NCBI GenBank assembly: GCA_038496445.1
Contig: JALMLS010000175.1
Coordinates: 124,001 to 188,000, forward strand
DNA from: Trichosphaerium sp. ATCC 40318
Lineage: Eukaryota > Protista > Tubulinea
DNA length: 64,000 nucleotides
Reading direction: 5' to 3'
The notes under the pieces are model-generated. The model made no database searches and was not told where the DNA came from. It worked only from the letters and a program-made list of their open reading frames with translations. Within the stretch, counting starts at the first letter, position 1; each line of letters begins with the position of its first letter. Positions 1 through 64,000 of this stretch are shown one piece after another. Position numbers and translations under genes: made by a program.

Positions 1-210
1 CGTCCAACGCTTGTCCACAACACTTTAGGATACTTGTACGCTTTAAAAATCAACAAAGGAGAAAACTTTAGTGCTTTTTTTGTCGAAATTGTTTGACGGT
101 TTGCACGCTTCACATGCGAATAGTTTTTGGTTTGTTTGGTTTTCTTCCAAGTAACTTTCCTTGTTTTTTCTTGTTTCGTACAACAAAGTTCATGGTTAAC
201 TATAATGCAG

Positions 211-408
211 GAGTCATTGTTGAATGTTGGTCAGCCGTTGATAAGAGCTTGGGCTATAGTTTGTTTAATGTCTGGAAGGTCTTCGAAGGCCTTAAAGATA
301 ATTAAGAAGCATGGTAAGAAGGAAAAAGATTCTTTAGTACAGAGTGCTGTTAATGGAGCATCAACAGCATATATTGTACGTGGTGTTTATGTACAGAAAC
401 GCTTTTAA
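211..408 (+). CDS. Probable terminal exon of an unidentified gene that begins upstream
   Basis: Acceptor-like tgcag before an open frame ESLLNVGQPLIRAWAIVCL...VQKRF*, followed by A-rich UTR-like sequence; no recognisable domain. Confidence 0.3.
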   Translation, partial: ESLLNVGQPLIRAWAIVCLMSGRSSKALKIIKKHGKKEKDSLVQSAVNGASTAYIVRGVYVQKRF

Positions 409-726
409 TAGATTAAAAAAAATATGAGAAAATCAAAAAAAAAAGTACAAACAATAAAAAGTGTATTATAGCAATAGAGTGCAGATTAATCTTATGGGCT
501 GTACATATCCATTAAATACTAACTCGTGTATATCTTTCTTTAAAAGTGTTGTATAATGTAATACAAATGTTGCTTCAACGAAGACGTGCAAAAAAAGTCC
601 AACTTTTTCAAGCTTGTTATTTTTTTGTTAACTAAAGTATTTACGCTTGCTATTGAGCGTAGCGCCCAAGTAGAGTTTAACCTAAAGATTGTTTTCAACA
701 AAAAAAGCGCTAGCTTGTGTCACAAT

Positions 727-3700
727 ATGGCCTTCGTCAATTTGTGTTTATTGCTGTTAATTGGCTTTTCATGTTGTTTTTCTCAACGCACGTGTATAAG
801 AGATAAGTTTCCAAGGAGGTACAAATTTGTTTTCTGTTTTTCTGTTATTTTACTTATTATCTAGCGACTGTGGATACATAGGTATAGATGAGAAAGAATG
901 CGAGGACAGAGGTAAACTTCTAGGTGTTTTTCGAAAAAAAACTTTTCGTATTCTTCCAAACTTACATTTCGACTCTTAAAAACGCATCTCGTAGGATGTT
1001 GTTGGCATCCTCTTGATAACCAGCCTTACTGCTTTCACCAGAATGGTTATAATTGCCAAAACTATAAAGTAGCAAGCAAAGAAACGACTTCAAATGGCGC
1101 TGATTTGCTTCTTGAACTCCAAGGTGATGGTTGCCAGCTATATGGTCCAGACGTAAAGCAAATACAAGTTAGTTTGTACCATGAAACAGGCACGTGTTAT
1201 TACATAACTCCACACGAACAGTTAACTCATGAGAACTCGCAGAACACAGAACAAGAATTAAGATTTTTGATCCAAACGAAGAAAGATATGAAATTCCAAA
1301 TGAGGTTTTACCACGTGAGACCATTACAGCTATGCCTAAAAACGTTGATGTGGATGTATCATTTACGGAGAATCCTTTCGGGTTTGCGGTCACTAGAGGT
1401 ACAAAATGCGGTTTTCGTTGCTATTCTCATTTTTTTCAGTTGAAGATGATGTAACTCTTTTTAACTCAACTACAACGCTTGACTTGCCATACTTTAATGG
1501 CTTGATATTTGAGAATCAGTATCTAGAACTTTCTACAATGTTCCCAGAACCAGAGTTTCACATCTACGGACTTGGTAAATACAATAAAACAACAAAAAGA
1601 AAAACGCATTAATGCTCCTTTACAAATAGGTGAAAAAGTGAGACCTTTGGCACTTGATGCACCTCGCACATATACACTATGGAATGTTGATGCTGCTACA
1701 CCAAGAAACCAGGTATAACTGTTTCTAAGCGCATGCTAATTTGGTTAATTTCTAGAACGTTTATGGAAGTCACCCTTTCTATCTTCAAGTGTTAGAATCT
1801 GGAAACGCTCATGGTGTCGTATGTACCCATTTAACATTTAGAATTTAAAGGAAGTTTAGCTATTGCTTAATAGTAATGGTATGGATGTAGATATTAATCC
1901 TAAATACCTAACGTTCAAGGCTATTGGCGGGTACAAAACAAAGAAAAATCCAAGAATGTATTATATCTTATTACCTTTAGTATTCTTGATTTCTATTTCT
2001 TCAGTGGTCCTTCAGCGAAAGACGTTATAGCACAATATCAATCTTTTATTGGATACACCATTATGCCTCCTTACTGGGCTCTTGGTTGGCATCAATGTAA
2101 ATACGGGTGGCCTAATTTAGACGTCATCAAATTCGTCGTTGATAAATACAGAGAAGTTAATCTTCCTTTGGACACAATATGGACAGATATTGAGTAAGTA
2201 CAATCGGCACCAGGTTATGCAGCCCTCTAAACTTTCATTTAGTTACATGCTGGACTACAAGGATTTTACTTGGGATCCAGTAAACTTTCCTGAAGCACAA
2301 GTCGCTGTAAGAACTTTAACTCCCAATCCCTTTGTAGAATCCGAGTGCTAATGTAGTATAGGACTATATAAAAGTACTACATGCACAGAATCAAAGGTAT
2401 ATCGTTATTGTTGATCCTGGCATTAAAGTTGAGAGTGGATATGGCCCATACGAAAGAGGACTACAGCAGGGTACTAACCAACCAACAAAAAAGCTGTTTA
2501 ATTATTTTAGATATTTTCATCAAAGATGCTCAAGGAGCTCCTTTTGTTGGTGAAGTATGGCCAGGAAAGGTATGAGATCGGATTAAATAACTCTTAAATA
2601 ACTGAATACGATTGGCTAGACTACTTTTCCAGCTTTTCTTGACCCACGTGCTGCATCTTATTGGAAAGACGAAATACAACGCTGGTGGGAAAAAACACCT
2701 GTTGATGGCATCTGGATAGACATGAACGAGATTGCAAATTTTTGTGATGGAGCATGTGAAGATACGACTGACAAAAATGTAAACAGAAGGTACAAAGAAA
2801 ACCAAACACAAAAACCGCAACTTAACTTTGTGTTTAATTAAGTGACAATCAGCAAAAGAAGTCAGCAGTTAATTTTGATCCAAACAACCCTCCGTATAAA
2901 ATTAACAACTTCAATGATCGCGCTCCACTCAATACCAAAACTGTGTCACCTGATGCAACTCAAGAATACAGTACGTCAGCAAAAACAAAGAAAAACTCGT
3001 CTAACACCTTGGTGTTTTTTTTAGATGGCAAAAAGTACTTGGAGTATGATATTCATAACCTCTACGGATTGACTGAAAGCATCGTAACTAATGACGTTAT
3101 GCTCTCTTTAACAAACAAGAGAACTTTCATATTAAGTAGGTCTACTTTCCCAGGTGTAGGTCATCACGCAGGACATTGGCTAGGTGATAACTTTGCAACG
3201 GTACAAAATAAAAAAAATAATTCACGTGGACATCTTAGTCATAAATTATTAGTGGGAAGACTTGTATCTATCTATTCCTGGAACATTAAACTTTCAGTTT
3301 TTTGGTGTTCCTTATGTAGGCGCTGATATTTGTGGGTTTATTTATGATTCTACAGAAGAGCTTTGTGCTCGATGGATGCAGTTGGGTAGTTTCTATCCTT
3401 TTGCTAGAAATCACGGCGCTATAAATACTTCACCACAAGAACCATATATTTGGCCTCTGGTCACAGAGACATCAAGAACATACTTGGAACTTAGATGTAC
3501 GAAATAGTCAACAAGAAAAATATAAGAATTGTCTTTTTTGACTTTTTATATCATAGATGCCATGCTTCCGTACTATTACACCTTGTTCTGGAAATCGCAT
3601 ACTGAGGTAATGCTGTTTGTTTTTATATGCACTGATATTGGATTAAGGGTGGTGTTGTTTGGGAACCACTATTTTTCGAGTTTCCTCAAGATGCCACAAC

Positions 3701-4595
3701 CTTTGATATTGATAGACAATTTCTGCTTGGTCCTGCTGTTCTTGTCACACCTGTACTCACACAAGGTAGAGATAATTTCTAACCCGTGCTTTTCAACAAG
3801 TAACTTTACTTAAGGCGCTTCAACTGTAAGAGGGTACTTTCCATCTGCAACGTGGTATGACTTTTTCACGCTTGACAAAATCAATGGTCCAGGATATAGA
3901 ACACTTGATGCACCTATACTCCATATGCCTGTTCACGTGCGTCTCATAATAATATGAGTTTATACGTCTCTTATTATAAATAGGTTCGTGCTGGTTACAT
4001 TATACCTATGTCTCTTTATCCGAAGTTGACAACAGAAGAGACAAGAATGACTCCATTCAAATTCCTTGCTATCTTGGATGAACAGGTTTTGAAAACAGAT
4101 TTTGGGTTTGTCTAATGTATTGCAAAGGGAAAAGCGGAAGGTGAGTTATTCTGGGATGACGGTACAAGCATACATCCAAACGGAGGCGGGGAGATTATCT
4201 TCATACAACTCTCAGTGGAAACTACAAGTACCTTCTTTTACTGTTTAGTGTTTTCCACCGACATTTATTAGATTCAAACGGATCTTTCCGTACATCTGGT
4301 ACCTTTGACTACAGTGCTCCTCAAATCATTGGTAAGTAGTGTAAAATAATGTAAGCTTACATATTTGGTAGGACAAGTAGTAGTAATAGGTATTGTGAGG
4401 CCACCTGTATCTGCATCTGCAAACGGACAATCATGTGAGTATTTATGCTGTTTTTCCAACACTTTGATTGACTTCATTGTAGTACAACCTAGCGACATTG
4501 AATACGACCCTAAAACTACAAAAGCTACTTTCAACCTGGAATCTTTGAATATTAGTGTCGCATCACCTCTAGCTGTCCTTTGGCAAATAGGATGA
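727..4595 (+). CDS. Secreted/lysosomal GH31 alpha-glucosidase with N-terminal trefoil (P-type) domain; multi-exon
   Basis: Signal peptide [17 protein letters not shown]; trefoil [23 protein letters not shown]; YGSHPFYL; [15 protein letters not shown]; catalytic DGIWIDMNE (about 2704-2730); HNLYG; [16 protein letters not shown]; GADICGF...[19 protein letters not shown]. Confidence 0.95.
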
Positions 4596-5162
4596 GCACA
4601 ATGCATAAATAACATGAAGCTTTTCTCGACTTACTTCCCACGTGCGTTTTATTTGAGTTATTACTAGTATTTCAGCGTTCGGGCTTGTCCTCACTATAAA
4701 TTGTATTGATTTCTTGTGGTATATATAGGAACAAGAGGGCCTTAGAGTCCAATCCTTTACCTGTTTTTGTACAATTCCATATTCAAATGCGTCCAGCAGT
4801 TTTTTTTGTTATTAGGGTTAGCAACTTAGATAATTCACAAATATGCAGATTTTAGATAGCAGATTTTTCTGTACCTTATTTGACAATGGGTTTCGTCTAG
4901 TTTAGGACCCAGCACCCTACACGCACGACAAAGGTAGCTCTAATTGTTTAAGTCATTTTCATTTTCCAGCTAGTGTAAACCAGCTACGAAGAATTGTACA
5001 TACGGTACCAAAAAAATGAAGAAAAAAAAGGATTTTTGTCTGCACTTGAATTTCAATATGGGAATACATAGGCAAAGTCATTCAGCGCACCAAACCCCTT
5101 TTCAGGATGATGCGAATACAATAGATCGCCACCTACACACTACAAAGAATACATGGCTTCTT

Positions 5163-5189
5163 AAGTCACGTGCTTGCTACACGTGACTT
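5163..5189. promoter_or_regulatory. Perfect 10-bp inverted repeat of two G-box/E-box sites upstream of the F-box-LRR gene
   Basis: aagtcacgtg-cttgcta-cacgtgactt; also the 12-bp palindrome acgcaattgcgt at 5264-5275. A regulatory role is inferred only. Confidence 0.4.
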
Positions 5190-5310
5190 CGTATGAAAAC
5201 AAAACTGAACCACCGTTTCTAATCAGCACAAACATCAACTCCGATACTCATTAACGTGTGATTACGCAATTGCGTCAAACACTTCCTCACCTTGCGCTAG
5301 TGTTGTAGAA

Positions 5311-6291
5311 ATGCAATGCACGCTACTAGACCTCCCACCCGAGATGCTATGCCTTATATTCAATCGCTTGAACCTAACTCGGTTTTCGGTCGCGCAAACA
5401 TGCCAACACTTAGCGCATATTATACACACCTACCTTGGGTACAAACGGGCGTATATTAGAACACCTGCGCACGTCAAGCGTATAAGTAAATTTCAAGGGA
5501 TTCTGAAAAGAACGCACGTGTTCTACCATCGAAGAGACATTCACGACGTCGTTTCGCTTATGTCAGGTGTAAGAACTATAGACTTAAAACATGCTCAAGT
5601 AACTGATGAAGGTATAAAAGCGCTGGCAGGTGTTCACACTATAGATTTGCGTTATACGCCTATTACAGATGAAGGTTTAAAGGCGTTAGCAGGTGTACAT
5701 TCGATTAATATTCAAGGATGCAAGGTGACAGACGAAGGTATTGCACCGTTAGCTGGCGTTCACACCATTTGCATTGGGTTCACTGGAGTCACTGATAAAG
5801 GTGTTAAAGCACTAAAAGGAGTTCACTCAATCAACTTGAGAAATACTCTTGTAACAAATGAAGGAATTAAAGCGCTTGCAGGAACACATACAATCAATTT
5901 ACGAGACAATAGTGCAATAACAGATGATGGTGTGCTAGCATTGAAAGGTGTTCATCGTATCAACTTGAGCGGATGTAATATCACAGGGAAATGTCTTGAT
6001 GCACTTACTGGGGTACATACAATTAATCTAAAATGGTGTGGTTCCATAACAGACAAAGATATTAAAGCGTTAGCAGGTGCACATAATGTTAATTTATACG
6101 GATGCTTTCAGGTATCCGATATTGGTGTCAAGTACCTTATTGGTGTCCATACAATAGATCTAGGTCTGACTGGAGTAACTAATGAAGGAGTGAAAGCACT
6201 CATAGGAACACACACATTGAAAGTAGCATTTACTGAAGTGACAGACGAGTGTATCAACACTTTGAAAGTACAAATTGTGTCTACCAATTAA
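5311..6291 (+). CDS. Intronless F-box plus 22-aa leucine-rich-repeat protein
   Basis: N-terminal LLDLPPEMLCLIFNRL (F-box), then about 10 repeats of GVHTIDLxxTxITDEGxKALA; 326-aa uninterrupted ORF. Confidence 0.9.
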   Translation: MQCTLLDLPPEMLCLIFNRLNLTRFSVAQTCQHLAHIIHTYLGYKRAYIRTPAHVKRISKFQGILKRTHVFYHRRDIHDVVSLMSGVRTIDLKHAQVTDEGIKALAGVHTIDLRYTPITDEGLKALAGVHSINIQGCKVTDEGIAPLAGVHTICIGFTGVTDKGVKALKGVHSINLRNTLVTNEGIKALAGTHTINLRDNSAITDDGVLALKGVHRINLSGCNITGKCLDALTGVHTINLKWCGSITDKDIKALAGAHNVNLYGCFQVSDIGVKYLIGVHTIDLGLTGVTNEGVKALIGTHTLKVAFTEVTDECINTLKVQIVSTN

Positions 6292-6877
6292 TAAGTCCTA
6301 GAGGCATTGAGAAGTGTACCACATGTAAAAAATACCATACTTGTATCATTTTGACAACAAGAATATTGTAATTATTGTCTGAGCAGAAGCTATTTTGGTA
6401 GGCACGGATCTTGTCTATGTTACCAAAGTATGTGAAACCCAAAGCACTAAAGGTGGATTAGCAATAGGTCCATCAATTGGTTGGATGGGGCTGAGTCGCT
6501 AAAAAACATGTCAAGCTAATTCAAATAAATTTCGGCTTTAGTCAAAAACCAGTTTGATTTGAAGATGCAAACTCAGCTTTTTCGTACTATGTTGGGGCGC
6601 TGGTTGGTAAAACAGTATGGGAGGCTACTCCTTGGGGCTATTTAGAGCTCTTTGATCTTCCTTACGTTGGATTCTGCAGTGCCTTTGGTTTATCCGTTGG
6701 CGTCACTATAACGGTAATAACAGCACAAGCTGTATTCATACAACTCATCACCAGGCAATACAACTGCTATGATAACTTCGCTAGTTGGCAGATGCACGCG
6801 AAAATTCAAATGAACTCGAGATTAGTCCAACTAAAGTCAAGACGTCAGAACTCGAAAAGTAACGTTAAAACGCGAGA

Positions 6878-8848
6878 ATGGGTAACAAATTACCAGAGAG
6901 AGCTAGACATTCAATAAAAGCTGTTAAAAAAGACGGCCATACTGAATTAAATCTAAAAGATTGCGAACTGTCACAAGTGCCTTCTAAATTGAAGAAATTC
7001 GCCCAAATACAAGTATTAAATCTATCTCAGAACCATATTGGATGGATTCCGCCATTCATAAAGAATTTGGGCCAGTTGCGAGAACTATTACTAGAAGGTA
7101 ATGAATTGACGTCCATACCCGAAGAATTATACAAGTACGCCCTTCACAAAAGTATTGCGTTTTTTTAAATACCGCCAAGGTTAAAGTTCCTAAAAGTCCT
7201 CGATTTATCAGGCAACGACATCCCAATAGTACGTCATACTTCTAAATTGCGATTTAATTAAACTTTACCAAAAAAAGCATTAACATTTTTTGTAAACCAA
7301 TAATTAGCGCAATAACAGCGCGATACGCATCAAACTCATACGGAAACTAGATCCCACAAGGCATTGGCGGCCTTGCAAGCCTCGAGAGTTTTAACATCTC
7401 CTACACTTTGATCACTAAACTATCAGACGAATACATACACATGAAGACGCTTAAAAAATTATACATGCGTAATGTAAGGATGAAGTCTATACCATCTCAA
7501 ATATTAAAAATGAATCAATTAGAAGAGCTAGATATCTCTGGTGAGTCATTTGATTTGTAAATCACAGCTTCGGAGCAATGACATATTCACTCTCTTTTTT
7601 TTTAGCAAATCCCTTGGGAAGCATCCCAGACGAGATTGGAGAGCTTGTGAACTTGAAATTGATAGGATTGGGTGAATGTAGCTTAGAAGGTTGTCCAGAC
7701 ATTGTCACGTTGTTAACTAATTTAACGGATCTTGGAATTTACGGCAACAACCTTGGTACGCTAACGAAAAAAAGAAAAAAAAAATTGGCTCATTAAATTT
7801 ATCACTGTCTTCTACGCAACGTGATTTATTTTATAATAAGGTGATATGACTGCGTTCCCTATTGGTGTCCTCTCAAAACTTGTCACGCTCAATATGTCTA
7901 ACGCTAACCTAACGTACGCAAATACTTTTTTTTGTATTTCCCTTAATAGTTTTCGCAAATTAGACATGTACCACGCCAAATTGGTAAATGTCCCAGCTTG
8001 AAAATTCTAGATGTGAGCGAGAACAGACTAAGACGCCTCCCACGCGAAATTGGACATGTTGGTGATAGCCTAAGGTAATTGTTTAAAGAACTTTCGGAGT
8101 TTTATTGTAATTAAATGTAAAACTCATTTTTTGTGCTTAAATACTTACCTTCTGAGATAGAAAATTACTCCTCAATAGTAATCAAATAGACGAACTTCCA
8201 GGCGAGTTATCACTTTTAGACCCTTCTCTAAAGCTTGATTTGGGTGGCAATAATTTGCGTGTAAGTTTGTTTTAGAAAGTAATTGACAAGGATTTATTCA
8301 TAACTTGTTTAGGAACCCTACAAGACGTGGTTCAATCGTGGTGTTCCTTCACTATTCGAAGAGCTCCTACCTAAATGCCATGGTACGCTGAAAACAAATC
8401 TTTACATTCGAATGTTATTGCTAATTAGTTACCCTTTCATACAGCCTACGGTCCAAACTGTGATGTTGATGGACTAGCCGCGTACAACTCAGACGCGAAG
8501 CAACCAAGCGAATTTAAAATCTTAGCAAAAGATTACAAGGTAATAGATTGTTAATTAATTTCTTGGCTTTCTTAATGCGTTAATAGGGAAGAAAGAGAGT
8601 GACAGGTGGTGATGAGTTTGAAGTAGCTATAATCCCAATGCTTGACGATAATAATGTACTACAAGTAAAAGCAGTTGTAAAAGATCAAAGAGACGGATCA
8701 TACGTGCGTTATAGTTGTTTTGCAAGTCCTACTTATAATTTTCTAGTCTGTCTTCTACAACGCCCCAAAAAGTGGTGTATACAATGTACAGTGCTCCACA
8801 GAAGGCGAACCGGTTAAAGGAAGCCCTTGGAAGTTGACAGTAGCATAA
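6878..8848 (+). CDS. LRR protein with C-terminal filamin-type Ig repeat; possible N-myristoylation; multi-exon
   Basis: MGNKL start; LRR units (LQVLNLSQNHI-like, LRELLLEGNELTSIPEEL, LKILDVSENRL); C-terminal GGDEFEV...VKDQRDGSY.VFY..PKSGVYNV....GEPVKGSPWKLTV* matches the filamin repeat consensus. Confidence 0.85.
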
Positions 8849-9696
8849 GGAGGTGGATTTTGACAAACTCCATGTGTCAACTTGAAACTTGCGAAAACGC
8901 AAATAAGAAACGCTTGCTAGTTGACGTGACGCGGATACTTGTACAAATAAATAATTTACGAGCGAACGTTCCTTTAGACGCTTTGGGTTAAAAGTTATTG
9001 AAATAGTAAGTTTGGTAACACAAATTAGGACACAAGTAACGGATCAACCATGGAGCACAGTAATGGCCTGAGATAACCTCAATACGTTGATTGGCCAATC
9101 CGTTTAATTGCCATTGTAAGTCTTTCTGGTGCCTTTTCTGTATCCAGTTGAGTAAAAATAAACTAGTTGTAACATTAAACTAGCGGCTGCGTACGTTTTT
9201 GAAATTAACGGGTTTGACACAGATAACAGTTTAACTGCAAAGCGACTTGCCATACAGCGCTTATGAACACAGCGTTGAAAAACGGGTTCTTTTCCCGTTG
9301 TTGGTAGAACGTGACACTAACTTTTGCCAAATACAGTTTCAACTTACCACAACGCCCTCAAACATATCTGGTTTTCTGTGGCACATTTATGGTGAGTTGT
9401 ACCAAGTACGCATGATTTTAAGAAACTACTCAGCACTATCGCAAAGAAAACGCATTGAGCTTGCCACTAGAATTCTTAACAAGGTTTTGGCTATCAAACG
9501 GGTTCAACAAACAAGTTTTTATGTTGTTCGTTCCAGCGTATCAAATTGACCCCAAGCGCGTTTGTGCCTTTGTAAACGGCGCACCGGCACAGTTTTTAGT
9601 GGGCAAACTCAGGTTAAGGCACCACGAAAAAGCAAACAAAATTCATACCAAACTCATCAACAACAGCTCACGCAAAAAAACAACAAATACTCAATC

Positions 9697-10211
9697 ATGG
9701 ATTACCACTACACAACCCCTTTGGCCTCCGAGAACCCAAAAACAACCTTTAGATCACGAAATTACTCCGACGAAGAAGTAAAACAAGGTTACCGAGCCAT
9801 CTACGAGATCGAACCAGAGACCCCTTACAACACGACGAGCGACCTTATTGGCTATCACACAACCACCGGGTATAACGAAAGCAGTTTTTATGACGGTTTT
9901 ACGTTCAATTATGGCTCAAATCAAGCTCTAGTTAGCAATTCTTTCTTGCAGAAACCAGCATCGCCTATGATATTCTAGATCGTTGCGAAAGACATGTATC
10001 AGGTGTGCTTTTTCTTACGAGGTCCCTAACTTTTGTAATCTACTCTACCCTCAGATTTGCCACCCTACAACTTAGAACAGCCGCTTGCGCTCGCGAGAAC
10101 ACCATCCCTTGTAGATATTTGGAAGCTTTCGCGGTACCGCCTTCGTTGCTTTCGCTTTGCTTTTAAGACATGTGCTTACCTCGTTTTTTTTCCAACGAAC
10201 ACAGGTTCTAG
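9697..10211 (+). CDS. Hypothetical protein, about 4 exons
   Basis: ATG at 9697 (MDYHYTTPLASENP...); GT-AG introns near 9896-9951, 10003-10054 and 10134-10204 keep the frame; no recognisable domain. Confidence 0.45.
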
Positions 10212-10746
10212 CGCGTGTCGCCATAGCATGGCACCCACTGTAGACTACTGTACATAAATAATACGCTTGAACTCAATCAACTCTTTTTTTTATTTTCCCT
10301 TTCTTCCCTTGACCTTTAAACACGGCTCAACTAACCTTTCTGCTCTAGCTTGCGCTTCTTTCGGACTTGTGGTGTTGCGAAATTCTGCCTAGTACAGTTT
10401 TCCCGTTTTGTCTTATTATTCTTCCTGTTTGTCCATTTTTTTTTTTCTATTCCTTACCTGTTGTAAACTCCTCACAACTTGTCTTTAGCCTGTTAAAACA
10501 ACACCACCCGAAACCGTGCTAATTGTCTACGTGTGCATTGCGCTTTGTTTACCCCTTTACGAAGCGTGGATGGTATATAGACGCCTTAGTTATGGCTCCA
10601 GTGATTATGTGGTACCAGCCAACGTATTTGGCTTGATTTTTATAGCCATTCGCTTTGCCCTGGTTGGCAGACGCTAGTTACCGCGACGTTTTGCTGGGTT
10701 ATATGTACATTTTATTTTACTATTTGGTGTTTGATTGACGAAGGAT

Positions 10747-13740
<2,994 letters not shown>

Positions 13741-13865
13741 GGGTTTGTAAATATAATACTTGTTGCGTAGGAGCTGATCTAAAGTGGATTCTACAAGTCA
13801 ATATAGTTCAAACTTCAAAACTGAGAATATTAAGTTTAGCACGCTCGTAGGGTTTGTGCGGTTCA

Positions 13866-15698
13866 ATGTATCGGTTATGTACGCGAGCGCGTTTCAGGAA
13901 GGCTCGTATACGTCCAAATGTAAAAAAACGCTTCGCTATACACTGTACGTATGTATTTTAACTAAATACACATTATATCTTCCCATAAAGTTTGACATAA
14001 AAACATTTAGCGCCAGAGGGCGGCATACGACATGAGATATCAGCAATTGCGCGTATAGTTGGTGTTGGATTGGTTTTAATGGGATTTTTTGAAGGCATGA
14101 ATCAATTATTTGGTACAAAGCTAAAGGTGGATCACGACTTTTATGTGGACGCTCTTCGATATGATAAAGAGCGTAGAGCACTTCTAGGCGAAAGTGTTTA
14201 TCCTCATGTCGCAGAATTACAAAACGAAGAAAACAATACAAAAATCTTCCTTGTTGGCGCAAGCCAAGGGTTTGATCCTGAGAATCGAATCGGTGATTTA
14301 ATAGAGAGTATAAACCCTGACACTGTACTGGTTAGTGATGCATAGCATTTTTATACTTATATCTTTTGATGATGTAGTTGACTTTGTTCTGTTTAGTTGC
14401 AGTTGCCTGGACAGCGTCGTATGATGCTTGAGCAACAAAGTAAGAAGAACATGCCTATACCTGAATTCCGAGATAATGCAGAGAATTTTGGTATTGAGAG
14501 ACCAAAGGAACTTGATGACTTTGATATTAGAGATTACATACCATCAATATTTGGATTAAACAAAGTTTATTTGGAGGTAAATGATCAGTTTTTGTATTTG
14601 CACTCTTCTCGCTCATAAGACATAACAGGGTATCGAGGTGCAAAGAAAACGCATTGTAAATATTCGACGTGTTCTTAGTACTAAGCTTACTGATTTGGTT
14701 GATCCTTACAAGGCTGCTAAGAAGTCAGGGGCTTCTATTGAATTCCACGATCGTTATACGTGGTTGTTGGTGAGTCTCCAAAATTAATATAGCCTTAAAT
14801 ACACGAACCAAACTAACACGTGTTGCAGTGGACTGATTGGAAAAGTTTTTATGGTCTTTTAAGAGATACAATACATGGTCTTGGAGATGCGATTATTTGC
14901 ACCAACAAAAATACGTCCGTAGCAGTTGTGAATTCACACCACGTGATTTCTTTTTATTTTCTGTTGAATTTTATTTTAATTGTTTGATACAGACATCCTG
15001 AACTTATGGAGCTCGTCAAGGAGTATGCAACAATGGAAAGCGATATACTTGTACGTAATGACAAAACCTTCAACATTTTGATTCCTTTTGTTCTTCATAA
15101 AATTAAGCTCTTTGCAACGTACTTAGTTCAAGGTTGATGAATTGATAAGCCATTGTAGTCTTATGACATTTTCTTTAGGAGTCATCAATTTACACAGCTG
15201 GAGGTTTGCAATTTCTTTCAAAATCGTATGTCCTCAGCTTCTTTTTTCCACGTGCGATGAGAGATACTATACATTGCCGTGATACATCATTTGTACAAAA
15301 ATTAAAAGAATACAACGGTAAGAAAGTGGTAGCTGTTGTTGGCTTAGGTCATTTTCATGGTACGAAGTGTTGGTTAAATCTACAAAAGGAGTTGGCACTA
15401 AATGTATTTAGGGATTCGCTACCAATGGTCCAAAATTTTCCCAAGTGAGGATGGACAGAGAATAGATACTCCAGAAGTTATAAGTGATAATGTAGACGAA
15501 TTAGTATTAAACTCAGAGGATGTAAGTGTTGATGATATTGGGCAAGATATCGAAGAGAATAGCGTCAACGAAGAAGAGTCTGTACCGGAATTAAACGGTA
15601 TAGGCATTGAAGAAAAGGTTTTAGATGTTGGACACACTGTGCTGGAAACCGAAGATGAAGTTCAACAGCGAGAGGCAGATATTGTAGTAGTAGAATAA
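13866..15698 (+). CDS. TraB/TRABD-domain protein with probable mitochondrial presequence
   Basis: Arg-rich, acid-free N-terminus MYRLCTRARFRKARIRP; KIFLVGA...LIESINPDTVL; C-terminal RD..FVQKL....GKKVVAVVGLGHFHGI typical of TraB; acidic tail. Confidence 0.75.
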
Positions 15699-15917
15699 AT
15701 ATCAATTTTTTTTGGACCAAAAAAAGCCACCTAACCTGTACCAAGCTTACGAACTGACTGCGAGAGGTACGGTTGGGAAACAATAGCCTAATGATTGGTG
15801 GATCGCTTTTATTACACTTTTTAACGAAGACTCACACAGCAAACCGTCTTTTGAACTAGATTGCCTTTGACCATAAAACGATAGTTTGTTCATTTAAATA
15901 AGCTTGTATAACCGTAA

Positions 15918-18900
15918 ATGTTTGTACACCATGCCATAGCATTCCTTGTATACGTGCACTTTTTATTAAACACGTGCGACGGACTTGCGGCCACAATAAA
16001 TATAGGTACAATGCAAGGCTAGCTACGCCGTTAAAAATCACGTGCTCGTTTGCTTGTTAATTTTTAATTCCATTTAGGTTTAACTTTACCATTTTCGTCT
16101 GAAAAACTTAACAAGAGTGTTGCAATACCATCAAAGTACATTTGTATCATTTTGTTAAAATTTTGACGTTAATATCTAGGGACGGTTTCTTTAGGGCGTC
16201 AAAATGGATACATAATAACCCTGTAAAAGTACGACGCTTTGAAAGATAAACCTACTTAGTTTTATATTTTCTGTTTACTGGTTTCAAGGTTACCATATCC
16301 TCCCAACAGTATGAGCTTGATTTCAATTTTGTAATGCTAGATGATGGTAATAACGACGTCGTGGCTGTAGAAAGATACAAGGAAATGATTAATAATAGAA
16401 CAATATCTATACTACTAGGACCTCATGGGAGCGCTACTGCTAAAGCTGTAGGCTCTTTCTTAGAGACACAAAAGATTCCTTCATGTACGCCAAATTTTTT
16501 ACCCTCTGGATCACGTGACCCTTGAAATAATCCTTTATGCGCATACAATTGACTACCGTATTTTCTTATTTTACGTATTTATTTAGTTTTTTGGAGTGCA
16601 AATGAGTTCGGTACTCGCAGGCGCGGAATTTCCGTTATTCCATCCCCTACAAACCAATTGAGGTATTGCAAAAAACTGTTACAGAGTTTTATTTTGAATG
16701 TAAGATCAGGACACTTTTCAGTTGTAAGAGCTCACAGAATTGCTGCTCTTCCAACTAATTTGAAGTTAATTTTTTGTAAATCGTTCAACATACACTGTTT
16801 GTTTTAATTCTGGTATTGTATTTAGTGTTACCCTTTATGAACTCCGGCGTAAAGGTGCATCAACAATTACTTTGTTATTTTCAGAAGAAGGCAAAAGCAT
16901 GTGCGCATCACAGGAGTTTAACGATACTCTTATTGAAAGCGGGTTTCCAGTAGCACAAACACAATTTCTTAGTATTGATTCAATCCAAGGTAAACTCTAC
17001 CATCACTAACACGTGATGCCCAAAATTGAAAGGATCTGATTTTATAATAGGTTACGGCGTTGATAACGATACGCCTATCGGTGAATATCCAGAGTCTCTT
17101 GAGGTGATCTTGGAGGATGCAGCAAGAGAAGTAATGAATATTGATTCCGATGCATTTATTTTTTGCAGCGGCGGGGTACCTCGTTTAGGGAATGTTATTA
17201 TGAAGCATTTTAAAGAAAATGATTATACACCAAAAGCCTTCATTAGTGACATGTCCATCGATGATTCAACAATCGATCCAGCGCTTTTGGAGTTCAGAAG
17301 TGGTGTTTCCGTTGTAAGGTGTTCTTCATTCATTTTTTCTTTGACAATTTCAGTTTGAAGAAGGGATACTGCAGTATCCTGATAACACTACCGGAGAAGT
17401 GTGGAGATACCTTAAGAATCTTGAAAAAGAAGTAGATACAATAACAGAACATCACTTTAATAGCTTTGTTATAACAGAAATGATGAAGCGCGCAATAGAG
17501 AATGTTGCAGGAAATAATGATATCCGGCTCGATTTGATTGCAAGTCTGTTTTGAACTACTTTTTTTTTCGCTACCTTAACAACGTTATGGTCTTTTAACA
17601 CTATATTAGTTAGACGCAGATGGGCGACTTATACTCAATGGCAATGGTACTTGCGACTGTGATGTACGTTAAGGAGGTGACCTAAAAAAACGCTATTTTA
17701 TTTTAAGCCTACTTTTTAAAAGCCACTCCCGATTTGTAGCCCGCACGTGACTTTCTACTCTTATACTCACATAAAGTACTCCATAAGTACACGCCAATGG
17801 ATAGGTAACAGAGTTGCACAAGGGCTGGCTTAGCGATACAAAAAATAGCGTTATTTCAGGTCAAATCCGTTGAGAAAACATTATTCTTGTGTTTTCATTG
17901 AAAGACTTTAATTACGACTCCGTTGGATGACTACTAATTTTTTATTTAATAGCAACTGGTTGGTTTCGATGCTTTCCAAGAGGAACTTTTTAGAGCTGTT
18001 TTTACAATGAAGTTTGATACTTTTTTTGGTAAATATTTTTGGGATGCAGGACAAGTACAACAGAGGTCAATGGTATTTCTGCAATACATCAATAGAGAGA
18101 AGAAACCAATCGCTCCTGAGCGTATAAAAAAACAAGAATTTGTATATCCTATGCCTACTTGGAGTGAAAGGGTATTTGATCCAACGTTCGGTACTCAACA
18201 CATCAAGTGTTCACAACCAGCTAATATTTGGATTTTTTTCCTTCAAGGTCATTGGACTGAATTAGCCATTACTACTATTGCAATAGTATTCATTGTTAAG
18301 AGTTTATGTTTACTTGTATTATTGGGTATTATTCAGTTCACTTCAGTTTTCTCTATGAAAGTTCGTAAAGCCTTTATGGTACGTGATGACTTCTTGACAC
18401 AAGTGTAAATTTATTCACGTTATGTTTTCCTTTTGGATCATACATTCATTAAAATACTGTTCTTCTCTTTAATTTGAGCTATTCTCCAACACCGAGTGGC
18501 GTCCTATGCAAGTGCTGTAGCGATGAGACGAAATACAAAAAGTCCACATTTCTTTACAGTCATTTCTAAAGTGCTTTTCAAAACTTACTTATTCTTTTTA
18601 ACACAGGCTGCTTCACCATTATTTATATGCTTTACTCTATTGGGTAGTATTATTCTATATTCAAGTGTGTTCGTAACACTTCCAAATGTATATTTTAACG
18701 GAGTCTGTTATATAAGAATATGGATTATCGATCTCGGATTTGTCACATTGTTTGGGTACTTGTGCTTTCAGATCTTTGCGAGTCTTTTGCAAGAGACCTA
18801 TGTTTCTGAGCTAATTCAATTGTTTATAGGCCTTTGTTTGCCAAGACTTTTCGTGTAGAGAGGTTGTGGCGTAACAAGACAACAACAGTTTTCAGAATAT

Positions 18901-19782
18901 CAAATCTCACTGTGTTGGCATGGGTTGCTAGCCTTCTTGGAATTCACATCATTCTTCTAACACTATTGGTACGAGTACTTTAATTTATACACCTGCAATA
19001 TTTATTATAAAACTAGACTCTCGTTGGTGGGTCAAAAGTAGAAATGGAGGTAGTGGACTCTCACAGACCAAAATACAATTACTATATTTGTAAATCAAAC
19101 CTTGCATTTGAAGTGCTCACCGGAATAATAGCTGGAGCAGACGTATGCAATTAATGAATTATTTTAATACTTACAATGATATCGCTAGATTTTATTAGTA
19201 CTATTGGGATGCGTGCTCGCTTTCCGTGTTCGCTTGATACCTATCAAGAGTTACAACGAAGCAAACTTGATTTTCTTTTCTGTTTATAACATATTCTTCT
19301 TTGCATTAATATCTATTGTTCTCACATTTACAAACCTTGAAAGATATACAACATTCGCTTTGGTATCAGTTATAAATCTGTTTGCAACAGGCACGTGCTT
19401 AAATTTTTATTGAACGTGGGAAAAAAGCACTTTGATGGAAAAAACTGTTGATATCACGTGATTTTTTTTAGAATTTTTATCAATTTTAGCTCACCTAAAT
19501 AGCTGTCATTGTTGTTGCTCTGTTTGGTCATAAATATGCGTTACTAACAGCAGATAAACAAAAGAGTAAGAGATCAAGTAAATCACGAACCAAGTCGAGC
19601 GTCCGTACGTAACTCTATTTTTTTTGTTTCTTGGATTTTTCATCTTTGTATTTTATGATTTTTTCGTGGTGAGTTTCCTCTTATTTTATTTAGCGTTATC
19701 ACCTCATGAAGTTCAAATGTCAAATGAGAAACCTTTGGTAACTGGAAGTACAGACACACTTGATGCAACCGTCGAAGATTAA
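15918..19782 (+). CDS. Class C (GABA-B/Grl-like) GPCR with periplasmic-binding-protein-type ectodomain
   Basis: Signal peptide MFVHHAIAFLVYVHFLLNTCDG; PBP1-like LDD...ILLGPHGSATAKAV and DTFFG...VYPMPTWSER; 7tm_3 motifs AASPLF, C..RIW...GF..LFGPLFAKTFRV, LAFRVR....YNEA..IFFSVYN, LFGHK. Confidence 0.85.
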
Positions 19783-20022
19783 AATAAAACGAAAATTAGA
19801 TATCTGACCTAATTTAGTAATGTATTAGATCTCAAAAGAGGATTGTTGAGTGATTATTTTATTAGTAACTAGCGGCCTGTATTTAATTAATTAACGTCTT
19901 ACACCATCTCATAATATTCGTGAGGTTAAATACTGTGAATGGTGAAACAATCCAAAATGGTCTCGATTGAATTTATTTGATAGTTTCCAAGACCAATGCA
20001 CAACGAGCGGATATCATGTCAC

Positions 20023-21715
20023 ATGGCAATAATAACATGGGTAATACTAGTGACTATAGTTTTAGCAGTTTATGTAACCATCTAAAACAGGTGATAACAG
20101 TGGCTTTCTTTTTGCGTGGAGCTTCAACAACGCTAATTTTACCCAGCGTTGGAACTTTTTCAGCGCCTGCCCTTACGTACGGAGAAATTAATTTAACGCA
20201 GACTATTTACCAAAAATGAATAGATATCCTAAAGTCGTATGGCCCATGGGAAACGTGAGCGGAATCGTTACTTACCACATGCAGAAAAACATTTCTTTTG
20301 TCGATACAATTTTGATGGTTTCATTTAACGCTCCAAGCTCTGGTGTCCCTATAGAGCCAATCATTGCAAAGTATCAGGAAGAAATGCCTAAAGCTATTGT
20401 TCTAAAAGGAACTACTCTTACACCTGGTAAGATATGGTATGATACAAACAGAGACTTCAATAGTGTCAAAATACCAGTGGCAGTTGTTTCAGGTGAATTG
20501 TTTTCTTACACCAACTAGAACTGACTAATTTAGCTGATGACTTCGACACTATAGTGAAGGCAATTAAAGCAAGCAAGGGTTCCGTAGAGAACTCCGTATT
20601 GTTACGAGGTAGCGTAAGAAAGAGATTTTACGAATAATTTTTTTGTAGAGGAAAACGAATGGGAGAATGTCGTTTCTAGCAAGGTTGTTATAGTTTGTGT
20701 ACAAATCCCTTTCATATGTTGGACTCTAGCAAATTTATGCTTGTGTTTAAACCAATTCTACTCCTTTTACAGCTCTAAGAAGTGCTCGTTGGATCCAAAA
20801 CATCTCATTCTATCTCTAGAGTTTATTTCAAACTTTAGTACGTCATTTGGAAATTTATCACGTGACTATTCAGAATATTTTGTTATCACCTGCTATGTTT
20901 CCTTGTATTAACCTTAAACTAGTGCGTTTGGTATTTTCAATAGATTTATACGGCGCCCACAGGCTGTATCCACCTTGGATGGCTGGAATTTCTTTTAGAA
21001 GTACATACCCCTTTGCTCTTGGATCTTTTATTATCATGGCTATTCAGTGGAATCTTATTTTAAGGGCACAGAATATAATGGTTAATCAATTCGTTCAGAA
21101 GATAAAGATATTGATATACACAATTGTTATTGTCCTTATTGCGCTAGAGCTGGCAGCGGATGTAGCATTCACAACTGTTCGTTGCACTTTTTTTTTTCTC
21201 TTCAGAATCCTTACTCTCTTTCTCAAGATTGACACGCCGGGCTTTTCGTTCGCTTTGATTGGGTTGTATATAATCTTATTTTTTACTGTTGGTGTATATT
21301 ATAATGTTACAGCCATTCGCGTACTTGTCCGCATTTCTAAGATGGAGCCAACTCGTGGAAAGAGAAATATAGCAATGGTAAGAATCCTTCCAAGTTATTT
21401 CTTTGAATCGGCTGCTTACACTCAATTTAGGCAATGAACAAGGGCATATGCGTAGGCATAGCAATATTATTGAGTTCATTCAGTAGTGCTTTATTTTTGC
21501 CTTTTATTCTCGATAGGCCGATAGGCTATATCTTGCTTCTAACTTCGTATTCTATTCTCCTTTTCGTTGCAAGTACACTTCAGATTTTACACTTTTACGA
21601 TACCAGGAATTTATTCAAGAGATACTGTATTGCCCTTGGTATGATGAAAGCAAAGAACAAAACCCCGTCAGAGGAAGGACTAAGCACAAACAAACGAACA
21701 AATAACATAGCATGA
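20023..21715 (+). CDS. Orphan multi-pass (about 7 TM) receptor-like protein with PA-like extracellular domain
   Basis: Hydrophobic N-terminus; ectodomain with PKAIVL...KIPVAVVS.DDF (PA-domain-like); about seven hydrophobic helices across exons 20650-21715. Confidence 0.65.
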
Positions 21716-21839
21716 TAGTACTACTAATACACCGTTTTGTATATTTGAGTGCTATCGTGGTAATGTATTTATGGCTGTACAAACCAGGTTTTACGGACGT
21801 TTGATACTAAGGGAGGTAGGCGACTTAGCGTACTCGGCG

Positions 21840-22306
21840 TAACAACGGCTGGAGGCAATTACGCAATGACTACAATGAACTCGGAAAAGTTTTTGGTTTT
21901 TCGGTGATTGTTTTATTGTGTCTGTTAATAAACCAAGGGTCTCAGGCTTCGTGACCAAGCGGTCAAGCCAAGAGATAAGTTCTCCTCCAATACGGTGTTG
22001 ATGTTTGTAGGAGCCAATGGACGATAGGGATCTAATATTGTTGTACTTGTAGTCCTACAGACAATTTTTTTGTACACTGTTCGTAAGATACCTTCACCTT
22101 CTTTTTTTTGTTAGTAAAATGCCTTAGCAGCTGTTAAAGAAGAACAAAAAGATGAGTATCGAATTAAGGTGCAGTCCACTACCTCCAGGTTGCCCGACAA
22201 TCGTCGTCGGGCAGAGAGGTAGACAGAAGAATTACGTTTCGTCAGGAAATCTAAGATGACTACACCTCGTGGCTCATCGATAGAAACAACCAACGCGCCA
22301 CTTTTA
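21840..22306 (-). CDS. Exon fragments of an unidentified gene, possibly the 3' part of the gene starting at 23620
   Basis: GT-AG-bounded segments join in frame: ..ILDFLTKRNSSVYLSARRRLSGNLE|LLRHFTNKKKKVK|DYKYNNIRSLSSIGSYKHQHRIGGELISWLDRLV. Confidence 0.35.
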
Positions 22307-22661
22307 AACACGAAAACAAAACAAAAAGAAAGTTGTGGTTTTGAAAAAGTACTAAATTTCCACCAGTTAGATAACCGGAATAGCGTATTACGCTTGTAAT
22401 GTAGCTAAAGGTGGTAGTAGTTACAGTGTATAGTTGTAGAAGAAAGTTAGTATTTTGATGACGTAACTGTGGGAATACACAATTTTCGTCTAAATGGCGC
22501 TATTTACAGCGTTTGTTTGCGCAGTCACTGTAAGGGAATGTCCATGCAAAGTTATACTGACTCAAGATTAAAATTATTTTAGTATTTACATTCTTTTCAC
22601 TTGAATGAAGCTTCGTTTTATGGCTAATTAGTTAGCGTTTTTTTAATCCAATACCCTATAG

Positions 22662-23620
22662 TTAACTTGTGGAATGGCATGCAGGTTGAAGACCTTGCAT
22701 CATGTCTTCACGAATCACTAAGGGTATTATAACTTTGAAACCAAACGACAAACATTTGTACCTTCTTGTTGTCCAACGTTTTCTTGTTCTTCTCCATCAT
22801 TGTCTATGTGCTCAATCCTTTTCCATAGTGAGTTATAAAACACCACGATGCATGATATTCATACCAATGTTCAATGCGCCAAGGAAAATTGGGAAACGTA
22901 TCCATAAGACAAGCGAAAAGTGATTTGTGTCTAAAAACAGTAAGTTTGGTTGCATTCACGTGTTTCATAGCACTCTGTTAAGATTGATTCAGCTCCTTCA
23001 GCATCCATAATGTCTACAGTGTATATTCCATACCACGCATCTAAAGTCTTGACATTGAGTTCTTCTCCAATCTCGTCAATAGTTGCCAGCTGTAATGCAC
23101 GAGCTTCTGGGCTACAAACGTAAGTTCATTTTGTTTGAACTCGTTGTTCTTGTACTTGAATTTGTCCTGCTGCCATGAAACTTGTGGGTACAGAGCGGAT
23201 AGCATTTTTACTAGCGAATTATCGTATCTGGAGTGGTTAGTTATAATGACACTTTCAAGTATGTGAAACTCACTCTTGAAGTACGAGAGTGCCGCCTTTT
23301 TCTACAATTTCAGCTTTGCTGATGTTATACCAGTCCTCGGGGTGTTCTATACACAACGCGTTTGCAACAACATCAAATTGCTGTCTTTGAGCTTCTATGC
23401 GTAATTCGTCCTCTCCACTGGCGTTTGAGAACGTGCAGAGGCGTCTTATCCGCTTATTTTGACTAAAGCCTAGTCAGGTGTCAAAACAGCCCTTGCGACT
23501 TTCAAATAACGTACATTGTCCGTTGGCGCTATTTATACGTTGTTTATGGTAACTTGCTGGTTTCTTCGACAAAGTTCTACGAACGCGCGTATGAATGCAC
23601 CGTGAGCCCTGTACAAGCAT
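22662..23620 (-). CDS. Helical-repeat protein (EDWY...GG..L..Y..SL..ML..LYP...W...KF repeats) with putative mitochondrial presequence; 3' end uncertain
   Basis: MLVQGSRCIHTRVRRTLSKK N-terminus; repeat 1 FDVVANALCIEHPEDWYNISKAEIVEKGGTLVLQEYDNSLVKMLSALYPQVSWQQDKF; repeat 2 IDEIGEELNVKTLDAWYGI...SLFACLMDTFPNFPW. Confidence 0.6.
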
Positions 23621-23827
23621 CACATACGCCAACCAATTACAATGAACAGTTGTCAACGCTTTTCAGCAAAAGCAGCAACTTGCTCTCACGTGCCACCTAG
23701 CAAAGCCGTAGGATACATTCCAGAGAATTTCCGTCATTACTCAAGGCATTGTAGCTGAGAACTGTCTCATAAAAAGCTAGTCTTTTAGTTTATTGAAGGT
23801 TTTTTTTCGTTTTGTTGTGAAGTTAAG

Positions 23828-25204
23828 TTAAACCACTTCCAAGCTTTCAGGATTAAATGATGGCGCGAGGACTGAACTCTCGAGTTGTTTTTTAGCTGTA
23901 TCGTAAGTGTAAATGCGAGCACCTTCGTTAGTAGCTTGAGCTAAGTACAACAAGGATCTCTAGAGAATTTACAAATTAGCTTTCGAAAAAAACGTGTTAC
24001 AGTTAGAAAGTGGCGTACCTTTGGGTCGTAGCTCCCACATGTTACAACACCTTTTTCAGGTAAATCAATTTTTGTTAGTGCGCATTTTCCTTCGGTAGTT
24101 ATAGTCAAGTAGTATACTCCAAGCTCTTAAACGAAGTGAGAAGAAATTGAGAAAATCTACAAATTACGTTGGTCTTTTGCGAATCCAACAAGCATCTTTG
24201 AGGAAGGATCAAACTTAACGTATTCTGGAAATACAGGTACGGAACAGTCAAGTGGCGTGCCAGTAAGGACCCCACCAGCGGAAGCAATGCTAGCCTAAAC
24301 TGCTTTAAGATATTTTGCTAGAGTTTTAAAACAACTTACTTTGTACAAAGCGTAGTTAAGCATAGGCTTTGGTCCTTGTTTGGCAACGAGGTAATATGTT
24401 TGGCCATCAGAATCAACAGCAGAAGTAGAAGCGAAACCAAAGTTGACATCGGAAGTGTTGAATTGGAGAACTAAAAGTTGTGATTAGCAAAATAGTTATA
24501 CTGAGTAAACAATTAGAAAACAGGTACCTTCTGTCCATTTGGTGCGCAAGCCAACAGGGAACGCGATCTAGAATAAATAAGCCAAAAATAATACCTAACA
24601 AAGGCGCGTGCCAAGAATGATTCATCTTTTTGGTTAGTTAAAGCGACAACCAAGCGATCGTTCTTTGTATCAAAAGAAAGGCTACACCAGCGTTAACAGG
24701 ATAAAGAACGCAATATATCTGTTACGCACGTCTCGATTCTCTTGGCATACATTGAAATAGGTGGTAAGAGCCTTTTCTCGTTAGCATTTGCCTCAAAGAT
24801 GCTTGCCTGCTTTTCGTTAGTGTCAAATAGTGGGAAAATTACTTACACCGCCGGCATCAGTAGCATAGTAGTAAACTGAGCGTTTAGGATCAAAGGTGGA
24901 GATACCGTCTATTGTAATGCTAAAATATGGAACTTAATGTAAAATCACGTGATTTTAACACTATAGTACCTGCCACCAAGGAATAGGTATGTTTGGGCGA
25001 GATTTTCGACTTTGCCTAAAAAGATGTTGGAAAAGTCGAAACAGCACTTTTATTACCTGTTGTGGCATCAATCTTTACGAGGTATTGCGCTGTTGCTGAG
25101 TTCTGGTCGACGAACTCAGTTACAATACTGTAGATAGACGCTTGAGCAGTTGTACTGACAATAAAAGAAAGCGCTACAACGAAGAGAAGCGTTGAGGAAG
25201 CCAT
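23828..25204 (-). CDS. Secreted hypothetical protein, beta-strand-rich (possible beta-propeller)
   Basis: Signal peptide MASSTLLFVVALSFIVSTTAQA; repeated LVKIDATTG / STFDPK / SYDPK / YTYDTA units; many short introns. Confidence 0.7.
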
Positions 25205-25491
25205 GAAGTTAGATCTATGTGATTTGATAAAACGTGACCACAAAAGTTTTACAGTTGTGAGAAAAAGTGTTTTAAAGAACTTGTTACGTTGGCCAATTAC
25301 TTATATCCTCACTAAAGTTAAAATAAAGCTGTTTTACCGCTAGAGGAAGGTTTGAAGGCAGCTGATCAACACATGATCGTTAAGTCAAAAGTGGTAAAGC
25401 GTTCGCGCCAAATCAGCTATTCAAAATCTATAACCGTTAGGTTGGCAATAGCGTACGTAAACACCTAAAACAACCACGAGATAAATACACG

Positions 25492-28400
25492 ATGTCCCGT
25501 CGCCAGCGGACAAAGGAAAATAAGCGCGGAGAGCACATTCAAGTCATCATTCGATGCAGGTACTTGTACAACGCCTAGGGTTATTATTTACATAAGTACA
25601 GACCTCTCAACAACAAAGAGAAGAAGAATAAGAACCAAGCCGTTATAAAATGCACAGAAGAAACAGGCGAAGTATCTATTCGTATGCAACGCGCCACCAA
25701 CAAGAACGTTACAAAGAATTACTGCTTTGATAACGTATTCGGGCCGGACTCAACCCAAAAGGAAGTCTACATGAAAGTACGCTCTAAAACCAAGTGGAGA
25801 GTAGTAAAATAACGTTTTTCTACAGGTGGCAGCTCCAATCGTTGAGCAAGTGCTTATGGGTTACAATTGTACTGTTTTCGCGTATGGACAGACTGGTACT
25901 GGTAAAACAGTAAGTAAAGCGAGTTTTACGATTTGCGCGGTAATTTTTTTGAAACGAAAACTTACTCAATTTAGTATACCATGGAAGGCAAACACGTAGA
26001 CGTTGAAGAGTCTGGAAAAAGATGGCATCTTAACCGCGATGCTGGTACAATTTTTTCCTTTTTTGATCGCCTGGCCAGTAAATTTCAAACAAAGCTAAAA
26101 TAATCGTTTAGGTATAATCTCTCGATCTATTGAGCACATCTTTGAACTCCTTGAAACATCAGGAACAGAATACAATGTTCGTGTATCCCACATGGAGCTC
26201 TACAATGAAGAACTCAAAGATCTTCTCGATCCTAACACAAAGAAACAATTAAAATTATTCGATGACCCACATAATCCATTGAGCGGTATGATTGTATCTG
26301 GCCTTGAAGAGATTTCTGTACATAAACCTGCCGATATTTTCGAGATTCTAGCAAAATCTTGGAAAGAGCGTGCAACTGCCGCAACCAACTCCAACGCTAA
26401 CTCAAGGTACGCATGTCAGTATAACGCCTATATACTAACCAGTACACTGAATTTACTATTTCGAAAATACGTGCATGCCACGTACCGCCCTTTCGCGGTT
26501 TTTTTGGTTTTTTTTTGTGAAATTGTTTTACTTCAAGTGACGAATTACACCCAGCTCATCTGAGTTTATATGACGCACAACTAGTGTTCTGATGTTGTTT
26601 TAAAACTATTGAAAGCTTTTTTTACTTTCTACTGATGTATTGGTCGCTAACATTTGTCTGTTCTTTAGTCGTTCTCACTGTATCTTCGCTGTTACTATTC
26701 ACATGAAGGAGACGACACCTGATGGCGAGGAGCTGCTTAAGATTGGTAAATTGAACCTTGTCGATCTTGCAGGATCCGAGAATGTTGGTCGTAGTAGCTT
26801 CCCTGGTGGCAAAAAGCAAAGACAAACGGAGGTATGCTTCACTAGTTTACACTTTATAGCTTTGATTCTGTCTTCTTACGAACTTGTTAATAGGCTGGTA
26901 TGATCAATAAGAGTCTATTGACCCTCGGAAGAGTAATTAACTCATTGACTGAAAACTGTGGACATATTCCATACAGGTACGGCGTCTTGCGGTCTAACAA
27001 TGTCGCTAGGCTATATTTTGGATGTTGTGCTTACTTGTTTGCTTTTTGTAGAGAATCTAAATTGACTCGTCTTCTTCAAGAGTCATTGGGAGGTCGTACT
27101 AAGACATGTATTGTTGCAACTGTATCTCCTAGTTCTGGTTGCTTAGATGAGAGTCTATCAACGCTGGACTACGCTTGTCGTGCAAAAACAATCTGTAACA
27201 GACCTCAAGTAAACGCAAAAATGAGAAAGCGTGAAGTAATCAAAGAATACACGCACGAGATTTCTGAGCTTAAAGAGATGCTTGACGTATGTCGTTTGTG
27301 ATGCTTTTAAGTTGGTTTCTAACTGTTTTTAAAGGCTATGCGATCTAAGGATGGTGTATACTTGCCTACTGCAAGGTTTGAAGAACTAGAAACCGACTTG
27401 AAGACGAAAACGTAAGTCACAGCCTGAACTTAACTAGCTTATGATTTTCTTTCTTTGACTGCCTCTTTGATGGTTCTGGTTGCTTACTATCTATTTAGAG
27501 AACTCATTGAAGAGTTAGAGCAACGTATTTCTCTTAAAGAAAAGGAATTAGCCGAGCTTCAAGAGATTTTTGATAAACAAGGCAAAGAGCTCGAAAACAC
27601 TGCTGGAGAATTGGTTGAAACAAAGAAAAACCTTGATGAAACAACACGTACTTTATCTGCGACAAAGGATAAGCTTGAAGAGACAGCTGATGACTTGCGT
27701 ACGTGCTTTAAAACAAATACAATCAAGGTTGGTCATTTCGTTTCTTAACTTTTTCTCATTAGTCGCTCATAAACAAGTTATTACTGAGCATGAAACTACT
27801 GAAGAGAAGATACACAAGGACGCTGATACTTTAATTTCGACACTTGATGAGTCAATCAACGACATTGGAAACCTTCACTCCAAGATCGGTACGAAGGACT
27901 AACTTTTACTTTCCCTCCGCTGCTTGCCTCTCTTTTTTCTTACAGTTGTACCTTTAGACCGTAAAGAAACTCTTGATGCACAAAACAAGGAGAGTGTAGA
28001 AAACTTCTCCAGCTCGTTGGTAACCAGTGCCAAGAAGGCTGGAAGCATGGTGTCCTCTCATGTTGGAAGTCTTGCTGAAGGCTTCGGTACTTTGAAAGAC
28101 AATATAAACTCTGCAAACAAGGCTCAAGAACAAGCACTCGCAGATAGCGTCGCTCAAACGAATGAATTGTCTTCTACCGTTGCTGCTTATTCTACCCATG
28201 TTGTACGTCATACAAGAGCGATAGTAGCGGTGACTTGCGAGGTCCTGACAATTTTTTTGTTGTAGGTTTCTACTGGAGCTACTTTCCTTGGTAATAATAT
28301 TGCAGGCCTGAAAGCCATCGAAACAACTGTTCAAACACATCAAGAGTCTCGTGCGAATGCTGATAAGGATTTTATTACTGGGTTCAACCAACAGATTGAA

Positions 28401-30351
28401 TCTGCAGCTACTGTACTCGCAGAGAAAAAGACAAACGTAAGATTTTATTTTGTTTTGTTTTGGATCTATCTATTCTAAGCTCTCTTTGTAGGTTTCTGAA
28501 TGGGGTAACACTATCCATAAAGAGACAATGGCTGATATAGCAAATATCAAATCTTATGTCTCAGCCCAGAGGCAAGGTGTAGCTGAATTGGAATCTCAAG
28601 TGAGCGAAGTATTGAAGACACAAGTCGCACAATTTGATGTTCAAAAATTGGCAATGTCAAAATTCGTTGCTGAGCAGAAGGATGCCCTTAGCGCTCTTAA
28701 GACTAAACTTCTTGTTCAAGTATCTAAAATTCTTGATGAAGCTGTTGTCGAACAAGAGGCTGCATTGGATAAAGCCTTGGCCACTCTAGAGAAGGAAACC
28801 GATAACGCCATCGAATGTACGACTTTTTTCTTTCTTGTTTTTTGAAATCGCAGCCCTTTGTATTTCTTTGGTTCTTAGAACGTTTTCTGAGCACTTCTGT
28901 ACTCTGATTCACTCGTCTTACTCTTCATTAGCTACCAAGAATACAAACAAGCAAGTATCCGCAAAGGCTGAAGCCATTACAACAGAGATGGACACTTTTG
29001 CTGCTAAACAAGCTGAATCTGGAGCTACTCATATTAATCAATTGTTGCTTCATGTTAAGGAAGATGTAGTCTTTATTGATAACATTAATGAACGCATGAC
29101 AGCACTTCGTGTCACTGAGTCTAGGCGCTCTACAGAGGCTGGTGAATCCTTTGAATCTTTTGCAAATGAAATGTCTGCAACTATTGCTAAAGGTGTAGCT
29201 GCTTCTGCTGAACGCAAAGTCAATGCTGAACGTGATGCTGCCTCACTTGCTGAACAGATTACTGCCAAGCAAGAGAAACTATTGAACTCTTTATCAGCAT
29301 CACACAAAGCAGTTGGTGAAGCCTTCGAAGGCGTCAACTCCAAGGTAACTTTTTTTCTACATGTTTTTTTTGGCAAGTTTTTGACCCTCTCCTTCTTCGA
29401 ATTCTATTCCTTGTCTTATGTTGTTGTGATGTTAAAAATTATTCTAAGCTTCTGAACGTAACCTTCATTGCCGACATTTCTTTTCTGAACTTAAAAAAAC
29501 CATCTTGTTAAACGCTTTTTCACTTCTTTCTGGAACTATCTGCTTATCGTACCTTTTTTTAGCTTGACTTCTGGACTCTCTCTGGTTCTGAGTTTGCTAA
29601 AGATTTTGATAAGGTATCCAGTGATATTACCTCAAATGCTCAAGAATTCAACTTGACTGTACGTCTAACCTTAATTTTTTATGATCAACTTTTTTTCCTA
29701 TGAAAACGTGGCCACCTCTGACGCTCCTTTAGCCTTACACTGCCTCTGGTCAGACTCCAATGAAGAAAACTTTCACATTCCCAAGAGACTTGGCTCATAC
29801 TCGCCCACTCAATGAGCTTCTTGCTGAATTCAGAAACGAGCCAGAGGACCGTCTTTCTGTTGAAATAGAAGTTGATGATGCTTCTTCAGTTGCTTCTGAT
29901 TCTAGTTTTGACAAGAGAGATTCTCTTGATGCTGCAAAGCGTCAATCTATGTCATCTAGCCACTCAGCACCAGCTCCAGAACCTGTTAAACAAAGACCAA
30001 AAGTTCAAAAGATTGGTAAGTATTTGATATTGAGACTTTACGTATTTTTTACTTATACTCTTTTAGTACGCAATGGCGTGGTTGTTGAAACACGTAGAGT
30101 CGCAAGCAAGACTATACCAAAGGCAGGAACCAAGAGAGCACCTTCTAAGCGTATACTAAAACCAAAGGGCTCTAAACCACGAACAACTCGTTTGAAGAAG
30201 GTAAAGATTTTTTTGCACTTTTTTCTTTTTTCACGTGCCGTTTGATTAGTTGACTTTGCACGTTACTTACCTACTTTTTGTTTAGCCTGTCAAACGTCTA
30301 AGACGTCCTATTTCTGATAACAAAGAGAACTCTACCAATAATTTTAGGTAA
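25492..30351 (+). CDS. KIF11: Kinesin-5 (BimC/Eg5 family) mitotic motor
   Basis: [10 protein letters not shown]; [22 protein letters not shown]; ELYNEEL.DLL; SSRSHCIF; [17 protein letters not shown]; [23 protein letters not shown]; long coiled coil; BimC box [17 protein letters not shown] near 29745-29810; C-terminal KEN box. Confidence 0.95.
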
Positions 30352-31041
30352 ACAGCCATGGCTCATATTTTGTACAAAGCTTCAAATCACACTTGTAAAA
30401 TAAATTTTGTTCACTGCAGAAATTGTATGTATTCTTTACTCATTGTTCCGTATTGTATCCTTAGTTGGTGGCGTTTGTGGCATTGTTTTTTTTTTTTGAT
30501 ACTGTTTGTTCTGTACTGTTTATCAGTATTGCGTAAAGGCGCTGATTTTAGAGGCGTATGACGCATCGTTTGCTCGTTTTCGAGTAGTTTGTTTCGTATT
30601 CTTTTATTACGCTGCGCTTACTTTGTGTACCACATTGTCTAGTTACGTACGCGCAGCCTAAACGACTTTGTTTATAAAAACGTTGTTTTTAAGAAGTTGT
30701 ACAATCGTACATAAGTTACTGCATGCTACACGAGCTTGTTTTCGACGGTAAATACGCGTTGATATTGTTGTTACGCACAAGAAGTACTTCCGCAGTTCTA
30801 CAAACGTAGACGCTTACAATTAGCGTAAATATGCTTAGACCTTTACTATTTGATTTACTGAGCGTAAGTAGGCAATGCTGAAAAAGGACTTTTGTTTTCT
30901 TCAGGAAAAGTTGTTATTTACTATGTTCAGTGGCTACTTATGCTTTGAGGAAGTACGGTTCATATTAAGTAGCTGCTTTCTATTTTCGTCGTAAATTAAG
31001 CAATTATAGCGGCCTTAAACCAAAGCTAGAACTACGTAACA

Positions 31042-31398
31042 ATGCAACTATCTCCGGGTGTATTACTCTGTGTTGTTTTCCTCGCTTTAGTTGCTCGTAC
31101 TGCAGCATATCGTTCGGTTTGCGGTGAGCCCGCTGGTTGGACTGTATCTAGAGTCTCAATAACAAATGGAGGACTTAAATTACGATGCCACTACTTGCAA
31201 AAAGCTTTTATTTGGCAAAAAAGAAAAAATGTTGATAAAAAACCACCTGCAGGGCATGTTTTTGTTCCTTATGAAGAAACAACACGTCAAGGGACACGAC
31301 CTGCGTATGGATTCAGGGAAACCGGTAGCGGCTTCAAGTGCTACCCTCACTACAATAATTCTGAATGTGTTTTTGCTACGATAAAAAGAAGACGTTGA
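31042..31398 (+). CDS. Small intronless secreted, basic, Cys-containing protein
   Basis: Clear signal peptide MQLSPGVLLCVVFLALVARTAA; mature part of about 96 aa with 4 Cys and many K/R. Confidence 0.7.
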   Translation: MQLSPGVLLCVVFLALVARTAAYRSVCGEPAGWTVSRVSITNGGLKLRCHYLQKAFIWQKRKNVDKKPPAGHVFVPYEETTRQGTRPAYGFRETGSGFKCYPHYNNSECVFATIKRRR

Positions 31399-31928
31399 GG
31401 ATCAGCTGGTGTATTAATTATGATTGTATGAAGTGCTTGTATTATTCAACGTTCAGTAAACAACCTCGTTTTCTACTCTTTGTTTTGTTCTAAGGTGTAT
31501 GCCATACTCGTTTTATGTAGCACCGAAGATGTTGCTCTCCGAGTGCCAGCTCTTTGTGCTAGGGCTTATTGAGTACAGTCGTGATATCAGCTTTCACGTG
31601 TGCCGAGTGTTTTGTATGCCACGTGTAAGCATACGGTTGCTATTGTTCCAATGAAGAAAAAACAAAGAGAGTCGTACCCATTGTCACGCTTAAGTGTGAC
31701 GGCTTGTGTGAACAGTTATCTCGTTTTTATCTGTTTTTTGCTAAATGATAGTTGCAGTATAGTGCTATGATAACTTTAACCCTGTCTTGCAATAACGAAT
31801 AGTCCAAGATACTGATACATTATACTTTATTAAATAAACTACTATTACATTACCATCAATCATTTTGATACACGTCCGCACGTGGGTATTGACGAAAAGA
31901 CAAAGAAAAAAAACCAGAATGTTCCAAA

Positions 31929-32489
31929 TTATAATATTCTGCATTGCCTCTTTCGTTTACCTTTCTTTCCTTTCTTTGATTTATTCCTTACACGTCTCAT
32001 TTCACGAACAAGCTGAAAATAAACTTCTTTAACGTTCTTCTTTGTCTTCGCTGAAGTCTCAAAGAAAGGAGCTTTATATCTTTCAGCAAAATCCTTCCCT
32101 TCAGCTGTTGACACTTCTCTATCGTTTTTCAAGTCACATTTATTTCCAGCAACAACAAAAGGTATCTCGCCACCTTCGCCTACTCTGTGTAGTAGTTTAA
32201 CAAATTCTTCGAGCTCTTCAAGTGTTTGCGTCCTAGTGGTGTCGTATACCATTAAAACACCTTCTGCCTTGCGCATATATGTCTCCCGTAGCGCGGAGTA
32301 GTCTTCTTGACCCGCTGTATCTAGAATATCCAACTGTGCCACCTGCCCATCTACCGTTACTAATTTTCGATGCCCGTCTTCAATTGTTGCGTCGTATGAC
32401 TCTACGAATTGCTTGTACAAGAATTGCATTGTTATAGCTGTTTTACCAACACCACCATCTCCAAATACAACTATTTTGTAGTCCGACAT
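31929..32489 (-). CDS. Ras-family small GTPase, intronless
   Basis: GDGGVGKT, YDATIED, DTAGQE, NKCD, ETSAK, polybasic tail plus CAAX (CRIL). Confidence 0.97.
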   Translation of the reverse strand: MSDYKIVVFGDGGVGKTAITMQFLYKQFVESYDATIEDGHRKLVTVDGQVAQLDILDTAGQEDYSALRETYMRKAEGVLMVYDTTRTQTLEELEEFVKLLHRVGEGGEIPFVVAGNKCDLKNDREVSTAEGKDFAERYKAPFFETSAKTKKNVKEVYFQLVREMRRVRNKSKKGKKGKRKRQCRIL

Positions 32490-32834
32490 TTATCACGTGC
32501 CTTTTTCTTATTGATAATCAATCTGCTTTGAAAAAAAAGAAAACACTGTTTTTTTCCCTTTCAACGAAACAAAGTTACGAACTACGCCTTTTTCTCTTCA
32601 TTAAATAAAATAGTACACTGCACTAGTTAAATTGCTTGAAGAATCGCCCAACTTGGTGCTTTATAATTAGGTAAAGACTTAAACTTTTTCGGCTTCCGAG
32701 CCATTTTGAAAATTAGGTCTTTAAAATACACAAATGATGTGCTAAGGCGTGTGGTGATGGTAGTTTTTGTTCGAAAAGTAGTAAGGTACTTTGACGTTCT
32801 GCTAAGAGAGGTGTTTATTTGGTTGTATTTTTGC

Positions 32835-34317
32835 TTAAAGTAAGAATAGAGTAGATGATAATATTGCAAGCACTATATGTGAGGATAGAATCTGCACAGT
32901 TTTTGTTAGCACAAAACAAAAAGTATTGAAGCGTTCACGTACGTTTGCTGTACTTTGTGGTGCGCTTGTTGGCGTAGGTGCTGTTGTGGTAGGTGGTTGG
33001 GTCACCCCACTTGCTGTAGGGGCATCAGATGGTGCATCTGCAGTTGGTTCTGCAGGTGTTGCATCGGTAGGTTCGACAGGTGAAGCGGTAGTTGTTTGCT
33101 GTGGGTGAAGATAATCAAAGCTTTTCCCTGCAACTGAGACTGTATAAGAATCTATACATCCAGCTTCAGATCCTTGACATTGGCCAGTAATGTACAGTGT
33201 CTTTCCATCTACACCACCAAAATCAAGGTTTGTTGGTCTTTCAAAAGTTAAATTGATAGTTTCGCCTTCAGTTCCTTGCGGGGTTATACGAACTACTTTG
33301 GTTCTAGAAGGCTATTAGTTCTTATGATATAATTATTGCATTCCTACCCGCCATGTCTAGTTACGTAAAGGTTACCATCAGTGTCTGGCCTCATCCCGTC
33401 AACATCAACTGTGGCGGTTGCGAATTCATAAAACATTCGTTTGTTGCTTATATCTCCAGTTGGTGTTACATCATACGCCCAAATGCGTTGTCCTTGAGCA
33501 GGGTAGCTTCCTAGAGATTCGCTCACATACAAAATGGAGTCATCTGGACTCAGAGCAATGCCTAGTAGTTGATGTTAAGAGCGCAGAAAGCAGCGTGTTC
33601 TATTTTAAAAGTACCATTTGTACGGCCCATATTATCTTCAAGTATAGTTGGTTTGCCATCAATACACTTCCATAGCTGTCCTTTACCAGCGTCAAAGTCC
33701 ATACCACTCATAAAAAGTAATCCTGACGTCGTAGTAGATAAAGCTAAGTCGTTAGGGAAGCCTAAATAATAGGTGTTTAGTACTCATTTTTCCAACGAAA
33801 TTTTTTTGGGAGAACCTTGGAGCATTGTATCGTTGCTGCACGTGATATTATAAGACTTATCTGGGTATACAACGACAACCCTCTTATTGAGTTTATCGGC
33901 GACATAGAGCACACCTTGACGGTCAATTCTAATGCCATTGAATTGTGAATTACTGGCACCTAACACAGTGATTGGAAAGAAAATACTACGAGTAAAATAG
34001 AGTACCTCCTGGCATTGTAAAGTACAAACTTGAGGTTTTATTTGGGTACACCTTCCCAATTGTTCCTCTGTCGTCGTTATTGGCAGTAGGAGAGTAGTTT
34101 ACGGCGTAAAAATTACCATCAGCGTCAAAAGCAGCGCCTAGAGAGAAATTTAGGTTTTGTTTTTGGAAAGCAGCGTGTAATCGCTTAGGATTGTTTTCTT
34201 ACCTTCTATAAAGCGTCTAAATCCAGTGATGCTCTCAGCAGTCGCAGTTTGTGGCTTGACACATGATAAAAACGATAAACAGAGTAGTATTTCTATTATC
34301 CACGATGATTTCGTCAT
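32835..34317 (-). CDS. SMP-30/gluconolactonase-family beta-propeller with signal peptide, Pro/Thr stalk and GPI-type tail
   Basis: MTKSSWIIEILLCLSFLSC; EGAAFDADGNFY; FNGIRID; PNDL; NGIALSPDDSILYVSE; DGMRPDTDGNLYV; PTNLDFGG.DGKTLYIT; P/T-rich linker; ends STANILSSHIVLAILSSTLFLL*. Confidence 0.88.
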
Positions 34318-34884
34318 TGTAAGTGCAAATGTCGTTGGTTGATAAACACTGCTCCATTGACTTGGCAAAGACCATTTGTGCTTTGACAGTTGTTCACAGA
34401 GCGTTTACTTTCTGATGCTAACCACGTGATCAAAATCCCCAAGAGACTCGAAAATAGAAGTCGCGAAATAAATTTGACACATATACAAAGACTATGCCAA
34501 TTGTACTGGTTCAAAGTAGACACGTTGATCTACACCCAGCTGGTTTTTAAATACGTGTACAAATACGTTAATTCTTGTGATGTCTAGAAAAGTATACAAG
34601 GTATTACCAACGCACGAACAATCTTATCACTTATTCATTTTTGCAAAGTATATCTAAGACTGTCTCGCGATATGAGTTATACTCCATAGGCTCTTTGGTA
34701 TTAAAAGAGACTTAATGAGATAAAAAAATTGTGGAACATCAGCGCAAAGAAGGTATTCTTCAAAAGAGAACGAAGGTAATATTGCTACCAAATACAAAAG
34801 TTAACTTAATGGGAAAGCTAAGTAGACCAATTAGTTTCTGAGATGGTTTGCTTAACAACAATGTAGATGTAATACAACACGCTT

Positions 34885-37589
34885 TTATTCTGTTATTTCT
34901 TTGGCCTTAGTTTCTTCAGTCATTGCAGCGTTCTTAATATACTCCTTACAGTGCTTAAATAACTTACAGCGCTTTTTAGTTGGTTGATAGGCCAATACAG
35001 CTTCTAAAAGCTCTCCAACAGTAATCTTGTTTTGAACTGTGCAAAATGAAACAAATTCTGTGAGAGCCTATTACGCTAATTAGGTACACTATGTAAGTTT
35101 TATGACAAACCTGAGCGAATTCTGGCTTATTAAATGTGTGATATGATATATCTATGCCGACTTGAGACGCAGCAATAAGTTGCTGTATTGCTTTGAGTTC
35201 AAGGTATCCACCTGTGAACAAAGTTAAAAAGCAGTCTTTTTAGCCAAGAACATACCGAATGCACCGCATCCCTACACAAAGGTTAGAAAGTATATTGTAT
35301 GATTAACGTACCCAGTTACCAGTAGCAACAGATGGATTTTCACCTGGGTCATATTGCTCTGGATTACTCATGGCAATGTATGCTTTGTTTATGTCTCGTA
35401 GTACATACCTAAATTATGTATCAGACGATACTCAGTATTTTAGCTAATTCCGTACGGTTTCAAGAGCTGATCATTTCCTAGATTAACCACAGAATCCATA
35501 GCTATCATAATACTTTAATTTTGAAGTATGCATAAAAAGAGGGTACCAAATATGTGTTTGTTTAGGCAGTCTAATTCACATTTTTTTGTTTTATCTTTGT
35601 AACTTCCTAACAATTGTTTAATTTGGAAGGCTAGAAAGCAGTTTGAGATGTACCTTCATATTTAAACATAGCTGCATAACCACTGTATTTAGAGAACCTC
35701 TCTGCTCCAGAGATCATTATAGCCTCTTTCGTTCCCATTGTTGGACAAAGGAACATTGCCTGTTTTTTGTTTGTTAGGTAGTTGATAGATTTTAGCGACA
35801 TGAGCGTACTACGTAGCACTCTGGTTTTAAAGCAAAAAGTATCTCTTCTTGTACACAGCCACCTTAATTATATGTTAGTTTGTTAGCGATTACAATGGGT
35901 ACGCACCACTTAATGCACCGCCACCAATAGTTCTATTTGCAAAATCAGCGTGGAATTGTGCTTTCGAGTCTTCAATCTTTGTCTCATCATCAACAGTCAT
36001 TGCTACTATAGGCTTCTTACTCTCCTCCCACTTCACATCTTCTGCACCAACCTATATTTATATTAATATTAAGCGTGGTAATTGAATAGCTTACCTTTCG
36101 GTGTATGATGATATTTCCTGACGGTATTTTTTTTGCTCTAGGAGAGCTTAACAGGTTTCAGTGATGGATAAGTTGTACCTTCTTCGAAAGTACTCTAGTA
36201 TACATAATATAATACTCTACGGTGTAGATATAAGCTTATGGGGTTTAAATAATCACTTACTTCATTTGGATCTGAATTTCCTTTTGGAGAAGACACGTGT
36301 GAACTATAAAATAACGGCGTAAAAGAACAATCATTGAAGTGCATCCCTCTAGTCTCGCATTAAGTTGGCCGTTGTAATATTACTTAGGCGTAAAATATAA
36401 GCGTACACGTGCATAGCCGAAGGGTGGGGCAATGTACCCAAGAAAAAGTGTGACAGCAAGCAAGCGACCTGAAAGATGTTAGAATTTTGTAGGTTTTTTT
36501 TTCGAGCAATGTATTCACCTGAGTTCTTGTTAGAACAAGCTTATTATCTTTTGTTTCAAATAAAATAGGTATTCTTTCTGGAAATAACTCCTCTGTACGT
36601 AGTGCCATACTCAAAATAAAAGGCACAATCACCGAAAGAAACTCTTCTACAGAAAATGATTACCCAGCAGAACAAAAAATTCAAATGTTGAGTTCAGTAT
36701 TGTACCTTTTTCTGCTGCTCTATCAGGGAATTTTTTACAACTTTTTTTAGAAAAGTAAGCCCTGTGTATGCTTGTTAACAAGTACATAACGATATTTAAA
36801 TGGTTACTTGAAGAATTCTCCTGCACATGAAGCGTCCAATTCTGCAAAAAGCTCTGTTTTTCCACTAGGTGTTCCAAATTTCTTTAAGAGATCACAAAAC
36901 TCTTGAATGCTATCGACTTTGTTTTGCAATAACTTTTTCCTCGCTTTCCACTTTCCTTTGTCCATATGAGGTAAATAAGCGTACCTATACGCAACACCAT
37001 CTAAATCAAAATAAGAAAAAAAAATCAATTATCACGTGTTAGATTCGAACAACTTGTTGCAACGAACCTGTTACTTTAGTGATAGCTTTGACGATTTTTT
37101 TTCGACAACTGAGAAGTTTTGCCTTTGTTGCTGTTGGACCAAGTATCATCTGATGCTTCCTCTTTCGATGTTGTCTGTAACCTTAATGAATCAACAAACA
37201 AAGTTGAAGTTTTTGGTTTTTTTCTCTTAAATTATCACGTGAGTGTTACCTAGTAGCACCAGCATATCATCGGTTTGCGGAAACTTATGTAAAGCATCAA
37301 AGAATGTCTTTGAAGTCGTAGTAACGATTCTGTACGCTTGTTCGTTTGGATGGCGAAAGACGCCGTTAATAGTTGAAACAAACCATTGTAACGCCGTTAA
37401 CATCTACAAAACATTAATAAAACTGTATTGGCCGTTTATTTTAGATACTTCTGCTTTAGTTGTTCCATCTTGGGATGTAAGGGACTCTAAGAGCTCTTCA
37501 AACGTTTCCTTAAAGGTTGCAGTTAATGTAGTTAGCGATTGAAGGCTTACTGTTGGTATTTTATGTTCTTTTAGCGCAGAGTTTCCCAT
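34885..37589 (-). CDS. PARG: Poly(ADP-ribose) glycohydrolase with N-terminal PUB-like domain
   Basis: DFANRTIGGGALSGGCVQEEILF..KPE catalytic loop; GAERFSKYSGYA; RDINKAY; ATGNWGCGAFGG.LELK.IQQLIAAS; the N-terminal exons encode a PUB-like segment. Confidence 0.92.
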
Positions 37590-38015
37590 ACTGAGTATAT
37601 AAGTTATCAGCAATAACGTACTACACTTTTACGTGTTAGAAACACAAAACAATTGTTGAATATTTAAGGAAAGTGACTGTTAAGTCACGGCATAAATGTC
37701 ACGTACCATAAGTATATTCTACAGCGCTGTTATTAGCAACGCCAATATAAGTGTTATTTAGGCAATGCAACTACTGTCGAACTTCGGTTCTCACAAGAAA
37801 AAACGTGCCTCCATCCTGAAGGTCCTACTAATTTAGAAAAGAACATAATTTATATTCTCCTGCTTACAAAAAAGAAAGTACCTATGTTGGACTGGAAATG
37901 GAAGGAGCAGATACAAGAATATTCAGCAATTGCCAGCTAGACAGACAGTTTTGAAATTTCATTTTTTTTGGATCTTATGAATTGCTACGACTTTCTAAGA
38001 CGTACACATCGCACT

Positions 38016-41000
38016 ATGGCAGTTCAACCTGCTCGTAGTTACGACATTACATCGCTTTCGGAGTGGAGTGTTGATGGAATTGGTATACAACCCTACTCTT
38101 CATAATTGAAAAGTTAATTCACTGACGCTGCCTCAGAGCATTTAGAATGGCGTTTTCTTGAGACTACAAACGAACAACCTCCACCAAGACACGGACACTG
38201 CGCATGCCATGTAAATGGCCAAGTCATGATATTTGGTGGTTGGGGAGGCACGCTACTGCAAAATACAAAAACTATAACCAAAATCAAAAAACAATACGTT
38301 AATTCTACTCTCTCCGCGTATTCAAGCTTAAAAAGACACTCAAAAGCCTTTTACGATATTTGGTAATTTTCTTACAATCAATAGGTCTTGTTTGGCCTGA
38401 TCTAACCTCTTTGAACCTTGGTACGGCGGATTTATACCATGATAAAACTATTACGTTTGTTTTTACAAAATTCTGGATTTTGATCCAAAAGGAGCGATAA
38501 TTTAGCTAATACAAGCAATTATAGCGACATTGGAATGGGAGAAAAAAAAGCCAACTGGAGAACCACCTGTGAGCACTTTTGCTTCTGGAGAGGTCATAAG
38601 TGACTTCATTTATGTGTTCGGAGGAGAGTCTAGCAGCGCTGTGTATACCAACACACTGACTAAATTGAATACAAGTACACCATAATAGCGATACTGTTTT
38701 TTTACATGTCTTTTTAGATACTTGGCATTGGTCAACTGTTGAGGCTACTGGACAAGGTTCTTATTTCTTAAATTTGGCGTATTTTAGTTTTATTCATTGA
38801 GAGTATAGTACCCGAACCAAGAGCATATCAAGCGAGTACTGTAGTGGCTGGAAAGTATCTTTCTTATTGTTTTTTGATGATCAATCTCTTCGGTTTTTTT
38901 TTTGATCCCTTAACAATCCTTGATTACTCATAATCGCTGGACAAGCCGATCACGATGACGATAGATGGGAGTGGTATCGCGATATACATATTTTTGATCC
39001 TAACACAGACATGTGGTAAACAATCAATATATAGCGCTTTTTTATCTCATTTTCTGCAACAAGGAAAAAAGTGCCTGCGAACAATTGGCCATCTCCACGT
39101 TCTGCACCTACAGTAAATATAGTAGGTATGCTACTACATCTAAATATATAATTTATGTATTAACGAGCTTGTACCAAAGGTACAACAGCGTACATGTTTG
39201 GTGGAGGGTCTTGGGAAGGAAACTATCGGAATATTTCTTATTACTCAGACATTTTCGCACTGGATATTTCACCTATTTGTACGTTCTCGCATTTACCTCT
39301 GTCAATCTATTTAAACTCATCAAAAATAATAGTAAGAGGTGATGTGGGATGTACGCTCTCATGGGAGAAAATAGATGCTATAGGAGACATACCATGTGCG
39401 GGTTTTTTTTGATACAATATCAGTACAGTTTCGTTTACTTTATTATTAAGCTCCACGTGCTGGCCATGCTGCTACAACTATTGGAAATTACATATTAGTT
39501 ACAGGCGGTTATATTTGTAAAGGAAGAACTTGGCCTACAATGGCAGATACTTATTTATTTGATCCCTCAGTATCGAAATGGACAAAATGTTCTGACCTGC
39601 CAAAACCGGTATGCACACATTTTCGTGTCCATCTTCTTTTTGAGTAACATGTCGGGTTTTTTGCTTAGATTGGCAATCACAAAACTATTTATAAAGACGG
39701 GAAGTTATTCTTATTTGGTGGTATCGACTACAACATTGGTAAATCAATCAAAAGAATATTTATGAGAATCTAATTTGGTTTTTTCTTTAAGATGCTGTCA
39801 GCAGTTCAAGCTATTTTATTCAATTCCCAATACGTATGTGGTGATATTTGGTTGGGCGCTGTTTATAATTCTTTAATTAGGACGTAGCTATCACCTTGCA
39901 AAGGCAATGCTTAGGCTATACAATGAAAGAGATGACCAAGAAACTCAAGTAGAATTAGACGATGGAAATATTTTGAAGTATCATAAATTTATAATGGTAG
40001 CACGTGCTCCAAAATGTCTTACTGAGATTGAAAAAAATGGCAAACTCATAAACGTATCTAGAAATACGTTCAATATTTTTTTGGGTTGGATGTATTGCGA
40101 TCAAATTCCACAAAGCCTTCAACTCAATGAAATCATTGAGTTGATAGATTTTTTCATTCGGACTCAAGTTAACAAAAATGTCGTTCTCTATACAGTAGAA
40201 CGTCTATTTAAGTACTTCCCTATGCAATTACATGAAGTAAAGAAAGTATTAAAAGTAGCTGAAAAATGGCCTGAAGATATTTATCATCAACTCATTAAAA
40301 AGATAAAGGAAGGAAATCATAAAGAAAGTACAAGAATTATAAATTGGATAGTCGAACATAGTAAAAAACAAGACATCAAGTCAATTGTTTCTACAGATCC
40401 ACCATTATGGTCATCTTGTGGTGTTTTAGATACACTTGGATATGATATGGATATTATATGGGATAATCATGATACAGCTGATTTTACACTTGTTCTTGGT
40501 GAACAAAAGATAAAATGTCATAAATCAATGTTATCTAGTAGGTGCAGCTACTTTGACGCTATCTTAAGGTCTGGTATGAGAGAAGCTCAGAATCGTAAGT
40601 CCTTAGTTCGTATAGCACGTGATTTTTGTTGATTATGGTTATAGGCGAGTTGGCGTTACCTGAAGGTCAAGAGGAACATGGAATGACGTATACGTCATTG
40701 TAAGTCATATGGTTTTTTTTTTGTTCATTCTTAAAATATTCTTTCATTCAGGTGTGGATTGATTAGGTACTTTTATTCTGGAAGTGTTGATCACCTTGAA
40801 GACCCTTTTGATTGTCTTATGATAATGTCATACAGTGGCTATCTTGATCTTGCATTCTCAGAAGACCACAAAGTACTCATGGACCACTGTAAAGCAAAGT
40901 GAGTATTTAAGATTTTTTCCTGTTCATGAAACTAAATAGGTTTTAGGATGAAAGATTTATCACCACAAGCTTGTGTAAAGTTACTCAGTTGTATGAGGCA

Positions 41001-41130
41001 GATATTTAAAATGTAAAAATGAACAAACACATCTTTGATCGTGACAATGTTGAAGTTGAATTGAAAGACATCCAAAACTTGCTTCCCACAACTCGTCTTG
41101 GTGAGAAAGGTTCAAAAAGAACTCTTTGAA
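38016..41130 (+). CDS. Kelch-repeat plus tandem BTB protein (LZTR1-like architecture); C-terminus approximate
   Basis: Kelch units PPPRHGH..MIFGG, IYVFGG, PRSAP..MFGG, PRAGHA..VTGG, LFGG; BTB1 HKFIMVARAP..FNIFLGWMYCD; BTB2 ADFTLVLGEQKIKCHKSMLSSRCSYFDAILRSGMREAQ. Confidence 0.85.
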
Positions 41131-41489
41131 CTTTGGGAGTGTTGGTGCAACTACTAGAAAAGTATATACACTGTAAACGCCTACAGGCAAGTCTCCACGC
41201 GTAAATACGCGACGTAGGGCGAATACCAGAAATAGCGTTTTTGACTGGCATCCTTCGCACTTAAAAACACCTTCAAACTGTTGCGTAAGTGTAGTATTAC
41301 ATTTGCGATATCACTACAACCGTCACTTGTATTTTTGGTTAAAACAAAACGTGGAAGTTCCTTACAGTTGCAACACTCCCACAACTCACAAACAGCAATC
41401 AAACATTTTTGTACATAGTATAATCAGCGTTAACCTTAATTTGACCGAATACGGAATATAACATACCAAAAAGGCAACACCACTTCATC

Positions 41490-41734
41490 ATGCAAGCACG
41501 GTTTATACTTCTGCTTGTAGTTCTAATAGCTCTATGTGCTATAGTACACAGTACGGGTTAAACAATTGTGAAGCTCTCAAATAATGGCTGCTAGGCAATC
41601 AGAATCGTAGACAGCGAGAAAATACCAAGCACGCTACACGGTCAAACGCCTGGAAAACCTTTACGGACGCACACAGGCGTGTAGCTAGAAAATATCGCTC
41701 ACGCCCTCATCGACGTCGTCACAGATCATATTAG
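41490..41734 (+). CDS. Candidate small secreted peptide (2 exons; second-exon frame ambiguous)
   Basis: MQARFILLLVVLIALCAI signal-like start followed by GTAC donors; one splice option gives TARNTKHATRSNAWKTFTDAHRRVARKYRSRPHRRRHRSY*. Confidence 0.4.
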
Positions 41735-41989
41735 GTTAAGAAACACAAGGTAGTAAGCTGTAATAAAGTCTTCTGTTTTTCAGGCAACTGAGAAGCTTTA
41801 ATCTTCCTATTCGCACAAACAGCCTCTGAGAAAAACGCACGCGTACTTTGTCAGTAGAAAAACAAAAAAGTTTTCAAGCGAAAGTGGTTCTTTATTTGAA
41901 ACCTCAAAGGGTACCTTAGGTATCCAAGGGTTTCAAAGAAAATTTGTAAAAAAAACCACGTGTGGTTTTGTTCTACAACGACATTAAAT

Positions 41990-44581
41990 TTAATCATCCC
42001 AATCATCTTCCTAAAACGAAATATAAGATAAGAGAAAACATGTGAAAAAAATATTTTGGAGTTTTTTTTTGGTTTAGAAATTTACGTACATCTTCATCAG
42101 AATCCAAAAGAGCAAGGTTACGTGCATCCAATGCATCACATAAAACTTCATGTAAAGAAAATGCAACGTTTCTCGATTCTTCAAGGTTCTTTTCTCGCTC
42201 CTTTTAACAAAGAGTTAAGATTCAAACATAATGACGGAAATGTGTGAGATTTGCTGGTCAGCTGACATCTCTGGTTGCCTTTTTCTTTAAACACCTAACA
42301 GAGTGGTACTCACCTTTCGTACTGCATCTTGATTAACTACCTTCAGCTTCGCACCACGTTGAATATCACCAAGTAAGTCTAAAAAACAAACGTCAAGGCT
42401 AAATACAAACTAACTTGCACATGACGGCGTTCAAAGCAGACATAGTTGATACAATTTTTAAAGTAAATCTTTCACTCACCAGTAATTTGCAGCCCGCCAC
42501 CAAGAGAATCCTTGCGTTTGGGTTGGAATGTTGTAGGAACTATATCAGTGGTGTTAATATCACGTGTTGTTTTGTATGTTTTTAAGAAAATATTACAAGA
42601 GAAAAAAAGGGTCGAGACGTACCAGAAGGTGGGATTGGTGCAGGTGCTGGTTTTGGTGCACTACATTAAAATAATTAGGAACGGTTAACTCTTATTTTTT
42701 TGGAAAACAAATGGGAGGGGTGCAAAGTAGTATAACATACTTTGGAGTTGCTTTTTTTTCGTATTCCTGAATTTTTTTTGTTGACTTTGCCACATTCACA
42801 AAATAGTCATGGTAAGCAGTACGATACTTTTCTTGATATTGCAATAAATTCTTATGAAATGGTTTCCATCCTAAACGAATATTACATACAACGAAGGAAA
42901 AGACAAAAATACAAAGGTAAAAACAAACAGTTCAACATTTCTTGTGTTACCTTTTAGATCTTTAGTATTCTGGATTGGAAATACTTCTACAAGACCATTC
43001 AGATCATTTCTTAGCTCATCAAAATGCTTTGTAACTCGAGAAAGAAGCTCAGATACAACAGCGAATCTCTAAATAAATAGATTAAGGGCAATGAGGTCAC
43101 CTTCCATAAGGAAACAAACCTCAGTAAGATCATCCATTTCTGCACGTTCTTTTTGCATTGACTCTTCCATTGTAGCTAAAGAATTAACAAACTCATGGAC
43201 TTTGGCATCAATAGTATTTTGTTGTTGATGTATAGTTTCCCTACGACTTTTTCTCAAATCCCTTTTTTGTGTTGGTTAGAGACATCAACAAACAATCATC
43301 AGTTAGCATACCTGCGCTCGTTTTTAGACATTGTCATGCGTCTTGATCGTTTTGCTTTACCAGCACTAAGGCTTGCCCTACTCTTACTCATACTAGCATT
43401 TCTATTTGAACTTCCACCGCCAATACTTCAAGTGTGTTAGTTTTATGGATAATGGTAGAATTGGATATCCGTTTGGTAGTTTGTTGAAATTAAAAGTTTG
43501 ATATTTTGTTGACATTGCATACCGCACGCTCGCTCTAGACGATTGTCTGATCTTCTCTTTGGATACTAAATCTTTCATAGACATAGACGGGCTGGCCTTC
43601 AATGGGTTATAAGCATGTTGACGCTCGAATATTACAAATTAATTAAAAAAGACTACAACTTACTTTTCTGCTAGTTGTGGTAGTGCCGCGTGGCATGCCT
43701 GCGCCGACAGTAGAATTCGAAGAACGTGCGTTCGCCGATGATTTAGTTGTAACATAAGCATTCACTAATATTATTTGAATCACGTGCGGTGCAATATACT
43801 GTAAAATAAACAATTTTTTGTACCAGCTGTTCTTTTTTTCACTGCATTTATAGGTTTTTTGTTTCCAACAACTACTGCCGCTCTAGATCTATTTCCTACC
43901 ACAACCGATCTCTTTCCGACAACAACGCTCTTTCTTGGTGATGCTACAACGCTCTTGCGTGGGGAAGCAGAACCAACCCTAACAGTAGACTTATTTGGAG
44001 CCTAAAAAAAAAAAGACAAAATTAACACAACAAGCGAAAGTAATGCTAAATAATCGTACTGGAGGTCCTCTTCTTCCAACAGAAATTACTCTATTCCCTG
44101 TAGTACGTGTTGTAGATCTTGTAGGCGTATTCTTTACCATAATAGAGGCTCGCTTGTTATTGCTAAAGAGACCATTATGGACAACAATCCAGATCTTTCG
44201 AAAAAACAATTATCAAAAAAATTAAGCGTTTCGTAATCGAGGTATTTGTAACCACGTGATATGTCAATAATAATATGGGTTCATTCTATCTATGTATCGC
44301 CCTCATTTCGATTGGTATAAAAATGAAATTTTCCTTCTCAAATCCCACGTGTAGGTTGAAAAAAAGCTTCTTCTTCGACATGACGTACTTAAAACTGAGC
44401 GTATTGCTTTTTGGAGCACCACTCGACCTTCGATTGCCATTAGCGATGCGACTTTCCCATAGCTGGGACGCGCTGCGAACCCTTTGACCGAAATAAACAA
44501 ACTGCGCCAGCGTACTTTTGCGCTAACAAAAAAAAAAAGAAAGCGAAAACTTTTACGCCACCTGTTGCCTCCTGTTGCCAT
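41990..44581 (-). CDS. WH2-C-A (WCA) tail protein, putative Arp2/3 nucleation-promoting factor
   Basis: WH2 DLLGDIQRGAKLKVV; C helix SLHEVLCDALDARNLAL; acidic end DSDEDEDDWDD*; preceded by short Pro-rich exons, a coiled coil and an S/R/V-rich N-terminus. Confidence 0.8.
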
Positions 44582-44803
44582 GTTGTGTTATATAATTTAT
44601 TGAGTGTTTGTATTAGCTCTACTGCAGGTTGAAGGGTTAAGCAAATGAAAACAGGCCAAGACAGAAATTCAACATTTTTTGACAAAAAAAAGCTCCAAAA
44701 AAAAAAAGATCAATAAAAGGCGTAATTACACGTCTTGTAGTGGTCATATATTTATGTTACAGTGCTTTCTTTACTACTATTCTATTATACTATGCCATTA
44801 AAA

Positions 44804-45616
44804 CTAAGCTGTCTTCTGAATTGTAGGTGTAATAGTGTAATCAACGAAATCATCAAAATAAGATTTCTTCGAGTCATAAACTTGTCTTGAAATGATTGAT
44901 AGGCTATCTACCGCTCTATCAATAGCAAGAATACCATCAAGATGATCAATCTCGTGCTGTAGTAGCTATAAAAGCAGAAGTTAATGAATTTCAATTTAGA
45001 AACTGTTACAACTATGTACCTCACTCAATGATTTTTCAAGCCTCTCCATCTTACAAACATTACCATTTACATCCGAATACTGAACGCTTATAGACTCATG
45101 ACGACGTACCTAAATCTTAATGATCAGTACATAATCTTATAGGTAGGTTTAGCGCACTTTAATCATCAACCAAGGCATAGACATGCAGTCATCCCACAAG
45201 GTGAATTTCTCTTCACTTCTCCACGTGATTATCTTTTTTTCGTTAAAAAACCGTAAAAATAGTTGTCGTACTGGATTTATCATTGTAAATGGTTCTTCAC
45301 CGAGGTTTAATGCTATAAAACGCTTTGAAACGCCTGATAATTGTCAGTGGACATTTCAACGTTTGTGATCACTCTTGTACCTATTTGAGGTGCGCTAATA
45401 GCGCGTCCGAACCCATTTTTACGCCTAAAGTCTTCGAGAGTAGCGTGTAGAGCTTTTATTTCATTTAAGAGGTCATCGGACACGTCATGTACTTCCGTAC
45501 TTCTCTGACGCAGCTTAGGCTCGCCTATGACGTATTTTAGCGAAAATAAAAAGTCTCCATCTGTTTTTTTGCTAACCTAGTTCTAAAACCTCCATTCTTG
45601 TCGTTTTTGATTGCAT
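44804..45616 (-). CDS. def: Peptide deformylase, GRAISAPQ/WDDCMS variant
   Basis: LGEPKLRQRSTEV; motif 1 GRAISAPQIG; motif 2 WDDCMS; motif 3 LLQHEIDHLDGIL; about 5 introns. Confidence 0.9.
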
Positions 45617-45947
45617 TGTTGTGTTGTTGTTGTGTTAAAATAATGTAAAACAAAAAAAAACCGTTGACTGATGTTCCCAATATCAATCTTTAACGAAGTT
45701 TTTTTTCGGTTTTTTTGCAAAGTAGAGAACATTTCTCAGTTAATTCTATCATACGTGGCTCACACCAAGACCCATACAAGCGCACTTGGGCACCTCCGGC
45801 ATTGATACGAGTATGTCGTTAAGTTAAGCATACGTTTTAAGGCTCACAGTAAAGTACAACACTGGCGTGTAGTCAAAACTCTCATGGCTGATATAAAAAT
45901 GCTTTGTGAAATAGATACGCAGCCAGCGTACGTGATTTACGCAAAAA

Positions 45948-47306
45948 ATGAGCGTTTTGCTCAAAATGAAGATATCTCTTGTTAAACCTTGTGTTAGGCC
46001 ATTGGAATTGCTTTCTTTACCTACTGAGATAATATTTTGTATATTGTCTTTATTGGGTAGACATTGCCGTATATCTGCTACGTTTGTTTGTAAATTCTTC
46101 TCTACAATCATTCTACACCATTTGGGATATTATGAGATCAACTTGAGCAATACAAGCGATCTACCAAAACTCAAAGGAAGTCCATTGCTTAAAAATACAA
46201 CAATATCTTTAAACGTCGAAAATTTTACGCTCACCGAGGATGACTATAAAAATATCTCTGGAGTACATAGCCTATACATAAGTGGAGATACTATATTAAC
46301 AGATACAAAATTACAACACTTATCAGGAGTGCATAGCCTGGAACTACGTATATCAAAGAGTAAATCCAACTTGACAAATGTTGGATTTAAATCACTTTGT
46401 GGGATCCATACATTAGACTTATCCTGGGGGCTTTTTAAAGAAGAATGGCTTGAAGAACTTGGTACTGTTCATACAATCAAGCTTGTCGGTACCAATATAA
46501 CAGATAAAGGACTTGCATTACTCTCTGGAGTTCGCAGTATTGATTTATCAGATTGCAAGCAAATTACTGATAATGGTGTCATTACCATTTCACGTGATAT
46601 AAATAAAATACAGCTTGAAGGCTGTGATATTACAGATAAAAGTGTAAAAGCACTAACAAATGCAAGTTTTATATCTTTGATTGGCTGCAAGAAAATTACT
46701 GATGAAGGAGTAAAGTACTTATTATCACAAAATCAAAAAACAAAGAAAATTAAAAAAATTGCTCTTGATTGGTGTAGGCAAATATCAAATGATGTTTTGA
46801 AGCTGTTGGCCGGTATACCTTGTATAGAACTTCTTGATTGTGAGCAATTGACTGATGAAACTCTATCACATTTATTAGGTGCATATCACATAGACTTAGG
46901 AAATTGCACGTCTTTAACAAATGATGGGATAAAACAACTTGCAGGTGTTAAATTAATTGATATTTCAAGTCTGGATGTTGATGATACTACGTTAAAGGCA
47001 CTTGCTGGAGTTCACACAATTATACTTGATAGAACACACATAACAGACAAAGGACTTGGTTATTTAATTGGAGTTAAAGTAATCAGCCTTGAGGCTTGTA
47101 GGAGCATAAGTGACAAAGGTGTTAGTAGTCTTGTTGGTGTTAACGCAATTTCTGTAGATGGTTGCTCACAAATCACTGACAGAAGCATTGAAAATTTGAA
47201 AAGTCTTCATTACATTCAATACCATGCCACTCAAATTACAAAAAGAATGGTTGATAAGATATTATTCCAATCACATGGAGAAAAGCGATTGTGGCCTGAG
47301 TTTTAG
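45948..47306 (+). CDS. Intronless F-box plus LRR protein, paralogue of 5311-6291
   Basis: LLSLPTEIIFCILSLL F-box; GVHT/S.L...ITDKG...L repeats; shares the post-F-box II..(Y/H)LGY segment with the first copy. Confidence 0.9.
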   Translation: MSVLLKMKISLVKPCVRPLELLSLPTEIIFCILSLLGRHCRISATFVCKFFSTIILHHLGYYEINLSNTSDLPKLKGSPLLKNTTISLNVENFTLTEDDYKNISGVHSLYISGDTILTDTKLQHLSGVHSLELRISKSKSNLTNVGFKSLCGIHTLDLSWGLFKEEWLEELGTVHTIKLVGTNITDKGLALLSGVRSIDLSDCKQITDNGVITISRDINKIQLEGCDITDKSVKALTNASFISLIGCKKITDEGVKYLLSQNQKTKKIKKIALDWCRQISNDVLKLLAGIPCIELLDCEQLTDETLSHLLGAYHIDLGNCTSLTNDGIKQLAGVKLIDISSLDVDDTTLKALAGVHTIILDRTHITDKGLGYLIGVKVISLEACRSISDKGVSSLVGVNAISVDGCSQITDRSIENLKSLHYIQYHATQITKRMVDKILFQSHGEKRLWPEF

Positions 47307-47522
47307 ATATGCCTTAACATTAATAAAACTTGTGTTTTCATTCTGCTAATACATTCTACTGTGAACGTTCACACTTGTACGATATCGATAATAAACACGC
47401 TCTGTCTCTCCAAAAAACAGCTACTAATTTTTTCTTTGTCTGAATCAAAGTTTAAAGCACGAAGTGGATTATTACAAAAAAAACCTTGTTTTACATTCTT
47501 TTTTTTTTCTTACTTATTCTTC

Positions 47523-49503
47523 TTAATTCACAACTATAGGTCTTTGACCAACACCTGAAGGCTGTACAACTATTTTACCATTTAAAACAGATACCTTAAC
47601 TTGTTGATTTGGGTTTATTTTACCTAGAAACTAAAGTAAGCAACAAAAGGGAGAAAAAAAATAACAGTGCTGGACTGTTACACGTACCACTTAATTGAGC
47701 TTCAGCCAACTCACTAACAACCAATTTTTCAACTGCATTCTTCAGTGAACGAACACCATAAGCCTCATTATAAAACTTAACAAGCCAGGAGACTAGTCCT
47801 GCATCCCACTGCAACGTCTACAAAAATAATTAACTACAAAAGGAACAAAGAGACACTACTATGCGTACAATATTATGTTTTGCTAAAGCTCTTGCACGCC
47901 ATTTAATTAGAATCTTAGATATTATAGTACCAACCTCGACACTTCAAAGAAACAAGGTTTAGGACATTGGAACTTTAGTAAACGGATGGCGTACGGTTTT
48001 AGAGGTAGGAATGGTACAATCTCTCCTATACGACCTATGAACTCGTCTCGTTTAAAGGCTTCTTTAAGAGGTGCGTGTAGAGCAGATGCAAGTTCTTCAT
48101 CCAGTTTTACTTGTTGTTGCTTAGTGAGAGACCTTTGAAGAGATCTAACGTAGTGGTTTAGTACTAAAGCAAGTATCTTGTTTACTTTACCTAATTTGAT
48201 AATGTTCTTTAATGACATCTGATGCCACATTTGATGTCATAACGAATATAGCTATACAAGTAAGCGTAAAGAAACAAACACAACAGCGCGTAGCGGGAAG
48301 TTTTAGTTAAGTTACCTTCTTTGCAGTTTAAGGTTTCACCTTTCCCTGTTGTGAGACGCCCTTCATCAAAAAGTTGCAATAAAATTGTAAGAACATCTGG
48401 ATGTGCTTTTTCAACCTCATCTGATACAATTGTAAGCGAAAGGCTAAGCTAAAACAACATACCAAGTAAAATAATAGGATTTTGCACTTTCTTTAACGAT
48501 AACACCAATAATGTGTCCTCTGCATAGCCCAAGTACCCAGGTGGGGCACCAACCTATAAATACGTAAATTTAAAGCAAAAGTAAACAAGGAGGTAGTCAG
48601 TTGACGCTTGCTCTACGTACAAATTTATTTACTGCGTTCTTCTCCTGGTACTCAGACATATCTATTCTTACAAATCCAGATGGATCATCGCCATAAAGCA
48701 TATTCGCAACTACTTTAGCCATCTTTACAAAAAAAATATGTCAACTTTTTTCAAAAGGTGTCAGAAGTTACCTCTGTTTTACCAACACCTGATGGACCTG
48801 AAAAGAGCCAAACGATGGGTCTGTCTTCATCTGTCCATCCAGATTGTAACCTCCTTATAGCCTTGCAAACTGATGTTACCGCAAAGCTCTGACCAACAAT
48901 TGTTTCTCTGATTAGTTGCTCAACGTTTCGCGCGATTTGCTTCCTTGGTAGTAGGCGTGCTTCCTCTATTGGCTTATCGCCGCCTTCTGTATTGCTTGCA
49001 CCAGCTGCGCCACTGTTTCCATTTGAGCTTCCACTAGCTTTGAACACGTTTAGAATCATATTCTAATAGTACACTAAAGATGTACCTTGCAACTGTGGCT
49101 TTAGAACAAGTGGTTTTAACGTTTCTGCTCTTGCTATGTACTAGAAAAAATATTAGTTACCGTGGACGCACAGATAACGAACCGTTGTGATGCGCTGTTT
49201 GATTGTTTTTTGTAACTATAACAATTATTAGTCGTTTTAACCGCCAAATACCTGAGCTTGTACCTCAGCGTTTTTCTCATCTACGTAATGGCGTCAGAAA
49301 CAGAAGTGTAAAGTGTAATTTGAGAGGTTAATATTTTGCCTCCTAAGTTTTTAGGATAACTAACACGTACATTTTAAGCCCGTTTGAAGGTATTCAATGC
49401 CATGAAGATAATTTTGAAACGCATTTGGGTAATCACCACTCTCATCCGCTGCACACGCCACTTTTATAAGCGCGATGCCCTTGTCGATAAATTGTTTAGA
49501 CAT
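47523..49503 (-). CDS. MIT domain fused to Skd3/CLPB-type (ClpB NBD2) AAA+ ATPase
   Basis: MIT: [53 protein letters not shown]; AAA: [13 protein letters not shown]...[92 protein letters not shown]. Confidence 0.88.
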
Positions 49504-49659
49504 TTGAGCGGGTTTTACGCTGTGTTTTAAAAAAAGAGCCTCGGTGATGCCCCTATTCAAAGACTGTGATGTCCTTGACACGAAAACTACCAAGCCGACT
49601 TAACTGGTTTATACGCCGTTTTTTTTATTCTCGTGCGCTATTTGTTACAGCAAGCAAGT

Positions 49660-51496
49660 ATGGATATGGTACAAGAATATTATTCGACAGCGCTTGGCTA
49701 TCTCGACGAACTTTACACCTACTGGGCGTTACCAAAACCAGCTACAGGGTGGTTTTCAAAGGGTGCGTGTGATAACACTAAAGGTGTTAGCGATACGTTC
49801 TCACGAAAGTTACAGGCTGGGGTAAAATAGAAGAAAGAGAGATATGGTTCCCTACTGAGGTTGGTGATATAGTGGTTCACTGGGATAGCGACTGGACACA
49901 TCGTAGTGACCATTTTATGCGCTCAGGCCATTTTGAAACACCAAACACTGCATACTCCTCTATGCTACCTAAAGAAGTTCAAAACGGTATGAAATAGCTC
50001 TTTCTTTATTTTGGTTGTATTCTTTTTTTGCTTGTTATCGTTCACATTGCTACATGCGACAAAAGAAGCAACATCGAGCACAGTAGCGCTACTTTTAGTG
50101 AACTTATTTTTTTTGCTAGCGTATTTTATGCTCATGCTTCCCAACAAAGATGACAAAGATTGCAGGCGTACGTTTGGCATTGTAAATATTTTTTTAATCG
50201 TTTACGGCAAAAAAAAACCTTTTTCTATTTTTTACGCGTTTCGTGCTCGCTTATCCTCACTAATATAATACTAGTTGTCGTTCAAATAGCTGCTACAGGT
50301 GATAACGCATACAATACAAGGGAATACTTGGCAAAACAACTAATAGTAAGCCTTTTCTGGCCATATTTTTGTAATTGTTTTTTTTTTGCACAAAAAATCT
50401 GTAACTAATTTCGTCTAGCACAAAAATATTGGATCGTTGATACTAATGCACCCTTACTATGGTATGTAAAAAATTATTGCTTCACTGTATGAGTGAAAAG
50501 GGGTCTATTGGCCAACTCATAGAGTGAAAAACAAAACGTTTTAGTTTTTTTTTTTCTGTTGCGTTAACTCGCGTTTCAGGAACACGGAAGCCACATGATC
50601 AGTTTGGCACATGTTGTAACACACTCACAGATTTTGTTCTTGGCGGTTTTACTGCTGTTTGTGAAGTATGGAGCATCCTACGATGGCTACGAAGGGATTT
50701 TGGCCATAACGGGCCTCTAGGTTGCACTGGTACGTTATCAGTGCACTCGTCTACTCATCACTATAACTCTTTGTTGGTTTTTCATTAACCTTGTTGATAG
50801 GTATAAGCCAAGGTGGAGCACTTTCTATCAATACAGGTACGATATTTGAAGTAAAAACGACTTCTTTGATCTAAAAAACATTCCATAGGACTTATTGCAC
50901 CATTTCCAATTGCTGTTTGTGCGTTAATGCCTGCTCACTCTGCTCAACCAGTACTTCAAGGCAAGTTGTGATTTTTGTGTTTTGTGATTTAAACTAGTTT
51001 AACGTGAAAACAGGCGCTCTTGGTACTCAAGTCGAATGGGATACTCTAGCAGAGCATGGAAACCTTGCAGGTGTCCATGAAGCAAAACAAAAAGTGGATA
51101 AACTGCTCGAGTACACAAATATTAGAAACTACTTACACTGGGGCAAAGAGCCTGTAAGCTGTGTCGTTTTATCAGCATTACACGATAAATTTGTTCCTGA
51201 AAGCGCGTCTAATACTCTAATACATTATTTGAAGCAAGCAAAGAATTTTACACACATGGAGAACGCATGGTTGAGGTACTTGATACGTTTTCATCTTTCT
51301 TTGACGTTTTCTATTGTTTTTGCGTAAACTCTTTCTCATTTTCGTCTTTTATAGTGGTGGACATGTTTCCTCGTTCCTATTGCATTGTTCTACATATGTT
51401 ACAGCTATTGAAAAGTCTTTTTCAACATTAGCTGAGAAATGCGTAACAAAAGAAACAAAGAAGCTTAAATGGTCCAAAAGCAACTCAATCTTGTAA
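49660..51496 (+). CDS. ABHD18/DUF2048-like alpha/beta hydrolase
   Basis: GWFSKG; GHFETP; VQIAATGD; PYY; GPLGCTGISQGG (nucleophile GxSxG); ALHDKFVP (Asp); GGHVSSFL (His). Confidence 0.85.
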
Positions 51497-51801
51497 TTAT
51501 AAAAAAAATTAGTATCCTCGTGAAACGAGGGTATCCCTGTAATGTAAATTCATAAAAAAGAAGAAAAAGTCTTCCTTTACCACCCAAATCTCAGATGTCG
51601 TTTAATCTTTTAACGCTTGATCAACAATGCTGTACAAACAACACTTGTGTTGGGATTTAGGATACGCGTTAGAGTTGCAGGTTATGCCACAAAATAACTC
51701 ATACAAATTTACGTGTTCGTCACATGAAATTTACGTCTTTGGTAAGTGAACGTACAAAAAATCCAAAAAATGTAATTGATTTATTAGTGTACAAAAAAGT
51801 G

Positions 51802-52692
51802 TCAGTCATCGTCTGCTGTTGACACAACAGGCTGTGTTTTTCTTCTCTTTTTTTTGCGTGTATCCTTCAATGTCTTCCGTTTCCTTTTCTTTTCTTCTGA
51901 ATAAGTGCTATTATGTGTCTAGTTTTGACAAAAGTTAGTTAACTTCAAAGACTGAAAAAATTCGTTAAGAGCTATTACCTTGTGTCCTAGACAGTAAGCA
52001 TACTTCATGAAACCTTCGCAATGAAGCTCTGATTCCATCTCTGTACAGGATTTCGAAATAGATAGCAATGGATGTAGCAACTCATGTTCCATTATCATCA
52101 ACAATCCTTTAGCTAAACTTCCTTTTAAATCAATACCTTGAGCAGTTACTATATCAAAACAATCATCATAAAACGTGATACATATATCAGTATGTTTCTC
52201 TGTATCATCGTATTCCCCTTTATCTGTCATTCTCCGTCCTATTGATTTGACTGTTAGGAAGCATTGTTTTCCTTAATTGCTTACCAATAGTTGTCTCTGC
52301 GAAGCTATCACTGAATCCAATGAGGTCTGTGAGTGGCGGTAATGCCTGGAACATTATCCTGTGTGCAAGTTGCTTCAAACCAAGCGAGTATAGTCCTTTG
52401 TACAAATACTTGTCATACGCGATATACATGTCATTTAGGGTTTCTGAGGAAAACTCATCTGCCCAGTGCTTGCCGTGGGCTTTCTGTAGACATGTAAAAG
52501 TGAGAAATGTTATTTGTCCAAAGTGACGTTCAAAAAGGTACAAAAACGCTGTGGTCATTCTCTTTCGCGTACGTTTAAATCCTGCGATACTTTAGCGCGT
52601 ATTTTGTTCATGTTTGGTTTTGTAAGTATCAGTGCCACTGCTTTTTTAAGCGTTTGAATGCCTGCCTTGTTAGGTCGTGTTCGTAGCCTCAT
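51802..52692 (-). CDS. SprT-like zinc metalloprotease-domain protein with basic NLS-like tail
   Basis: Spliced frame ..MYIAYDKYLYKG..; LLMIMEHELLH (HExxH) and downstream LHCEGFMK (third His); tail EEKKRKRKTLKDTRKKKRRK. Confidence 0.65.
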
Positions 52693-52789
52693 GTTGAGAA
52701 GTTACCGCCAATAACTTTGGAAATCATTAAGTCACGATTAACTGAAATCGTTTGTTTGCCTTTGGTTGCCAAAAAACAATCGTGTGTTT

Positions 52790-53875
52790 ATGGCGCAAGT
52801 CGATTCTCTAGTTGGTTGGCCGTTTCCACCTGAAGTAACGATTTATTGCTTGCAGGACGTAATGTTTCCTCAGCTGTTGTCCTGTGGCCCACCATCGCGT
52901 AGGAATAGCTATGTGCGTAATAGAAGGAAATTATGTAAACAATTAAGCAAATGTCGCCTTGTCAACTCTAATTGGCGTCGATACTGCAACAAGGTGTTTG
53001 GTAAGGCGTTACAAAGCAAAATAGAAAGGTTATATTTTAAAGGTCGTAGAGATGCTTTATTTACATGCTATGAGATAATACTACCTCTGGAAGAATACAT
53101 ACACTATTTAATGAGATGCATCATCCATACTAAAGGAAAATACGTTCCAAAGGCTTTTGACTATCTGGACAAACTTTTAGCTCGTGACGAACGTGCATGT
53201 CGCGTATTACAGGAGTTATATTCTTGCTTTATTTTATTCAATCGTACAAGCCACGCCGAGTTCTCAAAAAGGATAGAACACGTGATAGATTTGATGAAAC
53301 AGAACAAAAAAAACAAAAAAAAAATCGAGTATACTAAGAACAATGAATCTAGGTTTGTTACTTTTAAAAAACCGAGATTAAAAGATAAACAGAATACAAT
53401 GGTGCCAAAATCAACAGATACAAAGTTGAAGCTACCAATCTACAAATACCCACGGACCTCCTCGATAATACACAAGTGTCATGTGACGTTGATTTATGGA
53501 GATAAAAATACATTTTATGGTGCTGGCAATTGGCGGTTTATTACGTTTGATGATGGTCTAAAAGGCGTTAGCATGAGGGCAACTTGTAAATATACGACAA
53601 CTGATTACCCTTACGCGCTCAGAGGCCTTGACACTGGAGACTGTCTGTTGGATGTTGTCATTACAGAAACTGACTGTGGACCTATTGTTTTACGATCTGA
53701 AGGATGTTTGAAGCCGATTCATAGGTATAGGACGTATTCGAATAACACACCGTTTAAGATACTGTCTCCGCAGTCTAGAGTGTATTTTGATATGGATAAA
53801 GCCATTCTAGAGAGATCCGCGTTCGATGTTCACGTCATTTCTTCACTTGGAGCGTTTGCAGTTACGTGTGATTGA
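52790..53875 (+). CDS. Intronless protein with F-box-like N-terminus and unknown C-terminal domain
   Basis: 361-codon uninterrupted ORF from ATG 52790; PFPPEVTIYCL...LSKCRLVNSNWRRYC resembles an F-box with an insertion. Confidence 0.7.
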   Translation: MAQVDSLVGWPFPPEVTIYCLQDVMFPQLLSCGPPSRRNSYVRNRRKLCKQLSKCRLVNSNWRRYCNKVFGKALQSKIERLYFKGRRDALFTCYEIILPLEEYIHYLMRCIIHTKGKYVPKAFDYLDKLLARDERACRVLQELYSCFILFNRTSHAEFSKRIEHVIDLMKQNKKNKKKIEYTKNNESRFVTFKKPRLKDKQNTMVPKSTDTKLKLPIYKYPRTSSIIHKCHVTLIYGDKNTFYGAGNWRFITFDDGLKGVSMRATCKYTTTDYPYALRGLDTGDCLLDVVITETDCGPIVLRSEGCLKPIHRYRTYSNNTPFKILSPQSRVYFDMDKAILERSAFDVHVISSLGAFAVTCD

Positions 53876-54898
53876 ATTTTTTTTGTTTGTAATGCTGATG
53901 GCTGAGGAGTGCGTCCTGTTTTTATAAAAACAATGTAACCACTCACAAAACAATGTTAGTTCTTTTTACATTCTGCTACTATTCGCAGGGTTTGACGCTT
54001 TCGTTAAAGTTAGTTCATGCTGATATTTTGTGTAGAAATGACGTTTTCTTGACAAGTGGCAGTGCGCTCGTGTACTAACGTTAGCGCACCACGCTCACTG
54101 GTAGTCTACGAGACCGCTGCTAAAGAGAACGAAAAGTAAAAGCCATCACAAGTACAATGCTTTTTATCAATTTTTTGCTATTGCTTCGCGTACATAGTTT
54201 GTTTTCTAGTAGTGTCTACAAACGCTACAGATTGATTGTTTTTATTCAAAAACCCGTTTATTTTGTTTTTCTTACCAAACTGATAAACACTCGATATTAC
54301 GCACTGATACCCTCTGGCAAGTGTAAAGCGAACAGTTTTTTTTGTTTTATTTGGAAATAAGCAAAAAAGTTTTATCTATTTTTGTATGACAACTACAAAA
54401 ACGTTCCTTTGTGATACCTTTTTCTTTGACAATGATTACGCGCTTTCACTTCTCAAGTGGTAGTTTTTGGCCAACAAATGTGCTTTTCGTTTTTTCCGGA
54501 ATCCTTCACTTCTTGGTGGTTTTTATAATGGACTCGATTTAGCGTTCATTGAGCCTTGAGTAGCGTTAAGAACTGACAACTGTTTACATGCCTTTTTTTT
54601 TTTGAGAACAAACGATTTTTCCTGGGCTAGCGCAAAACCGTGTCACATAAAAATACGCACAAAAGAATGCTTATCACGCATAGTAATATGTCTCGGTTTT
54701 TACCATGTTGCATTGAAACAAATGTATCACGTGGCTGAAACTTCAAGAAGTTTGAAAAATACCAAAGATGTAGCATAGCCACATGATATGCATTCATCTT
54801 GTAAAAAAATTTCAGTCCAAAAACACCAATTGAAAATGTGTATTTTTTTTTAATAAACATACACAAGCCCAAAGAACACAGCTCCTCTTAAATAAACT

Positions 54899-55960
54899 AT
54901 GTCAACATGTCCTCGTAAAAAAGTTATCTTCACTGTGGAAGAAAATGAAGCATTTCTGTACCACGCAGAAGAGCAAGCTCTGGCAGAAGAACAAAAAGAA
55001 GGAAATACAGATGGTCGGGTAGAATGGATGATAAACGCAAGCCGCCAGGCGTTACTTCCCATAAAAAGGCCCTCTGGTTCATTACTAACGCATGAGCAAC
55101 AGTCCAATGCGTGCCTAGAAGCCTTGGAGTAAGTTATCGTGTAAAATACTGTTAACGTTTTTTGCTAATTTTTTCTTCAGACAAATTTTGAAGTTGTTAG
55201 CGATTATAGACCATTATCGCCGTACCAACCCAGGTTTATATGCCTGTTTTGTAGTCCAAAAAAAAGAGCTGGAACGCGAAGTAAGTAAAACAGAATTGCC
55301 CAAAAGTAGCCTCATTTTGTTGTAGATTCGAGATGTGTTTTCTGCGTTCACAGTATGCGAAGCAGCCGTCTTGTCAGAAAACTGCCCAGCCCTGTCTTTT
55401 ATTCAAGAGGAGGCTTCAAACCCGTCTCCAGAACTACTTGGGGTTAAAAAGACCAAGGGTAGAAGGAACCTTCAAAAGCCTGCAGAAATGCTGAGAGAGG
55501 TAAATGGAATACAATTTTGTCGTTTTGTTTTTTGTTTACGGTTTTTTTTTGGAGATTGTTACCTTTTTCACATTCGTTGATCCATCTGTTGCTAGAGTTT
55601 AAGAAGATCTGGCTTTCCAGTGGTTAATGGCGGTGGCGACGCAGCTGTGCGTACTGCACTGTCTCATCTCGTTAGAAAGCTGGAGCAGCGTAACTGTAAA
55701 GGTATTGCCTTTTTTGAAAGCGTACAACAGTGAACACGTGATTGTTTTGCGTCGCGATTCATTTTGCGGCCTCCCGATAAATGTAGCGCTTATTTAAATC
55801 CCAGACGTCTATATTTCCATCTTTTTGCTTTGATTGTATTAGTGTAAGTTGTAAAACCCACGTAACAGTAATTCAAAATAAAAGATTGAAACATTTTTGT
55901 CAAAAATTGTACCTGTCTGTTTCTAGACCTTCAAAAAACTTCGAGCTGTTGAAAAGCTTG
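54899..55960 (+). CDS. Hypothetical protein, multi-exon; 3' end uncertain
   Basis: MSTCPRKKVIFTVEENEAF...; GT-AG-bounded exons at about 55181, 55327 and 55596 continue the frame; no recognisable domain. Confidence 0.55.
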
Positions 55961-56089
55961 GTGGTCTTGATAGTAATATGATTGACCCCTTCGGAGATGA
56001 ATTTCTGTTTAAGTATGCTAGGTACATAGTTTTAATATTCTAGAGCCTGTTATCACGTGATTTTAGACTTACCAATAGAAACACCTTTA

Positions 56090-56500
56090 ACCAGAAGCAT
56101 TAATTAACCTACTTTGGTAGTTGTAGCCAATGTCTTTGGACTGTGTCCTTTAACTGTCCTACCGTAGCAGGAGTACTATTGCTACGGCTGAACTCTTTGG
56201 GAACTACAACAAATTATTTCTTTTAGGTTTAACCGGTAGAACAGGTACCAAATAAAACAAAACCTGGATTAATCTGGGATGCGTTAATGAGTGTCCCCAA
56301 ACGAGAGTGACTGACTTAATTCTAATAGGATACGGCTGAACGCGCGAAATAGAAGCTGACTGTGGCCCTATTGTGTTACAATCTGAAGTATGTTTGAAGC
56401 CAATCAGTCTAACAAAGTATGAATTTTTTACAACCAATCAGTTCTCATTCCGTGATTTAACACTGGAATGTTCTTCGCATTGATAGATGCAGCGTTTCAG
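56090..56500 (+). pseudogene. Decayed paralogous fragment of the C-terminal part of ORF 52790-53875
   Basis: 56351-56404 matches 53665-53718 at 48/54 nt (EADCGPIVLQSEVCLKPI vs ETDCGPIVLRSEGCLKPI); upstream GVLLLR..TTTNYF resembles GVSMR..TTTDYP; in-frame stops flank the match. Confidence 0.6.
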
Positions 56501-56605
56501 TGGTTTTGTAGTTTGACTTTGTGTACAACATCTAGCTGGTAGGAAAATCGTAGACCAACGTAGCAAGCCAGTCATATGGTGCAATGACACCCACTCTAGT
56601 TAAAA

Positions 56606-59600
56606 ATGGCCACAGAAAATCCGGTGAGGCTATTTGAGCAGGTATTATGGGTTGGGTTAGAGCATGAAATAAACACGGGAGATCTGAAGCCTGTGTTAAA
56701 ATTGGCTTTCCCAAGGGATGCAGGGTTTGAGCAAAGTGCTATACAGTTCTGTTTTCCAGATTTGAGCGCGATAGCGGATGCTTCAAGGCAGTAAGTGCGA
56801 TCAAGCTAGATCTTCGTACAAACGCGTAATTTACAACAAAAACAAATTACAGCGCGAAAAAACGCGAAAACATTTGTTTTTAAATTTCTTTGTACAAACT
56901 ACGAAATCTAACGACATATAGACAAGAACGCTTTACCTTTGCACTAACAAACGGCGACGGAAACGTACGTAACTTGTTCGATCAAAAAGGAAAATAACTG
57001 ATAATATGCCATATAGAGGGTATTTGGTTGCGTTATAAGAGTATTTAATGTAGCAAAAAGATACCCAGATTGTTTATGTGTTCTAAGTACAAAGTACGTT
57101 ACAACGCCTTACAAATAACCGTTTTCACACCGTTCAAACATTCTTTTATTTTAAAACCGGATTGCCAAACATATTATTTCTTTATCTCCTCGTTAATCTA
57201 ACCGCAATAGCCCTTGGTATGAAGTGTTGTGGGGAATAGGTGAGATTTTAGATGAACGTATGCAAGTAGCGGGAATAGAAGGTTGGACAACGTTTATGGA
57301 TGTAGCATACAATGTAAAAGTACCAAAGCGTGTACGATATTGTTTTATGCCATTTACCGTTTTTGATCAACAACTTACACCAAAGTGGCTTACGATTGTG
57401 ATGTGACGTTCTATTTTATTTATTGTATGCGTAGGGTAGCGATATTGATATAAGAGTACGCCGTGTTGATGCTCTACCAACATTATATACGCTACATCGT
57501 CCTGACATCGAGGATTTTCCGTTTGGAAAGGTAGGCACCTTAATTTTTTTTTTCCTTTTTTTCTTGCTTGTCACTAACGCTTGTTTTTGAAGATGTCTTT
57601 ACAAACGTTACTGGATAGTTTGCATAGTAACTCAAGAATAATGGAATTGTTCTCATCATTACTTTACGAAAATCGTATTATAATGCACAGTAATAGCCTA
57701 TCCAAGCTCTCTTCTTGTTGCTTAAGTGCTGTGTCAACGCTTTACCCTTTTTGTTGGCAGGTATGTTAATAATTGACTGTTTAACGTTAAATGTAATTAA
57801 AGCTAACCGTTTTTTTCTTTTAGCACATTTTTATTCCTGTCCTACCACAAGCGTTATTGAGCTACTGTTGCGCTCCTATGCCTTTTTTTGTAGGCGTTCA
57901 TTCTTCTTCCATTCCAGAGATTATGACACTACCACTTGAAGAGGTACCTGGTCAAACTATTCTTTGAAACTTATTTTTATTTGTGCCGTTTGTTTTTATT
58001 CTTACTATTTTTTTTGTTCGCTGGTAAATAACTATCATTGTATTAATTGTTACTAGGTTGTTTTTATAGATTTAGATCATGGGACTGTCTCTATTGATAA
58101 AGCAAATTATACACCTCTACCTGAAGAGCAGTGGATTATTCGTAAAGCAATAACAGATGCTAGACAAGCTGTGAAGCAAGGTCTTCCATACAAGGTTAGA
58201 TTATACTGGATGCGATTGTATGTTTAACATTGGTGTAGGAACGCAAGATTCGAAAGGCTTTTTCCCAGTTTTATCTTGCTCTTGTTGCCACTTATGTGAA
58301 CCATATTACCAAGAACGATAAAGGCAAAACTATCCTTGATAAAGAGGCATTAGTTGATGAGATTGTTGCTAAAAAATTGACTGATAAGGATCGCACACGT
58401 ACATATCAGGTAATTTTTTTTTAAAATGTGTTTTTATTGTTTACAGTATTTCTCTTTTGTTGTTCTTTTATTTTGGAGTAACCACTATTTTTTAATATAG
58501 ATCCTGCGTGTATTTACTGAATCTCAAATGTTTGAACAATTTGTTGCTCAGAGGCTTCAGTTTATAGATGAAAAGACGCCTATGAAAGAAACTTCATTTG
58601 ATCAGATGGCTGCAATTATTGCTAGAACACCAGGTGGTCTAGACTTACGTGATGAGCGTGAACAAGCTGCTGCTGGTAGTATGCGATTCGCTAAGATAAC
58701 TGGAAAGACAAAAAAGCTAACAAGCTCACTGCGTAAACAATTTGAAGTACGCGTTTTTGACATCTACCCTTTTTTGCCACCCTACTTACGTTTTTATTAT
58801 CTAGACTGTACAAAAAGGTGTCAAAACTCGTGCCAGAGCTTATTCTGAGTATAATAAAAGGAAAACAACCACAGATGAAGATTTTCCTATGCGTAAACCA
58901 GAGGCTACTGGCACTTCTGCTAAGTTAGCGTACGATTTTTTATCTTTTTGATTGTCAAAACCCAAATGTACGCCTTTCTCATCTAAGTTTTTCTTTTAGT
59001 CCGAAAAGCGATTTACGTATTATGACTCAAGTTGGTATGGAGGACGAAGATGTATCTGCTAGCTCTATGAGGGTTAAAACACGTAAAAGGAGCACAAATG
59101 AACTTCGTAAAACAGCTAGACCTTCGAGAAGATCAGAGGCGCCTTCCACTAACACAGCAACAACAGCAAGAAACACTCTTAATACAGGGGGTTCATCCTG
59201 GAGAGAATCAGCGTCATTGTCTGCAAACAATGGTACAGTATTTGTTTTTTGTTTACAAATAATAACCATCCCTAGGAATTCGTAGAGGAGATCCTAGAAC
59301 TCTTCGCAATGCAGTAAGCGCTAGGCCTACTGCAAAGCAAAACACGCCTAATCCAAATGCACGTCGTAATCGTCGTAGTATGGCAATCGTTGGTAGACCT
59401 TTATTAGATATGGACTCATTTAATGGCGTTGTACGCTCTATTTACATTACGTGTTGATGGTTGCTTACGCTTCTTAGTCTAGTGGACCGTCAGGTGTTAC
59501 TTCTGGTGCTCAACGAACGCGTGGTGCTGTGCAAATAACGCAGCAAGACATGGAACAAACTTTCTCCAATATGCTCATCGAGGATGGAGGTAAAAAATCC

Positions 59601-60483
59601 TATTGGCCTCTATCGACGCCTAAAGGTGAAGATATACATACAACGTCAAGTAATCCAGCGCCTTCGAAGCCTCAAGGCTCGTATATGAATGACTTGGCCT
59701 CTTTGACACTCAAGCCTTCCAAGCCTCCCCCATCAGCTGCTCAAAAGAGTTCTTATAGACATACTATGGCTTTGACTGCTGGTGATATACAAAAGGTTTT
59801 AGGTGCGTTTTTCTTCGAGTTTGTTTTTTGTAGATTACCATCGTTGACTGTCTCAAAAAAACCCCACAAGTCCAATATGATTTGTTACGCGCTCTTTTTG
59901 CTCATGTACTTTTTCAATAGGGACTCCAACTCGTCCAACCAAACCTGTTGTGCCTCCACCTAAACCGGCTTTCTCCCCTACAAATCCCTTTGCTAATCGC
60001 ACGTATACTTCTGCACAACAACGTCCTACCCGTAGGCCTCCTCCTGTAAATAACTCAAACAATCAAAACGAAACCCGAAAAGCTTACGAGGCAGCGAAAC
60101 AACGCGAGCGTGAGCGAAAATCCACATATAAGCCGCTGCCAGTACCAAAACGCTCAAGAAATAGAAGTTGGCGAAACACAGTTCAACTATCTCAACCGCC
60201 TCCAATGGTGCCTAATGCGCATGGAAATCAGCAAACGAATAGAACAACGAACGGTGGTAGCCATGCGTCTTTTACTAGAGCTCACAAGAACGTCCAACGC
60301 CAAACAGACGCAATTTTACATAATTATTACTCCAGTGGTATACCTGTATCCGGACAAGCTTCTCCAGCTGCTCCTCGTAGGAACCCACCCGCTTCTTCTT
60401 TTCAAACGGCGCCACCACGGACTTACCAACATGGTGCGAAAAGAGACTTTTTGAGTAACCGACAAGGAACGTCTTTCAAGTAG
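56606..60483 (+). CDS. DENN-domain Rab GEF (DENND1-like) with long Pro/Ser/Arg-rich tail
   Basis: RLFE; QFCFPD; FTFALTNGDG.R.FG; CLCVLS..PWYE; LFSSLLYENRII..SNSLSKLS.C.....LYPF.WQHIFIPVLP..LL.YCCAPMPFFVG; SQMFEQFV..R; NPF motif in the tail. Confidence 0.92.
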
Positions 60484-61035
60484 ACGTTTTTTTTTTTGGG
60501 TAAAAAGTTTTTTTCGGTTTTTTTTTCTGCTCGAAAGAGAAATAAGGGTTTTTGCTCTTTTTCCGTCGACGGTTTGTAATTGGTGTGTATTGTACAATGA
60601 ATGTAAAATAGATTGATTTCTCCATACTACTTGTTTGTAAACTTCGCGTAAAAGGGGATGAGTTCAACTTTCAAAATTTTTCATTTGGTTTGTTTCGAAA
60701 ACTTGAAAAAAACGGTTTCGTTTCAGAGTATTGTTGTACTTAAAATTTACTGAATACCTGAGGTATCATTTTGGTAATATTATAAAAGCCCAAAATTTAA
60801 CTCTAAACAAGACATATCTCGAGTTTTGGAAAGGGTTTGAACAATGTGTTATTGTCTCACACATTTGATCTGTTTTTTTCTTTCATAAGGGCATTTATTG
60901 GCACAAAGCCTGGGAACGCTTAGTATACAGCAATGTAAGAGTACAAATTTTATTTGTTAGTTGTAGGCCATGTTTATTACGGGTCCTTTTTGAGTCTGTT
61001 TTTACTGTTTTTTAATGTTTATTTGTAGCCTACCA

Positions 61036-62826
61036 ATGCGCTTTGAATTGTTACTCCTTGCGTTCTACGTATCGTATATATCAACACAAGGATGTGTGGA
61101 TATTTCTAGTATGAAAGAGCACGTCATAGGGTGGTGGAAATTAGACCGTGAGGGTAATGAACAGCCAAATATGATGAACGGAGTAAATGGAATAATTGGT
61201 GCGGGTACAGTTGTTGAGGAGGTAATTTCATAAAATCTTTCTACAGTAATTTCTTTCTAACCACGTGAAAACTCCTCTAGACGCACGTGAACGGAAGTCT
61301 AAGATTCGTAGATGCTTATATGAGTCTAGTTGCGGATGTTCTTAAACCACACACGCGTGCGTACACGCTCTTTTTTTTTTTGTTGCTTTTTTTAAACTAA
61401 AGCATGTTCAGGTGACTTTTCAATTGAGTTTTGGTTTAGAAGAGAAAGAAATGGCAGATTTGAGATGCTCGTAGATTTTAAGGATCAGCGCGGAACAGGG
61501 CTTGGTATTTTCCTTGACAACGGGGATTCCCTTATTGTGGAAGTTGGTGTTAGCACGTGTTTTTCAGAGTGTTTACTGCGTGTGATTTAATTGTTTGTTT
61601 CAAGACAACAGCTCAAGGCAGTTAACGACTAAACACGTCGTTTCAGATACCGCTGGATACCATCACATCGCTGTAGTAGTTGAAAGGTAAGTGATAGTTG
61701 TCTAGCATATATTGATGGAGTATTGTGAATAAAATAGAGTGTCTTTTGTTTAGGGACGCATACACAAAAGTTTATGTTGACGGAGATGTTGAAGAGCTGA
61801 CTCAACATTACGTTCCAAGATTTGATATGACGCCAGAGACAAGTGAATATGTCATTGGTGCAGAATTTAATGGTAACGTATACGAGAAATTTTTTTCGGG
61901 TGTTCTAGATGAGGTACTTCAAACCTTTTTTATGATATGTGTTACACGGATATCACGTGATTCTGTCGAACGTTACGTAGTCTTAACTTTTTTAGGTGAC
62001 ATACTACTTCACCGTTGTACCACCAGAAACAATACAAGCAATATATGATGCTGGTACGCTTACTTTCGCGGTGTTTAAACAAAGCCCTCGGTCACATTTT
62101 TATGACTTTATTTGGCTTAAAATGTGTTTAGGGACCGATGGTAAATGCAGTCTAGATGTTGATCCTGTAGTGATTACTGCACCTCCTGTACAAAACGTAA
62201 CGGCGACTCCAACTACAGAACCACCAACGAACGCGCCACTTGAATGTAACGGAGCACCTCCTGTGAATGCAGTTTGCAATGGAGAAACAGGTATTTGGGA
62301 AATAGAAGAACCTATTGCTCTCGAAGGCGGAAGTATAAACGTTTTCGTACCAATCGTTTATAAAGGAGACTTTACTGTTTCTGAAGGCGCCATAAGTACA
62401 ATATCTCTCTTCAATGGGGCATCGCTTACCTTTGAACAATGTCCAACAATCAACGAAACTTTGACTGTTTTTATTGATATTCTTAATGAAACACAAAGGA
62501 TAATATCACTTCCTGATGGCTGTGATATTGATGAAGGTGTATTGAACTTAGTAGCGAGGGATACATGCGCGCAAGTCGTTACAATGAAACAGTTCAATCA
62601 GGTCTTCGCTTCGATCGGTGGAAGCACTTGTACAGAGAATGGAAGCTCAAAAATGGAAGGAAAAACAATTGCTTGGATATCTTCTGTGACTATATTAGCT
62701 GTATTAATAACCATTGGTTTGGTAGTGTTCTTGGCTTATTGGAGCAGAATTGTTAGAAAGAAAATCAACCTCAAAGCCGTTGAGCAACAACTAGAGAACG
62801 ATTTAGGCGTAGATAGCGCCATGTAG
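61036..62826 (+). CDS. Type I membrane protein with LamG/pentraxin-like domain
   Basis: Signal peptide; GWWKLD; DFSIEFWF; YHHIAVV...VYVDG; IGA....FFSGVLDEV; P/T stalk; single C-terminal TM helix IAWISSVTILAVLITIGLVVFLAYW. Confidence 0.85.
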
Positions 62827-63331
62827 ATAATGATACAGAAAAAACTGAGTAATGTTAAATAGATAATCAACTTGTTTTTGTACTTCAAGTTCCGTGTTGC
62901 GCAACACAAATCTTATGTTGACTTTATCGGGTCGGTTCAATCCGCGCCCTTACACGAAGAGTTTGATTTCTAGAAGTGTAGTGATGTTAGTGCCCTTGTT
63001 TGGTGGGAAACTGAGCGGTTGGTACAAACGTCGCTTCAGTTGCCCTGAATTTATGCGAAAAGCAATAAACCAATTACGGCAAAAAAATGAATAAAAACCG
63101 AAATTTCCTTCTTTCCTAATTGCGTTCAGCACTCATAGATAACATAAATAAACACAATACATATATTATAGAGGCGTGAGCAGGGTTTTGTATCATATTT
63201 GTGGAGCACAACTAAAAACTGTGTCAAAACGTTCAATGAAACGAATGTCGTAAAAAATAGTCGAAACTCGGCAAAAAAAGTTGAGTTTTCTGACACAAAG
63301 TCCATTATTTTAAGAGCAGATACCATCAACG

Positions 63332-64000
63332 ATGGAGCTTTCTATAACAGAAAATGATCTGATATGGGCAGCAAACAAAGTGAACGTAACAAGAGAGATA
63401 GCGGCTAGTATTTTTGCTCTACTTGTTTCCTCAGCCCAAAACGCATCAAGAGCCGTACAAGACGCTCAAAGAGATATAGAAGATGATATTGATACGATTC
63501 AAGGGGCAATAGGGCAGTTTTTCAACTTAACGTAAGAGAACCGCCCATCTTTGATTGCCGCTTTAAGTAGTTTTATTCACTTTATTGTTTAGCTATGTTC
63601 TGTATATTGCTGGTTACTTTGTTGTTCTTGCTTCTCTTAGCGGCTTCCTACAGCTTATATCTGACAAAAAAAAGGGTCAACAAGCCATAATATCGTTCTG
63701 CTACTTCGCCCTTTTCATTCCGGTACTTTGCAGTCTTTTTTTTCTGTCGTTTTCTAAAAATAGGAGCTCTAATTGTTTTGTTTTTTTATTGATAAATCTC
63801 ATCGTGACGTTCTCTTTAGGTCGCATTCTCTATTGCTGAGCGTGGTGCTATTGTTATGTCTTCCGTTATGATACTAACGGCCGTCATTTTTCTGCTACCA
63901 CAAACGTTATGGACTGGTATGAAAGCTTGTGTTGAAGCGAAAATGTTTGAACAAACAAGCCAAGTATTTGTTATGATGGATGCAATAACTTTTGTCGTTG
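63332..64000 (+). CDS. Multi-pass membrane protein, DUF2157-like; truncated by the window end
   Basis: MELSITENDLIWAANK...EIAASIF...FNLT.VLYIAGYFVVLASLSGFL recalls the bacterial 'DL.WAA..G.I...QA..LW...FD..HV.YYFGA' membrane family (from memory). Confidence 0.55.

What the first reader, a model, noticed from the sequence alone, without database searches (positions are those of the whole stretch)
34885..37589. PARG with an N-terminal PUB-like (p97/Cdc48-binding) domain and a myristoylation-type start
Seen: the protein starts MGNSAL and exons 2-3 read ALQWFVSTINGVFRHPNEQAYRIVTTTSKTFFDALHKFPQTDDMLVLLGYRQ, upstream of an intact PARG catalytic domain (GGG..QEE). Known: this matches the PUB pattern L..I..NI..P...KYR.I...N..F.......L..LGF, and PUB domains bind the p97 C-terminal PIM motif (as in PNGase, UBXD1, HOIP). 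Inference: ADP-ribose removal may be physically coupled to p97 extraction, possibly at membranes. Key PUB residues are altered (KYR to AYR, N to S), so the ligand may differ.
Basis: partly seen in the sequence, partly recalled or inferred. Interest (0 to 1): 0.7.

Follow-up and report, generated by a model that had tools for sequence, protein, structure and literature searches.

The report
Amoeba PARG with divergent PUB-like head
An expressed 20-exon amoeba gene joins an apparently working poly(ADP-ribose)-removing enzyme (PARG) to an N-terminal PUB-type docking domain, a pairing I found in no paper, but this PUB copy lacks the residues known to grip the p97/Cdc48 tail and the start is a poor myristoylation signal.

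Summary
On the minus strand, 34885-37589, there is one 20-exon reading frame of 593 codons. All 19 introns are GT..AG, 40-68 nt long, and keep the phase.

- **Expression:** spliced cDNA contigs cover most of the gene. One carries a template-switch adaptor at 37645, so MGNSAL is the first AUG.
- **PARG:** the catalytic signature is intact (DFANR, GGG-7-QEE, YSGYA, GNWGCGAFGG). Pfam finds both PARG_cat_N and PARG_cat_C.
- **PUB:** exon 2 alone hits Pfam PUB at E=6.6e-5. Its three nearest named ESM-Atlas clusters are all PUB.
- **E2/E3 junction:** this is the one join between the PUB half and the PARG half not spanned by a contig. It is supported indirectly.

The published PIM-pocket motifs, YxxN(x)9Y and [KR]xxN, are both absent, as in SPATA2-PUB, which binds no PIM. 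Canonical p97-tail binding is therefore doubtful. MGNSALK fails the myristoylation motif at position 6.

I found no relatives of the PUB exon and no paper describing PUB-PARG.

The scan had already noted the same architecture on two other pieces of this genome, plus PUB-ARH and PUB-NADAR fusions; I did not check these.

The parts
37590..37645 (-). 5' UTR; the cDNA 5' end is at 37645
   Evidence: Contig 5 of run X2 ends at 37645, followed by the template-switch adaptor GTATCAACGCAGAGTAC+GGGG (table 7). There is no ATG between 37645 and 37589.
37551..37589 (-). Exon E1a: MGNSALKEHKIPT, the first AUG
   Evidence: The joint 37507/37550 (42-nt intron) is seen in cDNA.
37449..37508 (-). Exon E1b: 20 acidic, helix-prone residues; the position expected for PUB helix alpha1
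   Evidence: The joint 37403/37449 (45-nt intron) is seen in cDNA. The alpha1 position comes from mapping onto the UBXD1-PUB elements and is an inference.
37250..37403 (-). Exon E2: core of the PUB-like domain (alpha2 to alpha5), including HPNEQAYR and LLG
   Evidence: Pfam PUB E=6.6e-5, profile positions 6-55 of 82. ESM-Atlas scores to PUB clusters are 0.90, 0.87 and 0.86. Covered by cDNA contig 5.
37068..37181 (-). Exon E3: predicted beta2-turn-beta3 and last helix of the PUB fold; includes the basic cluster HRKRKH
   Evidence: Phase-consistent with E2 and E4. The 3' 78 nt are joined to E4 in cDNA contig 4; this follows from piece boundaries and from bin depths 2.98 and 4.16, which fit only the spliced layout. 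No Pfam hit on its own. The structural assignment is an inference.
36706..37000 (-). Exons E4 (36808-37000) and E5 (36706-36761): about 82 residues between PUB and PARG_cat_N with no detectable family
   Evidence: No Pfam or PDB match. Spliced to E3 and E6 in cDNA contig 4.
36095..36646 (-). Exons E6 (36519-36646), E7 (36407-36468), E8 (36261-36348), E9 (36179-36216) and E10 (36095-36137): PARG helical accessory domain
   Evidence: PARG_cat_N E=1.9e-8. Exon table. The introns E6/E7, E7/E8 and E8/E9 are not covered by cDNA. E7/E8 has an alternative 37-nt solution that also keeps the frame.
35810..36051 (-). Exons E11 (35907-36051) and E12 (35810-35862): DFANR..GGG-ALSGGCV-QEE catalytic loop
   Evidence: PARG_cat_C E=3.3e-7. 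Aligns to human PARG 4a0d residues 262-303. The joints are seen in cDNA.
35654..35759 (-). Exon E13: ..AERFSKYSGYA.. (the Tyr-containing substrate loop)
   Evidence: PARG_cat_C E=1.2e-8. Aligns to PARG chains 8adj and 4a0d.
35256..35606 (-). Exons E14 (35547-35606), E15 (35456-35501), E16 (35312-35408) and the 16-nt microexon E17 (35256-35271, GCGAF)
   Evidence: Joints are seen in the cDNA of both runs. The microexon letters lie between joints 35212 and 35311. Exon table.
34885..35211 (-). Exons E18 (35111-35211) and E19 (34885-35067, including the TAA stop)
   Evidence: PARG_cat_C C-terminal end, E=4.7e-4. Joint 35066/35110 is seen in both runs.

Best explanation
This is one expressed gene of an amoebozoan-type genome. 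It encodes a 593-residue canonical, probably active, poly(ADP-ribose) glycohydrolase. The roughly 110 N-terminal residues form a divergent PUB-family domain, followed by about 80 residues with no detectable family and then the PARG accessory and macro-fold domains. Shown here: the gene structure, the expression, the PARG signature, and the homology of exon 2 to PUB. Inferred: the PUB-like head is a protein-docking module that places PARG next to a partner. Because it lacks four of the five positions that hold the Tyr and the C-terminal carboxylate of the p97/Cdc48 tail, it most likely does not bind that tail in the canonical way. It more likely binds another surface or partner, as SPATA2-PUB does with CYLD. 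N-myristoylation is unlikely (about 0.2-0.3) because position 6 is Leu. Basic clusters in E3 and E4 would fit a nuclear enzyme.
For: Gene model: 20 exons, all introns GT..AG and 40-68 nt, consistent phases, a single stop at the end. cDNA: 13 introns are listed as joints and 2 more follow from piece ends and depth arithmetic. An adaptor-marked 5' end lies at 37645, and the neighbouring gene's own 5' end lies at 37984 on the other strand. Contig 5 stops 6 nt past the E2 donor with 3 loose letters. That is what the E3 start GTTACAGAC laid on the intron start GTAACACTC would give. PARG: PARG_cat_N at 1.9e-8 and PARG_cat_C in three exons; alignments to solved PARGs; the GGG-X7-QEE, YSGYA and GNWGCGAFGG motifs read directly. 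PUB: Pfam E=6.6e-5 and ESM-Atlas PUB clusters. Anchoring on the conserved Tyr places every UBXD1-PUB secondary-structure element on E1b-E2-E3. Pocket loss: the motif definitions come from PMC6995525; the sequence has one Tyr only, Gly at the Asn position, Thr at Tyr+4 and Ser at Tyr+7. Myristoylation motif from PMC9018777.
Against: The PUB score (23.2 bits) is below Pfam's gathering score (34.3), because only one exon could be scored. The single-exon AlphaFold model (pLDDT 76) is a generic helical hairpin and matched no PUB structure. The E2/E3 junction is not spanned by a listed joint. No orthologue was found, so conservation of the fusion is untested. Loss of the canonical pocket does not exclude binding to a co-evolved Cdc48 tail. 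An Asn sits one residue before the expected pocket Asn position. Pocket mapping rests on an ungapped anchor at P-N-x-x-x-Y-R, not on a printed profile alignment.
Confidence: 0.6

Rival explanations
1. [quoted passage not shown]
For: PUB homology is real. Other PUB-bearing enzymes such as PNGase are thought to act on substrates leaving p97 (PMC6995525). Unchecked scan notes report PUB fused to other ADP-ribose domains in this genome, which suggests a recurrent functional link. Gly2, Asn3 and Lys7 are favourable for NMT.
Against: Both pocket motifs, YxxN(x)9Y and [KR]xxN, are absent. Mutating single residues of these motifs weakens or abolishes p97 binding in UBXD1 and PNGase, and SPATA2-PUB, which lacks the first Tyr, binds no PIM. 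Position 6 is Leu, outside [ACGST].
Confidence: 0.17
2. There are two transcription units: a small PUB-only protein (E1a-E2, ending at the in-frame stop 6 codons into the intron) and a PARG that starts at the ATG at 37149 inside E3.
For: No listed cDNA joint spans 37182-37249. cDNA contig 4 ends at about 37145, next to that ATG.
Against: Contig 4 carries no adaptor at that end, whereas true 5' ends at 37645 and 37984 do. Contig 5 ends at the donor, not in the intron, with a tail that fits E3. The E2 donor and E3 acceptor are in phase. By the UBXD1 map, the last helix and two strands of the PUB fold fall in E3, so a PUB-only product would be truncated.
Confidence: 0.07
3. The PUB match is spurious, and the head is an unrelated helical regulatory region like the lineage-specific N-termini of other PARGs.
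For: The score is below the gathering threshold. phmmer of the exon against PDB and against 1.84 billion representative proteins finds no PUB protein. The single-exon fold search is non-specific.
Against: Two methods of different kind point to PUB only. The match covers 50 consecutive profile positions without net indel. The hallmark P-N-x-x-x-Y-R-I and LLG-aromatic strings are in register.
Confidence: 0.08

Closest known systems
Canonical eukaryotic PARG (human 4a0d/4b1g, mouse, rat, Tetrahymena 4epp)
   Same: It has PARG_cat_N plus the PARG_cat_C macro fold, the GGG-X7-QEE loop, the YxGYA loop and GNWGCGAFGG.
   Different: The head is a PUB-like domain. From my own knowledge, not tested here, the mammalian regulatory region instead carries NLS, PCNA-binding and mitochondrial-targeting elements.
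PNGase (NGLY1): PUB domain plus an enzyme domain
   Same: An N-terminal PUB is joined to a hydrolase that strips a bulky protein modification. PMC6995525 notes that such enzymes could process substrates leaving p97.
   Different: PNGase keeps Y38, N41, Y51, R55 and N58 and binds the p97 tail. Here only the Y51 equivalent is kept.
SPATA2 PUB domain
   Same: A PUB fold with a degenerate pocket: the first conserved Tyr is replaced.
   Different: SPATA2 binds the CYLD USP domain and has no enzyme domain of its own. The partner here is unknown.
UBXD1 and HOIP PUB domains
   Same: Same Pfam family. The order of secondary-structure elements maps onto E1b-E2-E3.
   Different: Both retain YxxN..Y and K/RxxN and bind PIM peptides. 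This domain retains neither motif.
Other PUB fusions noted in this genome (PUB-dead ARH s1-411830, PUB-NADAR s1-387378 and s1-400859, PUB-PARG s1-397373 and s1-390989)
   Same: A PUB head on an ADP-ribose-processing fold.
   Different: I did not see their sequences. They are unchecked scan notes on other pieces of the genome, and they could be paralogues or allelic copies.

Membership tests
Canonical PARG (PF05028 / PF20811) | PARG_cat_N helical domain and PARG_cat_C macro fold | tested here: met
   PARG_cat_N: 35.0 bits against a cut-off of 25.6. PARG_cat_C: 30.6 and 35.2 bits against 26.3, in separate exons.
Canonical PARG (PF05028 / PF20811) | Catalytic signature GGG-X6-8-QEE | tested here: met
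   GGG in E11, then ALSGGCV (7 residues) across the E11/E12 joint, then QEE in E12. The joint is seen in cDNA. The signature definition is from my own knowledge of the PARG literature.
Canonical PARG (PF05028 / PF20811) | Hydrolysis of poly(ADP-ribose) | not testable with these tools
   This needs an enzyme assay.
PUB domain (PF09409) | Profile match at or above Pfam's gathering score | tested here: inconclusive
   Exon 2 alone gives 23.2 bits and E=6.6e-5 against a cut-off of 34.3, covering profile positions 6-55 of 82. The rest of the domain lies in other exons, and the joined sequence was not scored.
PUB domain (PF09409) | Four-helix bundle plus three-stranded sheet | tested here: inconclusive
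   Only exon 2 could be folded. The model has pLDDT 76 and three helices, and Foldseek found nothing specific. The element-by-element map to UBXD1-PUB fits but is an inference.
PIM-binding (p97-tail-binding) PUB domains | YxxN(x)9Y pocket motif | tested here: not met
   There is only one Tyr between the start and LLGY. Thr or Ser sits at the first-Tyr position and Gly at the Asn position, with an Asn one residue earlier.
PIM-binding (p97-tail-binding) PUB domains | [KR]xxN carboxylate-binding motif at Tyr+4 / Tyr+7 | tested here: not met
   Thr at Tyr+4 and Ser at Tyr+7.
PIM-binding (p97-tail-binding) PUB domains | Binding of the p97/Cdc48 C-terminal peptide | not testable with these tools
   This needs a binding assay. 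The organism's Cdc48 tail was not available.
N-myristoylated proteins | M-G-[^DEFRWY]-X-[^DEKR]-[ACGST]-[KR] | tested here: not met
   In MGNSALK, positions 2, 3, 5 and 7 fit, but position 6 is Leu. The motif is as quoted in PMC9018777. That MGNSAL is the first AUG of the cDNA is shown.

The most novel reading that the evidence does not exclude
In this amoeba lineage a pocket-altered PUB domain has become a shared docking head for several ADP-ribose erasers or readers (PARG here; ARH-like and NADAR in other scan notes). It would tie ADP-ribose removal to one common hub, either Cdc48 bound in a new way or a different partner. That would be a lineage-specific wiring between ADP-ribosylation and protein-extraction or ubiquitin machinery.
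Probability: 0.2. Interest if true: 0.7.

Novelty: new variant of a known kind. Interest (0 to 1): 0.45.

Why it matters
Both PARG and PUB are well known; the combination is not in any paper I could search. From my own knowledge, not checked here, p97 removes trapped PARP1 from chromatin in animals, so a physical PARG-Cdc48 link would interest people who study ADP-ribosylation and p97. The altered pocket makes that link uncertain, but it also makes the domain a natural test case for what PUB folds bind when the PIM pocket is lost. If the other PUB-ADP-ribose fusions noted in this genome are real, the set points to a testable lineage-specific module. Taken alone, this is one more domain shuffle in a genome that seems full of them.

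Tried and rejected
- **Exhaustive protein search.** phmmer of the PUB exon against 1.84 billion representative proteins gave 0 hits at E<=1e-3. The organism's own protein is therefore not in that library, and I obtained no full-length protein id.
- **Word search** with the same exon found no candidate. It only sees proteins of 28-89 aa.
- **Metagenome scans** with the PUB exon and with PARG exon E11 found no relatives.
- **Viral scan** gave one 17-residue match inside a phage tail-gene region, in a frame with no ORF. I rejected it as chance.
- **PDB phmmer** with E2, E3 and E4 found nothing relevant.
- **AlphaFold of exon 2 alone plus Foldseek against PDB** gave a generic helical hairpin with no PUB hit. 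This is uninformative, because the domain spans three exons.
- **Aravind et al. 2015 review** (PMC6126934) is not held.
- **Not done:** the joined spliced protein, or its residues 1-150, was not searched, scored or folded.
- **No second read-laying run** was available to inspect the E2/E3 tail letters.

Full report
**What is in the sequence**

I read the minus strand of 34600-37900, translated it in three frames, and built a model.
- The model has 20 exons. The ATG is at 37589 and the TAA at 34885-34887.
- The CDS is 1782 nt, giving 593 residues.
- All 19 introns start GT and end AG, are 40-68 nt long, and keep the phase.
MGNSAL opens exon E1a. The PUB-like string is exon E2 (37403-37250) plus the first codons of E3 (37181-37068). 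GGG lies in E11 and QEE in E12.
- The window has 38% G+C.
- An earlier follow-up on the same window calls the organism an amoeba. Another note names Trichosphaerium. I checked neither.

**Transcript evidence**

Two public runs hold spliced contigs of this gene.
- Thirteen introns are listed as joints with minus-strand GT..AG ends. These include both introns upstream of E2 (37509-37550 and 37404-37448) and the two introns around a 16-nt microexon.
- Two more introns (E3/E4 and E4/E5) follow from contig 4. Its pieces end exactly at 37000 and 36807. Bin depths 4.16 (36892-37035) and 2.98 (37036-37179) equal 5.5 x 109/144 and 5.5 x 78/144. That fits only if the next 78 letters lie in E3 (37068-37145), not in the intron.
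- Contig 5 begins with GTATCAACGCAGAGTAC+GGGG. From my own knowledge this is a template-switch oligo tail, so it marks an mRNA 5' end at 37645.
- There is no ATG between 37645 and 37589, so MGNSAL is the first AUG.
- The upstream neighbour is a plus-strand gene whose own adaptor-marked 5' end is at 37984. No other gene fits between the two.

**The E2/E3 junction**

This is the one junction between the PUB half and the PARG half that no listed joint spans (three introns inside the PARG half are also uncovered).
- Contig 5 is laid to 37244, six letters past the E2 donor, with three loose letters beyond.
- E3 begins GTTACAGAC and the intron begins GTAACACTC. A spliced contig carrying 9 nt of E3 would align for six letters with one mismatch and leave three loose, which is what was reported.
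- On that reading only about 27 nt of E3 are uncovered.
- Contig 4 has no adaptor at its E3 end.
- I put the single-transcript reading at about 0.9.
- Introns E6/E7, E7/E8 and E8/E9 also lack cDNA cover. E7/E8 has a second, 37-nt solution that keeps the frame as well.

**PARG part**

- Pfam finds PARG_cat_N (E=1.9e-8) in E6.
- Pfam finds PARG_cat_C in E11 (3.3e-7), E13 (1.2e-8) and E18 (4.7e-4).
- E11 and E13 align to solved PARGs of human, mouse, rat and Tetrahymena.
- DFANR, GGG-ALSGGCV-QEE, YSGYA and GNWGCGAFGG are all intact.
- This is a canonical PARG and is likely active.

**PUB part**

- The 58-residue open frame that holds exon E2 hits Pfam PUB (PF09409) at E=6.6e-5 and 23.2 bits. Residues 3-52 match profile positions 6-55 of 82, with no net indel.
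- The score is below the 34.3-bit gathering value, but only about 60% of the profile lies in this exon.
- The ESM-Atlas feature search gives PUB clusters as its three best named hits, at 0.90, 0.87 and 0.86.
- E3 alone matches nothing.
- I used the element list of UBXD1-PUB (PMC6995525) and anchored on the conserved Tyr. On that map alpha1 falls in E1b, alpha2 to alpha5 in E2, and beta2, beta3 and the last bundle helix in E3.
- The fold therefore needs E3, which argues again for one transcript. This mapping is an inference.
- AlphaFold on exon 2 alone gave pLDDT 76 and three helices. Foldseek against PDB returned only generic helical hairpins. That is uninformative for a third of a domain.

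**Does it bind p97?**

- PMC6995525 defines the PIM pocket as YxxN(x)9Y plus K/RxxN. The residues are PNGase Y38, N41, Y51, R55 and N58, equivalent to UBXD1 Y181, N184, Y194, K198 and N201.
- That paper shows that single changes weaken or abolish binding. It also reports that SPATA2-PUB, which lacks the first Tyr, binds no known PIM and instead binds CYLD.
- Here the stretch from the start to LLGY holds a single Tyr, in AYR.
- Counting from that Tyr gives:

| Position relative to Tyr | Residue here | Pocket role |
|---|---|---|
| -13 | Thr | first Tyr (PNGase Y38) |
| -10 | Gly (an Asn sits at -11) | Asn (N41) |
| +4 | Thr | K/R (R55) |
| +7 | Ser | Asn (N58) |

- I rate canonical p97-tail binding at about 0.15-0.2. 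A different partner, or a different mode of binding, is more likely.

**Myristoylation**

- The motif quoted in PMC9018777 is M-G-[^DEFRWY]-X-[^DEKR]-[ACGST]-[KR].
- MGNSALK fits at positions 2, 3, 5 and 7 but has Leu at position 6, which the paper describes as dominated by Ser.
- I rate myristoylation at 0.2-0.3.

**Relatives and literature**

- The PUB exon has no hit at E<=1e-3 among 1.84 billion representative proteins.
- It has no word-sharing candidate and no relative in JGI metagenomes.
- PARG exon E11 found none in the metagenomes either.
- One viral-contig match is chance.
- Conservation of the fusion is therefore untested. These blanks say little about longer proteins or about architecture.
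- No paper in the library holds 'PUB domain' together with PARG, and none of the ten that pair 'PUB domain' with ADP-ribose concerns PARG.
- InterPro architecture tables could not be consulted.

**Earlier notes of this scan**

- The same architecture, PUB-PARG with a myristoylation-type start, was noted on two other pieces of this genome (s1-397373, s1-390989).
- PUB-dead ARH (s1-411830, followed up) and PUB-NADAR (s1-387378, s1-400859) were also noted.
- I could not see those sequences. They are leads for the common-docking-head idea, not support.

**Verdict**

- The gene is real and expressed.
- It is a new domain combination for PARG, with a divergent PUB head.

Noticed in passing
window 35256-35271 (-): A 16-nt microexon encodes GCGAF of the PARG GNWGCGAFGG loop, flanked by 40- and 44-nt introns. 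Both cDNA runs carry it.
   Followed up: partly
window 37028-37038 and 37231-37241 (-): CACGTGATAAT (E-box core) occurs exactly only twice in the 64-kb window, in the two introns that flank exon E3. At up to 1 mismatch there are 8 hits against 1.19 expected. Its meaning is unknown.
   Followed up: partly
window 37984-40900 (+): The divergent neighbour has an adaptor-marked cDNA 5' end at 37984. It carries Kelch repeats followed by BTB, an LZTR1-like order. It shares a 338-bp intergenic region with the PARG gene.
   Followed up: partly
window 32838-34400 (-): The downstream gene has an SMP-30/gluconolactonase/LRE-like (SGL) domain and a Thr/Pro/Ala-rich tail.
   Followed up: partly
window about 37150-37170 (-) and about 36940-36965 (-): Two basic clusters, HRKRKH in the predicted beta2-beta3 turn of the PUB-like domain and KGKWKARKK in E4, are candidate nuclear localisation signals. 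They would sit oddly with a membrane anchor.
   Followed up: no
window 34928, 35156, 36839, 36922, 37594: There are five single-letter differences between the cDNA contigs and the window. One of them (35156 G>A) is shared by both runs, so the runs probably come from a different strain or allele than the assembly.
   Followed up: no
window 37509-37550 (-): Intron 1 is 42 nt, in frame and free of stops, so retaining it would insert 14 residues without breaking the protein.
   Followed up: no

Follow-up and report, generated by a model that had tools for sequence, protein, structure and literature searches.

A single expressed gene of 13 exons in Trichosphaerium sp. ATCC 40318 encodes a 438-residue protein in which a Vps4-type MIT domain is joined to a Skd3-type AAA+ motor. 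The gene lies on the minus strand at 49503-47523 of the window, by which is meant the whole stretch of DNA that was analysed (64,000 nucleotides); all positions below are those of the window, and all features of the gene lie on the minus strand. This anatomy can be regarded as practically certain. The combination of an MIT domain with a Skd3-type motor is rare and, as no description of it was found, apparently undescribed.

Gene structure and transcripts

Reading of the minus strand between 47000 and 50200 places the ATG at 49503 and the TAA at 47525-47523. Together with the contigs, this returns exactly the start and stop that an earlier note, made from the sequence alone, had proposed. The corrected gene model comprises a coding sequence of 1314 nt, interrupted by 12 introns of 42-90 nt that are all of the GT..AG type. 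Four public runs (X1-X4), which stem from three studies, supplied contigs that were aligned to 47450-49650, and all 12 junctions are covered by their spliced sequence, ten of them in agreement with the model drawn from sequence alone. That model joined 49252 directly to 49140 and has been replaced, since the RNA contigs carry a 17-nt micro-exon and a 33-nt exon at this place, neither of which had been predicted. Thus the limits of the earlier gene model stand, whereas its exon set does not, the overlooked 33-nt exon (49215-49183) being the one that completes MIT helix 3.

Exon 1 (49371..49503) carries the start codon and MIT helices 1-2 (aa 1-44), and its junction from 49371 to 49280 is present in contigs of both X1 and X2. 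The micro-exon, exon 2 (49264..49280; Y-EKNAE), is preceded by a phase-1 intron that falls within the Tyr codon, and its 15 non-ambiguous bases are found between the flanking exons in the contigs. Exon 3 (49183..49215), to which the JGI transcript contig L001 maps, contributes 11 residues at the start of helix 3; its joints (49140 to 49183 and 49217 to 49371) are present in X1, X2 and X3. The end of helix 3 (YIARAETLK, including I63) and the start of the linker are encoded by exon 4 (49086..49140), which is likewise represented among the contigs.

One contig of X3 spans the 3'UTR into the 33-nt exon, and one of X1 connects exon 4 back to exon 1. Because these two contigs overlap, the MIT and AAA+ parts reside on a single message. 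L001 (1422 nt) is colinear with all 13 exons, from 49570 to 47484, and the 3'UTR extends to about this latter position. A complete ORF with both MIT and AAA+ is contained within L001 and encodes P0001, a database protein of 438 aa that was retrieved with the largest exon as query against 1.84 billion representative proteins, and that is identical to the spliced translation at every residue. The expectation that both domains would be found in one transcript was therefore borne out, as the spliced contigs and L001 join them in one ORF. Within the window the gene is single-copy, and its ORF is uninterrupted.

These observations bear directly on the reading of the fusion as an artefact, whether of two neighbouring genes, of chimeric assembly or of a decaying pseudogene. 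Independent spliced contigs from three studies run across the junctions, the L001 transcript carries the complete ORF, the frame is unbroken with its motifs intact, and other organisms carry the same fusion, which is seen on genomic contigs too. An artefactual origin is accordingly scarcely conceivable.

Domain architecture and the identity of the two halves

When the whole protein is scanned against Pfam, the MIT family matches residues 6-70 with 64.3 bits (cut-off 30) and over profile positions 1-65 of 66 (PF04212), AAA_2 matches residues 154-329 with 149.1 bits, and ClpB_D2-small matches residues 340-416 with 43.4 bits. These matches are far beyond chance; exon 1 alone passes the MIT gathering score (36.8 vs 30 bits). 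The same whole-protein scan returns no match to Vps4_C, to Clp_N or to the ankyrin family, the last of which is matched strongly by ankyrin-Skd3 proteins scanned in the same way. The resulting layout consists of an MIT three-helix bundle (aa 1-77), a disordered, Gly/Ser/Asn-rich linker of about 28 aa, one AAA+ module of the HCLR clade, and a ClpB_D2-small lid.

A predicted structure is consistent with this layout. The AlphaFold model used was built from a 64-row alignment and has a mean pLDDT of 89.6; a single-sequence run modelled the MIT domain well and the AAA module poorly. In the alignment-based model, a three-helix bundle (aa 2-82; helices 2-22, 25-45 and 49-82; pLDDT 92-97) is followed by a disordered stretch at aa 82-99, where pLDDT falls below 50, and then by an AAA+ fold that is well defined and bears its lid. 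Inspection of the sequence revealed neither a presequence nor a hydrophobic stretch at the N-terminus, where MIT helix 1 already starts at residue 2-6. The protein is probably cytosolic, because a folded MIT domain that begins at residue 2-6 would leave no room for a presequence.

The MIT domain is of the Vps4 type. When aa 1-80 were compared with PDB sequences, the best 15 matches were all Vps4 MIT domains, with that of yeast Vps4 at the top (E 1.2e-11; aa 4-71 to 5-72 without a gap) and MITD1, calpain-7 and katanin far behind. The closest structure to the predicted model is the MIT domain of yeast Vps4 in complex with Vps2 (2v6x_A; Z 13.7, rmsd 1.5 Å over 77 of 82 residues), after which follow MITD1, VPS4B, archaeal Vps4 and the VPS4A-CHMP1A complex.

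The linker continues through exon 5 (48772..49037) to about 48961, where the N-terminal part of the nucleotide-binding domain (NBD) begins, and this exon also holds the Walker A motif (GPSGVGKT, with K166; 48798-48775). Exon 6 (48621..48722), supported by Pfam and by contigs, continues the NBD within AAA_2. Exon 7 (48463..48553) holds the pore loop GAPPGYLGY (48550-48524), whose Tyr209 lies at 48535-48533, as well as the beginning of Walker B. Walker B itself (DEVEK, with D233/E234) is found in exon 8 (48316..48420), together with a 10-residue segment; this exon matches AAA_2 with 38.6 bits. Exon 9 (48191..48251) carries sensor-1 (TSN, with N275 at 48231-48229), and exon 10 (47995..48144) carries a short Skd3-type insertion and a 10-residue segment with the Arg finger (R326; 48032-48030). 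ClpB_D2-small begins in exon 11 (47869..47941; contigs and Pfam) and continues in exon 12 (47688..47817), which alone scores 24 bits against this family and contains sensor-2 (YGVRS, with R385 at 47751-47749). The C-terminal beta-hairpin tail and the TAA stop occupy exon 13 (47523..47623), as seen in the contigs and L001. Placed from a motif table and aligned with Skd3 and ClpB, the catalytic elements are thus all intact (K166, Y209, D233/E234, N275, R326 and R385).

By sequence, structure and phylogeny, this AAA module is of the Skd3 type. The exon with Walker A, searched against solved structures, finds human CLPB/Skd3 best (7.8e-12; phmmer, PDB), with ClpC and ClpB behind it. The best database relatives of the whole protein are ankyrin-Skd3/CLPB proteins of animals, a choanoflagellate and early-diverging fungi, which are 43-49% identical over the NBD. 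With the predicted model of the AAA module as query, the first 18 Foldseek matches are without exception human Skd3 chains (E to 1e-34; target-normalised TM up to 0.87), followed by ClpC and ClpB, and Vps4 is absent among the 50 structural matches listed, which comprise Skd3, ClpB and ClpC. Three signatures present in Skd3 and absent from ClpB are common to the window protein and Skd3, namely a GW.DE motif that precedes Walker A, the motif F(K/R)RDEF.GRI, which carries one extra residue, and an insertion that follows sensor-1. Against a profile built from the NBD of the family, Skd3 proteins score 370-392 bits and ClpB about 240 bits.

Other identities for the motor are excluded. Pfam and structure rule out a divergent Vps4, as AAA_2 is the best family (149 bits, vs only 39 bits for PF00004, the classic-clade AAA family) and Vps4_C is lacking; they likewise rule out a true ClpB/Hsp78, and the Torsin family reaches 21.9 bits, below its cut-off of 27. 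The earlier note had read a Vps4-like MIT bundle and a Skd3/CLPB-type motor with intact Walker A, pore loop and Walker B from the sequence, and had expected MIT, AAA_2 and ClpB_D2-small in Pfam with no ankyrin repeat. On each of these points it agrees with the evidence above, and the motifs it named, including WD...YN..YG.RS.K, are all present.

Despite its resemblance to each of three known systems, the protein is identical with none. Human CLPB (ANKCLP), or Skd3, the disaggregase of the mitochondrial intermembrane space, has the same single HCLR-clade NBD with a D2-small lid, and equivalents of its K387, Y430 and E455 are found in the window protein. The window protein is nevertheless not a strict Skd3, as it lacks the ankyrin repeats, the mitochondrial targeting signal and the PARL-cleaved hydrophobic peptide, whose place is occupied by the MIT domain and its flexible linker; its Walker A motif is also ClpB-like (GPSGVGKT) in contrast to the GSSG(I/V)GKT of Skd3. 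With Vps4 (SKD1) it shares an N-terminal MIT domain, a flexible linker, a single ring-forming AAA+ module and a length of about 438 aa, but it is not Vps4, as its motor is from another AAA+ clade and ends in a ClpB_D2-small lid. Its NBD and lid are homologous to NBD2 and D2-small of ClpB, Hsp104 and Hsp78, with pore loop, Walker, sensor and Arg-finger motifs in common. It is not a member of that group either, since it has one NBD only; Clp_N, NBD1 and the middle domain are all missing, and hence there is no Hsp70-coupling element.

Relatives, rarity and phylogeny

The same architecture is found in the nearest relative, a protein of Echinamoeba exundans (P0152; EukProt EP01122; 476 aa), which is 43% identical from end to end, and in a soil metatranscriptome protein of the same length (P0304; 476 aa). 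Both pass Pfam for MIT, AAA_2 and D2-small, with MIT scores of 52.5 and 68.8 bits. Four genomic metagenome contigs (L003-L006) also carry the fusion, L003-L005 being about 90% identical to the Echinamoeba protein and L006 72%. The window gene, L003 and L006 have in common a phase-1 intron within the Tyr codon of the MIT motif (K/R)-Y-E-K, and this supports the view that the fused gene arose only once. From one lineage to another, identity is 36-40% in the MIT domain, 52-61% in the NBD and 12-27% in the linker. Conservation of both domains about a divergent linker is the pattern expected of two constrained domains on a tether.

The known range of this family comprises obscure amoebae and environmental sequence only. 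None of the relatives found has a protein name or an NCBI/UniProt origin. A feature search of the ESM Atlas returned generic AAA_2 clusters only, all below 0.9, and a word-indexed search with the MIT domain only (aa 1-80) returned nothing but the query from 49 candidates, an index effect that is uninformative on rarity. No account of an MIT-Clp fusion was found in the full-text literature, though a silent InterPro entry may exist. Papers on the evolution of Skd3 trace it back to stem holozoans or choanoflagellates, with no mention of an MIT form (PMC4339202, PMC7343390). The view that the architecture is neither common nor already characterised thus holds, with a handful of unnamed relatives and a literature in which no description was found.

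A maximum-likelihood tree of 37 NBDs, built with a ClpB-like outgroup, splits the MIT-bearing and ankyrin-bearing proteins jointly from that outgroup at 100/99. The ankyrin-bearing proteins, among them two amoebozoan sequences, form a clade at 100/99, and the three MIT-bearing proteins form one group outside it at 87/66. When this trio is forced together with the two amoebozoan ankyrin sequences, the tree is worse by 18 log-likelihood units (AU p = 0.024). A recent derivation of the MIT form from an amoebozoan ankyrin-Skd3 is therefore disfavoured, subject to a long-branch caveat. The end branch of the window protein measures 2.17, and such long branches leave the exact position of the MIT family uncertain. 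Within this uncertainty, the MIT-bearing proteins appear to be a small family that is the sister lineage of ankyrin-Skd3. The earlier proposal of domain shuffling is upheld as far as the fusion of MIT and motor is concerned; as the tree indicates a sister lineage and not a recent ankyrin-Skd3 derivative, the shuffling may have run in either direction.

The tree also bears on the reading that the protein is a mitochondrial Skd3 orthologue, the divergent N-terminus of which merely resembles an MIT domain. Although the NBD is indeed of the Skd3 type, as this reading would have it, ankyrin-Skd3 proteins constitute a separate clade, in which two other amoebozoan sequences are found, sequence and structure alike give a strong match to MIT, and an N-terminus in which helix 1 starts at residue 2-6 offers neither a presequence nor a hydrophobic stretch. 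Mitochondrial orthology is thus very improbable.

Proposed function and significance

In yeast Vps4, the L64D mutant no longer binds MIM1, and binding to MIM2 is disrupted in the I18D mutant (PMC3987140). The window residue aligned with L64 is I63, and Ile occupies this position in all three full-length members, such that a MIM1-type groove is plausible. The residue aligned with I18 is C17, where the two relatives P0152 and P0304 have T or R, and this want of conservation makes MIM2-type binding doubtful. To judge from the alignment, at most one of the two binding modes of Vps4 appears to be clearly retained.

In the mechanism proposed, the MIT domain would dock on MIM-type helices, most likely those of the MIM1 type in the tails of ESCRT-III-family proteins. 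Once clustered on a polymer of this kind, the protein would reach a higher local concentration and its NBDs could close into a hexamer, through which the docked polypeptide would be threaded by the Tyr pore loops, such that the subunit is unfolded and extracted. This would amount to the design of Vps4 executed with a Clp/Hsp100-type motor in place of a classic-clade AAA motor. Vps4 itself is generally described as assembling on ESCRT-III in a comparable manner. The isolated NBD of Skd3 has neither ATPase nor disaggregase activity and needs the N-terminal domain in cis, where this domain probably serves hexamer formation (PMC7343390). For this reason, clustering of the MIT domain on an array of MIMs is proposed to drive assembly of the ring. 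Recruitment to ESCRT-III is predicted from the type of the MIT domain and may apply; the targeted-unfoldase mechanism as a whole, from docking through hexamer formation to threading, is given about an even chance of being correct.

Two further readings retain a functional motor and differ as to its target. MIT domains of other proteins also bind partners outside ESCRT-III, and the window protein may be an unfoldase that its MIT domain directs to a target different from canonical ESCRT-III. Such a target might be sought among lineage-specific MIM-bearing fusions (Ist1- or ESCRT-III-domain chimeras), cytoskeletal proteins and autophagy factors. The MIT folds near to that of the window protein, including those of MITD1, katanin p60, ULK3, calpain-7, spastin, NRBF2 and chitin synthase, have varied partners, and this, along with the unconserved MIM2-site residue, lends the reading some support. 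Against it, the MIT sequence is nearest to Vps4 itself and not to the divergent MIT families, and the hydrophobic MIM1-site residue is kept; several of the alternative partners are themselves of the ESCRT-III family and would overlap with the principal reading. A non-canonical target is accordingly possible, if somewhat doubtful. Alternatively, the protein could be a general, stand-alone disaggregase of the cytosol, in which the MIT domain merely replaces ankyrin repeats as a module for assembly or substrate contact and docks on nothing in particular. The motor motifs, all of them intact, would suit such an enzyme, but across three lineages the MIT signature is kept, with scores of 52-69 bits, although identity in this domain is only 36-40%, which argues for selection on a specific binding surface, and a flexible, unconserved linker suits a tethered docking domain. 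A general disaggregase is thus considered unlikely.

Returning to the targeted unfoldase, the boldest form of the proposal is that the MIT family constitutes a second, independently built motor for the disassembly of ESCRT-III, or of an ESCRT-III-like polymer, a natural “Vps4 analogue” with a hexamer triggered by arrays of MIMs. This remains a tentative suggestion, held with well under even confidence. AAA+ unfoldases are thought to acquire their specificity by way of swappable N-terminal domains, and the window protein provides a natural case in which the MIT domain of Vps4, the best understood of its clade's targeting domains, is mounted on the Skd3/Hsp100 motor of another clade. It raises the questions of whether docking on a polymer can take the place of ankyrin repeats in activating a Skd3-type ring, and of whether a motor other than Vps4 can remodel ESCRT-III-type polymers. 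To the history of Skd3 it adds an MIT-headed sister lineage, alongside ankyrin-Skd3 proteins of early-diverging fungi and those in amoebozoan transcriptome sets. If the boldest form of the proposal is true, the Skd3-type single-NBD motor would be older than the opisthokonts, and its targeting heads would have been interchangeable, with MIT serving for cytosolic polymers and ankyrin for mitochondria.

Micro-exon and genomic surroundings of the MIT-Skd3 gene

The MIT coding region of the MIT-Skd3 gene includes a micro-exon of only 17 nt (window 49264-49280), which RNA contigs confirm and which is flanked by introns of 90 nt and 48 nt. The intron that precedes it is in phase 1 and splits a Tyr codon, and this arrangement is kept in the relatives encoded on the metagenome contigs L003 and L006. 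Downstream, the 3′ end of the gene is convergent with a long, intronless ORF on the forward strand (45948-47306) encoding an F-box and LRR_6 protein, with a stop-to-stop gap of approximately 215 nt. A second long F-box and LRR_6 ORF, likewise without introns, lies at 5311-6291 (+), and an ORF for a BTB-domain protein is found at 39907-40632 (+).

Transcripts related to the locus

The public JGI transcript L001 and the window differ by a few mismatches in the 5′UTR (L001 1-66 against window 49504-49570), and the first 200 nt are 98.5% identical. At one of these mismatches L001 reads TGA, in frame and ahead of the start codon, where the window has CGA. Despite the 5′UTR mismatches, the translation of the coding sequence is the same in both, and the differences suggest a different strain or sequencing errors.

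The public RNA run X2 additionally contains contigs that are 90-95% similar to the window at 48146-48194 and 48422-48775. These contigs have non-canonical joints (AA..TA, GA..TC) and far greater depth, and extend into sequence unlike the window. Their probable source is either a related gene of the Clp type or a different organism present in the X2 sample.

Ankyrin-Skd3 and other Skd3-like proteins

A separate Skd3-like oddity, the 493-aa MetaClust protein P0151, carries three near-verbatim copies of the segment spanning the pre-Walker A region and Walker A, followed by a normal NBD; the triplication probably reflects an error of assembly or of the gene model.

The origin of ankyrin-Skd3 (ANKCLP) has been assigned to stem holozoans or choanoflagellates (PMC4339202, PMC7343390). 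Proteins of this type also come from Rozella, Zoopagomycota and Mucoromycota and from transcriptome data, which may be contaminated, of two amoebozoans, Copromyxa protea and Rhizamoeba saxonica; this set comprises P0271 and P0257 from EukProt, and P0269, P0173, P0247, P0274, P0295 and P0301 from NCBI. The EukProt sequence P0282, assigned to the euglenid Rhabdomonas costata, is also an ankyrin-Skd3, yet its tree neighbours are holozoan sequences, and vertical descent seems a less likely explanation than prey contamination or gene transfer. In the maximum-likelihood tree, the two amoebozoan ankyrin-Skd3 sequences sit at the base of the ankyrin-bearing clade (support 100/99).
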